Positions 1-64,000 of a stretch of DNA of 64,000 nt are shown piece after piece (position 1 is the first letter of the stretch; the number at the start of each line of letters is the position of its first letter). The position numbers were made by a program, and so were the translations under genes. The DNA lies in contig CAUYUJ010000161.1 in NCBI GenBank assembly GCA_963575745.1, positions 1 through 64,000 on the forward strand, given 5' to 3'. Source of the DNA: Prorocentrum cordatum. Taxonomy: Eukaryota. The notes beneath the pieces are model-generated. The model made no database searches. It worked only from the letters and a program-made list of their open reading frames with translations, and was not told the origin of the DNA.

Positions 1-245
1 GGGGGGTGTGGGTGTGGGTGTGGGTGTGGGTGTGGTGTGGGTTCGGGTGTGGGTGTGGGTGTGGGTGTGGGTGTGGGTGGGTGTGGGGGTGGGTGTGGGT
101 GTGGGTGTGGGTGTGGGTGGGGTGTGGGTTGTGGGTCGTGGGTGTGTGTGCGTGCGTTGCGTGCGTGCGTGAGTGCGTGCGTGAGTGCGTGCGTGCGTGC
201 GTGCGTGTGTGTGTGTGTGTATGTGCGTGTGTGTGTGTGTGTGCG
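1..245. repeat. (GGGTGT)n microsatellite grading into (GCGT)n/(GT)n
   Basis: Direct reading of the sequence. Confidence 0.95.
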
Positions 246-2061
246 TGCGCGTCGCCCCTCAAGGGGCGGCTCGCGCGCGCGCCGAGAAATCTTGTGGTAT
301 ATGCGTCGTCGGGAAACAATGTACTACAAGGTGCGTATGCTTTATGATCGGGTCGGACGCGCGCCTCCCATGAGGACATCTATTACTAGTCTGTGCTCTG
401 TGCGTCCCAAAAGTCTGTCCTTTTCGGGCCCGCAAGGACCCCTTTGGGGCCCTTCTTCGACAGCCCTCGCCGTCCCCCATGGATCGCCCCCCCAATACAT
501 CGCCACCGAAAGCTTCAGGATGGGAATCGCCCCACTGCCCCCCCTCCTCCAATCTCCTCCGTCTCGGCATCGAGCGAGCGAGCGCATCGGGAACACCATC
601 TTGAAACACTGAAAGCAATCGGATTGCAACCACACATAAGAAAGCAACCGCAACTGTTGACATCCTGCGAGTACTAAAGCAGCACGCGTGGATGGGCGGG
701 AAACCTTCTGGACAACCTCAGGGGGAGACTGAGAGTAGTATTCATATGGTTTGAGCGGACAGCTAAATGTTTCGCACGCCTGCGCACCCCTGGTAAGCGT
801 TGGTGCCGGTGGATCTGGGAGCCCTCGTTAAACCAACCCCTCTCATGGGGGCTTGAGGAGGCCACAGGGTATGATGGAGCGCCCCTTTCTGCTCACTCAA
901 TATGCACTGCTGGGGGACTGCACGCCTTTTTCAGCTCCAATGTCATGGATATTGCGTGAAGATAAGTTGATAACCATGCGAGCGACGCACAAGAACGGGG
1001 TAGTCTGCGCCGACATTGGCGCGTAAGCTGCCCGCGTAAGCTCGCGCGGAAGAGCCCTCGTTCCCAATGTATCGAGCCACGTTGGCAGTCCGCGTAAGCC
1101 GCCGCGTAAGGTCGCTATGCCATCTCGCGTGCGGCCCGTTTTTGATCGTCGTTCATGGTAGACGAACGACACTGATTATGCGTTTCTGGAGAAGGCGTGG
1201 CTGCCATTGTCCAACATCTACGACGTCTTCACATTTCGCCTGGGCGGAGCCGCGCAGCGGAAGATGTGCTCAGAGAGACAGGAGGCTCGCACCTCCACCT
1301 CTGACTCCGCGCGTGCTCCCGCGCTGCCTCGGGGGGAGGAGGCGGCGGGTGAGGGGAAGCAGCAGCCCCTTCCGCGGCACGTGCAGCAGCAGCAGCAGCA
1401 GCAGGCCAGGTCATCAAGAGTGGCGAGGCCCTTGCCGAAAGCGTGGCGAGCCGGCGGGCAGGTCGGGCTCTACGGCACGCCGTTCTGTTGCTTCGTGCAC
1501 GTGGAGCCCGAGGAAGCTGGTCGGCCCTCCCCCCTTCCCCCCAGTCCTCCTCGCAACTCCTCTTGTTCTTCCTTCACCCCTCTTGCTCATAATCACTTCT
1601 CCTCGTCACACCACCAGCCGTGTCGTCAGAACAGGCAGGGCGTTTCACCGTGACTTCATGTCCCTTGTGCAATTTTCAGTTGGTGCAAGGTTCAAGGACA
1701 GAACACGGGTCATTTTCAAAATGCTGGGTTCGCATCAGAGCCGCGCGGATTTGTGTTTAAAGTATTCCACGCCGTTTGCCAACGTGGATCTCAAGTTGTG
1801 AGCTATTGTTTTCTTAATGTGCATTATGTGGTGCAATATTAGCAATTTGCCCTATGTTGTGGAAGCTCCGTGGTGTATGGGATGTAGTTAGTTGAAGGGC
1901 TTAAGACTGCACGCTGCAGAAGTCTAGCAAACATCCCATCCGCCCGTAACTTGCCGGCAACACTCAAGAGGCCGTGAGTGCTTCGGCAGAATTTGCTCAC
2001 AAATCCAAGCACGCGCCATGGCGAGGCGAAGCTGCGTGGGCGGGCGAGAGGAAAGTCTCCT

Positions 2062-2255
2062 GTGGCTGAGGCGCGGCCAGACCAAATGATTCTCCACCGG
2101 GCGGCCGGTGGCGCGCGGTGTCCCGCCGGTGTCCCGGTGGTGTCCTCTGTGGCTGAGGCGCGGCCGGACCAAATGATTCTCCACCGGGCGGCCGGTGGCG
2201 CGCGGTGTCCCGCCGGTGTCCCGCCGGTGTCCCGTCGGTGTCCCGTCGGTGTCCC
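2062..2255. repeat. Two ~87-bp tandem copies plus a GGTGTCCC(G) short-repeat cluster
   Basis: gtggctgaggcgcggcc.gaccaaatgattctccaccgggcggccggtggcgcgcggtgtccc occurs at ~2062 and ~2149. Confidence 0.9.
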
Positions 2256-2283
2256 GATCATGATGTTTATGATGATGATGATT

Positions 2284-2345
<62 letters not shown>

Positions 2346-2430
2346 GATGGTAATGATGATGATATTGATGATGGCGATGATGATGATGTTGTTGATGATG
2401 TTGATGCTGCTGATGATGATGATGATGACG
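2256..2430. repeat. (GAT)n microsatellite
   Basis: Direct reading. Confidence 0.95.
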
Positions 2431-3035
2431 TCGATTGCGAGATCGATAGTGATATCGATAGTGAGACCGAATGTGAGATCGATTGTGAGATCGATTGTGA
2501 TATCGGTAGTGAAATCGATAGTGAGACCGAATGTGAGATTGATTGTGAGATCGACTGTGAGATCGATAGTGCGATCGATAGTGAGACCGAATGTGAGATC
2601 GATTGTGAGATCGATTGTGAGATCGATAGTGAAATCGATAGTGAGACCGATTGTGACATCGATTGTGAGTTCGATAGTGAGATCGATAGTGAGACCGACT
2701 GTGAGATCGAGTGTGATATCGATAGTGAAATCGATAGTGAGACCGAATGGGAGATCGATAGTGAGATCGATAGTGAGACCGAATGTGAGATCGATTGTGA
2801 GATCGATTGTGATATCGATAGTGAAATCGATAGTGAGACCGAATGTGAGATCGATTGTGAGATCGATAGTGAGATCGATAGAGACCGAATGGAGATCGAT
2901 AGTGAGATCGATAGTGAGACCGAATGTGAGATCGATTGTGAGATCGATAGTGAGATCGATAGGGAGATCGATAGTGAGACCGAATGTGAGATCGATGGTG
3001 AGATCGATAGTGATATCGAGAGTGAGATCGATCGA
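2431..3035. repeat. 12-bp minisatellite (GTGAGATCGATW / GTGAGACCGAAT variants)
   Basis: About 50 tandem 12-mers; these produce the repetitive ORFs (IDLT/SIVR/EIDS) in the ORF track. Confidence 0.95.
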
Positions 3036-4356
3036 GTGCGACGTTGGTCCCTCCCCCCCCCTCACCTCCTTATCACCCGAAGGGTGGTCGTATAGGTAGG
3101 AAAATATGGGAAGTGGGGGGGAGACAAAAACTTAGAAAATATGGGAAAATATTGGGAATCCTGTTTTTTGTGTGTACTTATTTGTGTGTCCCAGGGTCCC
3201 TTCCAAATTTCGCTCTGATAGCACAATTGTTCTTCATCCAGCTGCATGCGGCATGGCCCGCCACTGTACAAGCTCAGCATTCTCGGTGCCGATTGTGAAA
3301 GGGGGCACGGGAGGTCGTAACGTGCGATATTGATTGTCCTGAGGCGTCGGGGAGCCGTAACATGCGATGCACGAAATGTTGTCGAGTGTGTGCGTGCGTG
3401 CGTGTGTGCGTATGTCTTACCACCTGCCCCATCCATTGTGCGGCGACTCTTGGAGTAATGTCCAGATTGCTCTGGCATGTGTCATTCGCCCACATTGAGG
3501 CTGTTTTGGGTTGCTGCGAGGCCGCGCTTGGGCGGAAACAGTAATATGAGGGGGATGATGACAATGCGGATCAGGATTAAGAAACAGTGGGGGATGAGGA
3601 ACGAGCTTCTCTGACACTTGCGCAAGAAGCAATGGTGCAGGAACCAGCGATGCCTTGTGTAGGGAGGTCACAAGGTGATAACACTTGACACGTGCCTTTT
3701 CTTTTACGGGACGGGTTGTGATGCGGCTGCGCTCTCATATCGGGCTTGTCACCAGACATTTCCGGACGACCGCAGCAGAACAATTGCACACTCGTGTAGG
3801 CAGGGCTTGTGCGCGTGCGCGGGACCGCTGACCCGAGTGGCGTGCCCCTCTGGATGCGTGTAGCCCCGGCGTGCACGCGGGGCAGCGGACACGAATCTAC
3901 GAGGCACGGCCTGCTCGTGGGGGGACCGCTGACGGTACGTGGCGTTAAAGGCGTCTCGTGGAATTGCGTGTTCAGAACATATTAGAGAGATTCCTCTGCA
4001 GTCCATTCATCAGGCGGAATTGGAGTTTCTCTCAAAATTTTCGCTTGTCGCCGTGGCCGAATTCTGAGGAGCTTTTCTGCGGGCCGATAATCAAGCGGAG
4101 CGGGAGTTTCCCAACATAGGCTTCAGCCAAGCAATTTTGAGAAACTCGGCGGCTTTCAATGAGAGGGGACGAGGGAGCGGACTTTCGAGGCAGGGGCCGC
4201 CCATGGCAAGGTCCAGGCCGGGTCCGTCGGGCCCGGCCCGGCCCGGGCCGGGCCAGGCAGGGCTGGGTCTCTGGGCCAGGCGCGAAGGGGGTATATAGCG
4301 TACCCAGACATGGGACGTCCTGTTTTTTGTCAAGACGGCGTCCCCAGAAGTCCAGA

Positions 4357-4542
4357 CCCAGAGATCCACGGCATTGAAAAAAATCAAGACGGAGGTTTTT
4401 CCCCAATTTCGGCCCCTCTAGGGGTTCTCGCCGGGCCTCGGGACCGTCACAGAACGACTCAGGATGAAAAACGGGTCCTGGGGAATGGGTCGAGACTTCC
4501 GGAGACCGCGTATTGAGAAAATCACGACATCGGATCTCTGGG
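4357..4542. mobile_element. MITE-like element, 186 bp, with 11-bp TIR CCCAGAGATCC
   Basis: Perfect TIRs at 4357-4367 and 4532-4542; an inverted second copy lies at 44049-44231. Confidence 0.75.
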
Positions 4543-5678
4543 GTTGGACTCGGCGATCTGGATTCGGCGACCGGGCATAGACCCATGGTTCGGGCCCGCC
4601 GATCCGGCCCAGAATTGGCCCCGACCCGGCCCCACATTCGGCACGATGGTAGGGCAGGAACGGGGACGAAGACCGACCGTAGTTCCTGTTCATTTCGATC
4701 AGGACTCGTAGTCGGCGTCGCCGCGGACATTGTCCGTTTGAGACAGAAGGTCGCTTACCCAACAGCGGCGGCTGTCGAATTTGGGCTTCCGTAAGACACG
4801 ACCCGGCCCGGCGACCCACTCCTCCGGACCGGGCCCAGGCCCGGCCCGTGCCTGGCGACCAGGACCCGGCCAGGACCCGGCCAGGACCCAGCGATTTTGC
4901 TCAGACCTGGCCCAGACCCAGGGTTCCGGTTCTCCGCCCTGGCTTTTCAAAGAAGGGAGCGGCGCGGATCAGGGACCCCCTTTCCTGGGCCTGAATCGTG
5001 GCCTCTTGGGGCGCTCTTGGGCTTGGGTCTGTTTTGGGGCTCGGGCCACTTTTGGGGCTCTCCGCCACCTCGAAGGCCATCTTGAGCTCTCTGGAGCCGT
5101 TGCGGAGCCATGTTGGCTAAAATGCCTCCCAAGGATGCATCCGAACGGCCCTCCCAAGGATTTTGGCCCAAGGGGAGGTTTCTCAGTCGGCAGGGTGAGG
5201 CTGCCCGCTCCTCCAGCACCCTACCCGCACGCTCAGCCCGCGCGCGATGCTTCAGGATTTCGGGGCGGCTCTCGCCGCGCAGGGGAACGGCGAGGCAGCG
5301 CGCACCGAGTCCGACGGGCTCAGCCTGGCCCGCACGCAGTGCTCCTCGGGAGAGTTGCTCGACCTCGGCGACGACCACGGCGCCAGCGCTCACACGGAGA
5401 GCTGGGGCGCTTCCGCGCTGCCGAGGTCAAGCAGTGGCGAAGCGTCCTGGCTCGCTCATAGCCCATAGCCCTAGCAAACAGTGTTATAACAACCTTCTGT
5501 GGCTTTCCACGAAGGGTCCTTAGAGCATTTCTGGCGGAGGTTGTCTTGTTTGAACACATCGGGCGAATATTCTAAGAACATGGCTTTTGTTCTAAGAACG
5601 TTTTTGGGGTTCTAAGGAGATTTCGTGGTAGGACTCTACGAATGCCGGGACGATCGGCCCCTGCTCAACGAGGGACTC

Positions 5679-5901
5679 AGAGCCCCGAATCATCAGGGGT
5701 AAGTCGGGTCAGGGATAACTCGGGTTCTTTTTCGGGAATCCAAACCCGAGTTACCCCGGACCCGAGTTACCCCGGATAACTCGGGCGTCCAGAGCCCCGA
5801 ATCATCAGGGGTAACTCGGGTCAGGGATAACTCGGGTTCCTTTTTTCGGGAGTCCAAACCCGAGTTACCCCGGACCCGAGTTACCCCGGATAACTCGGGC
5901 G
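5679..5901. repeat. Two ~111-bp tandem units built from inverted TAACTCGGG/CCCGAGTTA motifs
   Basis: cagagccccgaatcatcaggggtaa starts at ~5679 and ~5790. Confidence 0.9.
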
Positions 5902-6274
5902 CCCAAAGGGACGGCGAAGCGCCGGCCCTCTTCCAGACGGCGCGCCCCGAGATGGTCCTCCTCGGGGGCGGGCGCCCCCAGGGTGGGCCTGCCGTGCCGC
6001 GTCGCCTCCGGTCCGCGGCGTTCTGGGAGCAGAGGGCCGCAGCCACCGCCCGGCGGCCGGGCTGCTCGCCGTGGGAGCTGGGCCCGAGGAAGCGCGGTCC
6101 GTGCCACGACGAGGAGGCCTAGTCGCTCGGGGTGCCATCGCAGACGACTCCGCACGGTGCGGGCTTCGCAGCAGGCAGGGGACAAAAAGTCGCATAAGCA
6201 TAACAACTCGGAGGTCCGATTTTTTATGTTTATGTGACTTGTTGTTCCCCTGGCAGGGGCGCGGTCACGGGGCG

Positions 6275-7910
6275 ACTCGGGCGCGGCAGCTTGCCAGGTG
6301 CTTGCGCTTCCGCGGCGGGCTGCTTGCACTTCCCTCTTTTTGTTGGAGACAGGCCACGGTTGCCAGATCTCCGCGCGTCGGCCGATTCAAATGTTGGACC
6401 CGGCACGCCTGCCGATGGGCAATTCATATTTCTCAACGCGCATCTTCATTCAGGAGTTCGACCTTTTTCTTCTCCTCCCTCCTTCTTCTCCTCTCTCTCT
6501 CCTCCTCCCTCCTCCTACCCTGTCCTCTCTCCCTTTTTTTTCCTCCCTCCTCCTATCCAATCTCCTTCTCCTCCTATCTCCTTCTACTCCTCCTCCTCCT
6601 CTCCCTGCCGTCACTCCTGATTTCGGAGATGTTGGTTTTATTGTGAGCCTGGCGCTTCCGCGGACTGCTTGCTTTTCTCTTTCTGCAGTGGAGCCGCAGA
6701 GAGGCAACCGCTGCGCGCCATCTGCCGTGATGCTGGCGTATAGGAGATCTCGAGTTTCCGCAAGCCGCCCTCGTATCGTGCATGGGTCCACGTCCATAGG
6801 AGCTCCACTCCAGATACTCCGCTGTTCCCCTTCGTGTTAGAAACCGCAGGGAGCTGGTTCGAAGAAGGCCCCAAGACGGCCTCATGACGCACCAGCAAAA
6901 AGACCCCAGTGCCCAAGACAGATCCGAGAGGCGCCCAGATTGCCACACGAGGTCTCAGGCCTGAAGCACCAAGACGTTTCCCTTCCTCCGTCCTTCGTCG
7001 TCTTACTCTTGCGGTATGCTCCGCCGCCGCCGCCACTGCTGACTCGACTGCTTGGCTCGGAGTGGCCAGAACGAGCGAAAGACAGGCCACGGTTGCTTCA
7101 AATATTGGACCACGCCCGCCGATGGGCACCCTATATTTCTCAACGCGCATCTTCACTCAGGAGTTCGTCCTCTTTCTTCTCCTCCCTCCTTCTTCTCCTC
7201 TCTCTCTCTCTCCTCTCTCACTCCTCCTACCCTGTCCTCTCTCCCTGCTTTTCTCCTCCTTCCTCCTATCCTATCTCCTCCTCCTCCTCCTCTTCCTCCT
7301 CCTCCTCTCCCTGCCGTCACTCCTGATTTCGGAGATGTTGGTTTTATTGTGAGCCTGGCGCTTCCGCGGACTGCTTGCACTTCTCTTTCTGCAGTGGAGC
7401 CGCAGAGAGGCAACCGCTGCGCGCCATCTGCCGTGATGCTGGCGTATAGGAGATCTCGAGTTTCCGCAAGCCGTCCTCGTGTCGTGCATGCGTCCACGTC
7501 CATACGAGCTCTACTCCAGATACTCCGCTGTTCCCCTTCGTGTTGGAAACCGCAGGGAGCTGGTCCGAAGAAGGCCCCAAGACGGCCTCATGACCAGCAA
7601 GAAGACCCCAGTGCCCAAGACAGATCCGAGAGACGCCCAGGTTGCCACACGAGGTCTCAGGCCTGAAGCACCAAGACGTTTCCCTTCCTCCGTCCTTCGT
7701 CGTCTTACTCTTGCGGTCAGCTCCGCCGCCGCAGGAGCGCGGTCGCAGGGTGATTCGGGCACGGCAACTTGCCAGGTGCTTGCGCTTCCGCGGCGGATTG
7801 CTTGCATGTCTCTTTTTTGTTGCAGTGGAGCCGCAGAGAGGCAACCGCTGCGCGCCATCTGCCCTGATGCTTGCTTAGGGGATCTCGAGTTTCCGCAAGC
7901 CGCCCTAGTA
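6275..7910. repeat. Tandem segmental duplication (~730-bp unit x2 plus a partial third), each unit with a CT-rich tract
   Basis: gacaggccacggttgc occurs at ~6348 and ~7081; tggagccgcagagaggcaaccgc occurs three times (~6689, ~7395, ~7826). Confidence 0.9.
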
Positions 7911-8899
7911 TTGGGCATGGGCTCACGCCCATAAATGGGAGTATGTCATGTAACAGGGAACTGGATCCCCCGACCACGGGCCGCACACTTTTTCAAACAT
8001 CCCTTTATCCCCTGGTGTCACCTTTTAGTCCTGGCGGGGTCCTGACTTTTTTCGGGGCGTTTCCGGGCCGGGCTCGCTGTTGGGGGGCCGCCAAAGAGCC
8101 CCCAAAGCGATGAGACAGCCGTCCCGACGGCCCAAGACTGTCCCGAGCCGCCCCGACGACCCAAGACGGCCCATCTTGGGGCGATCTTTGGTGCTCTTGG
8201 GGGCCTCCAGAGCCAAGTTGAAAAGAGATCGGGAGTTTGCTCAAATCTTCTGCTGTCTTCAAGTCGAACCCCCCATCACAGTCCCCAGGGTGCGTTTCCG
8301 TGTCCACCGCCCGCCGCTTTCCTCTCCCGGCCCACTCTCCTGCTCTGTGTGTTCACGCGATTCCCACTTCGCATCCGCCCCGCCTCCTTCCTCTTCGTCT
8401 CTGCTTCGCGCCATCCTTTTCTCCGCCTCCCTCATGCAATTCCGTCACGTCCATCTCTCATCTCATTTCTCCTTCACTCCTTCCTCCCTCCGCCTCTTTC
8501 GCCCAGCATCCTGCTCCACTGTGTGGACGGAGACCCAGCTTGACGAAAAAGGGACGTCCCTCAAGTCCTTTTTTCCCAAGCTCGACCCCAGTCGACATTT
8601 CGAGCCCAGACGCCACGATCGCCGGGGAGGCCCCGAGGAGCGCCCAAGAAGTCCCAAGGGGCCACCAGAGCCTCCCGAAGCCTCCCACAAGTTCCCTTCG
8701 GGCAGCTGCTCGGTGTATCTGCTCAGAGCAGCAGGATTTCTTAGGGTCTGCTTACTTAGCGACTCCTGAAGCGTCCATCTAGAAGTACGCTCCCGTATGG
8801 TGATCCTTGCGGGATGATGCCAATCCCATCCGAACCTGCGAGGGTGGCTGGGACTGCCCTACAACCTAACCGCGCTCGAAGTGCGCGCCTGATTCCAGT

Positions 8900-9689
8900 G
8901 TGGGTTTGTGTATATATATATATACATATGGGAGATCCCGGCCCCCGCGCCCCGGGCCGGAACCTCCCTTGTATATGCGTGGGTCCCTCCCCTGGCGGCG
9001 TCCCCAGGGGCTCCGAGACGGCCCCAAGAAGGCCGAGGAGGCCCCCAAGTGGTCCCAGAGGGCCCCGAGACGCCGAAAGATCGCTCCAAGACGCCCACGA
9101 TGATCCCAAGACGGCTTCAGTGGCCTCCAAAACGCGGCTAGCGGTCTCCAAGAGGCCTTCCCAAGAGGGTCCCAAGAGGCAAAACAGGCCCAACAATGTC
9201 AATACACAGCCCAAGAGCCTTCCAATATGTATGTATATATGTGTGTATATACATGGATGTGTAGGTTTATGTGCGTCTGTATGTATGTATGCATGCATGC
9301 ATGCATGCATGCATGTATGTATGTATATATATATATATATACGTGTGCATGTATGTATGTATGTATGTGTGTATGTATGTATGTACGTGTGTATGTATGT
9401 ATGCATGCCTGCATGCATGCATGTATGTATGTATGTACGTACGTACGTACGTACGTACGTATGTCGTATGTATGTTGTCTGTCTGTCTGTATGTATGTTT
9501 GTATGTATGCATGTATGTATGTATGTATGTATGTATGTATATGTGTAGGTATGTATGCATGTATGTATGTATGTGTGTATGTATGTATGTATGTATGCAT
9601 GCATGCATGCATGCATGTATGTATGCATGCATGCATGCATGCATGCATGCATGCATGTATGTATGTATGTATGTATGTATGTATGTATG

Positions 9690-9720
<31 letters not shown>

Positions 9721-10757
9721 GTATAGGGGAGGGGGTCCCGGGCCCCCCGAAGTGCACTGATTTGTCTTCTGGCCGTTTCGGGCCCGGCGGGGGGCGGCAA
9801 ACAACGTCAAAGGGGGCGAGAGACGTCCACGAGGGCGCATTGATGGCCCAAGAGCGCTCCAAGAGAGCCCAAGACCGCACAAGAGCGTTCCAAAATTGGT
9901 CCAACATGGCTTTGAAGACAGCCTAAGAGGGCTTCAAGATGGCCACGATGCCCTCAAGGGTTCCCACGAGGCACTCGGGAGGCGAACCAAGTAGGCTTCC
10001 TCAATGGTTTTTGACGGTTGTTCGTGTTCTCGTTGTTTCGTGCCTCCCACGGTCCAAGACAGCCCATGAGGCCCCAGAAACCAGCTCAAGACGGCCCAAG
10101 AGGCACCCAAAGAGGGCGCCACGACGGCGCAATAGAGAGCCCCAAGACGGCCCAACGAGTGCCCCAAGGCGGCCCCAGAGGCGCCCAAGATCGCCCCAAG
10201 AGGGCCCTAAGAGGGGCCCAAGAGGGGGAACACGAACCGACAATTCGAGCCTTCCGCCCCAGTAGGCCTCCAGGAGGCCCCCAAGAGGCCCCCAAGAGAG
10301 ACCAGGAGGCCCCCTAGAGGCCCCCTAGAGGCTCCACGAGGCCCCACAGGAGCCCCAAAAGACGCCCCACGAGCATCCGTAGCCATTTTGGCTCAAGGTG
10401 GCTCTGACTGCAGTGCGCAAGCGCTCATCATAGTTGCCCATCACCATGCAGACCCCGCGACCAGGCCCCTGGGGCCCGAGGCTGCCCACTTTTCCCAAAC
10501 TCCCCCCTCCCCCCGCGGTGCCCACTGTTTCCCTCGGGGTCCTTCGGGGGGCTTTCGGAGGGCCCGAAGGCGCTCCCCAGACGGTCCAGGAGGCGTCCGA
10601 GACGGTCCAAGAGTGCGCCAAGACGCCCAAGATGGCTTCAAGACGGCCCGAGAGGCCCCCCAAGCGCTTGAAGAGGGCTCCAAGAGGACACTTATGAGGG
10701 CCGCAAGGAACACACATCGCCCTGATTCCTCGTATGTTTGGCCTATGCGTTCCTATT

Positions 10758-10793
<36 letters not shown>

Positions 10794-11050
10794 TATGTGT
10801 GTGCTATGTATGTATGTATGTATGTATGTATGTATGTATGTATGTATGTATATATATATAGAAGTAAATAGCGTCCACGACGGCCTCAGAGAACCCCAAG
10901 AGCGCCGCAAGACATCCCAACAAGGCCTCCAAGACGGCCCAAGAAGCTCCCAGGATCGCCCCAAGACGTCCCACAGAGCCCTCCAAGACGACTTCCGTAG
11001 GCGCCTGTGGATCCCAGAGCGCTCTGAGACAGTCCAAGAGGCCCACAAGG
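8900..11050. repeat. (TATG)n/(TA)n microsatellites alternating with CCAAGA-rich dispersed-repeat segments
   Basis: Microsatellites at 9225-9722 and 10758-10860 are flanked by ccaagacggccc-rich sequence; the same family recurs at 22040-22570, 32930-33240 and, reversed, at 42440-42800. Confidence 0.85.
10376..10397 (+). ncRNA. Dinoflagellate spliced leader (DinoSL) 22-mer: an SL relic or the exon of an SL RNA gene
   Basis: TCCGTAGCCATTTTGGCTCAAG is an exact match to the conserved DCCGTAGCCATTTTGGCTCAAG and is followed by GT. Confidence 0.9.
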
Positions 11051-11259
11051 CACCTCACTCCATACCCCTCCCCGCTCCTCCCAGATCGTTCCCATTCCTC
11101 CCCATCCCTCCCCGCTCCAGGCAGGTGTGCGCGAGGCGGTTGCGTCTCTGGCCGCGAGATCCTGCCAGTGCATACCTACATGTACGACCACCCTTCGAGT
11201 GATAAGGAGGTTGTGTGTGTGGCGGTGTGGGGGATGAAGGGGGACCAACTGGAGCTACA

Positions 11260-11530
11260 ACATAGCATCGCATAGCATCGCATAGCACAGCATAGACGAG
11301 CATCGCGTATCATAGCACAACATATCATTGCATAGCATGTCATCGCATCGCATCGCATCGCATATAATAGCATAGCATCGCATGGCACAGTACGGCGTAG
11401 CATAGCATAGCATCGCATTGCGCAGCATAGTATCGCATCGCATCAGACCGCATAATTTAGCATCGCATTGATAACATAGCGTAGAATTGTACAGCATGGC
11501 ATAGCACAGCACAGCACAGCATCGCATAGC
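11260..11530. repeat. (GCATA/GCATC)n pentanucleotide microsatellite
   Basis: Direct reading. Confidence 0.9.
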
Positions 11531-11550
11531 ACCAGACACGACGAGACACC

Positions 11551-12004
11551 GCGGGACACCGCGGGACACCCCAAGGCCACCGCCAGCCACCCCCGGTCCA
11601 CTGTTGGCCAACCGGGGGGCACAGCAAAATTTGGCCCAGTTTTGCCGTAAGCACAGATGGTTCTTTCCTCTCGCCTTCCGACGCAGCTTCGCCGCACCCA
11701 CACGCGCGACACGAACACGAAACCGAGAACGATTTCCTGGCGGGGGGCTCCTGTTCACTTCGATCTCTTTCCCAACTTCGGATTCTGTCACACCACGGGA
11801 CACCGCGGGACACCCCCGGGCAACCACTGGCCAACCGGGGGGCGCAGCAGAATTTTGTTCGGTTTTGCTTGAGCACGGCGGGATCATCCCCCTCGCCCGC
11901 CGAAGCAGCCTCGCCTCGCCCACACGCACGACACGAAACCGATAACTACTTCTTGGCGGGGGGTCTCTTGTTCACGTCGATCTCTTTCCCAACCTCGGAT
12001 TCTA
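11551..12004. repeat. Diverged tandem duplication (~220-240-bp unit x2)
   Basis: ggccaaccggggggc...cgatctctttcccaac.tcggattct occurs twice. Confidence 0.85.
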
Positions 12005-12422
12005 TCTGCTTGCTGCGGAGACAATCGTTTGTTTCGCTTCGCCTGGCCCCTCCTCCCCCCCCCTTCCTAGAGCCGCCGTCCCGGCTCAGGGGTTTTGGGC
12101 GCAGATCCCAGGGATCTGCGAACCCCTCCGTCGGACAGCGGCCATACGTGCTGGCCTGCCTCCAGCGAGGCGGCTGGCCGTGCCATCGCACCGCGCGCGC
12201 GGGCAACTGTGGCAGGCCCCGGGCCCTCCGCCACAGCGTGCCGCGCCTGCGACGCTCGTGGCAGGCCCCGGGCCCACCGCCACGACGCGCCGCGCAGCGC
12301 CACCAGAGCCAGCCTGGCACAGGCGAGAGAGGTCACGCAGAGCGAGTGACCGTGTCTTTGTCAGACTAGCTGCATCGTTTGCACGACTTCAACAGCATCA
12401 CAGCAGTCAGAGGGGGACCACA

Positions 12423-13927
12423 ATGACGACGGCCCCAAGAAAGTCTCGCCCATCGGTAGGCACTCAGAAGTTCTGGGAATGCAGCTCATGCCAGCGCCAG
12501 AACCTGTGGTCCTCGTCATCCTGCTGATTCTGCTCCGCCAGCCACCACAAGGATGAGGACCCCATCGAAGATCACGATGATGACAGCAGCGGATGGCAAG
12601 TGCAGCGCAGACGACGCAGCTCACGTCCGCGCTCAAGACCAGCGCCGTGGCAGGGCGCATGGAACCAGCAGCAGTGGCACAACTGGGACAATGGCGCCTC
12701 GCAGCAGAAGGACACGCCCACCAGAGCACGCAGCGCAGCGCCGACCCACGCGTTCGCGCAGGCACCTCCGCTGCCACGGCCAGCGGACCCAGAGCATGCA
12801 GAACAGCATCGTCTTTGGCTGCCACCACCAGCATCAAGCAAAGACCTCCGTGCCCATCGTGCCCAGCTCAAAGGGTCTCTTGGCGCCCTAGAGAAACAAA
12901 TTGCTTCAGCATACGAGCTAGGGCAAAGGGGGAGATCATCCGCTCCCTCGAGGACGACTACTCGGTGATCTTATACCAAGTCATGTTCGCCAGGGACGCC
13001 AAGTCACGCACCGAGCAGCAGCGTGCCTACCTGGACAGGGTCAGGAAAAGGCAGCAGGACTCCCAGAAGGACGTCGACAATCTCTCAGAGAAGTTGCGCC
13101 TGGCGAAGGCGCGCACGCAGGCCGTGACGGAGGACGTCACCAAGGCCGAGGAGCTGCTGGCACACTTCGCGTCCCTCGAGCGCCAGGAGCAGCAGGACCG
13201 AGACGCCGCAGCAGCGGGCATGGACGTGGACGGCACCTCCCAGAAGATAGACGGCGCAGCGCTTGGCCCAGCGCACGCATCCAGCAGTCCTCCAGTTGCG
13301 CAGCTCGCGGCACTACAGGCTACCAACGCCGACATGTCAGAGCAGCTCACCAAGCTGGCAGCCCAGATGGCAGTGCTGCAGAGCGCGCTGAGCGCCCAAC
13401 TGCAGCAGCAGCAGGCGAGCGCAGCCCCCAGCATCGCTGGGATCGCGGCACCAGCGCCGCAGACGCCAGCAGCAGCAGTCCAAGCACCAGTGACGGCAGG
13501 ACCTACACAGAAGGCGACAATGCTGGCAGGGGAGCCCGCCTCATGGCCTGCTCCGCCAGGAGCCCAGGCGGCACCCTCACCTGTTGAGGCAGCGCTCGCA
13601 GCAGCAAGCGGAGCAGCAGCCGCTAGCAGCCCAGAACCTGGAGGCAGGGCTCCCGCAGGTGCACCGAGCCGCCAGCGCAGAGCCACCCCGGCAGCAGGGC
13701 GTACTGCAGGACGCTCGGGCAGCCGCCCAGCCAATGGAGGCATCCTCAAGGTCGCGTTCGACAAGAGCGTCGCTAATGCCAAGCGCCTCACGGGGCCAGT
13801 GGAGCTCACCTCCGAAGACGACATGCACGAATCGGAAGCTGAGTCTCAGAGGGCCACAGCTGAGCCTGACGCCCCGTCGCAGACTGTCATAGCGACTCGG
13901 CCCGAGGAGGTCGATCGCGACCTTTGA
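12423..13927 (+). pseudogene. LINE ORF1: RanBP2-type zinc finger, coiled coil and Ala/Pro-rich tail, disrupted by one stop and one frameshift
   Basis: ATG 12423; WECSSCQRQNLWSSSSC*FC fits W-x-C-x2-C-x3-N-x6-C-x2-C with a TGA at 12525-12527. The frame continues as ORF 12600-12968, then shifts at the G-run near 12928-12932 into the coiled-coil part of ORF 12593-13927. Confidence 0.75.
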
Positions 13928-13976
13928 CGGTCACCACTGCCTGAGACGGAAATTCATGTGCCGTCGCAGGCAGCGG
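13925..13976 (+). promoter_or_regulatory. Candidate programmed stop-codon readthrough signal (UGA-CGG plus 3' stem-loop)
   Basis: A single in-frame TGA separates ORF1 and ORF2 and the next codon is CGG; after a 9-nt spacer, CTGCCTGAGACGG (13937-13949) pairs with CCGTCGCAGGCAG (13961-13973) at 12 of 13 positions. Confidence 0.65.
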
Positions 13977-16900
13977 ACAGCCTAGAGGATTGTCCAACGC
14001 CGCCTTTAGAAGCATCTCCAGAGCAGCAACTGTCGCAGCTAGGCCTCGCCACTAGCCCGATCCCTCCGTTGCCCCCTACTAAGGAGATCATTCTAAGGTG
14101 CTGGACCACGCCCCTGGGAACCGACATACTATCACATGCGCAGTTTTGGCACACTACTACAGTACAGGGTATGGTTACCTTATCCGAAGCTCCTCAGCCC
14201 ACTGAGGTCCCCACCAGTATCCAGATCTACACTGGCGGAACCGCTGGCGGTTTCAAGGACTGGCAAGGAAACGAATGCCCCCCTGCTTGGGCATTTGTTG
14301 CCATAGCATCAGACGGGGAGAGACAGTGGCTGCATGGATATCTCGCTCATCCCTTCTCGTCTGCCGCTCTCCTATACCCCGCTGCGCTACTTTCAGCTGC
14401 CGCGGAGTTTGAGGCTGCCATATGGGCTGCCGCCTGGGGCATACAGTATCCGTACTTGGAGCACACACATGTGACGATACACACCGACAACATGGAGGTG
14501 GTACGTGGGGCGTCTTTGGGGGCACTCAAAGGGCAGCTCTTGGGCCTCAAGGGTACCTTGGACGGTCTGGTGCAGGTCCTTACTAGGATCGCCAAAGGGT
14601 TCTCTTGGCAACACATTCCAGGACACCAGGGGACACCGTGGAATGAAATGGCGGACACGCTGGCGCGCCTGGCAGCCATGGGCATATATACTTCACAGCC
14701 CGACACGCAATGGAGAACGGAGCTGGACCTGCCATGGCATCAGCGCGCCTTGCAGTGGCTTTGGCTAGAGTTTGTCAGCCAAGAGCGGCGCAGTCAGTTT
14801 CCTCCTGCGCATGGCGTGCCAGTCTCTGCGCGCCAAGCACCGAATACCTCTATGACAGACTACGTCCCTGCATCAGAGCAGGCCGCCACACAGGTTGCCA
14901 ACAGCAAGCAGGCCCTCCTTTCCCCAAGCTTCTGGGTTGCTACGGCCAACGTGCTTACCTTACTCCCCAGCATGTGGAAGGGCCAACATAACCTCACTGG
15001 CCCTGGGCCCGGCAGGCTCATGCAATTGGCTTCCCACTTTGCCTCCCAACAATACCTTCTTGTGGGCGCCCTCGAGACCCGACTCCAAGTTCACAAGGCG
15101 CAGTCATTAGGAGACTACTACGTCATGCACTCCTCTGCCACACCACAGGGCTCCGACGGGTGCGCACTATGGGTACATACGGGGATTCCATACATGCCGG
15201 GTCACCATATCACAAGCAACATGTGCCGTGTGTTACATGCCGAGCCTGCGCGTCTGATAGTGGGCATCCGTGGTCCAGGCATATGCGTCAACGTTGTTGT
15301 CCTACATGCCCCCCATTCCCGCTCCCACTCTCCTACGCAGACACCGGAGGCCAAGGTATCACAATGGTGGGAGGTCACTACACAGCTTGTGACAGCCACA
15401 CGGCTGGGCGCAGAGCATCTCATCACGCTGGCGGATTCAAACGCAGCGCTTGGCAGCGTGACGTCAGCAGCAGTAGGTGAGATAGACAAGGGGGAGGAGA
15501 ATTTGGCAGGAGAGCATTTCCACAAGTTTCTGTTGGACACGGGCCACTGGGCCCCCTCTACCTTCCTCAAATCGCACTCGGGCATCTCGGGCTCTTGGAC
15601 CGCACCTTCGGGCAAAACCACGGCCAAACGACGGGACTATGTGTGTCTTTCGGACTCAGCGATTGCGCTACAACAGGGCGTTGACGGGGTTGTCGACCTC
15701 ACAGTAGCACAAGAGGACCACCAGGCGGTAGGCGCACTACTTCTCCTACCTCCCTCAGGCTGCTTCCAGAGGCGCGCCAAGCCGACTCGCATCCCTCGCG
15801 ACCCCGCTCGCCTTCGCGACCCCGAGGCACAAGCAGTCTTTAGGAGCCTGTTGCACGAGTGCCCTCTCCCAGAGTTCTCCATGCATAGCTCGGACCACAC
15901 GCAGCTCCTAGATCAGCACGTGCGAAGGTCTGTCAGCGAAGCTTTCCCTGAAAAGCAAACCACCCGTGGCACCAAACCACGACAGTGTTGGATCCAAACG
16001 GCCACGCTACAGGAGATTGACAGACGCGCCACTGCACTTCGGCAAGCACGACACGCACGACTCGCTTTGGCGCGCGCATCCCGTGCAGTACTCTTCTTCA
16101 CTTGGGCGCACCTTGCGCACTACGCACGCACATGCCGGACGTATGACGACCCACGGTACCTACGATATGCTACCATGCCGCCGATGCCCGACAGTGCGAT
16201 CACAGCCTGGGAGTGCAGCATCCGCTCGTACAATGCAGTCAGCAGCGAGTTTAGTCATGCCATGGCCAGGTCAGCAGAGTTACAACGGCAGGACCCATCC
16301 AAAAGACGACGGGCCAAGTGGATGCGCATAGCATTTTTTCCCTCTCCGCGTCTTTTCGCCCCGATGCAGCCAGATCACTACTGGCTCCACGCTCTCCCTA
16401 CTCCCGACCTCATTGCGTGCATATGGGATGCCATACGGGGGATGGAGGGATGTACGTCGGCAATGCGTGAACTATTCAAGCTGCACAACACCTTCATTGT
16501 TAAGCAGTGCTCACAGTCCGACGCCCAGGCGCACTATCGGGACCTAGCTACACAGCTCAAGTCAGAGTGGGACAAACCAGCCATGGACAAGGCGTTCGCC
16601 ACATTACGACGCATGGGCGCGGGGTCCAAGAAGAAACTCCTGGCCCAGGCCCTCCCCATCATCAAAGGGAAAAACGGGATCCCAGCAGCTACCCATCAGG
16701 AAGCAGCGAATGTATGGCTTGCACATTTTGGAAGGGAGGAGTGCTCTATTGTGATCCCTATACAGCACGCACAGGTCATCATCGACCTCCTCCCCCCCCT
16801 CCCTGCTCAGTCTTGCGCCGTCCAAGACGAGGACATCTTCCTGCCAGCGCTAGCTCAGTTTCAGACGGCGTGCAGAGGAGCGCGTCCCAGTGCAGCCAGC

Positions 16901-19900
16901 ATCGACGGCATCACGGGACGCTTGCTAGCGACTTTCGGGCCCGAACTTGCTGAAGTATACTTTCCCGTCGTCATGAAAGCAGTAGTAAGGCTCGAGGAAC
17001 CACAGCAATGGAAAGGAGGGTCGTATTGGAACATCTGGAAGCGCTCAGGAGACCCGTCTTGGCCCGCCCACTCCAGATCCGTCATGGTCTCCCCGCAGAT
17101 CGGCAAGAAGTTCCGCTCCCTCATACGCACCCCTCTCGCACATGCCCTTCCTAGCTACGCGGGGGACCAACAATTTGGTGGTGTCTCGGGACGTGGGGTG
17201 GATCTGGCAGGGCTCACCATTCGCACCTTTCAGAACCTAGCTGAGCTTTCCAACACCAGCATCATGTATCTATTCATCGATGTGGTGCAGGCATTTTACA
17301 AGTCGGTCAGACAGTTGGTCATGTGCTCAGGACATACTATTGACGACATCGCATGCATATTGAGGACCACGGGTCTCCCACCAGAGGCCATGCAGCGCCT
17401 CCTTGCACGGCTCAGTTCGAATGCAACTAGCTTGGAGACAGCTGGAGTCAGCCAACACCTACGGGCTCCGGTAGCCTCCTCCTACCACGGGTCCTGGTTC
17501 CACTACCCAGGGGCCTCTACAGTGGCGGTTTCCCTGCTCGGCACTGTTCCAGGACAACAACTCGGGGACGTCGTTTTCAATTTCGCTATGGCGGAATGCA
17601 TGGCCCTCACCAAAGAGCAACTCCAGCCTCTCCAACTAGCGCTGCAGGTTCCAACGATGTGTGGAGCATCACTCTCGCAGATGATGGCGCACGAGCCTGC
17701 GCCCACGCAGCAGGCCTTAGAGGTTGCCTTATTTGACGACGGAGCTTTCGCCGTCATCGGAGACCCCCTCGAGCTGCTACAGCTCGCTCCGCAGGTCGCA
17801 GGCATAGTGGCGAGCTCTTTTGCATCCCGAGGACTCACTCTCAATTTCAAGGCAGGAGAGACAGAGGTGCTGTACCAATTCCATGGCAAACATTCCAAAT
17901 CCGCCCGACTCCAGCTTTGGAAGCACATGCAGGGTACTTTCAGTTGGCACAACGACGTGGTAAGAGATATGCACATGCGCGCAGTACGTCAATACCCCCA
18001 TCTTGGGTCTATCTTGGACGAAAGGTGCGCGCTGGGTCCCGAGGTCGCCAAACGTATTGCTGGGGTGGCACAGTCCTCCAGAACACTCGTGCGCAAAGTA
18101 TTTCGGGCCCTACCTCAAGATGAAGACGCCGGTGCAGTGAAGATGAGGTTCATTGACTCACTTATTACCTCCTCCATGTTGTTTAATTCGGGGACCTGGT
18201 GCAACATCGAAACTGGAGCCTATGCTAAGCTACGCCATGCACTGCTGCGCAAGTACCGGGCTGCCAGCGGACTGTTCAGCTATGACGACACTGCTAGTAC
18301 CGACGCCGTTGTGCTGGCCACAGTCACTCGCTGCGATCTGAATGTGCAGTTGAGAGTACATAGGCTCAGACTTCTGGGTAGAGTTATCCACCATGGGTCC
18401 GACATCCTCCGAGGGCTGCTCGCGATGGCCTATCGAGCCGCTCAGGACAACCCCGGGGCGACCAAAACCTCCTGGCTTCACCGCGTTTTGGAGGACCTAG
18501 CTTGGATGCGCAAGGTATGCAAACAACTACACGACTACCCAGACCCTGTGGTAGATTTTGGTGCTTGGGAGAAGCTCGTTTTTCGATCGGCTCGTGCATG
18601 GAAGAGCCTCCTGCGCGAGGCACTGGCCAACGCTGCGCACGCAGACGCACAGTCAGCTTTAGCGGACAAAGCAGAAAAATACTTCTTTGCCATCACGATG
18701 CCTTGCGGCTTCCCGCTACCCATCACCCACCCCCACCACCCGCTGAGGCAGAACGACGGGAGGATCACGCAGCTTGAATGTCCCTGGTGTCAGGTTCACT
18801 TCCCGAGACCCAAGGCGTTGCGTCAGCACATCGTCCGCATGCACTTCAGTCTTGTTTCGCAGATCGAGCGCTTCCTCGGTGAGGGTACACAATGCATGGC
18901 GTGTGCTACAGATTTCGCATCACGACGACAGGTGCGAGACCATCTAGCATTCGACTCTGCCAGGTGCGCACTCTCTTACGGGTGCAGAGGGGCCACTCTT
19001 ACAGCGTCACAAGCTCAGCAAGCAGCACAGCACGACAGACAACTCTGTGAAGCCCGCCGTAAGGCGGGCCTGGGACGATGGAGGTCAGCATACCCAGCGA
19101 CGGTAGGCATCAATGGGATGATCTGGGAAGCCACTTGGGTTTTCTCACACCTAACGGCGGAGGAGGCTAGGAAGGTTCTCAGAGAAGCCCGGTATGAGTA
19201 CCCTCAGGAGGCCTTACCAGCTCTCCAACTAGCTTGGCAGGACGCCCCACCTCCCCACCCTGACGGCTCCGACCCCAACCCTATGCATTATGAAGACCGA
19301 TACTACATCTTCCGTCCCAACGACTTTACGGGCCTCGCCGTCACTCCGCTCCCATACCGTATTACGCGTGCGGAGGTCTTTATACTTAATCTATTTTGTG
19401 GGAGGCGACGACACGGCGACATACAATATCACATCGATGCCATGACACATGGAGTGGAGCTAACTATCACAGTGCTTTCCCTGGATATTGCTATACACCA
19501 TATGCTTGGGGACCTTACGCGTGCCTCCACCATCGCCGAGTGGACGGAGCACATCCGAAGCCACCGCGCATGGGTCACAGGCGGAGGACCGCCATGTGAG
19601 ACCTGGAGCGCAGCTCGCTGGAACCCTGACGGGCCCCCACCCCTACGCACTCACAGCCACATGTGGGGAGTGCCGTGGTGCGCACAGGCGCAGCGTGAAC
19701 AACTCAGAGTAGGCAACATGTTACTCTTCACCACAGCACAGCTCTTGGCCGAGCACGTACGTGCAGGCGCTAGCGGCTGGATGGAGCACCCGCCACCAGC
19801 GCCTTGGAGACCCGAGGCGCCCTCAAGCTTTCACTGGATGCCCCTCCGAGCGCTGGAAAGCTGCCCCCTGGTCAGCACCATCCAGTTCGACCAATGCACC

Positions 19901-20494
19901 CACAGAACAGAGGACCCACGACTACACGGCAAAGCTGCGACCAGGATCTTGGCGCTCCGACTACCGACCATGTATGGCCTCCTGAAGGCCAACAACAACG
20001 GCAGGTGCAATCACGGCCCCAATGCCCATGCAGTACTGCAGGGCAAACACGAGGACGGGACATTCAAAACGAGCAGCAAAAAGACGTACCCACCATCAAT
20101 GTGCAAGGCCATAGCACAGGCCATGCACGACAGCATCATGGACGCATATCACAATGGAATGGACGAGCCATCAGACATGCTACCACAGCCCACGCAGGAT
20201 CACAACGACTCCAGCATCCGACAATTCTTTGTACCGTGGTCCGACGAGGAGTGCTTCTGGGAGGCCCCGGACTACGCCGGCAAGAAGGGTACAAAACACA
20301 GAGTGAACCCTGAAGCTTGGCGTTGGGCTCCACCCAGGGAGACCAGCGAAGCCTCCGCCTCCTCCCCTTCCTCTGGCGCCTCCGCTGCCCCCCCCCGAGC
20401 CTCTGGAGCTTCTCCCGCCCGGGGCCCCCGAGGGCCGCCCGTCCCAGGCTGCCGCGGTCATCGAGGCGGCCGAAGCCGCCACGGACGTGAGTAG
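13958..20494 (+). CDS. LINE ORF2 polyprotein: RNase H - APE endonuclease - reverse transcriptase - 2x C2H2 zinc finger - C5 cytosine methyltransferase
   Basis: RNase H ~14215-14680 (IYTGG, AAEFEA, IHTDN, WQHIPGHQGTPWNEMADTLA). APE ~14930-15735 (TANV, LETR, LHAPHS, DSNA, RRDYV, EDH). RT ~16890-18015 (SIDG, QFGGVSGRG, FIDVVQAF, GTVPGQQLGDVVFN, LFDD, GLTLN, YPHLG). Zinc fingers ~18779-18950 (CPWC..H..H, CMAC..H). DNMT ~19375-20130 (LNLFCG, SLDI, GDL, GGPPCETWS, MEHP, FDQC, YPPSMC). The frame is open from 13928; the first ATG is at 14171. Confidence 0.93.
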   Translation: MPSQAADSLEDCPTPPLEASPEQQLSQLGLATSPIPPLPPTKEIILRCWTTPLGTDILSHAQFWHTTTVQGMVTLSEAPQPTEVPTSIQIYTGGTAGGFKDWQGNECPPAWAFVAIASDGERQWLHGYLAHPFSSAALLYPAALLSAAAEFEAAIWAAAWGIQYPYLEHTHVTIHTDNMEVVRGASLGALKGQLLGLKGTLDGLVQVLTRIAKGFSWQHIPGHQGTPWNEMADTLARLAAMGIYTSQPDTQWRTELDLPWHQRALQWLWLEFVSQERRSQFPPAHGVPVSARQAPNTSMTDYVPASEQAATQVANSKQALLSPSFWVATANVLTLLPSMWKGQHNLTGPGPGRLMQLASHFASQQYLLVGALETRLQVHKAQSLGDYYVMHSSATPQGSDGCALWVHTGIPYMPGHHITSNMCRVLHAEPARLIVGIRGPGICVNVVVLHAPHSRSHSPTQTPEAKVSQWWEVTTQLVTATRLGAEHLITLADSNAALGSVTSAAVGEIDKGEENLAGEHFHKFLLDTGHWAPSTFLKSHSGISGSWTAPSGKTTAKRRDYVCLSDSAIALQQGVDGVVDLTVAQEDHQAVGALLLLPPSGCFQRRAKPTRIPRDPARLRDPEAQAVFRSLLHECPLPEFSMHSSDHTQLLDQHVRRSVSEAFPEKQTTRGTKPRQCWIQTATLQEIDRRATALRQARHARLALARASRAVLFFTWAHLAHYARTCRTYDDPRYLRYATMPPMPDSAITAWECSIRSYNAVSSEFSHAMARSAELQRQDPSKRRRAKWMRIAFFPSPRLFAPMQPDHYWLHALPTPDLIACIWDAIRGMEGCTSAMRELFKLHNTFIVKQCSQSDAQAHYRDLATQLKSEWDKPAMDKAFATLRRMGAGSKKKLLAQALPIIKGKNGIPAATHQEAANVWLAHFGREECSIVIPIQHAQVIIDLLPPLPAQSCAVQDEDIFLPALAQFQTACRGARPSAASIDGITGRLLATFGPELAEVYFPVVMKAVVRLEEPQQWKGGSYWNIWKRSGDPSWPAHSRSVMVSPQIGKKFRSLIRTPLAHALPSYAGDQQFGGVSGRGVDLAGLTIRTFQNLAELSNTSIMYLFIDVVQAFYKSVRQLVMCSGHTIDDIACILRTTGLPPEAMQRLLARLSSNATSLETAGVSQHLRAPVASSYHGSWFHYPGASTVAVSLLGTVPGQQLGDVVFNFAMAECMALTKEQLQPLQLALQVPTMCGASLSQMMAHEPAPTQQALEVALFDDGAFAVIGDPLELLQLAPQVAGIVASSFASRGLTLNFKAGETEVLYQFHGKHSKSARLQLWKHMQGTFSWHNDVVRDMHMRAVRQYPHLGSILDERCALGPEVAKRIAGVAQSSRTLVRKVFRALPQDEDAGAVKMRFIDSLITSSMLFNSGTWCNIETGAYAKLRHALLRKYRAASGLFSYDDTASTDAVVLATVTRCDLNVQLRVHRLRLLGRVIHHGSDILRGLLAMAYRAAQDNPGATKTSWLHRVLEDLAWMRKVCKQLHDYPDPVVDFGAWEKLVFRSARAWKSLLREALANAAHADAQSALADKAEKYFFAITMPCGFPLPITHPHHPLRQNDGRITQLECPWCQVHFPRPKALRQHIVRMHFSLVSQIERFLGEGTQCMACATDFASRRQVRDHLAFDSARCALSYGCRGATLTASQAQQAAQHDRQLCEARRKAGLGRWRSAYPATVGINGMIWEATWVFSHLTAEEARKVLREARYEYPQEALPALQLAWQDAPPPHPDGSDPNPMHYEDRYYIFRPNDFTGLAVTPLPYRITRAEVFILNLFCGRRRHGDIQYHIDAMTHGVELTITVLSLDIAIHHMLGDLTRASTIAEWTEHIRSHRAWVTGGGPPCETWSAARWNPDGPPPLRTHSHMWGVPWCAQAQREQLRVGNMLLFTTAQLLAEHVRAGASGWMEHPPPAPWRPEAPSSFHWMPLRALESCPLVSTIQFDQCTHRTEDPRLHGKAATRILALRLPTMYGLLKANNNGRCNHGPNAHAVLQGKHEDGTFKTSSKKTYPPSMCKAIAQAMHDSIMDAYHNGMDEPSDMLPQPTQDHNDSSIRQFFVPWSDEECFWEAPDYAGKKGTKHRVNPEAWRWAPPRETSEASASSPSSGASAAPPRASGASPARGPRGPPVPGCRGHRGGRSRHGRE

Positions 20495-21614
20495 CCGGCC
20501 AGCGGCAGCCGCCAGCTCAGACGCCCTAGCTGCCCCTCCTCCGCCCCCCCCCCAGCTCACTGCAGAGCAGTCGGAGAGAATTCGTCGCAACAGAGAGGCC
20601 GCCAGGGAGATCAAGCGCAGACGGCGCGCTCCCTGGAATTTCTCTGCCATCTTGTGGCCAGAGTAGCCTCGCACTCTGGGGGCCCATGTGTGGCCCCAGA
20701 GCCTATGCAAAGTCATGGCACGCCCACGCGCGTCGAGACACACAGAGCACGACCCAGCGTCCCAGCCTGCGTCTTACCTACCCCCTTCCTAGGGCTCGAG
20801 GACGGCCCAACAGGACCCCAAAAACGGCCCCAGAGGTTCGGGAGTCCGCCCAAGAGGGCCCCAAGAAATCCCAACGGGATTTCAAGAGAGGGCCAACAGA
20901 GTCCGCTGGGCCGTCTTTGGACGGGCTTGGGGAGTCTTGCGGCCGTTTTGAGGCGGTCTCTGGCTCAGGGCGCCGTGGAGCCGTGGAGCAAAGCGCAGAG
21001 GGCGCGATTTTGTGGACGCGCGCGGCGGGGGGGCGTCGCTCCCAGAGAACAGCAGAAACATTTCCCGAAAGCCAACGAGCGCTCTCATATGGCCCCAACG
21101 TGCCTGCGACAGGGTGGCGGAGTTTCATTGTTGGCGTTCGAATGTTCAGAAAGGGAATTGGTCGGCGCCTCAGTATGTGTGCCTTTCGCGCCAAGGCGCG
21201 TCAGGCTGCAATGCTGGCTTGCAGGTGGCGTCCGCCTGCGGTCAGCCCAGTGAATTTGATGCTTTGCTTTATAAGAGCGGGTCGCTCCACCTTGCGCGCA
21301 CATCCTTGGGCAATCGGCCAGATAAGCGCGCGCGAGGTTGTTGCGTCTCTGGCGCGAGACCCCGCCAGTGCAGCTTCTTTCTCTTCACCGCGGAGGCGAT
21401 CGTTTATTTCATTTCGCCTTGCGTGCGCACCCGTGGGCAATCGACCAGATAAATGCGCGCCAGGTTGATGCGTCTCCGTCGGAAAATATAAATGTCATGT
21501 CCTGTTGTTCACTCTTTTCGCTCCAGGGGCAGCGAGGAGTTTCGCTACGCTTTGCGTGCGCACCCTTGGATTATTTACCAGGCGAGTATGCCCCAAGCGG
21601 TGCGTCTCTACCAG

Positions 21615-22570
21615 TATGTATGCATGCATGCATGTATGTAGGTATGTATGTGTGTATGTATGTATGTATGTATGAAAGTATGTATGTACGTATGTATGTA
21701 TGTATGTATGTCAGTCTGTATGTATGTATGTTCGTATGTATGCATGCATGCATGCATGCATGTATGTACGTGTGTACGTATGCATGTATGTATATATGTA
21801 TGTATATGTGTAGGTATGTATGTGTGTATGTCTGTATGTACGTATGTACGTATGTACGTATGTACGTATGGACGTGTGTACGTATGTATGTATGCACGTA
21901 TGCACGTATGCACGTATGTACGTATGTATGTATGTATGTATGTATGCATATATGTATGTATACACATATATATGTGTGTATAATGTGCATATATATGTAT
22001 ACATATATACATAAACACACACATATATACACATATAGGCCACCGGAGTTCCAGGTCCTGGGGGGGGCCGGCCTCATTTCTCTACGGCGGGACCGGGGCT
22101 CCAGGACCCCCCGTTCCTGGTCCAAAACGGCCTCGATGGCCTCCAAGACGGCCAAGATGACCCTTGATGGCTGCAGAAATGCTTGCAATAACGCTAAGAT
22201 GGCCTCAAGAGAGCCCTCGATGGCTCCAAGAGGTACCCTGCACGGTCCAATACGGGGACCGGATAAGTCCAAATAGCCTCCGAGGCGGCCAAGACGCCTC
22301 CAAGACATCCGTTGGGAAATCCCGAAAAAGCTAAATGAATATATTTCCGGTTGGTTTTTGAATAGTTTTGCATTTGTTTTTTTTCGGCCTGCTGACGGTC
22401 CAGATGGCGCACGAGGCCCCCAAGATCGCTCCCAGAGCACCCAAGAGGCCTCCACGATAGCCCCGTGACGGCCCAAGAAGTACCAAAAATGGCCCCAGGA
22501 GGGCCCCAAGACGGCTCAAGAGGACTCAACACGCCTGAGATTGCCTCCAAGACAGGCACGAAGCGCTCCA
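21615..22570. repeat. (TATG)n microsatellite followed by the CCAAGA-rich dispersed repeat
   Basis: Same organisation as 9225-10370. Confidence 0.85.
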
Positions 22571-22688
22571 AGCGGGCTCGAAGCGGGCTCGCGACGTCTT
22601 TTACGTGACGAACGTGAACCCACATGCTTTCGCATTGGCGCAGACAACTCATCCAGATTGGCTGGCCGAGAAAAAATCAACAATCAGC

Positions 22689-24435
22689 ATGGCCTCAGCC
22701 TTCGCTGGCGCGACGACCCAGCTGGCGCCTTCGACGCAGCGGCGGCGGCCAAGACGAACTCGGACAAGATCAACGCTGAGGCCGAAGCTCCCGCCTCGGA
22801 GTCTTAGGAGCGCCTGGGCAGACAGGGGCCCATCGAACAAAAAAAAAAAAAAAAAAAACCTTCGGGCGTTTCGGGCAGCCACCCTCGGCTTAAGGGCCAG
22901 CTCCTCCAGGGGCCCTCCCCGCGGGGAACCGGCCCTGGCTGTGTCTGCCACTATGTGTGTCACTTGATCTGTCACCTGTATCCGTCAGCGTTTTTTGCGA
23001 CCCTTCGCGCGGATCGTGATCTGCCACTATATCTGTCAGGGGGGGGGGGGCTGACAGATATTGGGCCCCGAACTCGCGCCCGACGCGCCAAACTCGCGCT
23101 CGACGCCCCGAAATCCCCTCCCCTCTCCTCCCCTCCCCCTAAATCCCCTCCCAGGGCCTCGAATCTGCTCGTCCCCATCCTCTCCCCTCCCCTCCCTCTC
23201 CCTTCCCCTCCCCTCCCCAAGCTGTGATCTGACCCCCCCCCTCCCCCCTTGAGGATCCTTGGGGCGGGGCGTGCGTGGGGTGGGGGGTGGGGGGGGGGGG
23301 GGGGGGGGGGGCGGGGGGGGGGGGCATTGCATCGCGCGGCTGTCACGCGCGCCTCTTCCGTTCATGCGCATAGCTTTAAGGCTCAAGGCTCGATCAGTGG
23401 CTGAAGCCAGCGGGCCTATCTACGACGGGCCCGAAGCGCGCCCTCGATGCGCTCCCAAAGGCGCTTGCCGAGGCGAAGGCTCAACTCGAGGCCAACGGAA
23501 AAGCCATCGACGCAGCGGGCGCCCAGAGCCTCGACAGGGCTGTCAAGGTGAAGGCGTTCAGCGCAATGAACTCTACTCTGAAGGCGAAGTTCCCTGCGAA
23601 ACACTTGGAGTACGCCGACCTCTCTTCGGACGAAGAGCGACGTTCTTGGCTCGCCAACTTCATGTTGGACCCAGCGACGGGCGGGAGCGTGGGCAAAAAC
23701 ACTGTTTCCATCGAGTCGACCGCTGCCGAGTCGACGAGGAAGGCGCGGTTGACCGTGGATACCTACGGTGGCCCACTATACCTCAACAGTGCTGCACGCG
23801 CCAAGTTGGCCGTGCAGTATTGCCCCAGCAGGCCCCACCACAAGCCGACGCTAGCAAAGGAAATGGTGCTCGAGTACGAGATCACCTTGACATGGGAGGA
23901 GTATTGTCGAGCAAAGAAGGTGAAGGCTGAGGTCATCGCTGAGGCGAAGCTCACCGCCGCCGAGGCGACGGAGGTGGCCGAGGCTAATCGAGGGCCAGCA
24001 GCAAAGCGGGGCCGCCGCCAAGGGCCAGGGCGTCGCGGAAGCCAGCCATCCGCGATCGCGGACGCCGAGCTCACTCCAGAGGATAAGGCTACCAAGGCTT
24101 CGCTGGCCAGCTGCGAGGACCAGTGCAAGAAGACCAAGCAGCTGGGCGACAAGATGCAGAGGGAGCTCAACGACGTCCAGATGGTCGAGAACAAGTTGAG
24201 AAACAAGGCCTGGTCGGCGGCCGCCCTCGAGCACCTCCAGAAGCAGACCCAGACGCAGAAGGGCGACGCGCAGCGGCTGTTTGAGGAGCTCGTCATTGCC
24301 AAGGCCAAGGTCTTCGAGTCCAACGAGAAGCGCGACGAGAGCACGGAGGTGCTCAAGGAGATCACAACTACCACCGAGAAGAACTACCAGCACTACAGGA
24401 AGACCGCGCTGGCCGACTTCGCGAAGATGGCATAG
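22689..24435 (+). CDS. Hypothetical coiled-coil protein, probably a transposon accessory gene; putative GA-AG intron 22808-23387
   Basis: The frame is open 23380-24435 with strongly GC3-biased codons and a C-terminal coiled coil. The upstream exon joins in frame (..RSLR|LDQW..). Its 3' end is co-duplicated with the transposase at 29070-29196. The 5' exon is uncertain. Confidence 0.6.
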
Positions 24436-24854
24436 GCAGCTATAGTAGGTGGGTTTGGGTAGCAAGCTGAAGCTCGGGGGTCGACGCTTGCCAGCATCAT
24501 TGTGCAAGGGCGCGCCGCAGCGAGAAGCGCGTCTATAGGGGCCTTCTGTTGCCGCACGCGCGCGCGGTCGAGACAGCACGTGGCACTCATCAAGACAACG
24601 AATCATCCATAGCACCACCTGGTCGGAGCGAAAGCTTGACTTCGTGGGGCCCATCATATCCTACCCATCTTCACCACTTGCATCACCAGCTACGCATTGG
24701 CATCGCAATCGTTGGCGTCACCTATCCAACGCATCACTTAGTATAGTGGCACTGGTTATGCCAAAGATGGTGGTCAATAGTGGTTAACGCAATGCTTAGT
24801 GAAGTCCGTGGCCGTATTAGTTGTCAGCGCAACCCCCGCACCTAGCAGCCAGAC

Positions 24855-25703
24855 ATGCCACCAAATGACATTGTCGAGCACGGTCCCCCAGATGTCCTTG
24901 CTGTGCAACAGCAGCCCACGGCAAGAGGGAGCCTCCCACTGGTGTTCGCTCGTTCGCCCAGCAGAAGTTCAAGCAGGGCAAATTGACAGCGCGAGAGAGT
25001 TTGGACCTTGTCATCGGCGGTTCGGCCAGCAGCAGCGACGAGCACCGCAATCAGCATTGCCATCGGGACCTTATGAGGAGGCTGGAAAAGGATGCCGATG
25101 CGGTTGATCCATACGAGAGCGATGTTGTGTATTGGGATAGCGAGCGACAGTGTTCGTACAGTGGCCCAGCGTACTTCATGCTTCCTTATGAGGTTATTGA
25201 GCACTCGACCGATACGGGCGAATTCACAGTAGACGAGTGGTTAAACACTGATGGATTCCAAGATGTCGCAGCCACTCGCGATGAATGGCGCGCGCGAACC
25301 GGCGTTGGTAGTTCAAAAGAATTGATTCATATTGGCATGTGGGGCGACTCGGCCCCATACAGTTCCAAAGACAGTTTGTCGTTGCTGCTGTGGAGCACGC
25401 TCGGACATCTTCGAGTGTTGCGATTTTGGTTCGTTGCATTCGGCAAGCGGCAGGCCTGTCAATGTGGGTGTCGCGGCAGTCACACGTACGATCGCGTGTC
25501 CCAGAATTTCGTTTGGGCCATGAGGGCCCACATGTCTGGAAGATGGCCAACGACAAGGGACGATGGCGCGCCGTTCAAAGACAGTCATCGGATCGGGGAC
25601 CAGGCGCGGGCCCAGCGCCGCGGCAGGCTTCGCACGAGAGGTTTCGCATGCCAAGCGCGAGGTGGTTGGGGGTGGTTTTACCAAGCGCTTGGATTGACTT
25701 CCT
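24855..25703 (+). pseudogene. 5' half of a CMC/EnSpm/Plavaka-like DDE transposase (family A, copy 1); frameshifted and truncated
   Basis: Near-identical to 29616-30483; 19-nt deletion at ~24905; similarity stops after GLTS at ~25703. Confidence 0.8.
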
Positions 25704-28157
25704 CTGCGGCCACAGGAATTCCACACGGCGTATTTGTTTTTTCCTTTGGCGGTCTACAGGACGGCGTTGCTTCCACCGGGACCGACACGGTCATCGGCTT
25801 CTACGTGTACAACATCGTAACACGTATCCGCCACTTGCGCGCGGCAGTCCGCAAGAGCGATGCTTGCAAATCCGGGTGCCGCATGTGGTGCACAATATAC
25901 GCTGTGCTGTCGATGATCCGGTGGTCTTTTTTTATCTATGCAGGGTGGAAGGTGGCCTGAGGCGCGCCCAGATGGGTCCCCATGGGGGGGCTCCGGCGTG
26001 GGCGAGGCGTCGTGCGCTGGCACCCAATTTGGGTGGCGCGCTGTTCTGTTGTTCTTGAAAGCAGACTGGAGCGAGAACGTTGGGACTATGGGATTTGCTT
26101 CTTGGCACACTGTCGAGCACCCTTGCCCGAAATGCGATTGCACTCAAGCGAAATGGAGCCGATTCCTCGGTGTCAGCCCGATGGGCGTGCCATGGGACAT
26201 CATCGCCAGTGCTGTCTACGATGGCGAATGTCGGGCATGTGAATATGACAGAGTTGTTACAGATGCTGATTTCCACGGTCGCGAGGATCTCTATTCTTCG
26301 ACAAACGTACGGATGGCAACCGAGGCAGGTGCTTAGAACGCGATTTCGACACCTTACATTTGAAGAAAGGCGATCGCATGGAACCCTGGCCCGACCTTCC
26401 GAGCACGAATGAGTTTGACATTCGTCCGAGGCCCCTCCATGTCCGTTTTTGGAGGCGGAGTAACGAGCGTCACGCCAGACATCGCAACCCATTGGTATGC
26501 GATGAGTTGTATACGAGCCCAGCAAAGTTAGTTGAATATTGGCTCCATTGTTTCTCGCTCGGGATATTTCAATTCTACATCGGTTGGCTGATGCATTCCA
26601 TCATAGAGGTGAACGGTTCCAGAATGCCTGGGACCACCGAGCACGAGATTGCGCATGGCACCGTGCAGTCGATCAAGGCTGGCATCATGGAGCGGCATGG
26701 GAAGGAGGCCAGAGCAGGTAGACAGAGGCATGCTGGGTTCGAAACACACAGGACCTCACAGTCGGCATGCTGGGTTCGAAATCCGACGGCATATCATTGC
26801 ACGGTGGCGAAACAAATGATTTCCTTGTCTTTTGCGTCGTTGTATTGCGGCAGAAAGTTCGGGCTCATTTGCCAGAGTTCCAAGCTCTCAGAGACTGGAA
26901 ACGCATTGAACATCATGTTGTCGCTGTTCCGGCGCTCCGACAAGAAGTGGGGCCTCTCAGATGTTCAGGGCCGATGGGTGCAGTGAGGTTCGCAGATATA
27001 GCCGAAAGTTAATCCTGCCTGTCAAATCGCAGCAGCACAAATCAAATCAATGAAACAAGTGCGCGGAGGAGGTGGATGGGGAGGGGGGGGAGAGGAGGAG
27101 GAGGAGGAGGAGGAGGAGGAGGAGGAGAAGGAGGAGGGGAGAGGAGGGGGAGGGGGGGGAGGAGGAGGAGGAAAACGGAAGGGAGGATGCGGATGAGGAG
27201 CTGACGGGGGGTGACAGAAACGAAAGTATGAACAACCCTGGTAACTTTCGGCATGCGTCTGATTGGACCACTGCTCTTCCTCCTCCTCCTCCTCCTCTGC
27301 TCCTCCTCTCCTCCTCCTCCCTCCCCCTGCTCCCCTCCCCCCCCCCCCCCCCCCCCCCCCTCTCCCTGACCCCCCTCCTTTTCTTCTCATTCCACGCGTT
27401 CTCCCTCCATGTCCTCGCCCTTGCGCGCCTGCGCCCCTCCACCTCCTGCCCCTCCGCTTCCACTGTCCATCCTCGTCCCCTGCATCCTGCTACACTTTAC
27501 TACTCCTGCGCCGCCTTCGAAATGGTCTGCTCCTCCTCGTCTAATCTCCCATCGCCCATAATTCCTTCTCCTTCTCCTCCTCCTCCTCGTCCTCCTCCTC
27601 CTCCTCGTCCTCCTCCTCCTACTCATCCTCGTCCTCCTTTTGTCCTCCCCCAATCCCCCTCGTCATCTCATTCTTCCAATGTGTCTGTTCCCCTCCTCCG
27701 TCTCGTTATCATCCTCGCCCTCGCCCTCCTTCTCTTCCTTTCGTTTTCGTCGCCTCATCCTCCCCCGCCTTCTCCTCATCCTTCCTCCTCCTCCTCCTCC
27801 TGCCCCCTCCGCCCCGCCCCCCGGCCCTCGCTCCCGCCCCTCCCTCCTCCGAGCTCGGCTGGCCCATCGGTCCTTCACCGGGAACTGCGTGACCAATGCA
27901 TGAGCGCACTCCGCTCGATGAGAACGCTGGGAATGCCGTTCAAACCGAAAATGCATCAGGGCTGCCATTTAGTGCCCAGCACGCTTTTGTTTGGGAGCCC
28001 ATCATGGCGGGGCAACTGGGAGGGCGAAGCATTGAATAAACCATTGAAAGCTAGCGCTTCCACTGCGCATCGTTTGGTTTGGTACAGACGTGTGCTCTCT
28101 GATTTCAGGAGCGGTTTCGGCATTGGGCGCTGTCTCCGACGTCGGAAGCGACTTTGA
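25704..28157 (+). pseudogene. Divergent CMC/EnSpm/Plavaka-like DDE transposase (family B); frameshifted, with a probable repeat-filled intron at ~26970-27850
   Basis: Motifs occur in order across frames: LQDGV, CKSGCRMWCT, GRWPEARPDG, KADW, HPCPKC, WLHCFSLG, GGET, KPKMHQGCHL, WEGEALNKPLK. The order parallels family A. Confidence 0.7.
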
Positions 28158-28260
28158 CTTGAAACAATAAGCGAGGACGAAGCGGAGCAGGGAGGGAAGA
28201 CACGACTCCTCTTCCGCCTTCTGCTCCTCCTCTCCTCCTCTCCTCCTCCTCCTCCTCCTC

Positions 28261-28293
<33 letters not shown>

Positions 28294-29069
28294 ATCCTAC
28301 TTCTCCTCCTCCTGCTCCTGCTCCTGCTCCTTCTCCTGCTCCTCCTGCTCCTCCTGCTGCTGCTGCTACTCCTCCCCCTTCCCCCTCCCCCCCCCCCCCT
28401 CCCCCTCCCCCCCCTCCTCCTCCTCCTCCATTTCCTCCTCCTCCTCCTCCCCCCCCCTCCGCTTCCTCCTCCTCCTCTGCCTCCCCCTCCTCCTCATCCT
28501 CCTGCTCCTGCTCCCGCTCCTGATCGAGTTTTTTTGATATCACCGGGGTTTCGCCCGTGCTCCGCCGCCCCGCAGATGTTGGCCACTATTGGGCGCGGAC
28601 CACGAGCAACCGAAAACGTCGAGCCCCGCCCGCCCCGCCGCCACGGCGCAACATTTCCGCGGGCCACGAGCGGCCGAGACCGCCAGATGCCTCGCCCACT
28701 CCGCCGCGGGAGGCCACGATGGGGGCCACGGGCTAGCGACATCCTCGCGGTTTCGCCCGCCCCGCCGCCTGATGCAAAGCTGCCGCGGGCCACGAGCTGC
28801 CGAGATCGCCGCGGGCTCGCCCACTCAACCGCTCCGCCGCCGCTGGCCACGATGACGGGGCACGAACCGCTAGAAACCGAGACCGTCAGCGAGATCGCTG
28901 ATATAACGTTCATAGATCGATATTCGAGCATGGCTCGATGTACTACATGGCGTCTCTACAGAGCATCCTATGCATGCGCAAGAAAGCCTCTATACTGCAT
29001 AAGTGGGCCTCTTAATATTAAGAGGCATCAAGACGCCTTTATATATGGAGAGGCCAAGAACCTCAGGGA

Positions 29070-29196
29070 GGTCTTCGAGTCCAACGAGAGGCGCGACGAG
29101 AGCACGGATGCACTCAAGGAGATCACAACTACCATCGAGAAGAATTGCCAGCACTACAAGAAGACCGCGCTGGCCGACTTCGCGAAGATGGTCTAG
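29070..29196 (+). pseudogene. 3' remnant of the accessory coiled-coil gene (copy 2)
   Basis: VFESNERRDESTDALKEITTTIEKNCQHYKKTALADFAKMV matches the end of ORF 23548-24435. Confidence 0.85.
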
Positions 29197-29615
29197 GCAG
29201 CTATAGTAGCTGGGTTTGGGTAGCAAGCTGGAGCTCGGGGGCGGATGCTTGCCAGCATCAATGTGCAAGGGCACGCCGCAGCGAGAAGCGTGTCCACAGG
29301 GGCCTTCTGTTGCCGCACGGGCGCGCGGTCGAGACAGCACGTGACACTCATCAAGACAACGAATCATCCATATCACCACCTGGTCGGAGCGAAAGCCTGA
29401 CCTCGTGGGGCCCATCATACCCTACCCATCTTCATCATTTGCATCACCAGCTACGCATTGGCATCACAATCATTGGCATCACCTATCCTACGTATCACTT
29501 AGTATAGTGGCACTGGTTATATGAAAGATGGTGGCCAATAGTTGTTAACACAATGCTTATTGAAGTCCGCGGCCGTATTTGTTGCCAGCGCAATCCCCGC
29601 ACCTAGCAGCCCGAC

Positions 29616-31355
29616 ATGCCACCAGAGGACATTGTCGAGCACGGCCCCCCAGATGCCCTTGCTGCGCTGGCACCAGAGGGCGGCGCATCAGCAGCCCACG
29701 GCAAGAGGGAGCCCCCCACTGATGTTCGCTCGTTCGCCCAGCAGAAGTTCAAGCAGGGCAAATTGACAGCGCGAGAGAGTTTGGACCTTGTCATCGGCGG
29801 TTCGGCCAGCAGCAGCGGCGAGCACCGCAATCAACATAGCCATCGGGGCCTTATGAGGAGGCTGGAAAAGGATGCCGATGCGGCTGATCTATACGAGAGC
29901 GATGTTGTGTATTGGGATAGCGAGCGACAGCGTTCATACAGTGACCCAACGTACTTCATGCTTCCTTATGAGGTTATTGAGCACTCGATCGATACGGGCG
30001 AATACACAGTAGACGAGTGGTTAAACATTGATGGATTCCAAGATGCCGCAGCCACTCGCGATGAATGGTGCGCGCGAGTGGGCGTAGGTAGTTCAAAAGA
30101 GTTGATTCCTATTGGCATGTGGGGCGATTCGGCCCCATACAGTTCCAAAGACAGTTTGTCGTTGCTGCTGTGGAGCACGCTCGGACATCTTCGAATGTTG
30201 CGATTTTGGTTCGTTGCATTCGGCAAGCGGCAGGCCTGTCAATGTGGGTGTCGCGGTAGTCGCACTTACGATCGTGTGTTCCAGATTTCCGTTTTGGCCA
30301 TGAGGGTCCACATGTCTGGAAGATGGCCAACGACAAGGGGTGATGGCACCCCGTTCAAAGACAGTCATCGGATCGGGGACCAAGCGCGGGCCCAGCGCCG
30401 TGGCAGGCTTCGCACGAGAGGTTTCGCATGCCAAGCGCGAGGTGATTGGGAGTGGTTTTACCAAGCGCATGGATTGACTTCCTGGCGCAACAGATCCGGT
30501 AACGAATACATATGCTGGCAATGTGACGCAACTGGCACTACCTTTCTCGATGCGTCCTTGCATGCGCCATGGAGGCCAAGTTGCATGAGCCACGCATGTT
30601 GGTTGGAACGACAGTTGTCTAGGAACTTGCGCGTGGCAGGGTTGTTTGCCCTGCCTGGGCTTTTGATAAAATATGTAGTTGTGGATTGGATGCGCACGGT
30701 GGACTTGGGCATAGCCCAGTACCTCCAGGGCAACATTCTCCTTGAGCTTCTAATACAAATGGGGGGAGCGCGATCACGTCCAGACCCTCAGATTTCAGAG
30801 CTGTCGTTGCTGATCAAGCAAATGTCAAAGCAACTCGGTCGTACAAACCACCCGTTCCATGGACTGACGATTGGCATGATCATCGGAAGTGCTTCGAACC
30901 CATGTTTGCGCACGAACGCAGCAGAGACACGTTGCGCTGCATCCTGCGTGCTACGTCTGCTGGACCAGTATTTCCCCCCCAGGGACCAACGGGAGACAAC
31001 TGGAGCGAACTGTTTGCGTTGGTTGAACAATATCTATGTGGAAATGGAGCAATGGAGTGCCTCTAGCCCTGCCAAGATAGCCCACGCAGCGCGGTGCCAT
31101 CAAGCGTTGCATTGCGAGTTGTACGTGTGGGGCGTCGACAACATGGCGGCCCTCGGCTATGAAGCCTACAGGATGTATCCGAAACATCACATGTTTCACC
31201 TATGCGAATCTGGCCAAAACCCTCACGATGCATGGAACTACCGTGACGAATCGGGTATAGGAGATGCGGCCAAGGTTGCAGAATCGTGCCACCCCAACTA
31301 TGTGCACAGGAGTGTCCTTCAGAAGCGTCGCCTCGACACTGTTGGTGCTAGCTGA
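29616..31355 (+). CDS. CMC/EnSpm/Plavaka-like DDE transposase (family A, copy 2), 579 aa
   Basis: Putative catalytic and structural motifs MWGDSAP, CQCGC, RGDW, CWQC, DWM(R)TVDLG (normally DxMH..LG), PKHHMFH, WNYRDE. The superfamily call is by motif resemblance only. Confidence 0.7.
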   Translation: MPPEDIVEHGPPDALAALAPEGGASAAHGKREPPTDVRSFAQQKFKQGKLTARESLDLVIGGSASSSGEHRNQHSHRGLMRRLEKDADAADLYESDVVYWDSERQRSYSDPTYFMLPYEVIEHSIDTGEYTVDEWLNIDGFQDAAATRDEWCARVGVGSSKELIPIGMWGDSAPYSSKDSLSLLLWSTLGHLRMLRFWFVAFGKRQACQCGCRGSRTYDRVFQISVLAMRVHMSGRWPTTRGDGTPFKDSHRIGDQARAQRRGRLRTRGFACQARGDWEWFYQAHGLTSWRNRSGNEYICWQCDATGTTFLDASLHAPWRPSCMSHACWLERQLSRNLRVAGLFALPGLLIKYVVVDWMRTVDLGIAQYLQGNILLELLIQMGGARSRPDPQISELSLLIKQMSKQLGRTNHPFHGLTIGMIIGSASNPCLRTNAAETRCAASCVLRLLDQYFPPRDQRETTGANCLRWLNNIYVEMEQWSASSPAKIAHAARCHQALHCELYVWGVDNMAALGYEAYRMYPKHHMFHLCESGQNPHDAWNYRDESGIGDAAKVAESCHPNYVHRSVLQKRRLDTVGAS

Positions 31356-31705
31356 CTGTAAAAAGCGGTCGGAGCCGGAGCCTGACCTCAAATTCACGCA
31401 GCTGAATGTAAACAAAAACGGTCGGAGCGGAAGCCTGACCTTAAATTCATCCACATCACCATCGTCATCACCACCCTTACATCGAGGTAAAAACCATGAT
31501 TCTGAAATGCAATGTAGTGGATCCACTACACTGCATTGCATAATCTTTTTTTGTGGCACATATCAAACCTTATAAAATTGTATAAGTTGTTGTTTGAAGT
31601 TCTTGATTTTAGGAGGTACCTGATATATTTTAGAAGGAGGGCACATTATATCAGTTCTTCTAAAGTTTTTGAAGATCGGGTGGCCTGGGCTTGTTTTTTT
31701 AAGGC

Positions 31706-32017
31706 TCCGGATTCCGAGTTCCAAATTCCGGATTCCGGATTCCCATCTAGGACCCTAGGATTCCCGATCCCCGGATTCCGGATTCGAGATTCTGGATTCC
31801 GGATTCCCGGATTCCGGGTTCCCGGATTCCGGATTCCGGATTCCCCGATTCCGATTCCAGAATCTGGTTTCCCGGATTCCGGATTCCGGAGTCCAGATTC
31901 CCGGATGCCGGATTCCCGGATGCCGGATTCCAGATTCCCGGATTCCGGATTCCAGAATCCGGTTTCCCGGATTCCGGATTCCGGATTCCGAACTTGGGAT
32001 TCCGCATTCCGGATTCA
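31706..32017. repeat. 7-8-bp tandem repeat (CCGGATT/CCCGGATT)n
   Basis: Direct reading. Confidence 0.95.
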
Positions 32018-32044
32018 CGTTAGAGCCTTTTTGTTTTTTAATGA

Positions 32045-32400
32045 CCCAGGGGGGTATCTAACATGCTTGCCCTGAGCTGGAACCATGTGTTTCCACGTGT
32101 CCAGCCAACCCAGGGGGATATCTAACTGGTTGTCCCGAGCTGGAACCACGTGGTGTTATGCGTCCAGGCCACCCAGGGGGGTTTCTAACATGATTGACCC
32201 GAGCAAGGACCATGTGTTTTAGCGTGTCCAGGCTACTCAGGGGTGTATCTAACATGGTTGTCCCGAACTGGCGCCATGTGTTTTTACGTGTTTAGGTCAC
32301 CGAGGGGGAATATAACATGGTTGTCCCGAGCAAGGACCACGTGTTTTAACGCGTCCAGGCTACCCAGGGGTGTATCTAACATGGTTGCCCAGAGCTGTGT
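32045..32400. repeat. ~63-bp minisatellite, ~6 copies (GGGGTATCTAACATGG..CCCGAGCTGGAACCACGTG..)
   Basis: Units start near 32052, 32113, 32177, 32240, 32304 and 32367. Confidence 0.9.
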
Positions 32401-33449
32401 CCAGATGTTTTTGTCCCGGGAAGGGCGTGGGCCCAGAGTTCTCTTTCGCGCGGCGCGTCCCTTGGCACGTCCCAGGGCACGTCCATTGGCACGTCCCGTA
32501 GCGTTTCCCCTTGTCATGTCCCGCGGTGCGTCCCTATTGCACGTCCCCTGGCGCGTCCCTTGGGACGTTCCGCGGCGCGTCCCCCGAGAATGTCTCCCTG
32601 CCAATTCGCTCTGGGGCAGCTACTATGTGCTCAGGCAGTTCGAGCTCAAGATCCAGATGAGTTTGGTCAGGACTCGGATGCAAAGGAGTACTCGATCCAC
32701 AACGCTATAGAGCACAATCGCGGCATGGCACATCGCAATTCAGCACGGCGCAGCACAGCACAGCCCTTGGCACGGTGCATCCAGATCGACACATTCAGCA
32801 TTGCAATTGCCCGTCGCCCAATCAGGTGTCTTGAAAACGTCGCCATGCCTCACAGTTCTAAATTCCTTTCCGGGTTCGTGGGTCGATCGTGTTTCAATTC
32901 GCGGTATTGGCTTCCGACGCTCCAAGATGTCCCCAGAGGCCCCCCAAACCGCCCCAAGACGACCCAAGGCCGCAAGACAGTCCAAGAGGGCCCTAAAACG
33001 GCCCAAGACGCGCCCAATATCGCCCAAGAGGGCCCCAAGACGGCCCCAAGAGGGGGGGGGACACGAACCGACAATTCGAGCTTTCCACCCCAAGAGGCCT
33101 CCTGGAGGGAGGCCTCCAACGGGCTCCGAAGGGAGCCCAAGAGGCCCCGCAGAGGCCCCACGAGGCCCCTAAGAGGCCAAAAGGAAGCCCCCAGAGGGCC
33201 GCAAACGGCCCCCGGGAAGCTTCCAAAATTGCCTCCAAGAAGCCAACTCGCAGCTCCAATGCCATTTCGCTACATCTGCACCAAGAATAGCATCAGGGAT
33301 AGCGCTTGCAGAAAAAACATTGGAGCGGCTGGGCACGACTGTGTTATGTTATGTGCCAGCGAACCCACCCACCCACGCAGCCACATAACGCGCGTTACGT
33401 GGTTTCCAAAAAACTTGAGCTCTTATCTACAAGGAAAAGGGATGGAGGA

Positions 33450-34450
33450 TGGGGTGGAAGGGGGAGGCGGAGGAGGTGGAGGAGGAGGAGGAGGGGGAGG
33501 AGGGGGAGGAGGGACCCTGAGATCCGACGTTGCGAAAAAAAATACCACATCGCCAAATATCACGGCCAGAACCGGATCGATCCATGAGGGCCCCAGGGCC
33601 CGAAACCTGGCGAGCACGCCCGCTGTGAAAACACTGCAGCGCCAGGATCTGAGGGGAGGAGGAAGAGGAGGAGGAGGAGGACGAGGAGGAGGAGGAGAGG
33701 AGGAGGAGGAGGAGGAGGAGGAGGAGGAGGAGGAGGAGGAGGAGGAGGAGGAGGAGGAGGAGGGAGGAGGAGGAGGAGGAGGAGGAGGAGGGAGGAGGAG
33801 GAGGAGGAGGAGGAGGAGGAGGAGGAGGAGGAGGAGGAGGAGGAGGAGGAGGGAGGAGGAGGAGGAGGGGAGGAGGGGGAGTGGAAGGGGGGATTGTGAG
33901 GATTGGGCGAGGCCGGGAGCCCCCGCGGCCCCCGCGCCCCGCGTGGCCCGCCCCGCGCGCGCCCGGGCAGGCCACCGGCACCTGACCGCACGCGCCCCTG
34001 CCGGCGGCGTCGCAGGCCCGCGCCGCGCATCCCGCGCGCGCGCCGCCTGCCCGGACCTCGAGCGAGGAGCGGATCGCGATGGGAGGTGTCCCTCCTCCCT
34101 CCTCCTCTCCTCCTCCTCCTCTCCCCTCCCTCCTCCTCCTCCTCCTCCTCCTTGCTGGTTTCTGAGTCCCTCCCTCCTCCTCCTCCTCCCTCCTCCTCCT
34201 CCTTGCTGGTCTCTGGGGGCCCCTTCGCAGGCTTCGGGGCTGTCAGCAAAGTGGCTCGGAGCGAAGAGCCGGGCCGGGGGGCGGGGGCCGAGACTTTTGG
34301 GGGCCGACGCTGTGCAAGATCAGGGGGGAAGAGAACACGCAGACACAGTGAATCCTCCTCCTCCTCCTCCTCCTCCTCCTCCGCCTCCTCCTCCTCCTCC
34401 TCCGCCTCCTCCTCCTCCTCCTCCTCCTCCTCCTCCTCCTCCTGCTCCTC
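33450..34450. repeat. (GGA)n and (CCT)n tracts
   Basis: Direct reading. Similar tracts lie at 27065-27800, 28210-28520, 35270-35450, 44435-44655 and 46145-46440. Confidence 0.9.
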
Positions 34451-34785
34451 CGGATCCCCAGAGAAGATGGGAAAATAGGGGGAGGGGGGAAGGCGGCAGC
34501 CCAGAACACATGGGAAGATGTGGGCAATCCTGCTACCTGTGTCTATGTGCATTTCGCGAGGAGCACGGCGTCGGGGCTCTGTGTCGGCGGCGCGAAGCTG
34601 GGGCCCTGGGCCTCGGGGCCCCCCTGGGGAGAGCGCTCCTCGCCCAGGCTCGAAGCGGCACCTCCCCCTCCGTTTAGGCCGTGGCTCGAAGCAGTCTCGC
34701 AACCTTCTCGCGGCCTCGCGGCAGGCTCGAACCTTCTCTCGCAAGCAGTGGCGAAGCGCCCTGGCTCGCGCATGGCCCTGCCATT

Positions 34786-34942
34786 AAGTCGGGCCCGTCC
34801 CTCTACAGGAGGAATATTCAAAAATAGTCCACGCATAGTCTGGGGATTATTTTTTGAGTATGTTGTTTGTCATTTTCGGGTATGTTTTAGGTATGTTTTA
34901 TTTTTCGTCGAAAATCCCCCTGCAGGGGGACACGCCCGACTT
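34786..34942. mobile_element. MITE-like element, 157 bp, with ~24-bp imperfect TIRs and an AT-rich core
   Basis: AAGTCGGGCCCGTCCCTCTACAGG versus the reverse complement of the right end, AAGTCGGGCGTGTCCCCCTGCAGG; the element is absent from the paralogous segment at 5428-5668. Confidence 0.75.
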
Positions 34943-35578
34943 GGGCCCTACCAAACAATGTTCTGAGAACTTGTTTTTGGTTTCCGCGAGATGTTCGTAG
35001 AACGTTTCTGGCGGAGCCTGTCTTGATTTATCACATCGGGTTTCTACTCTAAGAGCATTGCTTTTGTTCTTAGAACATTCGGGGGTTCTAGAAACATTTC
35101 GTGGCAGGACTATAGGAATGCCGGGACGGTCGGTCCCTGCTGAATTCTCTGGGATCTCTCTCCCCGCTTCCCCCCAGGTAAGGGGCGCTCGCCCGGGGGC
35201 AGCTCGCTGCGGGGGTTCCCTAGGTCGCCATGGGGGAAGCGGGTGGAAATGAGTCCTGAGGGAAATGGGTCCTGAGGAGGAGGAGGAGGAGGAGGAGGAG
35301 GAGGAGGGGGAGGAGGAGGAGGAGAGGAGGAGGAGGAGGAGGAGGAGAGGAGAGGAGGGAGGAGGAGGGAGGAGGGGAAGGGGAGGAGGAGGAGGGGAGG
35401 AGGAGGAGGAGGAGGAGGAGGAGGAGGAGGAGGAGGAGGAGGAGGAGGAGGTTCTCCGCCGTTTTGGGGGGCTTCCACGGGCCCTCCACGGTCCCCAGGA
35501 CTGAGAGTCGGCTCGGTAAGAAGAGCTCGTCCTGGGGGAGGGCCCCAGGGTGCAGGACGCGCAGATGGGGGCAGGGTT

Positions 35579-35907
35579 AAGTCCGGCCTGTCCCTCTACA
35601 TTCGGAGGTGGACAGACCTCCTACCCTGACACGTCGATTAAGGAATTGGCCGTGTTCGGTTCGCGAGAGGGCGTCGCGGCCGTCATTTTTGCGGGTCCAG
35701 GTCCGTCGGTTTCAGTCCCAGGCCGTTTTCATTAAGGGGATGTTTATTGAAGGGAGGTTTGTCCACCGCCGATACAGGAGGAATGCTGAAAAATAATTAC
35801 AAAATAGTTTGGGAGAAATGTTTGACTGTTTGGACTATGTTTGAATATTGTTCGACTGTTTTCAAGTTTTCGTCCAGAATCCACATGTAGGGGGACAGGC
35901 CCGAGCT
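35579..35907. mobile_element. MITE-like element, ~330 bp, same TIR family as 34786-34942
   Basis: Left end GGCCTGTCCCTCTACAT, right end ATGTAGGGGGACAGGCC. Confidence 0.7.
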
Positions 35908-37514
35908 AAGGGTAGGGGGAGGGGAGAAGACCATTTAGAAGCATCCCTGCTTCTTAGAAGGCGCAGGCCTTGTCTTGTAGGGCTGGCGCCTTTTAAGAAG
36001 CAGCCTCCTGCTAAGGAGCCTTCTCCCCTCCCCCGACCCTTTTGTGCGCGCCGCCAGCCCCAGGGTGGGAAGGGATCTAAGATATCCAAGGATGCGGTCC
36101 TCAGAACAGGGTCCTGAGTGATGGGGTCCTGGGGGATGGGGTCTTGAGGGATGGGGTCCTGATGGATGGGATCCCAAGGGCAGGCCCGTCTTTCGCGGAC
36201 AGGGCGGGCATACAGCCATACAGCAAACCTATCGAACCGCATGTTGAAAACCATTATACGGAGGCGGGGTCGAAGAGGCAGAGGAGGAATGAACCATACG
36301 CAAGCGGGATGGAAGCGCAAGAGGAGTCTCTGGGTAGTTGTTACGGTTCGGACGATATGTTGAGGATAGTGATCTTGCTACTATTCGAAGAACGAACGAG
36401 GAGGACTATGATTTGGAGTGGGAGCACGGACACATCGAACTGGACGAAGAGGACGATCAGAACACAGAGGACGAGGAGGAGGGAAAGGGAAATGGAGCAT
36501 GGAGGTGGGAGGAGAAAAAGGAAGACGGGACAGATCATTGCGAACATGTCTAAATTTAGTGGGATCGTTGCCGTTCTGGTCCATGGAGGCGATTCCTTCC
36601 TGGCCGCTTCGCTCTACATGCGGGCAATACATACTTTCGATGCATGCGTTGGTTGGATGAACAGATAGCATGACCCTGGACTCCGACTTCAAGCAATCCC
36701 AATTCGAAACGGGCGATGCGAGCAGTGGCGCATGTGGGCAACTCTCGAGCGGACTCAGTGATGCTCTGACGACCTTCGCAGCATTTATCCTGTATCTAGG
36801 CCCAGGTCTCACAGTGGCCTTCTATGTTGTTACGGTCGGCTACTACGAAAATATATCGAGAACGCCTGCGGCGACATCACAAGCCGCTCCACAAGAAGGC
36901 GCCACTATGCGTTCCTGGCGGCAGGTATGACAGAGTGTAGGTCGTCTTTGCCGGAGCTTCTGGGGCAGGACGTCGTATGTTCTACGCTTCGAGCGTTTTT
37001 TTTTCCCGAAAGGGTTCGGGCCCAGGGTTCTCCTGCATTATTGTTTACCCGTCGAGTTGAAGGCCAGCGGAATTCCGTTTTTGAGAAGAAATAAGGTAAA
37101 GTCACATTCGGCGTGGAAGAAATACGTTTCGCGCGTGCCCGCACGAGGAAAATGTGTCCTGTATCTCGGATCCTCGAGGAATAATGAGGTCCGCAGACAC
37201 ACATTCTCCCTCGCACAGAAAAACAACAGAGTGCGGAGCGCTTTTCAAGAATCCGCCATGAAACACGAGGTCTGGAGGCTTTGATTTGTTTGTCGACTCG
37301 TTTTAAAGATTGCGTGCCTGCTCATGGATGGCGCCCTGCGCGCAGAATATCTGAGGATACGTCGCACCCCGCAGTTGCGGGTAAGAGTGTGGGGGCGGCG
37401 AGGACGTCGTCAGTCTGCCAGGCTCTGAAAAATCACGCCGCAGGCGCCTAACTTTTTACAAATTATGCAGTGAGCCCGCCACAGGCGCCGACTTGTTCGT
37501 TAAAGCAATGTGGG

Positions 37515-37911
37515 CGGATCGCGGGGTGGGTCGCGGGTGGGTCGCGGGCGGGTCGCGGGCCGGGTCGCAGGCCGGGTCGCGGATGGGTCGCGTATGGGTC
37601 GTGGGTGGGTGGGTGGGTCGCGGGGTGGGTCGCGGGGTGGGTCGCGGGGTGGATCGCGGGGTGGGTCGGTGGGTCGCTGGGTGGGTCGCGGGGTGGGTCG
37701 CGGGGTGGGTCGCGAGGTGGGTCGCGGGGGGGTCGCAGGGTGGGTCGCGGGTGGATCGCGGGCGGGTCACGGGGTGAGTCGCGGGTTGGTCGCGGGTGGG
37801 TCGCGGGCTGGGTCGCGGACTGGGTCGCGGGCTGGGTCGCGGGTTGGGTCGCGGGGTGGGTCGCAGGGTGGGTCGCGGGTTGGTCGCGGGCGGGTCGCAG
37901 GGGGGACGACG

Positions 37912-37948
<37 letters not shown>
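37515..37948. repeat. 12-bp G-rich tandem repeat (GGGTGGGTCGCG)n followed by (AAC)n
   Basis: Direct reading. Confidence 0.95.
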
Positions 37949-37949
<1 letters not shown>

Positions 37950-38544
37950 CAGTTTAAGATTGTTCGCTCTTATCGGCTCGCGTGTCATTCAATATGCATA
38001 TCCCAAACCCTGGATACCCGCCCTCTTCGTCTTCGATCGCCCGGGAATGGAGTTTTGGGAACTCGAAGAACACGAAGTGGCCTACAGTTGGCTCCGGGCA
38101 TTCAAAATCATGCCCAGGAATGGAGTTCTGGGACCTCGAAGACCACGAAGTGTGTAACTGTTTGCTAAAAAAAGTCCCCGACATCCTCCCCCGGATCGCG
38201 CCCAGACCCCCCTGGGGCGTCATGATGCTTTCTTTTGACCCTATTAGAAATCTATCAGTCTTCGCTGTTAGGTAAAAAACAGGGTTGAAATGCCCCGGGA
38301 AGGGCATTTCAATCGGAAAAAAACAAAGTGCACCGGACGGGGGGGATCAACAATCAGTATTTCTGAGCAGCGAGAGACAGCTCCACAAGCAGACTCACCA
38401 CCACGGATCCCCACTTCAGCCACGCACCTAGGGACAATGAATGACCGCTCGGCCCCCTCACTCTGATCTCTGAACTTCAGCGGCCTGGGCGCCCCAGGAT
38501 GCCCAGGTAGGTGGTTCTGGGAACCCGAACACACAATTGAATTC

Positions 38545-38945
38545 ACTAGGGAACGTGGCCCTGGGAGCGTGAAACAACAGCTTAATTCACGAGGGAGCGC
38601 GGCCCTCGGAACGCGGACGCAACGTAGTTTTCGAGGGATCGTGGCCAAGGGAGAGCGGACGCAGCTCAATTTACAATGGATCCTGGCTTCGGGGGGCGGA
38701 CGCAGCGTAATTTACTAGGGAACAGGGCCCTGGGAGCGAAGACGCAACGTAATTCACTTGGGAGCGCGGCCCTGGGAGCGCGGGCGCAGCGTAGTTTACG
38801 AGGGGTCGTGGCCCTGGGAGCGCGGACGCAATGTAATTTACCAGGGATCATGGCCCTGGGAGCGCGGACGCAGCGTAATGAACGATGGATCGTGGCTTTG
38901 GGGGCCCGGACGCAGTGTGATTTACGAAGCATCCTGGCCTTGGGT
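38545..38945. repeat. ~42-bp minisatellite, ~10 copies (GGCCCTGGGAGCGCGGACGCARCGTAATTTAC..)
   Basis: Units start near 38557, 38601, 38643, 38685, 38727, 38768, 38810, 38852, 38894 and 38936. Confidence 0.9.
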
Positions 38946-40019
38946 CAGGGACGTCCCGTGGCACGGTCCCTGACGCGTTGCCTGGCACGTCCCTTGGCGC
39001 GTCGCTTGGCACGTTCCCTGGCACGTTCCGTGGCGCGTCCCGTGGCGAGTCCCCCTGGCACGTCGCGTGGCGCGTCCCCTGGCACGTCCCGTGGCTCCGT
39101 AGCGCGTCCCCTTGGCACGTCCCTCGGTGAGTAGCACGTCCCCCCTGGCGCGTCCGTTGGGACGATCCGCGGCGCGTCCCCCTGGCGCGTCCCCCTGGCA
39201 TCGCTTAGTGGCATATGCAGAATTGAGGTCCTTCGAAACCGTTCCATGCCTCGCGGTTCTCAATTCCTTTCCAGGTTCGTGGGTCGATCATGTCTGTTGT
39301 TTCTGTATTTTGGGCTTGGCAAGTTGATAATATCGAATAGTGGTAGGGACCATCTGAGAAATCCGAAGGTTTGTCGAGTATGTCAGTATGCCGGCATTGG
39401 TCGCGAGCGCGTAATTGACAATTGTGTCAGGGGCGGTCTTGGGGAAGTCGTCTCGCTTATTGGGAGGCTGTCGGGAGTCTATTTGTGGCGTGGGGCCATG
39501 TTGAAGTTTCGTGAGATATCGTGGGGAGAATGTTTGAACTCAAGGCGTGAGCCAGTCTCCGACGGGCCACTTGGAGCTTTCTGCTTGCCTCTCCGGAGCA
39601 AATTGGGAGGCCTATGGGCAGAGGTCTTCGAGTCGTCTAGGGGTGTCTTGGCATCGCGCAGTTTGGTTTTCTAGCTTCAACAGCTGTTCCCGGAAAGGGC
39701 GCCCAGGGATTTCTTCTAGTTGGTAAATTGTGCCCAGTGCCAAGTTCGAAGAGGGGTTGCGGATTAATGTGCGATAAATAACAAGGTCGACGAGGGCCAC
39801 CAGATCAAATTTTGAGGAAGTCGCGCAAAACGCTGTTTTTTTTTATCCGATGGAAAAACATTGGGTGAAGTGCACATGTTCGTTTGTTGCGGATGTCTTG
39901 AGCGAAACGCTTGTTTTGAAGAGTTTGTTGAAGATGTCTCGAGCGAAACGAAACGCTTGTTTTGTCATATACTTTGCTCCTATCATGGGGATCAGAACTC
40001 AGAGGATGTCTCAGTCGAA

Positions 40020-41580
40020 GCGGTTGTTTTCACGTGCCCAGGCCGCCCAGGGGGGCCTCTGACATGGTTGTCCCCAGTAAGATGGTGGTCCCGAGCTTGA
40101 ACCACGTGTTCTTACGTGTCCAGGCCACCCAGTGGACTATCTGACATGGTGGCCCCGAGAATGGAGCCACGTGTTTCCACATGCCCAGGAGGAGGAGGAG
40201 GAGGGAGGAGGAGGGAGGAGGGAGGAGGAGTAGGAGGAGGGAGGAGGAGGAGGAGGAGGAGGAGGAGGAGGAGGAGGAGGAGGAGGAGGAGGAAGGGTCC
40301 TGGTGCAGGCAGGAACTCTGGCTCAGCGCCTTCTAGCATGTGGCCGTCTGGGAGCCCCCAGCGTGGGGGCCCACAGGAGCCAGACGAAGTGGCAGCATCG
40401 GCATCGGACGTGTAAAATCACTTGACGCAGCTCCTTCGGCGGTTTATGTTCCATATTTCCCCTTGGGTCTCTAACATGGTTGCCCCGAGCTGGAACTGTG
40501 TATTTTCACGTGTCCAGGCCACCCAGAAAGGTATCTATCGTGGTAGTCCCGAATCAGAACTCCGTTTTCACGTGCCCAGGCCACCCAGAGGTGTGTCTAA
40601 CATGGTGACCCCGAGCTGGAACCACGTGGTTTCACGTGTCCAGGCCACCCAGGGTGATATCTAACATGGTGCTCCCGAGCTGGAATCACGTGTTTTCACG
40701 TGTCCAGGCCACCCATGGGGATATTTGACACGGTAGTCCCGAGCTTGAACCACGTGTTCTTACGTGTCCAGGCCGCCCGCCGGGGTATCTGACATGGTGG
40801 CCCCGAGTTGGAACCGCGTGGTTTCACGTGTCCAGGCCACCCAGAAGGGTGTCTGACACGGTGGCCCCGAGCTGGAACCACTTGTGTTAACATGCCAAGG
40901 CCACCAAGTGAGTATCTGACCAAGGGCGCCCTCGAGGGCGCGAAGTTCTTCGCGCTTCGCGGTACGGCTCCGATTCCTCCTCCTCCTCTTCTCCCTTGGG
41001 AGGCGGCGCGAGAGCGCGAAGTTATTCGCGCTTTGCGCAGCGCGAAGCGCGAAGTTGGGAGCCCTTGGTGAGCATCTGACATGGTTGGCCCGAGATGGAG
41101 CCACGCGGTTCTGCGTGTGCGGGCCACCCCAACGGGGGGGGGGTATCTAACACGTGGTCGTAGGGGCGCCCGCAGCGCGGGGGTCCACAGGAGCCAGTCA
41201 GAACCAACTCCAGGTCTCTCAATATGCGTGGGGGGGGGGGGATCGCGCGGGGGGGTGGGAAATCGCTGTCCTTCGGGTGGCGTGGGGAGGCTGGGGAGCG
41301 AGAGGGGGTGGGTTTGGGGCGCGTGGGGGGGCGGGCAAGGGGCGTCGGACAGGTTAGCACAGGGGGGGGGGCTTTTTGAAGGATGTGTAGGATACGTCTA
41401 CATCAGATGTGCAATCACTTGACACATCTTCTTCGCCTGGTGATTATCCATGGTGACTGTCCATGCTTTCCATTGGGGTATCTGGCATGTTCGTCCCGAG
41501 CTGGAACCACGTGCTTTCACGTTCCCGGGCCACCCAGGTGGATATTTCAACATGGTGACCCCGAGCTGGAACCACGGTCG
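40020..41580. repeat. Interrupted array of the same ~63-bp minisatellite as 32045-32400
   Basis: Recurrent cacgtgtccaggccaccc...tatctaacatgg...cccgagctggaacc. Confidence 0.85.
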
Positions 41581-44048
41581 CGGTCGTCGTCGTCGTCCGC
41601 TGTAGTCGTCGCCGTCGGCGTTTCGGCCCGCATTTTGTCAGTTTATTTCGCCTCGGTCTGGACTCGCCATTATCATTCCGATTTGTTGTGGAATACGTTA
41701 TGTTCATAAGGTCTCGATTGCAATCAGTTCTGGGCGAGCAATGCGCCCAGGCCGTTCGAGCTTGAGGCCCAGCACAGGTCTGTCAGGACTCGAATATCAG
41801 GGAAGATTTGATCCACGACGCAACAGGGCACAGAAGTGTTCAGATTCGCACCCTTTCGGTTCGTCCCGCTTCCGAAATTACTCGGATCTTGAGCTCGAGC
41901 TGGTCGAGCGCCCCGCGCGTTTCGATTGCGGCCGGTTCTGAATTATGCGTTCAGGCAGTTCGAGCTTAAATTCCAGATCAGTTCGAGTGGGGTTCTGACG
42001 CCACGTACGACTTGATCCACAATACAATCGAGCACAGCACTTCAACGTGGCATGGCGCCTCTCGGTTCATCACAGCACAACCCCTGACACTGTACATCAC
42101 AATCGCTACCTTGAGCATTGCAATTGCCCGTCGCAAAAAGTTGGTGCCTTGAACAGCTTCCATGCTGCACATTTCTAGATCCCTTTCCCGGTTTGTGGGT
42201 CGATCATGTTTGCAATAGGTTTGGGTCCTCGGAACATTCCAGGTTCAGGCTTGAGCTTTGGCCCTTTCAAGGCGGCCTTAGTTGGGCTGATTTCGGCTGT
42301 CTTGATTGAAGCATCTTCGGGGGCCTCCTGGACCAACTGGAAATTATGCGGAGCGGCATGGTGGTCGTCCCGAGGTCTCCCGGAGGAAATGCGATTCGAA
42401 GTTGAGTGTTTACGATGAGTTGTTGGCCAATTGGGAGCTTCTGGAAGCCTTTGAGCTGTCTTCTGCTATCGTGAAGCGTCTTGGGTCGGTCGTAGGCTGT
42501 CCAGGGGACATGCTGTTGGGGCGGTCAGGGGCCGTCTTAGGGCGGCATTTTGCTGGCATGGGCCCTCCTTGGGGATCTCGAGCTCGGCACAGAGGGATTG
42601 TGGAAGCCATCTTGGACAGAGATGTGCGTTGTTTTGGCCGCTGGAGTTCCCCTGGGGGACCTCTTGGCAGCCTACAGGGGGACATACTGGCAATACTCGA
42701 GCAGTCTTGAGGCCTCTTGGGAACGTTGTGGGGAGTTGGAGGCCGTCCTGGGGACCATCGTGGAGCGTCTTGGGCCAGCAGGAGCAGTCCAGGGCAGCAC
42801 GTGAGCCGCCTTGCAGGGAAACCGGCACGAATTCAGCGCGACCCCCATCAGACACGTCGGTCTTGATGACAGGCACCGAGGAATATTGCCAGCAAGCTGC
42901 AGGCAAGTTGGAAAGAGGTGGCCTCGCCAAGGGCCCAACTCTGTGCAGCTGCGTGCCTCGTCAAGGGCGTGCCCCTCGTCGTCCTGCACACCCTGCACGC
43001 CGAGCTCCCCGTGAGGCAGCGATCTGCGCGAGCGGCGTGCCGCAAGGAGCGGAGGTCACCGTGCGCAGTCGCCCACTGCGGCTGCAAGTGGGGGCCCTGG
43101 GGCAGCGCCCCTTGCGAAGGTGTGCCGAGCTGGAGGGATGCCCGCATGCGCAACAGCACACACACACACACACTTGCCCTGGGTAGATGCAACCTGAAGT
43201 CAAGCCAGCTTTAAATTCTAGTCAGCTGCGACACAAGCTGAAGGCGAGCGAAACGTAACCGAAAAATAATAATGCCAGTATCAGGCCACAGTGTTGAACG
43301 AGGGCTGCAGGGGGGGAGCTTAAAGGAACTGTGGGTTCGTTTTCAAGGAAGCAGACGTGGGGAAAGCATTACCGCCAGATCTCGTGCACATAACAAGTTA
43401 GGACGTCGAAGTCGAAGTCTGCTGGGACGAGCTCAAGAAACATAGCAGGGAAAGTTCCAATGGTTCTCCGAATTGAGCTGATGGGATCGCGTTTGAATTA
43501 GCGCTTGCACTGAAGGATTCCTCGAGGAAGTCGTAAGGTTTTGGTGGATGCATGCTGCAGATTTCTGAACGCGGCACGGTTCCTGGTTATTGGATTCCCG
43601 CATTTGAGTCTTGGGCTTTTGGGGTACCTGGTTGCGGCCAGGTTCCCACGGGCTCTAGAGAACAGGCAGGCTCTACAGCACATCGGCTAAATATGAGGTT
43701 CAGCCTGGTCTGGTGTGGCGTGTGCCTTACACTTTCTATTCAGAGCGTGGACCCCGAACAGTAGGTTTTTGTACGGTGCATGTGTAAGCTATGTGGGGCA
43801 AGCTCCGTGGTGTAAGTTATGTGGTGTTGTGTTGTCGCACGTTTTTTGGTGTAAGCTGCCTGGTGCCATATTTGCTGTGAAAACAGTATGTGGTGCAGGC
43901 CACCCGGTGAACGCTATGTGGTGTAAGCTATGTCGCGTAGGTGTCAGCTCTGTCGTGAAAGCCGTGTCGCGCCAGCAGTGCTTTTGCAAGCTGTGCGGTG
44001 CCGTGCCGGTGGTGTAGATGTGTGGCGTAGGCTGTGTGGTGCAGATAA

Positions 44049-44231
44049 CCCAGAGATCCGATGTCGTGATTTTTTCAGTACGCGGTCCCCGGAAGTCTCG
44101 ACCCATTCCCCAGGACCAGTTTTTCATCCTGAGTCGTTTTTGGACGGTCCCGAGGCCCGGCGAGGGCCCCTGGGGGCAGAAAGTTGCGCAAAACCTCCGA
44201 CTTGATTTTTTCAATACGTTGGACCTCTGGG
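44049..44231. mobile_element. Second (inverted) copy of the CCCAGAGATCC-TIR MITE
   Basis: Reverse complement of 4357-4542; TIRs CCCAGAGATCC / GGACCTCTGGG; it interrupts a degenerate tgtggtgtaagc repeat. Confidence 0.75.
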
Positions 44232-46554
44232 CATGCGGTGCAAGCTGTGTGGTGAAGGCTGTGGGGTGCAGGCTGCGCGGCCGCCCAGCTCGCGAGGCGC
44301 CCCCGGGCGGGCGCCGGGCGAGACCGCGGCCGACACGCCCAGCGCACGAGGCGCCCTCGGGGCGCCCGCGGGCGGGCGCCGGGCGAAGTTTCCGCCGACC
44401 TGCCCCGCCTGCGAAGCGCCCACGGGCGGGCACCAAGGGAGGAGGAGGGAGGAGGAGGAGGAGGAGGAGGAGGTGGTGGAGGAGGAGGAGGAGGTGGTGG
44501 AGGAGGAGGACGAGGAGGAAGAAGACGAAGAGGAGGAGGACGAGGAGGAGGAGGAGGAGGAGGACGAGGAGGAGGAGGAGGAGGAGGAGGAGGACGAGGA
44601 GGAGGAGGAGGAGGACGAGGAGGAGGAGGACGAGTAGGAGGAGGAGGACGAGGAGGTCGGCTGAGCGCGGCGCCCACGCGGCGCCCTCCGGCGGGCACCG
44701 GGCGAAACCTCCGCGGACCTTCCCAGCGCGAGAGACGCCCATGAGGTACCCTCTTATGGGCCGCTTCGGGGCTCTCTGGCGGATTCGGGGCCCGGGGCGC
44801 CATGGCCCCCCCGGCAAGAGTGCATTGTCGATTCCATTTAACGGGTACAGGAACCACTATAGAGTGCCAGAGACCATCTTGATTAATGGCTCCCCCCTGA
44901 TCGTGAAGCGTCCTCCCGCCAGGGGCATCGGCAGAATTTAGAGCGCTTGCGGCGACGTCACTGGACGCTCTCCAACAGTTGTCAGGTGTGTCGGAATTTG
45001 AACAACATGGACGCATAATGCAAATGGTTCAGAGATGTCTTTAATATGTTTGTGTATGACATGTGTGACTTGAAGTGCCATACTTGTGGCATCTTGCGCT
45101 GGAGCCGTTATCACATTGCTTAATCGTGTTTAGCATAAGTAGGTTTAAGCTTCGGGGCATGATGGTGCGCATTGTTAGCGAGTTGCATCAAAGGGCGTGG
45201 TATGGTCAGGATATTGGCTCTGGTGTGATCGGGTGCTCATGAGGAAGGTGCGGCCAGGAAAAATATGATTTAGGTTCGGATACGCATTGGGGTTGATGTG
45301 GTTGGGCTTTTTGTTGAAGAAAAGTGATCGCGCTAGGGGTGATGTGTGCATTATGATGACCATCAGGTTCATGGTCTGCATTATGATGAGGGTGGTGTTG
45401 CACTCGGCAGGATCATATGTGTGGGTAGTCAAACGGATCGACGAAGGGTTCAGGCAACCCTTGAGTCGCAAATTAGGGTTCCAATTCAGGATCGGGTTTA
45501 AGATAGAGCGGTGCTTACGGTTTCGATCGCGATGTGGTTTGCAAGTTATGGGTTTTCTTGTGCGTCTCGGAACAATCAGGTGGACCCCCCCATAGCGTAC
45601 ATATCCTGTTGTATTGTTTGATATTTGCCACCGGGGCCATCGGCTTGCTTTTGTAGAGCACTCCGTCTATAATCATGAGTGTGGTTGTCTCTCGAGGCTG
45701 AAGGACCAGGAAACAGCTTGCCGTGAGCAGCGTAGATTGAGGTGTGTTGATCACATCTATGGGCCTTCGGATGATTCAAGGATCCTGTAGGGAAGGAAAT
45801 CTATTCGCCAGTGAGATTTTTAACCGGAAATTCAAAAAATATGATTTTCTATTGTTTATTCAGATTTTACATTGTTTATTTGGTTTTTCATTGGAAATTC
45901 ATTGTTTAAAATTTATTCCATTTATTAATTAATAATTTGAATTTATGTGTTTTTTTGTTGCTTGTTTTTGTTCAAAGTATCTGGGTTTATGAGTGTATCG
46001 GGCCCCTCTCCCCCTCCCTCCTCCCATCCTTGCGGCCGCTCTCCGCAGGTCAATTCCGGCGCATCTCTCGCACGCTCCGTGGCCCCATAATGAGGGAGCT
46101 CCGGTGAAGGTCCCAGTGGCAGTGGCAGGGTCCACCAGCGCCCAGGGAAGGAGGAGGGGGAGGAGGAGGAGGAGGAGAAGAGGAGAAGGAGGAGGACGAG
46201 GAGGAGGAGTAGGAGGGGGGGGGGGAGGGGGGGGGGGAGGAGGGGGGGAGGAGGAGGAGGAGGAGGAGGAGGAGGAGGGAGGAGGAGGAGGAGGAGGAGG
46301 AGGAGGAGGAGGGAGGGAGGAGGAGGAGGAGGAGGAGGAGGAGGAGGAGGAGGGGAGGAGGAGGAGGAGGAGGAGGCGGAGGAGGAGGAGGAGGGGGAAC
46401 AGGGGGGGGGGGGGGAGGAAGACGAGGGAGGGAAGAAGGAAGAGGCGTCATGCATGCGTTCTCGCTCCTTGCTGCTGCGTTGGTTCGAGCAGCGAGCACG
46501 TGTTGCCGCGCTGCGCGTTCGCAGCTCCCGTTGCCGCTGCCCCTGGCAGACGCC

Positions 46555-47971
46555 ATGGCCTGGGGTGGTTGGTGGAGCGGGGCGTGGTCTTCCGACGGCG
46601 ACTGGCGGTCCTCCGCCTGGGCCTCCGACAGCGGTTGGCGGAGCGCCTGGCGGTGGCCCTCCGCCTCGAGCAGCAGGGCCGCTGCCGCGGAGGCGGAGGC
46701 GGAGGCGCACGCCGCGGCTCCATGGCGCGACGAGGGGGGGGGCCATGGTGCAGCCGAGCGCGCCGGCCCCTCCCAGAGCGTTCCGCCGTGGGAAGCCAAG
46801 GGTTTCGCTTCGGCGAGGCACAAGCGGGGCGGCAAGAATCGGGAGAGCAAGGTGAATCGGCATAGTTTGCAAATCGGGCCCGCCATGTTCCTGTCACGCC
46901 CTTCTCTCTCCTTCATGTCCCCCCCCCGCCGACTCGCAGGTGAAGTGGCGGCTGAAGCACTGGTTCGGGGGCGCGCGCCAGGGGCCCCCAGAGCAGCCGG
47001 GCCCGCCGCTGCCAGAGGAGCCGCCCACGCCTGGACCGTCCGAGGCCGAGCAGTCCATGGAGCTGGAGCTGGCGAGCCGCGCGCCGCCGCGCGCGGAGGA
47101 GCAGGGGCGGTTTCCCATCGCTGGCCGAGCACTGCTTCTTTCCGCCATCAACGAGCGGATCGAGGTTCTCCTTGGGCGCCGCGCCCCCCCGAGGGGGCCC
47201 CCGACGCCGATGCAGCCTTACCCTTGGTCGCCTTTGGGCGTGCCCGACACCGCGGCCGACGACTTGCGCACTCTCCTGGTGTTCAGCACCTCTGAGCCGT
47301 GGATCCACGGCGAGTCGGCCGCCCCGCAGCTTCTCCTCGGGCCCTGGTCGGAGTGCGGGGCGCCGCCGTCGCTCGAGCACGCGCCTCCGACGCCGTTGCT
47401 CGCGCTGCCGCCCGCCCCCGACGCTGGCCAGGAGATGTCGACGGGGCCGCCTGGCGCTGTCGGCGGCCAAATCCCCATCGCGACGATCGCGGCCCAGTCT
47501 GGTGCTGCCGCGCGCGCCGGGGCTGCTGCTTCGTCGTCAGGGCCGCCTGCTGCGGCGCCGCTCGTGGTGGAGGGCTCCGACACGGAGGCGGACGCGGAGG
47601 TGGACAGTCCGGCGGGCCCGCCCGAGCCTGCGTCGAAGAGGCGCGTCGTCCGAGACAGCGCCGAGGCCGAGGCCGTCGCGTCGCTTGCGGCCGACTGGGA
47701 GACTGCGCACCAGAGAACGAGTGGCGCTGCAGCGCGCGCCGTTGCAGGACAGGCCCGCCGCAGAGCTGCCAGAGCCTTCGCGACCGCGGAGGTCGTAGCG
47801 GCTGGGCTTCCACCGCCGCCGCCGCTGGCGCCGCCGCCGCCGCCGGCGCCGCCTGCCGATGCGTCGGCGCCGCCCCCCGCGCCCGACGGCGCGGGGGCGG
47901 GCGCCGTCGCCGTGGACTACGCGGACACGGGGCCAAAATTCGAGGGCGACGAAGCCGAGTCTGATTTTTGA
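46555..47971 (+). CDS. Hypothetical two-exon protein (Trp-rich N-terminus, KRGGKNR motif, Pro/Ala-rich body); intron 46852-46939
   Basis: ATG 46555; a phase-0 GT-AG intron with a pyrimidine tract joins RESK|VKWRLKHW into ORF 46940-47971. Confidence 0.65.
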
Positions 47972-48420
47972 CGTTTCCGATTTCGATTTCTATCGAGTCC
48001 GCTCGATTCTGAGTCCGCTTCCGAACGCGTCTGACGGGGCTTCTTCGAGGAGCCCGAGTGCCGAGCGATTCCCGTCGGGCCCGCGTTCGATCCGATCCCC
48101 AGCGCGATCGATTCCGATTCCAATTGGCTCCAATAGATTCCGCCTGATCGATTCCGACCACACCTCCACCCCGTTCGACTCTGGTCGTCGTGGAAATCGA
48201 CCCATTCCCAAGGGGAGGGGGTTGGGGAGGTTATACTGGAATCAGGCATGATGGGGGTCAGGAAGGCCACGGGAAGACCAAGGGAGAGTCCTCGCCTGGC
48301 CCCCCCTCTCAGTCACAGGTGCCGCGCGGGAGCCCAGGGGAGCCGCTCCACTTCGAGGAGGTGTCCATCCACGTTGTGCTGCCTGTACCTGTGGTGGGCA
48401 CGCCCGTGGGGTACTGTCGC

Positions 48421-49273
48421 ATGCAGGACGACCACCTGCAGCTCAATGCAGGCGGCAAGTACCAGCGGCCGTGCGTTGTCGTGCAGGGGCTCTGGAAAAC
48501 GGGGACGCACGCCCTCCACAGTTACATGGAGCGGCACTTCGACGTCGAGGTGCGCAAGAGCAGGTGGGACGGGTGCGTCTCCTTCAACGGCCGCCACGTG
48601 TGGAAGCACGACCTGCTCCTCACGCCGTTGGAGTTTCCGCCAGAGGATGAGCAGGGCCGCCCAGTGGTGGTTCTGGCGTGCGCGCGCGAGCCGACCAGGC
48701 GGCCGACGGGTCTTTCGGGCCAATGGTGCAGCAGAAGCGCGCCAGCTTTTGAGGCATCAGCCTGCCTGCCCTCCCGTCTTCTCACTTCCCCCAAACTATC
48801 ATGCCATGCTGCTCTCGCAATCCCCCTCCCCCAGGTGGATCAGGGCGATGTCGAAGGGCGCCTACGAACTGATGCCGAACTCTGCCAGCGGCACGAAGCG
48901 GGTTCGGAGGATGGGGGACGTGAGTTGGCTCTTGCGGGGGCCGAGAGACGAACCTGTGCACGTCCGCTGGCCCGCCTGGGCGAAAGGCCGCGTCGATTAC
49001 GATCCAGAGTTCGAGGATGCGTTCGACTTGTGGTGCCACTACATGGCCGCAGTGCTCCACGGTACTGGCGTGGGCAGCCCGGCGTCTCCAACCCATCGCG
49101 TCCTCGTCGCGCGGCACGAGGACCTCGCGTGCAGGCCCGAACTCGCGCTGAATGAGCTCGTCAGGGCTGGCCTGCAAACCAAGGGGTTGCCGTTTCATCC
49201 AGAGCGCAGGCTTCTGGGGGGCCACCACGCCGACAAGGGGCGGGCGGTGGAGGCGCTGAGGGAGGAGGTGTAA
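48421..49273 (+). CDS. P-loop (PAPS-dependent) sulfotransferase-family protein; GC-AG intron 48699-48834
   Basis: 5'-PSB-like VVQGLWKTGT; 3'-PB-like REPTR|WIRAM restored by splicing; RHEDL..PE. The start is uncertain and the stop at 49271 may be premature. Confidence 0.75.
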
Positions 49274-49859
49274 ACGCCAGTGACCCTGGACGATCAGATG
49301 GTCGATTGCATGGCGTCGAGGGCTCAACGGTACAAAGGCTTGTTTGCCACTTGCTGGTACCCGCCCGCCGACGGCAAACTTCCAGTTGACCACGTGAGCG
49401 TCGAGGATGTTTATAAAGTTTGCGGAGCGGCGTGATTTATCTGTTTCCCGCGAGCTGTCCAACTAGCAGGCAGCCCCCGCCACCTGTTCATTCCTCTTCG
49501 CCTCCTGTGGTGCAGCATCAGCGCGCTTCTCCCTACTCCCTCTCCTGGTGACGGCCTGCAAAGCAGCCGCGCCCGAATTGCTGGCATTTGGAACGGCGCC
49601 AATTCGCTGCGGATTATTCCTTTGAGAGCTTCGTGCGCAACGTTCGCACATGAAAAAAAAGAAGATGTCGAGTGACAGAGCACCCCCAACGAGGTGGGGA
49701 ACCCTGGGCTGACAGAGCCCCCCAACGCGGCCTGGGGAAGCTTGCAGAGGTTCCAAGAGGCACCAGTGGGTTCCAAGACGGCCCCGAGAGGACGCCGAGT
49801 AGGCTTCAAGAGGTTCCTCCCCCAAAATTACCCCAAGGGTATCTGTAGAGGGCTTCCCG

Positions 49860-50056
49860 AGGTCGTCGTCGTCGTCGTCGTCGTCGTCGTCCTCGTCCTC
49901 GTCGTGGTCGTCGTTGTCATCGTCGTCGTGGCCGTCGTCGTGGTCGTCGTCGTCGTGGTCGTGGTCGTGTTCGTCGTCGTTGTCGTCGTCGTGGACGTCG
50001 TTGTCGTGGTCGTGGTCGTCGTCGTCGTCGTCGTCGTCGTCGTGGAGCCCGTCGTT

Positions 50057-50089
<33 letters not shown>

Positions 50090-50095
50090 TTCGTC
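49860..50095. repeat. (GTC)n microsatellite
   Basis: Direct reading. Confidence 0.95.
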
Positions 50096-50934
50096 AGCGG
50101 ACATCTTTCCTCCTTTGTGGTTGTGGCGCACCCCGCGGCTGCGGCGGCTCATGATTGAAACGACTGTTGTGAATGCGTTTCCTGCCGCGCCGCGGCGACT
50201 AGGAGGAAGGGAGGGGGAAGGGAGAGGGAAGAGAGGAGGAGGGGATGAGGAAGGGAGGAGGAAGGGAAGAGGAAGAGAGGAGGACAGGAGGAGGAAGGGG
50301 GGCCAACGGGGGGAGGAAGGGAGGAGCAAGGGGGAAGGGAGGAGGATTGGATGAGGACGGGGGGAGAAAGGGAGGAGCAAGGGAGGAGGAAGCGAGGTGG
50401 AAGGGAGGGGGAAGAGACCAGGACGGGAGGAGGATGGGGAGAGAAAGGCGAAGGCTAAGGTACTCACTATGCGGTCACTCCGTGCGGCGAACGGATGCTG
50501 GGGGCACCCCCGCTTCAAAGGTGGTCGTTGCAAGACGTTGTAGCGCCAGGCCGCCTCGAGGAAGAGGGGGGGGGGGGCGCGGGAGGAGGAATAAGTAACG
50601 AACGCGGAGGAGAGGAGGAGGAGGAGGAGGAGGAGGAGGGGAGGCGCAGGAGAAAGCAGACTGCTGTGAGTGACAAGCCAGGGAGCACCCCTGCTCATTA
50701 CCCGACGCTGCCTTCCGCATGGTGGCAAGCGTCATCGGTGGCGCCCGTGACCGCTCGAGAAGTGACGCGCGGGCCCGCGTCGAGCAAACCGGAGAAGGAG
50801 GAGGAGGAATAGGAGGAGGAGGAGGAGGAGGAAAAGGAAGAGGAGAAACCTAGCAGGAGGCTGGGGGCCTCTATCGTGTGAGCCGTGCATCTGTAGTCCT
50901 TGTGGCTCCAGCGCGCTGGTGGTCATATGCCCGA

Positions 50935-53900
50935 ATGGATCTGTTCGCAGCTGCTCGGGACGCGTTGGGTCGCCTCGTGGGCGGCGATGGGCTCGGGGCT
51001 CGAGGCGCAGCAGAAGCGCGCCGCCCCGGGCCCCGCCCAGGCAGGCGCGGCCTGGTGCCTCTGGGCGCGGCTGCCGCTGCAGCTCGTCGGGCTAGGGGCG
51101 ATGCGCGGCCCCAGCTGGACATGGAGCTGCAGGCGCAGATGGCCACGCACAATTTGGACAATGCCAAGCGACAGGTGGACGTGATGGGGGAGGGGCAGGA
51201 AGGCCCGCGCAAGAGGTCGCCAAGATTTCGCTGGGATCAGTGGCTTCCTCGGACAATGCTCCGCGCAGTGTTCAGCAAAGAGAATCTGCGGATGGCCGCT
51301 AGCAGATTCGCCAAGGTTTTCAGAGGCACCGGAATCAAAGGCAGCCATCTTTTCGTTCGCCAATTGAGATCGGCTTCGGCGGAGCTTTATTGCGACAGCC
51401 AACGTGTTCAAATAGAGCGCCAAGTGCTCAGAGCGCCTGGGACAGAACACAATTGGTTGGTTATGCATCTGCAGTGGGACGAAACCAAGTTCACTGTGCA
51501 GCTGAACGACGGCAAGCCTCCTTGTGGGCAGCAAGTGATGACACAGCACGGCGTGTTGCATTGGGAAGACGAGGACCTCCGCGTCCACGGCCAAGAGCTT
51601 ATCTTCCCACCGTCCGTGCTGGAATCTGCAACCGCCGACTGCATGCTCGGAGGCCTCGCGCGGGCGTTGCGCGTGGATATGGATGAGCTCTGGCCGTCGG
51701 CGCTGCTGGCGTGCTTGTCCCCGAGCGTCGATTCTGTGGCCGCAAACGGGCTGGTGTGCAAATATTTGCTGCAGACGTTGCCCTGGTGGGTCCTCCTGTT
51801 GCCTTCTTTTTGTTTGCAGCATCAAACCGCAATATGTTTGCAGTCGGTCGGGGACATGGCGGGGGTCGTCGGCGGCGTGTTTTCCACTGTCAGACACTTG
51901 CAAACAGGGGCCAACTTGCGGGCCCTCGAGACAGCTCTGCGGCAAATCCTGTCGGACGAGGAGGCTGGTCTGGAGGTGCGGCGGGGCGCGCCGAATCCAG
52001 CGGACAGGGGGAAGCTCGACATGCTGCTCGGGTATTGCGACCGCCAGATGGATGAGGACGTGGAGGGCGAGGAGGTGACAGCGGCGCGCGGCCAACGTAG
52101 AGGCCTCACCAAGCCAGAGGTCGACTTGATCAAGGAGATGTTCACCGGCGACGTGTCTCAAGAGAGGCCTGTGCACCATTGCAGGGGCCGCGACTGCTGC
52201 GCGAACAGGCAGGAGTCTGTCGACAGAGCGGCGGCGGCGGCGATGGTTCCTTTGCGCAGGCGTTTGGCAGTGCCCGCGTTGAACCGCTGGAACACTGTGC
52301 ATCCCACCGCGTGCGTCTTGCTGCTGTTGATCTCCTTGCATGGATTGCTGCCGCGTGCGCTCGAGAAGACGTGCGGCGCTGCTGTGCGCGCCATGCGGCG
52401 GGAAGACGGCGGCCTCGAGAGCGGCAGCGGCGCAGCGGGCCTGGGGGATTTCAGGCGTGAACAGCATGTTCGCACCGTCAAGATGATGAGGTTTCTCTCC
52501 GATCTACTTGCGCGGCAACGGCTGGTCCTGTGGGTGGCCGTGGCCGCCGTGGGGATGCGATTTCATTACGCATGTTTCAAACGTGGGTCTCTGCATGGCT
52601 GGCTCGACCCCAAGGGGTCTGCGCTGTCGTCGTTCTGCAAGGGCGTCGTCTTTGACACGCTCGCTCAGCTGAGCTCAGCCTTTGACCCCGCTGCAGCTGG
52701 ACATTACGACTTGTGGAGATTGCCGCTTGCACTGCACGGCCCCCTCGCGTCCTGGCCCGGCGAGGTCCTCCGCGAAGCAGACGCCATCGTCCACGTATTC
52801 ACTGGGTCCTTTTATCGTCGCTTCGACATTCGTTTGAGCGTTTACCCATGGGGGCTCATGCGGCTCGTGGACGCCTCCCTGGACATGGGGGCCCGCCGCG
52901 CAGAAGGCGAAGAACTCATTCGGGCAAACGAGTGTTGCCTGGACTCGGGGTTCTCCTTGAGGCTGAGGAAGATGTGCACCACGGGCGTTGACGACCTTTT
53001 CCTGCCAGAGGTGCAGCGCTTTCTCCCCGCATGCTTTAGGTACGCGATGGCCTCGACGGTGCATTCCGAATTGTTGGCGTTGCGCAGATCCCCACCAGCC
53101 CATCCAGAAACGTCGCCTCTTGGGCCATTCTTGACGCTCTAACCTATTGCGGGCCCCCGCGCCCAGGTCCTGGGGAGGGGGCGCGGGAGAGGGGTAGACC
53201 CCTCCGCAAACGGGAAAGAATGGGGGTTGGAAGAGGAATCTCCCTAGACCACTTGCGCCCTGAAGGGCGCGTGGGATTGGCTTTTGCGCGGATGAGAGCC
53301 CACCTCCAGACGATGAACAACAGACCTCCGAACGCCGCGACGCTCTCCGCCAAGCACGTGATCTCCGAGGTTGTTCGCTGTCACGAAGAGGGGCGGAGAA
53401 GGCGCCGCGGGCGCGACTTGCGCACCGAGCGGGGCCGACTCCTGCAGAAGAGCGGCCACTCGAAACCGATCTGGGCCCAAGGCAAAGGAGGCAACCAGCG
53501 GCGCAAGAGGTTGGGCCATTATATGTTTTACCACCGTCGCGTGGCTGATCTGCGAGATTCGCAGCCGCGGGCGCCATGGGCAGACCCGAGAGAGTACGAG
53601 CGGCGTCTGTATCTACAGGCGGCCGCGGACTGGCGGGCCGCATCCGAGGCCGAGAGGCGAAGCTGGAGAGAGGCGGCTCGGCGCGCGAACAAGGCTGAGA
53701 GGATGAAGCCAGACCCGCTGCACGAGTACGTGCGCATCTGTCGCGACCACGTTGACCAGTCGGACGAAGCTGCTTGGCCTTGGGGTCTCGGCTCAGACGA
53801 GTTCCCCTTGTCCGAGGACCTTGTCTCCGCAGCCGTGCAAGCGCATGTCGATGCGAAGCTGAAGAGGGGATCCTTCGTGGAAGCCACGGCCGTGTCGTTT

Positions 53901-55112
53901 GACGAAATGTACAATGCTGCTGTGGCGCCTCCAGGACTCATTCGCTGCGGCCTCCCAACTGAGCGGCCTTGCTGCACGCGCGCGGCAGAATGCCTTGGCG
54001 GCGTCGCCGACTTGCGGGGGGAGTACCAAGGCGTAGTGGCAGATTTGCGGTTGTTGGTGGCCCCTGCGAGGTGCAAGACTGTCGGGAAGATGATGGCCCT
54101 CCAGGTTTCAGGGCCTGGAGGCTGTGTGATGATTCGCAACTTCTCGCACTTGAAAAGTCCTATTTTCACGGGGGAGTTCTGCGAGTGCGACGTGGTGGGG
54201 CAGCCATGCGGGCTCGGCGCGGCGCCCCCCGAGGTGCCATTCTCTCTGCGCCGGTGTTGGGTGGAGAGGAAGGGCCGCAGAGTGTTGAAGATGATGACTG
54301 AGATCGACGTCGCCCTCCACATCTTACGCGTGTGCGGGCGCGACCGGGCTGAGCTGCGCTGGGTCGAACTTCTTGCGCGCCCGCGCATGGGTTGCTCAGA
54401 GCTGCAGTATTCGGTCGATTGGGCGGAGGAGCGGGACTTACACGAGGCACGCCTCCACGAGAAGGACGTTGACCTGGCGACGGGCTGGTTCCAGGCGTTC
54501 GCCGACTCCCGCCCTGGCGGGGCTTCCGCCGACGGGGGGGGCAGCGGCGCGCGTGGCGGGGATGAGGAGCCTGACTACGCGAAGGATTGGAAGGCCGCTT
54601 GGGAGGCCGCCGCCGCCTGGCGGCAGAGAGGTCGCGGGGCGCAGGGTGCAGCAGAAGGCGCGCCAGCGGAGGCGCCTCCCGCAGCAGCGCCGGACGCCGC
54701 TCTGGCGCACGGGCCGCTGGGCGGCTACGCTGCGGCGGCGGCGCCGCCGCCGCCCCCCGCGGGCGCGCCGAGGCGCCCGCGCGTCGCCCGATACCCGCAG
54801 CTCCCACATCCCGCTGGGGCTGGCCGTCCTCACTACATTCGCCTTGTCGAGAACGAGGCCCTCGCCGTCTACGACATGCGCGCCGTCTGTGGCCTCCATC
54901 CAGGCTGTTCATGGAACCAGCAATCGAGGGTCAGACCATTGGCCGCTTTGTGGTGGCGGTTGGGGGGGGCCCCTGGATGCGGGAGCAAGGCAGACCATAA
55001 ACAAAAGGTGCCCACGCCAGCGCAGATCGCCGCTGCTCGCGCGGTCCTCGAGGGCATGCCCGAGAGCCAGCCTTGGAGGGACTCGGAGGAGAGGCGGGCC
55101 AGTGGCGGGTGA
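50935..55112 (+). pseudogene. Large hAT-like DDE transposase (~1323 aa when repaired) with HMG-box-like and C-terminal Cys/His domains; split by a 206-bp insertion
   Basis: WDET 51475, DSVAAN 51730, CLQH 51811, NRW 52282, and STVHSE|LAFA across the insertion; HMG-like HYMFY...AAADWRAASEAERRSW at ~53500-53690; CGLHPGC..RPLAAL..C...H at ~54830-55090. Confidence 0.7.
53074..53279. mobile_element. 206-bp hairpin-rich insertion with a 4-bp ATTG direct repeat
   Basis: ATTG at 53070-53073 and 53276-53279; removal fuses ORFs 50878 and 53220 in frame. Confidence 0.7.
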
Positions 55113-55341
55113 TCTTCCCGCCAGGACAGATACGAAGCGTAGGCGTGTAAAAGTGCATTTCTCAGAGCCGTTGTCGCCGCCGCGGCCGCCCGCTGCAATC
55201 GCGCAGCTGTCGCCTGATCGTTGCTCCAATCGCTGTTTCGCCGCGTCTCTCGGCGCATCATTGTTCCCGAGCTGCGGCTAAGCTGCCGTCCGCGCCAGCG
55301 CCTCGCTGCCCGCCGCCGCGCCCGCCCCCTCGCTCCCCGCG

Positions 55342-59385
<4,044 letters not shown>

Positions 59386-59510
59386 CGCGGGCGGGCCTCC
59401 GCAAGATCGCGAGTCCGTTCGATGAGATTCGAGGGTTTCCGATCCGCCATTGGTTTTAGTTTGGCCGGTGCTGCTGCGGCGCGCCTTATTTTCTCCTACT
59501 TGAGCATGGG

Positions 59511-59610
59511 NNNNNNNNNNNNNNNNNNNNNNNNNNNNNNNNNNNNNNNNNNNNNNNNNNNNNNNNNNNNNNNNNNNNNNNNNNNNNNNNNNNNNNNNNN
59601 NNNNNNNNNN
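59511..59610. other. Assembly gap (100 N)
   Basis: Run of N. Confidence 1.
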
Positions 59611-60739
59611 GAGGAGGAGGAGGAGGAGGAGGAGGAGGAGGAGGAGGAGGAGTGGGAGGATACGGAGCAGGATCTGGAGGAGGAGGACGACGATGAGGAC
59701 TAGGAGGACGAGGACGAGGAGGAGGAGGAATCAGACGACGAACAATCAGACGACGAAACATAATAGCTATACGACTAATACAGCATCGAAGCATAAGCAA
59801 CCTATCAGTCACAAAACATTATCTAGAGAGAGAGAGAGGGACGGAGAAACAAAAGCAAAGAGAGCGCGAGGGAAAGCGAGCGAGATAGAGAGAGAGAGAG
59901 AGAGGGAGAGAAAGGGCGAGCGAGGCAGAGACAACACACATAACTATGGAGAGGGTGAGGCGGGGGAGGAGGACGAGGAAGAGGAGGAATAGGAGGACGA
60001 GGATGATGATGCGGAGGAGGCGGAATGAGAGACGGATACTGAGGAGCAGGAGGACGAGGACGAGGACGAGGACGCGGACGAGGACGAGGACGAGGACGGA
60101 CGAGGACGAGGAGGAGGAGGAGGATGAGGAGGAGAGAGGAGGAGGAGGAGGAGGAGGAGGGAGGAGGAAGAGGAGAGGAACAGTGCGAAGGGGAGGGGAT
60201 GTGAGGAGGGGGGAGGAGGAGGAGGAGGAGGAGGAGGAGGAGGAGGGAGGAGGAGGAGGAGGACGAGGAGGAGGGGAGGAGGAGGAGGCGGAGGAGGAGA
60301 GGAGGAGAGGAGGAGGAGGAGGAGGAGGAGGAGGAGGAGGACGAGGAGGAGGAGGGGGGGGGAGGGGAGGGGGGGGGGAGGAGGAGGAGGCGGAAAGAGG
60401 GGGAGGGTGAGGAGGGGGGGAGAGGAGGAGGAGGAAGCAGTGAGACGAGGGACGAGGACGAGGACGGGACGAGGACGAGGACGACGAGGACGAGGAGGAG
60501 GAGGAGGAGGAGGATGATGAGGAGAGGAGGAGGAGAGGAGGCGGAGGGACGGAGGAGGAGGAGGGGAGGTAGGAGGAGGAGGAGCAGCGCGGAGGGGGGG
60601 ATGTGAGGAATGAGGATTGAGGAGGAGGAGGAGGAGGAGGAGGAAGGAGGAGGAGGAGGCGGAGGAGGAGGAGGAGGAGGCAGGAGGAGTGAGGAGGAGG
60701 AGGAGGAGGTAGGAGGGTGGAGGAGGAGGAGGAGAGGAG

Positions 60740-60770
<31 letters not shown>

Positions 60771-61115
60771 GGAGGAGGAGGAGAGAGGAGGGAGGGAGGG
60801 GAGGGGGAGGGGGGGGAGGAGGAGAGGAGAGGGGGAGGATGTGAGGGGGGGAGGGAGGAGGAGGAGGAGGAGGAGGAGGAGGAGGAGGAGGGAGGAGGAG
60901 GGGAGGGAGGAGGAGGAGGAGGAGGAGGAGAGGGAGGAGGGAGGAGGAGGAGGAGGAAGGAGCGTGGAGGAGGAGGAGGAGGAGGAGGAGGGAGTCGGAG
61001 GAGGAGGAGGAGGAGGAGGAGGAGGAGGAGGAGGAGGAGGAGGAGGAGGGGGGAGGAAGAGGTGGCTCGGAAGGTTTCGAGGAAAGACGAGGAGGATGAG
61101 GAGGAAGAGGAGGCG

Positions 61116-61156
<41 letters not shown>

Positions 61157-61710
61157 GGACGAGGAAGACGAGGAGGACGAGGAGGACGGGTACGAGGCGG
61201 ACGAGGAGGACGAGGAGGAGGAGGCGGAGGACGAGGGAGACGAGGAGGAGGGAAGCGCGGGGGGAAGGGGGAGAGGAGGGGAAGGAGGCGGAGGCGGAGG
61301 AGGAGGAGGAGGAGGAGGAGACGGAGGAGGATTTGGAGGAGGATGACGACGAGGAGGACTAGGATGGCAAGGACGAGGAGGAGGAACCATAATACGACTA
61401 CGAATAAAAAACATGATAGCTATAAGACTAATGAACTATCGAAGCAGAAGGAACCTACTAACAATGATACGTTGGAGGAGGAAGAGGAGGAGGAGGAGGA
61501 GGAGGAGGAGGAGGAGGAGGGGGAGGGGGAGGGGGAGGAGGAGGAGGAGAGGGGAGGGAGCCAGAGCGAGATTGACGAGGAGGGAGGAGGAGGCGGAGGA
61601 GGTGAGGGTGAGGGAGGAGGAGGAGAAGGAGGAGGAGGAGGAGGAGGCAAAGGAGGAGGAGGAGGAGGCAGAGAAGCAAGAGGAGGAGCAGGAGGACAGG
61701 AGCCACAGGA
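59611..61710. repeat. Long (GGA/GAC)n purine tract containing a diverged ~170-bp duplication (~59650-59810 and ~61320-61465)
   Basis: Direct reading; gaggactagga..catratagctata.gactaat occurs twice. Confidence 0.9.
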
Positions 61711-62169
61711 GCAGCAATGCTGTATTCAAGACGAGTGCCCAGCCAAAGGACGGCTTGGGAAAAGAGCGAGCGCCAGGGGCGGGGTGGAAACAGACCGCCT
61801 GGGGGGGAACACTAGCGTTGGAGGGGACGACATGTAAGCGCGAACGCTGAAGGGGGCTTAACCTCGAGGGGGGCAGCAGAAACTTCTCATGGCATACTAT
61901 TCGTGGTGGTTGTCTTGTATCCCAGAGTTGGGCCAGCAGCTCCTCAAGACCAGTTACGCCGCGACCGAGCTGGACGAGCTAAGCTACCGTGCTACCTTCC
62001 CGTCCCGTCCAGTGCGCATCTCGGACGATTTCATGTGAAATGCGTCGCGCGTGCGCGCCTACCGCAACAGCGCGGCAGGGCTGCGCGCAAGAGGAAGGTG
62101 GGCTGTCACGCTGTGCTGGGTTCCGTACGGATCACGAGGGGGAGGAGGAGGAGGAGGAGGAGGAGGAGG

Positions 62170-62781
62170 CGGAAGTGGATTTTGCGGAACGAAGTTCTGA
62201 AGAAGACAGGCGATGGAGGCGTATTTAGTTGCATGAGACCTCTCATCCCTAGGAATTCCAAGTTTTCGCAGTACTTGGCGTCGGTAAAGTTGTTGACGGA
62301 TTTCGCGGGCAGGGTCACATCGTTGCCTATGGTCAAGTCGGAGCAGTTCCACGCGGGGCCTTGGCACCGATTCCTCATTGCCACTGTAGTGGTCCGATTC
62401 GTCTTGTTTGCCATGTTCATGTATCAGTTGTGGTCCCCAGTGTTACCCTCGGCGGTATTCGTCGCATTGTGGTGCTTTTACGGATATACAGACCGCATGA
62501 TGTCGACTTTCTCGGACGTAACATGCGGCGCGTTCGTGGAGATGGCCGACAGGAGGTATGTGTCCCGCTTGACGTTCATGTTCGGTTTCGGGGGGCTAGT
62601 CGTGGGCCTTGGCTTCGCTATCGCAGTCGCCTTACCAATGGTACCAGGGGAGACAGAAGTCATTGTCGTTCCTCTCCCTCCATTGCGCGGAAGTTGTGCA
62701 ACGCGAGTACCATCACATTCCCTTCCCTCGATAGTTCTGGCCATGCTTTTTGCTTGGGGGGCGTCTGACGTCTGGGACTGA
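62170..62781 (+). CDS. C-terminal exon(s) of an equilibrative nucleoside transporter (ENT/SLC29)-like membrane protein
   Basis: Hydrophobic helices with LTDFAGR, VVRFVLF, FYGYT..MST and GGLVVG, spaced like ENT TM8-TM11. The 5' boundary is unknown. Confidence 0.55.
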   Translation, partial: RKWILRNEVLKKTGDGGVFSCMRPLIPRNSKFSQYLASVKLLTDFAGRVTSLPMVKSEQFHAGPWHRFLIATVVVRFVLFAMFMYQLWSPVLPSAVFVALWCFYGYTDRMMSTFSDVTCGAFVEMADRRYVSRLTFMFGFGGLVVGLGFAIAVALPMVPGETEVIVVPLPPLRGSCATRVPSHSLPSIVLAMLFAWGASDVWD

Positions 62782-63267
62782 GGATGCACCAGGTGTCGAT
62801 GAGGGGATGGGTCTTCCGAACTTCGACAATGGAAAGCATCTCCAGGCGTGACCGAGTTCTGATTCAGGTTCGTTGTGCAACCGTCTTGCTCCTGCCCGAT
62901 GGCCAGTGTAGGGGTCCCTCGATTGTTTCGGCCAATTTTTCCCAGCGTGGCAGGGCCACATTCACAGTCGGACGGGGCCAGGACGAGGATCAATCTGTTC
63001 CAAAGCGTTCCGGGACGCTCACAGGGCGTTCCAGAACGCTCTGAGAAGGCCGCGGCGCCCGAGGCATCCTCCTGAACCGCTGGATCGCGAAGATTCTCGA
63101 CTTATCCTCGCCCGATGTTAGCCTCGTCCTGGCCTCGACTTACACAGGATCTGGAGCTTAGTGGGCCCCGGAAACGGCAGGGCCGTTTTTTCACCGATTC
63201 CATAAATTATCCTGGCGAAGGACCCAACCATATGCAATTGTGAATACTGCAATTGTGAATATCTTCT

Positions 63268-64000
63268 CGGTGGAGCCCCCTACGGGGCCACGAAACGTAC
63301 GAGGGGTGTGCCGAAATGGGTGTGCGGGACGCATGCGGGCACACCCACTGGGGCCTTCGGTGGAGCTCCCTATGGGGCCACGAAACGTGTGATGGGGTGG
63401 TGTGCCGAAATGGGTGTGCGGGACGCATGCGGGCGCGGGCACTGGGGCCTTCGGCGGAGCTCCCTATGGGGCCACGAAACGTGTGAGGGGTGTGCCGAAA
63501 AGGGTGTGGCTGACGCATGCGGGCGCGGGCACTGGGGCCTTCGGTGGAGCTCCCTATGGGCCACGAAACGGGTGAGGGGTGTGCCGAAAGGGGTGTGGGT
63601 GACGCATGCGGGCGCGGGCACTGGGGCCTTCGGTGGAGCTCCCTATGGAGCCACGAAACGTGTGAGGGGTGGGCCGAAATGGGCGTGGCTGACGCATGCG
63701 GGCGCGGGCACTGGGGCCTTCGGTGGAGCTCCCTATGGAGCCACGGAACGCGTGAGGGGTGTGCCGAAATGGGTGTGGGTGACGCATGCGGGCGCGGGCA
63801 CTGGGGCCTTCGGTGGAGCTCCCTATGGGCCACGAAACGTGTGAGGGGTGTGCCGAAATGGGTGTGGGTGACGCATGCGGGCGCGGGCACTGGGGCCTTC
63901 GGCGGAGCTTCTACTATGGGGCCACGAAACGTGTGAGGGGTGTGCCGAATTGTGTGTGGGTGACGCATGCAGGCGGCAGCACTGGGGCCTTCGGCGGAGC
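63268..64000. repeat. ~90-bp satellite, 8 or more copies, running off the window
   Basis: cggtggagctccctatggggccacgaaacg..gacgcatgcgggcgcgggcactggggcctt at ~63358, 63452, 63542, 63631, 63721, 63811 and 63901. Confidence 0.95.

What the first reader, a model, noticed from the sequence alone, without database searches (positions are those of the whole stretch)
13925..13976. Virus-style stop-codon readthrough signal joining LINE ORF1 to ORF2
Seen: ORF1 (frame of 12593) and ORF2 (frame of 13958) share a frame and are separated only by TGA 13925-13927. The next codon is CGG. Nine nt downstream, a stem forms between 13937-13949 and 13961-13973 (12/13 pairs, 11-nt loop, two more C-G pairs beyond a mismatch). 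ORF2 has no ATG until 14171. Established: UGA-CGG and UGA-CUA contexts followed ~8-10 nt later by a stem-loop drive programmed readthrough in alphaviruses and tobra/furo-type plant viruses, whereas LINE ORF2 is usually made by termination-reinitiation. Inference: this element makes a gag-pol-like ORF1-ORF2 fusion (~2750 aa from 12423 to 20666 once repaired) at low stoichiometry. I am not aware of this being described for dinoflagellate LINEs.
Basis: partly seen in the sequence, partly recalled or inferred. Interest (0 to 1): 0.88.

Follow-up and report, generated by a model that had tools for sequence, protein, structure and literature searches.

The report
Stop-plus-hairpin junction in a dinoflagellate LINE
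A jumping gene in a dinoflagellate genome has its two coding parts in one reading frame, split by a single stop codon followed by an unusually strong RNA hairpin; viruses use this layout to let some ribosomes read on, but here it could be read in only one damaged copy.

Summary
TGA 13925-27 is the only stop between a 447-codon frame and a 2188-codon frame. CGG follows it, and a 12/13-bp hairpin (13937-49/13961-73) starts 9 nt later.

The hairpin is not background. It is the most stable of 2612 in-frame 44-nt windows in the coding region. CGG is 18 of 2521 codons.

The element is a full-length LINE (12071-20780) with a 12-nt target duplication and an empty site in other runs. Its layout is RanBP2-like finger/coiled-coil ORF1, then RNase H-APE-RT-C2H2-DNMT-like ORF2.

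Conservation, the decisive test, could not be run because no close copy is in any searchable collection.

- Contigs of other runs show this copy carries three private ORF-breaking changes.
- Those contigs have ATG, not ATT, at 13952-54, eight codons after the TGA.
- A second junction form lacks or replaces 13901-13998.
- One distant relative (L003) repeats in-frame TGA-C plus a hairpin, but a control weakens that.

Odds: readthrough about 0.42; termination-reinitiation at AUG 13952 about 0.25; chance nonsense mutation about 0.2.

The parts
12059..12070 (.). Left target-site duplication, CCCCCTTCCTAG
   Evidence: The same 12-mer occurs at 20781-92. Empty-site contigs join 12057/8 to 20781 with 12 (X1) or 5 (X3) shared letters.
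12071..20780 (+). Full-length LINE body, 8710 bp, no poly(A) tail
   Evidence: Bounded by the duplication and by the empty-site joint that skips 8722-8723 bases in X1 and X3. RT profile matches R2 and LINE-1 ORF2p.
12071..12422 (+). 5' UTR, G+C-rich and strongly folding
   Evidence: Most of the most stable 66-nt windows of the element lie at 12074-12242.
12423..12927 (+). ORF1, first part (frame of 12423). Holds a RanBP2-like finger W-x-C-x2-C-x3-N-x6-C-x2-C at 12474-12533.
   Evidence: Translation. Codon usage prefers this frame. X1 contigs join it to the next part by an extra G after 12927. The finger consensus is recalled; Pfam gave no hit.
12525..12527 (+). Private TGA inside the finger motif (AGA in X1 contigs)
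   Evidence: 12525 T>A at 23.6 of 23.6 depth in X1; codon change worked out.
12929..13924 (+). ORF1, second part: coiled-coil-like stretch, then an Ala/Pro-rich basic tail and an acidic end
   Evidence: Translation. Codon usage prefers this frame. No Pfam family and no homologue found.
13925..13930 (+). In-frame TGA followed by CGG
   Evidence: CGG is 18 of 2521 codons.
13934..13976 (+). Hairpin: 16-nt arms (core 13 bp, 12 paired) and an 11-nt loop
   Evidence: It is the only inverted repeat in 13780-14080.
13952..13954 (+). ATT here, ATG in the contigs of X1 and X2. In frame, 8 codons after the TGA, in the hairpin loop.
   Evidence: 13954 T>G at 25.1 of 25.1 (X1) and 4.19 of 4.19 (X2); codon worked out.
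13928..20494 (+). ORF2, 2188 codons without a stop. In X1 contigs one C fewer at 20388 carries it on to 20666.
14225..14665 (+). RNase H domain
   Evidence: Pfam RNase_H E 2.5e-5, just under the cut-off. Profile vs PDB gives RNase HI at 7.5e-6. Motif places.
14939..15730 (+). AP-endonuclease-like domain
   Evidence: Pfam Exo_endo_phos E 0.0052, below the cut-off. Weak exodeoxyribonuclease match. Conserved motifs in 2052 relatives.
17273..17749 (+). Reverse-transcriptase core (F-x-D...A-F to F-D-D)
   Evidence: Profile A3 vs PDB: R2 at 8.1e-13, LINE-1 ORF2p at 2.2e-9. Motif places. Pfam RVT_1 not hit.
18779..18916 (+). Two C2H2 zinc fingers
19364..20152 (+). C-terminal domain with a C5 cytosine-methyltransferase-like fold (invariant P-P-C-E-T and E-H-P)
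   Evidence: AlphaFold model: pLDDT 72.5, pTM 0.74. All 50 listed VIA rows are C5-DNMTs: Z 7.5-9.6, about 190 residues, rmsd about 4 A. Foldseek best E 2.2e-3. No sequence-level hit.
20781..20792 (.). Right target-site duplication, CCCCCTTCCTAG

Best explanation
The stop-plus-hairpin is a programmed leaky stop inside a LINE whose ancestors encoded one polyprotein.

Shown:
- The element is a full-length, recently inserted non-LTR retrotransposon of a dinoflagellate.
- Its gag-like N-terminal part and its RNase H-APE-RT-zinc finger-DNMT-like part share one frame.
- They are split by a single UGA, followed by CGG and the strongest compact hairpin of the coding region. The hairpin sits where a ribosome with UGA in its A site would meet it.

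Inferred:
- Most ribosomes stop and make free ORF1 protein.
- A minority decode UGA with a near-cognate tRNA, helped by the +4 C / CGG context and the hairpin at the mRNA entry channel.
- These ribosomes make an ORF1-ORF2 fusion of about 2750 residues, which sets a gag : gag-pol-like ratio.

The window's copy is itself damaged, so the signal is read from a dead or dying copy of the family.
For: - In-frame layout with a single stop and a 2188-codon open frame after it.
- UGA-CGG, with CGG being 18 of 2521 codons.
- The hairpin ranks 1 of 2612 in-frame 44-nt windows. Only 3 such stems exist in 8.6 kb. Shuffle z = -3.14.
- The stem starts at +13. The review table lists +12 for the UGA-CGG signals of VEEV and CTFV, and +9/+13 for CHIKV (PMC13517186, passages).
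- Codon usage says the 81 codons after the TGA are coding in that frame. Homology to relatives starts at query residues 310-324, that is 10-24 residues after the TGA.
- In relatives the RNase H-APE part lies inside one long frame. In 24 of 46 loci, 900 or more uninterrupted codons precede it. Many database proteins carry it at residue 600-2100. A fusion product is therefore the ancestral form.
- The table shown for X1 and X2 lists no difference in the TGA, the CGG or either stem arm, only the loop change at 13954. This is weak: 568 rows were hidden, and by my reading of the contig layout the X1 contig may begin at 13921.
- L003 repeats the layout. By the C-terminal domain it is 33% identical, second of 19 after L034 at 34%. 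It has an upstream frame preferred by codon usage, TGA-C, a hairpin from +11 ranking 0.6-0.7%, then a 2125-codon frame whose first Met is codon 186.
Against: - The site could be read in this one copy only. No conservation or covariation test was possible.
- The copy differs from X1 contigs by three ORF-breaking changes (12525, 12927, 20388), so a fourth lesion is not far-fetched. CGA, one CpG transition from TGA, is a common codon here (31 of 2521).
- X1 and X2 contigs have an in-frame ATG at 13952-54. That gives ORF2 a start of its own.
- A junction form skipping or replacing 13901-13998 holds depth 16.3 against 25.1 in X1 and also occurs in X4. If it is a plain 98-nt deletion, the two frames differ there.
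- The hairpin (about 43 nt) is far smaller than the 68-177-nt structures listed for the viral signals.
- In the control, 2 of 40 unrelated stops upstream of relatives' big ORFs had equally ranked hairpins. This lowers the weight of L003.
- The other 10 loci with in-frame stops show none at the fixed offset (ranks 0.084-0.92).
- Tca2 gag-UGA-pol with a 3' pseudoknot gave no readthrough in reporters (PMC2194720, abstract).
- The shown window-versus-X1 differences are 12 synonymous to 20 non-synonymous, which is little sign of selection on this copy.
Confidence: 0.42

Rival explanations
1. Two separate proteins made by termination-reinitiation. Ribosomes stop at UGA 13925. The hairpin holds or positions the 40S subunit, and translation restarts at AUG 13952-54, which is present in other copies and mutated to AUU here. 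No fusion protein is made. Sharing a frame is an inheritance from a single-ORF ancestor or a 1-in-3 accident.
For: - ATG at 13952-54 in every X1 and X2 contig covering it (25.1 of 25.1; 4.19 of 4.19).
- It lies 25 nt after the stop and inside the hairpin loop.
- Detectable homology of ORF2 to relatives begins right there, at query residue 310 against ATG at 309.
- Among LINEs, stop-start coupling that needs a structure downstream of the site is described for SART1, and termination-reinitiation for human L1 (PMC5972666, passages).
Against: - The CGG context, a 0.7% codon, plays no part in this model.
- An AUG buried in the loop of a -25 kcal/mol hairpin is a poor start for scanning.
- One Met codon within about 10 codons is not rare by chance.
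- Only two runs show it.
- L003 has no in-frame ATG for 186 codons after its TGA.
Confidence: 0.25
2. Chance. The family encodes one polyprotein. TGA 13925 is a nonsense mutation (for example CGA to TGA at a methylated CpG) in a decaying copy or small sub-lineage. The hairpin and CGG happen to lie beside it.
For: - This copy has three other ORF-breaking differences from X1 contigs.
- 9 of 46 relatives' loci carry an in-frame stop with 200 or more open codons before it, as decayed single-ORF copies would.
- Single giant ORFs are the rule in the clade.
- CGA is frequent (31 of 2521).
- T is only 12% of the ORF1 strand, so open frames are cheap here.
- 2 of 40 control sites had comparable hairpins.
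Against: - It needs three coincidences at once. The stop falls within a few codons of the strongest hairpin of 2612 positions. It is followed by a 0.7% codon that is one of the two classical type-II contexts. It sits at the boundary where homology to relatives' RNase H part begins.
- All three other private lesions appear as differences in the X1 table, while no difference at 13925-27 is listed (weak, since rows are hidden).
Confidence: 0.2
3. Another use of UGA or of the hairpin: selenocysteine insertion with an adjacent recoding hairpin, an intron that removes the stop, or a hairpin that serves packaging or ORF1p binding while ORF2 is made from a separate RNA or internal entry.
For: A hairpin next to UGA also occurs at some selenoprotein UGA codons (recalled). 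Tca2 shows that a junction can hide a promoter (PMC2194720, abstract).
Against: - No SECIS or any other Rfam family at E <= 1 in 11900-21000, apart from a sub-threshold miRNA-like hit on the hairpin's minus strand.
- The skipped stretch of the variant junction ends in CC..AC, not in intron-like ends.
- The host reads TGA as stop: there is none in 2188 codons of ORF2.
Confidence: 0.08

Closest known systems
Type II viral readthrough signals (UGA-CGG or UGA-CUA plus a 3' stem-loop: alphaviruses such as VEEV, coltivirus CTFV; tobra/furo-type plant viruses by recollection)
   Same: UGA, then CGG. The downstream frame is open and encodes the polymerase part. The stem starts at +13 against +12 for VEEV and CTFV (PMC13517186, passages).
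   Different: This is a cellular retrotransposon, not an RNA virus. The structure is a simple hairpin of about 43 nt, against 68-177-nt extended or forked stem-loops. There is no conservation data and no measured readthrough.
Gag-stop-pol readthrough of gammaretroviruses (MoMLV UAG plus pseudoknot) and gag-UGA-pol of the Candida retrotransposon Tca2
   Same: A structural or RNA-binding protein and the RT polyprotein share one frame split by one stop, with RNA structure just downstream. The expected outcome is a low fusion : gag ratio.
   Different: Those are LTR elements with a pseudoknot. The Tca2 junction did not drive readthrough in reporters (PMC2194720, abstract). No pseudoknot was found or sought beyond a 6-nt loop complement.
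LINE ORF2 translation by termination-reinitiation (SART1 UAAUG coupling with a downstream structure; human L1)
   Same: It is a LINE with ORF1 and ORF2 on one RNA. There is a structure just downstream of the ORF1 stop. Other copies have an AUG 25 nt after the stop.
   Different: Stop and start do not overlap. The two ORFs share a frame. This window copy has no AUG for 82 codons.
Symbiodinium LINEs with DNMT (SymbioLINE-Dnmt, de Mendoza et al. 2018, PMC5890265)
   Same: A dinoflagellate LINE with target-site duplications, no poly(A) tail, and a cytosine-methyltransferase-like domain (passages).
   Different: There the DNMT lies in an ORF upstream of the RT ORF and is found by Pfam. Here the DNMT-like domain is at the C-terminal end of the RT frame, escapes Pfam and PDB sequence searches, and ORF1 is a finger/coiled-coil protein.
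Arabidopsis ATLN-type LINEs with orf1 and orf2 in frame across an amber codon (recalled from memory; not found in the paper library)
   Same: A LINE in which suppression of a single in-frame stop was proposed to give an ORF1-ORF2 product.
   Different: Plant L1 clade, UAG rather than UGA-CGG. The claim could not be checked here.

Membership tests
Type II programmed readthrough signal (UGA-CGG/CUA + 3' stem-loop) | UGA stop followed by CGG or CUA | tested here: met
   TGA 13925-27, CGG 13928-30. CGG is 18 of 2521 codons.
Type II programmed readthrough signal (UGA-CGG/CUA + 3' stem-loop) | Downstream frame open and coding, same frame as upstream ORF | tested here: met
   2188 codons without a stop. 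Codon usage prefers this frame on both sides of the stop.
Type II programmed readthrough signal (UGA-CGG/CUA + 3' stem-loop) | Stable RNA structure starting about 8-12 nt after the stop | tested here: met
   9-nt spacer, 12/13-bp stem, -25.1 kcal/mol for 44 nt, rank 1 of 2612. Smaller than the viral examples.
Type II programmed readthrough signal (UGA-CGG/CUA + 3' stem-loop) | Stop, context and structure conserved among functional relatives, with compensatory changes | tested here: inconclusive
   No close copy was retrievable. The X1/X2 table lists only a loop change, but most rows are hidden. A variant junction exists. L003 is a distant partial replicate, and the control gave 2 of 40.
Type II programmed readthrough signal (UGA-CGG/CUA + 3' stem-loop) | Measured readthrough product | not testable with these tools
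   Needs a reporter assay, ribosome profiling or proteomics.
Non-LTR retrotransposon (LINE) | Reverse transcriptase of the LINE type | tested here: met
   Profile of this ORF2 with 6 relatives vs PDB: R2 at 8.1e-13, LINE-1 ORF2p at 2.2e-9. Pfam RVT_1 itself not hit.
Non-LTR retrotransposon (LINE) | AP-type endonuclease | tested here: inconclusive
   Exo_endo_phos E 0.0052, 17 bits against a cut-off of 24.5. Exodeoxyribonuclease 8.3e-4.
Non-LTR retrotransposon (LINE) | Insertion flanked by a target-site duplication, with an empty site elsewhere | tested here: met
   12-nt duplication. Contigs of X1 and X3 join 12057/8 to 20781.
SymbioLINE-Dnmt (PMC5890265) | DNMT encoded in an ORF upstream of the RT ORF | tested here: not met
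   ORF1 has no Pfam family. The DNMT-like fold lies after RT and the zinc fingers in the same frame.
SymbioLINE-Dnmt (PMC5890265) | Target-site duplications, no poly(A) tail | tested here: met
   The element ends ...GCGTCTTACCTA.
Termination-reinitiation coupling (SART1 / L1 type) | Start codon at or close to the ORF1 stop | tested here: inconclusive
   The window has none for 82 codons. X1 and X2 contigs have ATG 25 nt after the stop.
RanBP2-type zinc finger (ORF1 N-terminus) | W-x-C-x2-4-C-x3-N-x6-C-x2-C (consensus recalled) | tested here: inconclusive
   The spacing fits at 12474-12533, with the private TGA as one x. Pfam gave no hit at E <= 1.
C5 cytosine DNA methyltransferase (C-terminal domain) | DNMT fold with a Pro-Cys catalytic motif | tested here: inconclusive
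   All 50 listed VIA rows are C5-DNMTs, but Z is only 7.5-9.6 and Foldseek best E is 2.2e-3. P-P-C-E-T is invariant in 20 sequences. No sequence-level match. E-H-P stands where I recall E-N-V.

The most novel reading that the evidence does not exclude
A clade of dinoflagellate LINEs that ancestrally made one giant polyprotein has, at least once and perhaps twice (this family and L003), turned it into a gag / gag-pol system. It did so by placing a virus-type leaky stop (UGA-C, here the full UGA-CGG, plus a hairpin at +11 to +13) at the boundary before the RNase H domain. That would be a convergent reinvention of the alphavirus/retrovirus readthrough module inside a non-LTR retrotransposon. It would also be the first programmed readthrough signal described in a dinoflagellate.
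Probability: 0.35. Interest if true: 0.75.

Novelty: new variant of a known kind. Interest (0 to 1): 0.56.

Why it matters
How LINEs make the right small amount of ORF2 protein is settled for very few elements, and in those the answer is reinitiation. A LINE that uses a compact, virus-like UGA-CGG-hairpin module would show three things.

- The same recoding solution arises independently in cellular retroelements.
- It would give a 50-nt element that can be tested directly in reporters.
- It would open translational recoding in dinoflagellates. My search found 9 papers holding 'dinoflagellate' and 'stop codon readthrough'. Judged by title and abstract start alone, none concerns a LINE.

There is a practical point too. 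Gene callers will split or mis-splice such elements, so counts of 'intact' dinoflagellate LINEs may be biased.

The side finding matters for the link between retrotransposons and cytosine methylation in these genomes. A DNMT-like domain that Pfam misses sits at the end of the RT frame, and its motif was found in 27 of 53 related loci.

Tried and rejected
- Whole genome: none is held for this window.
- Other copies in the window: none by blastn or tblastn.
- The search for homologous proteins: ORF1 at near lengths, and the 300-residue junction query (TGA as X) at near and shorter lengths, gave no hit. The 'longer' class was not searched with that tool.
- The search of protein representatives: 2052 relatives, but no best stretch among the 150 listed starts before query residue 310, so ORF1 has no detectable relatives.
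- Close relatives by peptide patterns: none in metagenome contigs, genome contigs or viral contigs.
- ORF1 pieces against the 53 distant loci: only 5 spurious rows of 18 residues or fewer, E 0.05-0.96.
- The protein-atlas search was unreachable twice.
- The search of earlier findings: nothing by place, sequence or words.
- Sequencing runs: no RNA holder listed, so expression was not examined.
- Its table hides 568 of 608 difference rows and does not give the letters between 13900 and 13999 in the variant junction. The state of 13925-27 in X1/X2 and the content of that variant therefore stay unknown.
- Direct repeats that could explain the 98-nt variant: none.
- Variant genetic code (UGA as sense, as in an Amoebophrya strain, PMC6394959, listing only): rejected, since ORF2 has no TGA in 2188 codons.
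- SECIS or any Rfam family: none.
- Paper searches for a described LINE readthrough found no such paper. The Arabidopsis ATLN case is therefore quoted from memory only.
- Supplements of PMC5890265, which may show the SymbioLINE junctions, were not opened.
Full report
**What is in the sequence**

- A stop-to-stop frame 12584..13927 (447 codons) and a frame 13928..20494 (2188 codons) are the same frame. Only TGA 13925-27 separates them.
- The next codon is CGG.
- Arms 13937-49 and 13961-73 pair at 12 of 13 positions around an 11-nt loop. Two further C-G pairs (13934-35 with 13975-76) lie beyond a mismatch.
- The first Met codon after the stop is residue 82, at 14171.
- The 66 nt from the stop fold to -27.9 kcal/mol, z = -3.14, with none of 200 shuffles as stable.

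**Is it more than chance?**

- Only three stems of 12 or more of 13 pairs exist in the 8.6-kb element. So 26 of 8629 triplet positions have one starting 5-12 nt downstream.
- I took the 44 nt beginning 9 nt after each in-frame codon of 12593-20494. The window after this TGA is the most stable of 2612 (-25.1 kcal/mol). With 66-nt windows, 50 of 2612 are as stable.
- CGG is 18 of 2521 codons of the frame.
- The hairpin is the only inverted repeat in 13780-14080.

The single in-frame stop therefore sits at the classical distance from the strongest compact hairpin of the coding region, and a rare codon that is one of the two classical contexts follows it.

**What the element is**

- The 12-mer CCCCCTTCCTAG occurs at 12059-70 and 20781-92.
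- Contigs of two public runs join 12057/8 directly to 20781, skipping 8722-8723 bases. They share 12 (X1) or 5 (X3) letters at the joint.
- So 12071-20780 is one insertion of 8710 bp with a target-site duplication, no poly(A) tail, and an empty site elsewhere.
- A profile of ORF2 with six relatives matches R2 (8.1e-13), LINE-1 ORF2p (2.2e-9), RNase HI (7.5e-6), C2H2 fingers and, weakly, an exonuclease III-type nuclease.
- Pfam alone sees only a near-threshold RNase_H, weak C2H2 and a sub-threshold Exo_endo_phos.
- The domain order is RNase H, AP-endonuclease-like, RT, two C2H2 fingers, then a conserved C-terminal domain.
- The host is a dinoflagellate. A perfect copy of the 21-nt spliced-leader motif (recalled) followed by GT lies at 10377-97, with 0 of 100 shuffles matching.

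**ORF1**

Contigs of run X1, about 99% like the window, differ at three ORF-relevant places.

- They have A at 12525 (23.6 of 23.6 depth).
- They have an extra G after 12927 (23.6 of 23.6).
- They have one C fewer at 20388 (25.5 of 35.2).

- The first 37 codons fit the RanBP2 finger spacing (recalled consensus). The window's private TGA at 12525 falls inside it. Pfam does not report the finger.
- A coiled-coil-like stretch, an Ala/Pro-rich basic tail and an acidic end follow.
- Codon usage trained on the ORF2 core prefers the frame of 12423 up to 12926. It prefers the frame of the TGA for 12929-13924 and for 13928-14170.
- ORF1 has no detectable relative in three word-indexed searches, in a full HMMER scan, or in the 53 fetched loci.

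**The wider clade**

- The HMMER scan found 2052 relatives at E <= 0.001. All listed matches begin at query residue 310 or later, where the TGA is residue 300.
- In many of these proteins the RNase H part lies at residue 600-2100.
- Of 53 metagenome loci (22-41% identity) I analysed 46. I left out 7 with short contigs or very short matches: L023, L035, L036, L038, L043, L047, L048.
- In 24 of the 46, 900 or more uninterrupted codons precede the match in the same frame.
- 9 of the 46 have an in-frame stop with 200 or more open codons before it, as decayed copies of single-ORF elements would.

One long polyprotein is therefore the usual and probably ancestral layout. The TGA here lies at the boundary where homology to that polyprotein starts.

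**What other copies say about the junction (one call allowed, contigs only)**

- (a) All contigs covering 13954 read G (X1 25.1 of 25.1; X2 4.19 of 4.19). This changes ATT to ATG at 13952-54, in frame, eight codons after the stop and in the loop. So 'no ATG until 14171' is private to the window copy.
- (b) The table lists no difference in the TGA, the CGG or the stem arms. But only 40 of 608 rows are shown. From contig ends and depths I infer that the X1 contig may start at 13921. Presence of TGA in X1/X2 is therefore likely but not shown.
- (c) A contig in X1 (depth 16.3) and one in X4 join 13900 to 13999. Whether other letters lie between is not reported. The window-like path has depth 25.1, and both run into a contig of depth 40.8 that starts at 13999. 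A second junction form therefore exists. A plain 98-nt deletion would put the two ORFs in different frames.
- (d) Of the 32 shown coding differences, 12 are synonymous and 20 are not. This is little evidence of selection on this copy.

**A partial replicate and its control**

- L003 is 33% identical in the C-terminal domain, second of the 19 loci aligned after L034 at 34%.
- It has 200 open codons up to the contig edge in the frame that codon usage prefers. Then comes TGA-CAG, then a hairpin from +11 (-17.4 kcal/mol, rank 0.6-0.7% of in-frame windows). A 2125-codon frame follows, whose first Met is codon 186.
- The other 10 loci with in-frame stops show no such hairpin at the fixed offset (ranks 0.084-0.92). 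L042 reaches 0.011 only as the best of 13 offsets.
- As a control I ranked the stop before the big ORF in 41 loci. Three rank 0.007 or lower: L003, and also L018 and L031, which lie in T-rich, stop-filled 5' regions.
- The background for such a hairpin near the start of the big ORF is thus about 2 in 40. L003 is suggestive, not proof.

**Mechanism**

The geometry is that of a recoding signal. With UGA in the A site, a stem starting at +13 stands at the mRNA entry channel. The review table lists UGA-CGG with stem-loops from +12 for VEEV and CTFV (PMC13517186, passages).

- I rate programmed readthrough, giving free ORF1 protein plus a minor ORF1-ORF2 fusion, as the best single explanation, at 0.42.
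- The main rival, at 0.25, is termination at UGA and restart at AUG 13952 helped by the hairpin. A downstream structure is needed for stop-start coupling in the LINE SART1, and human L1 uses termination-reinitiation (PMC5972666, passages).
- The two are not exclusive.
- A chance nonsense mutation, at 0.2, fits the damaged state of this copy and the frequent decayed relatives. But it needs three independent coincidences.
- Selenocysteine, splicing or a variant code are unlikely.
- Tca2 is a warning. Its gag-UGA-pol junction with a pseudoknot did not drive readthrough in reporters (PMC2194720, abstract).

**Comparison and novelty**

- It works like a type II viral readthrough signal but is much smaller. 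It is not a member of any viral family.
- It is a LINE. It is not the published SymbioLINE-Dnmt layout, where the DNMT lies in an ORF upstream of the RT ORF (PMC5890265, passages).
- A readthrough proposal for plant ATLN LINEs is known to me from memory only.
- I found no paper on readthrough in dinoflagellate LINEs.
- I file it as a new variant of a known kind. It is interesting and directly testable, but it rests on one damaged copy.

**Side finding**

- The C-terminal domain (19364-20152) has invariant P-P-C-E-T and E-H-P in 20 aligned sequences.
- The P-P-C-[EDQ]-T motif with enough open frame around it occurs in 27 of the 53 loci.
- The model has pLDDT 72.5 and pTM 0.74.
- All 50 listed second-look matches are C5 cytosine methyltransferases: Z 7.5-9.6, about 190 residues, rmsd about 4 A. 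The best Foldseek E-value is only 2.2e-3.
- Sequence methods see nothing.

Noticed in passing
window 19364-20152; L002-L051 (27 loci, coordinates): The C-terminal end of the RT frame holds a domain with a C5 cytosine-methyltransferase-like fold (Z 7.5-9.6 to DNMT3A/B, M.HhaI, DNMT1, DNMT5). P-P-C-E-T and E-H-P are invariant. Pfam and PDB sequence searches miss it. It lies downstream of RT, unlike the published SymbioLINE-Dnmt layout.
   Followed up: partly
It is either an SL RNA gene or a relic leader of a retroposed transcript, 1.7 kb upstream of the LINE.
   Followed up: partly
window 13901-13998: Contigs of runs X1 (depth 16.3) and X4 join 13900 to 13999, so a second form of the ORF1/ORF2 junction exists. 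Whether it is a 98-nt deletion or a replacement is not known. The skipped ends are CC..AC, not intron-like.
   Followed up: partly
window 9226-9724, 10758-10866, 21614-22009: Related tandem repeats (73-92% alike) lie on both sides of the LINE, outside its target duplication. Depth in the runs is very high at 11500-11833 (4867 in X1). The element sits in satellite-like DNA.
   Followed up: no
window 12209-12236 and 12259-12286: The 5' UTR holds two similar G+C-rich units (GTGGCAGGCCCCGGGCCC.CCGCCAC), each self-complementary. Together they give the most stable folds of the whole element.
   Followed up: no
protein P0062 (relative), residues about 225-300: One relative carries, upstream of its RNase H-APE part, a stretch that looks by eye like a 2-oxoglutarate/Fe(II) dioxygenase motif (HRD...GGEL). 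It may be relevant to base modification in dinoflagellates. Not tested.
   Followed up: no
proteins P0008, P0014, P0016, P0055, P0104: Several relatives have 600-700 N-terminal residues of Ser/Thr/Cys/Arg-rich low-complexity sequence in frame with the RNase H part. They share a start (M.LR.W..CA...LLW). It is unclear whether this is real protein or an open alternative frame of T-poor DNA.
   Followed up: no
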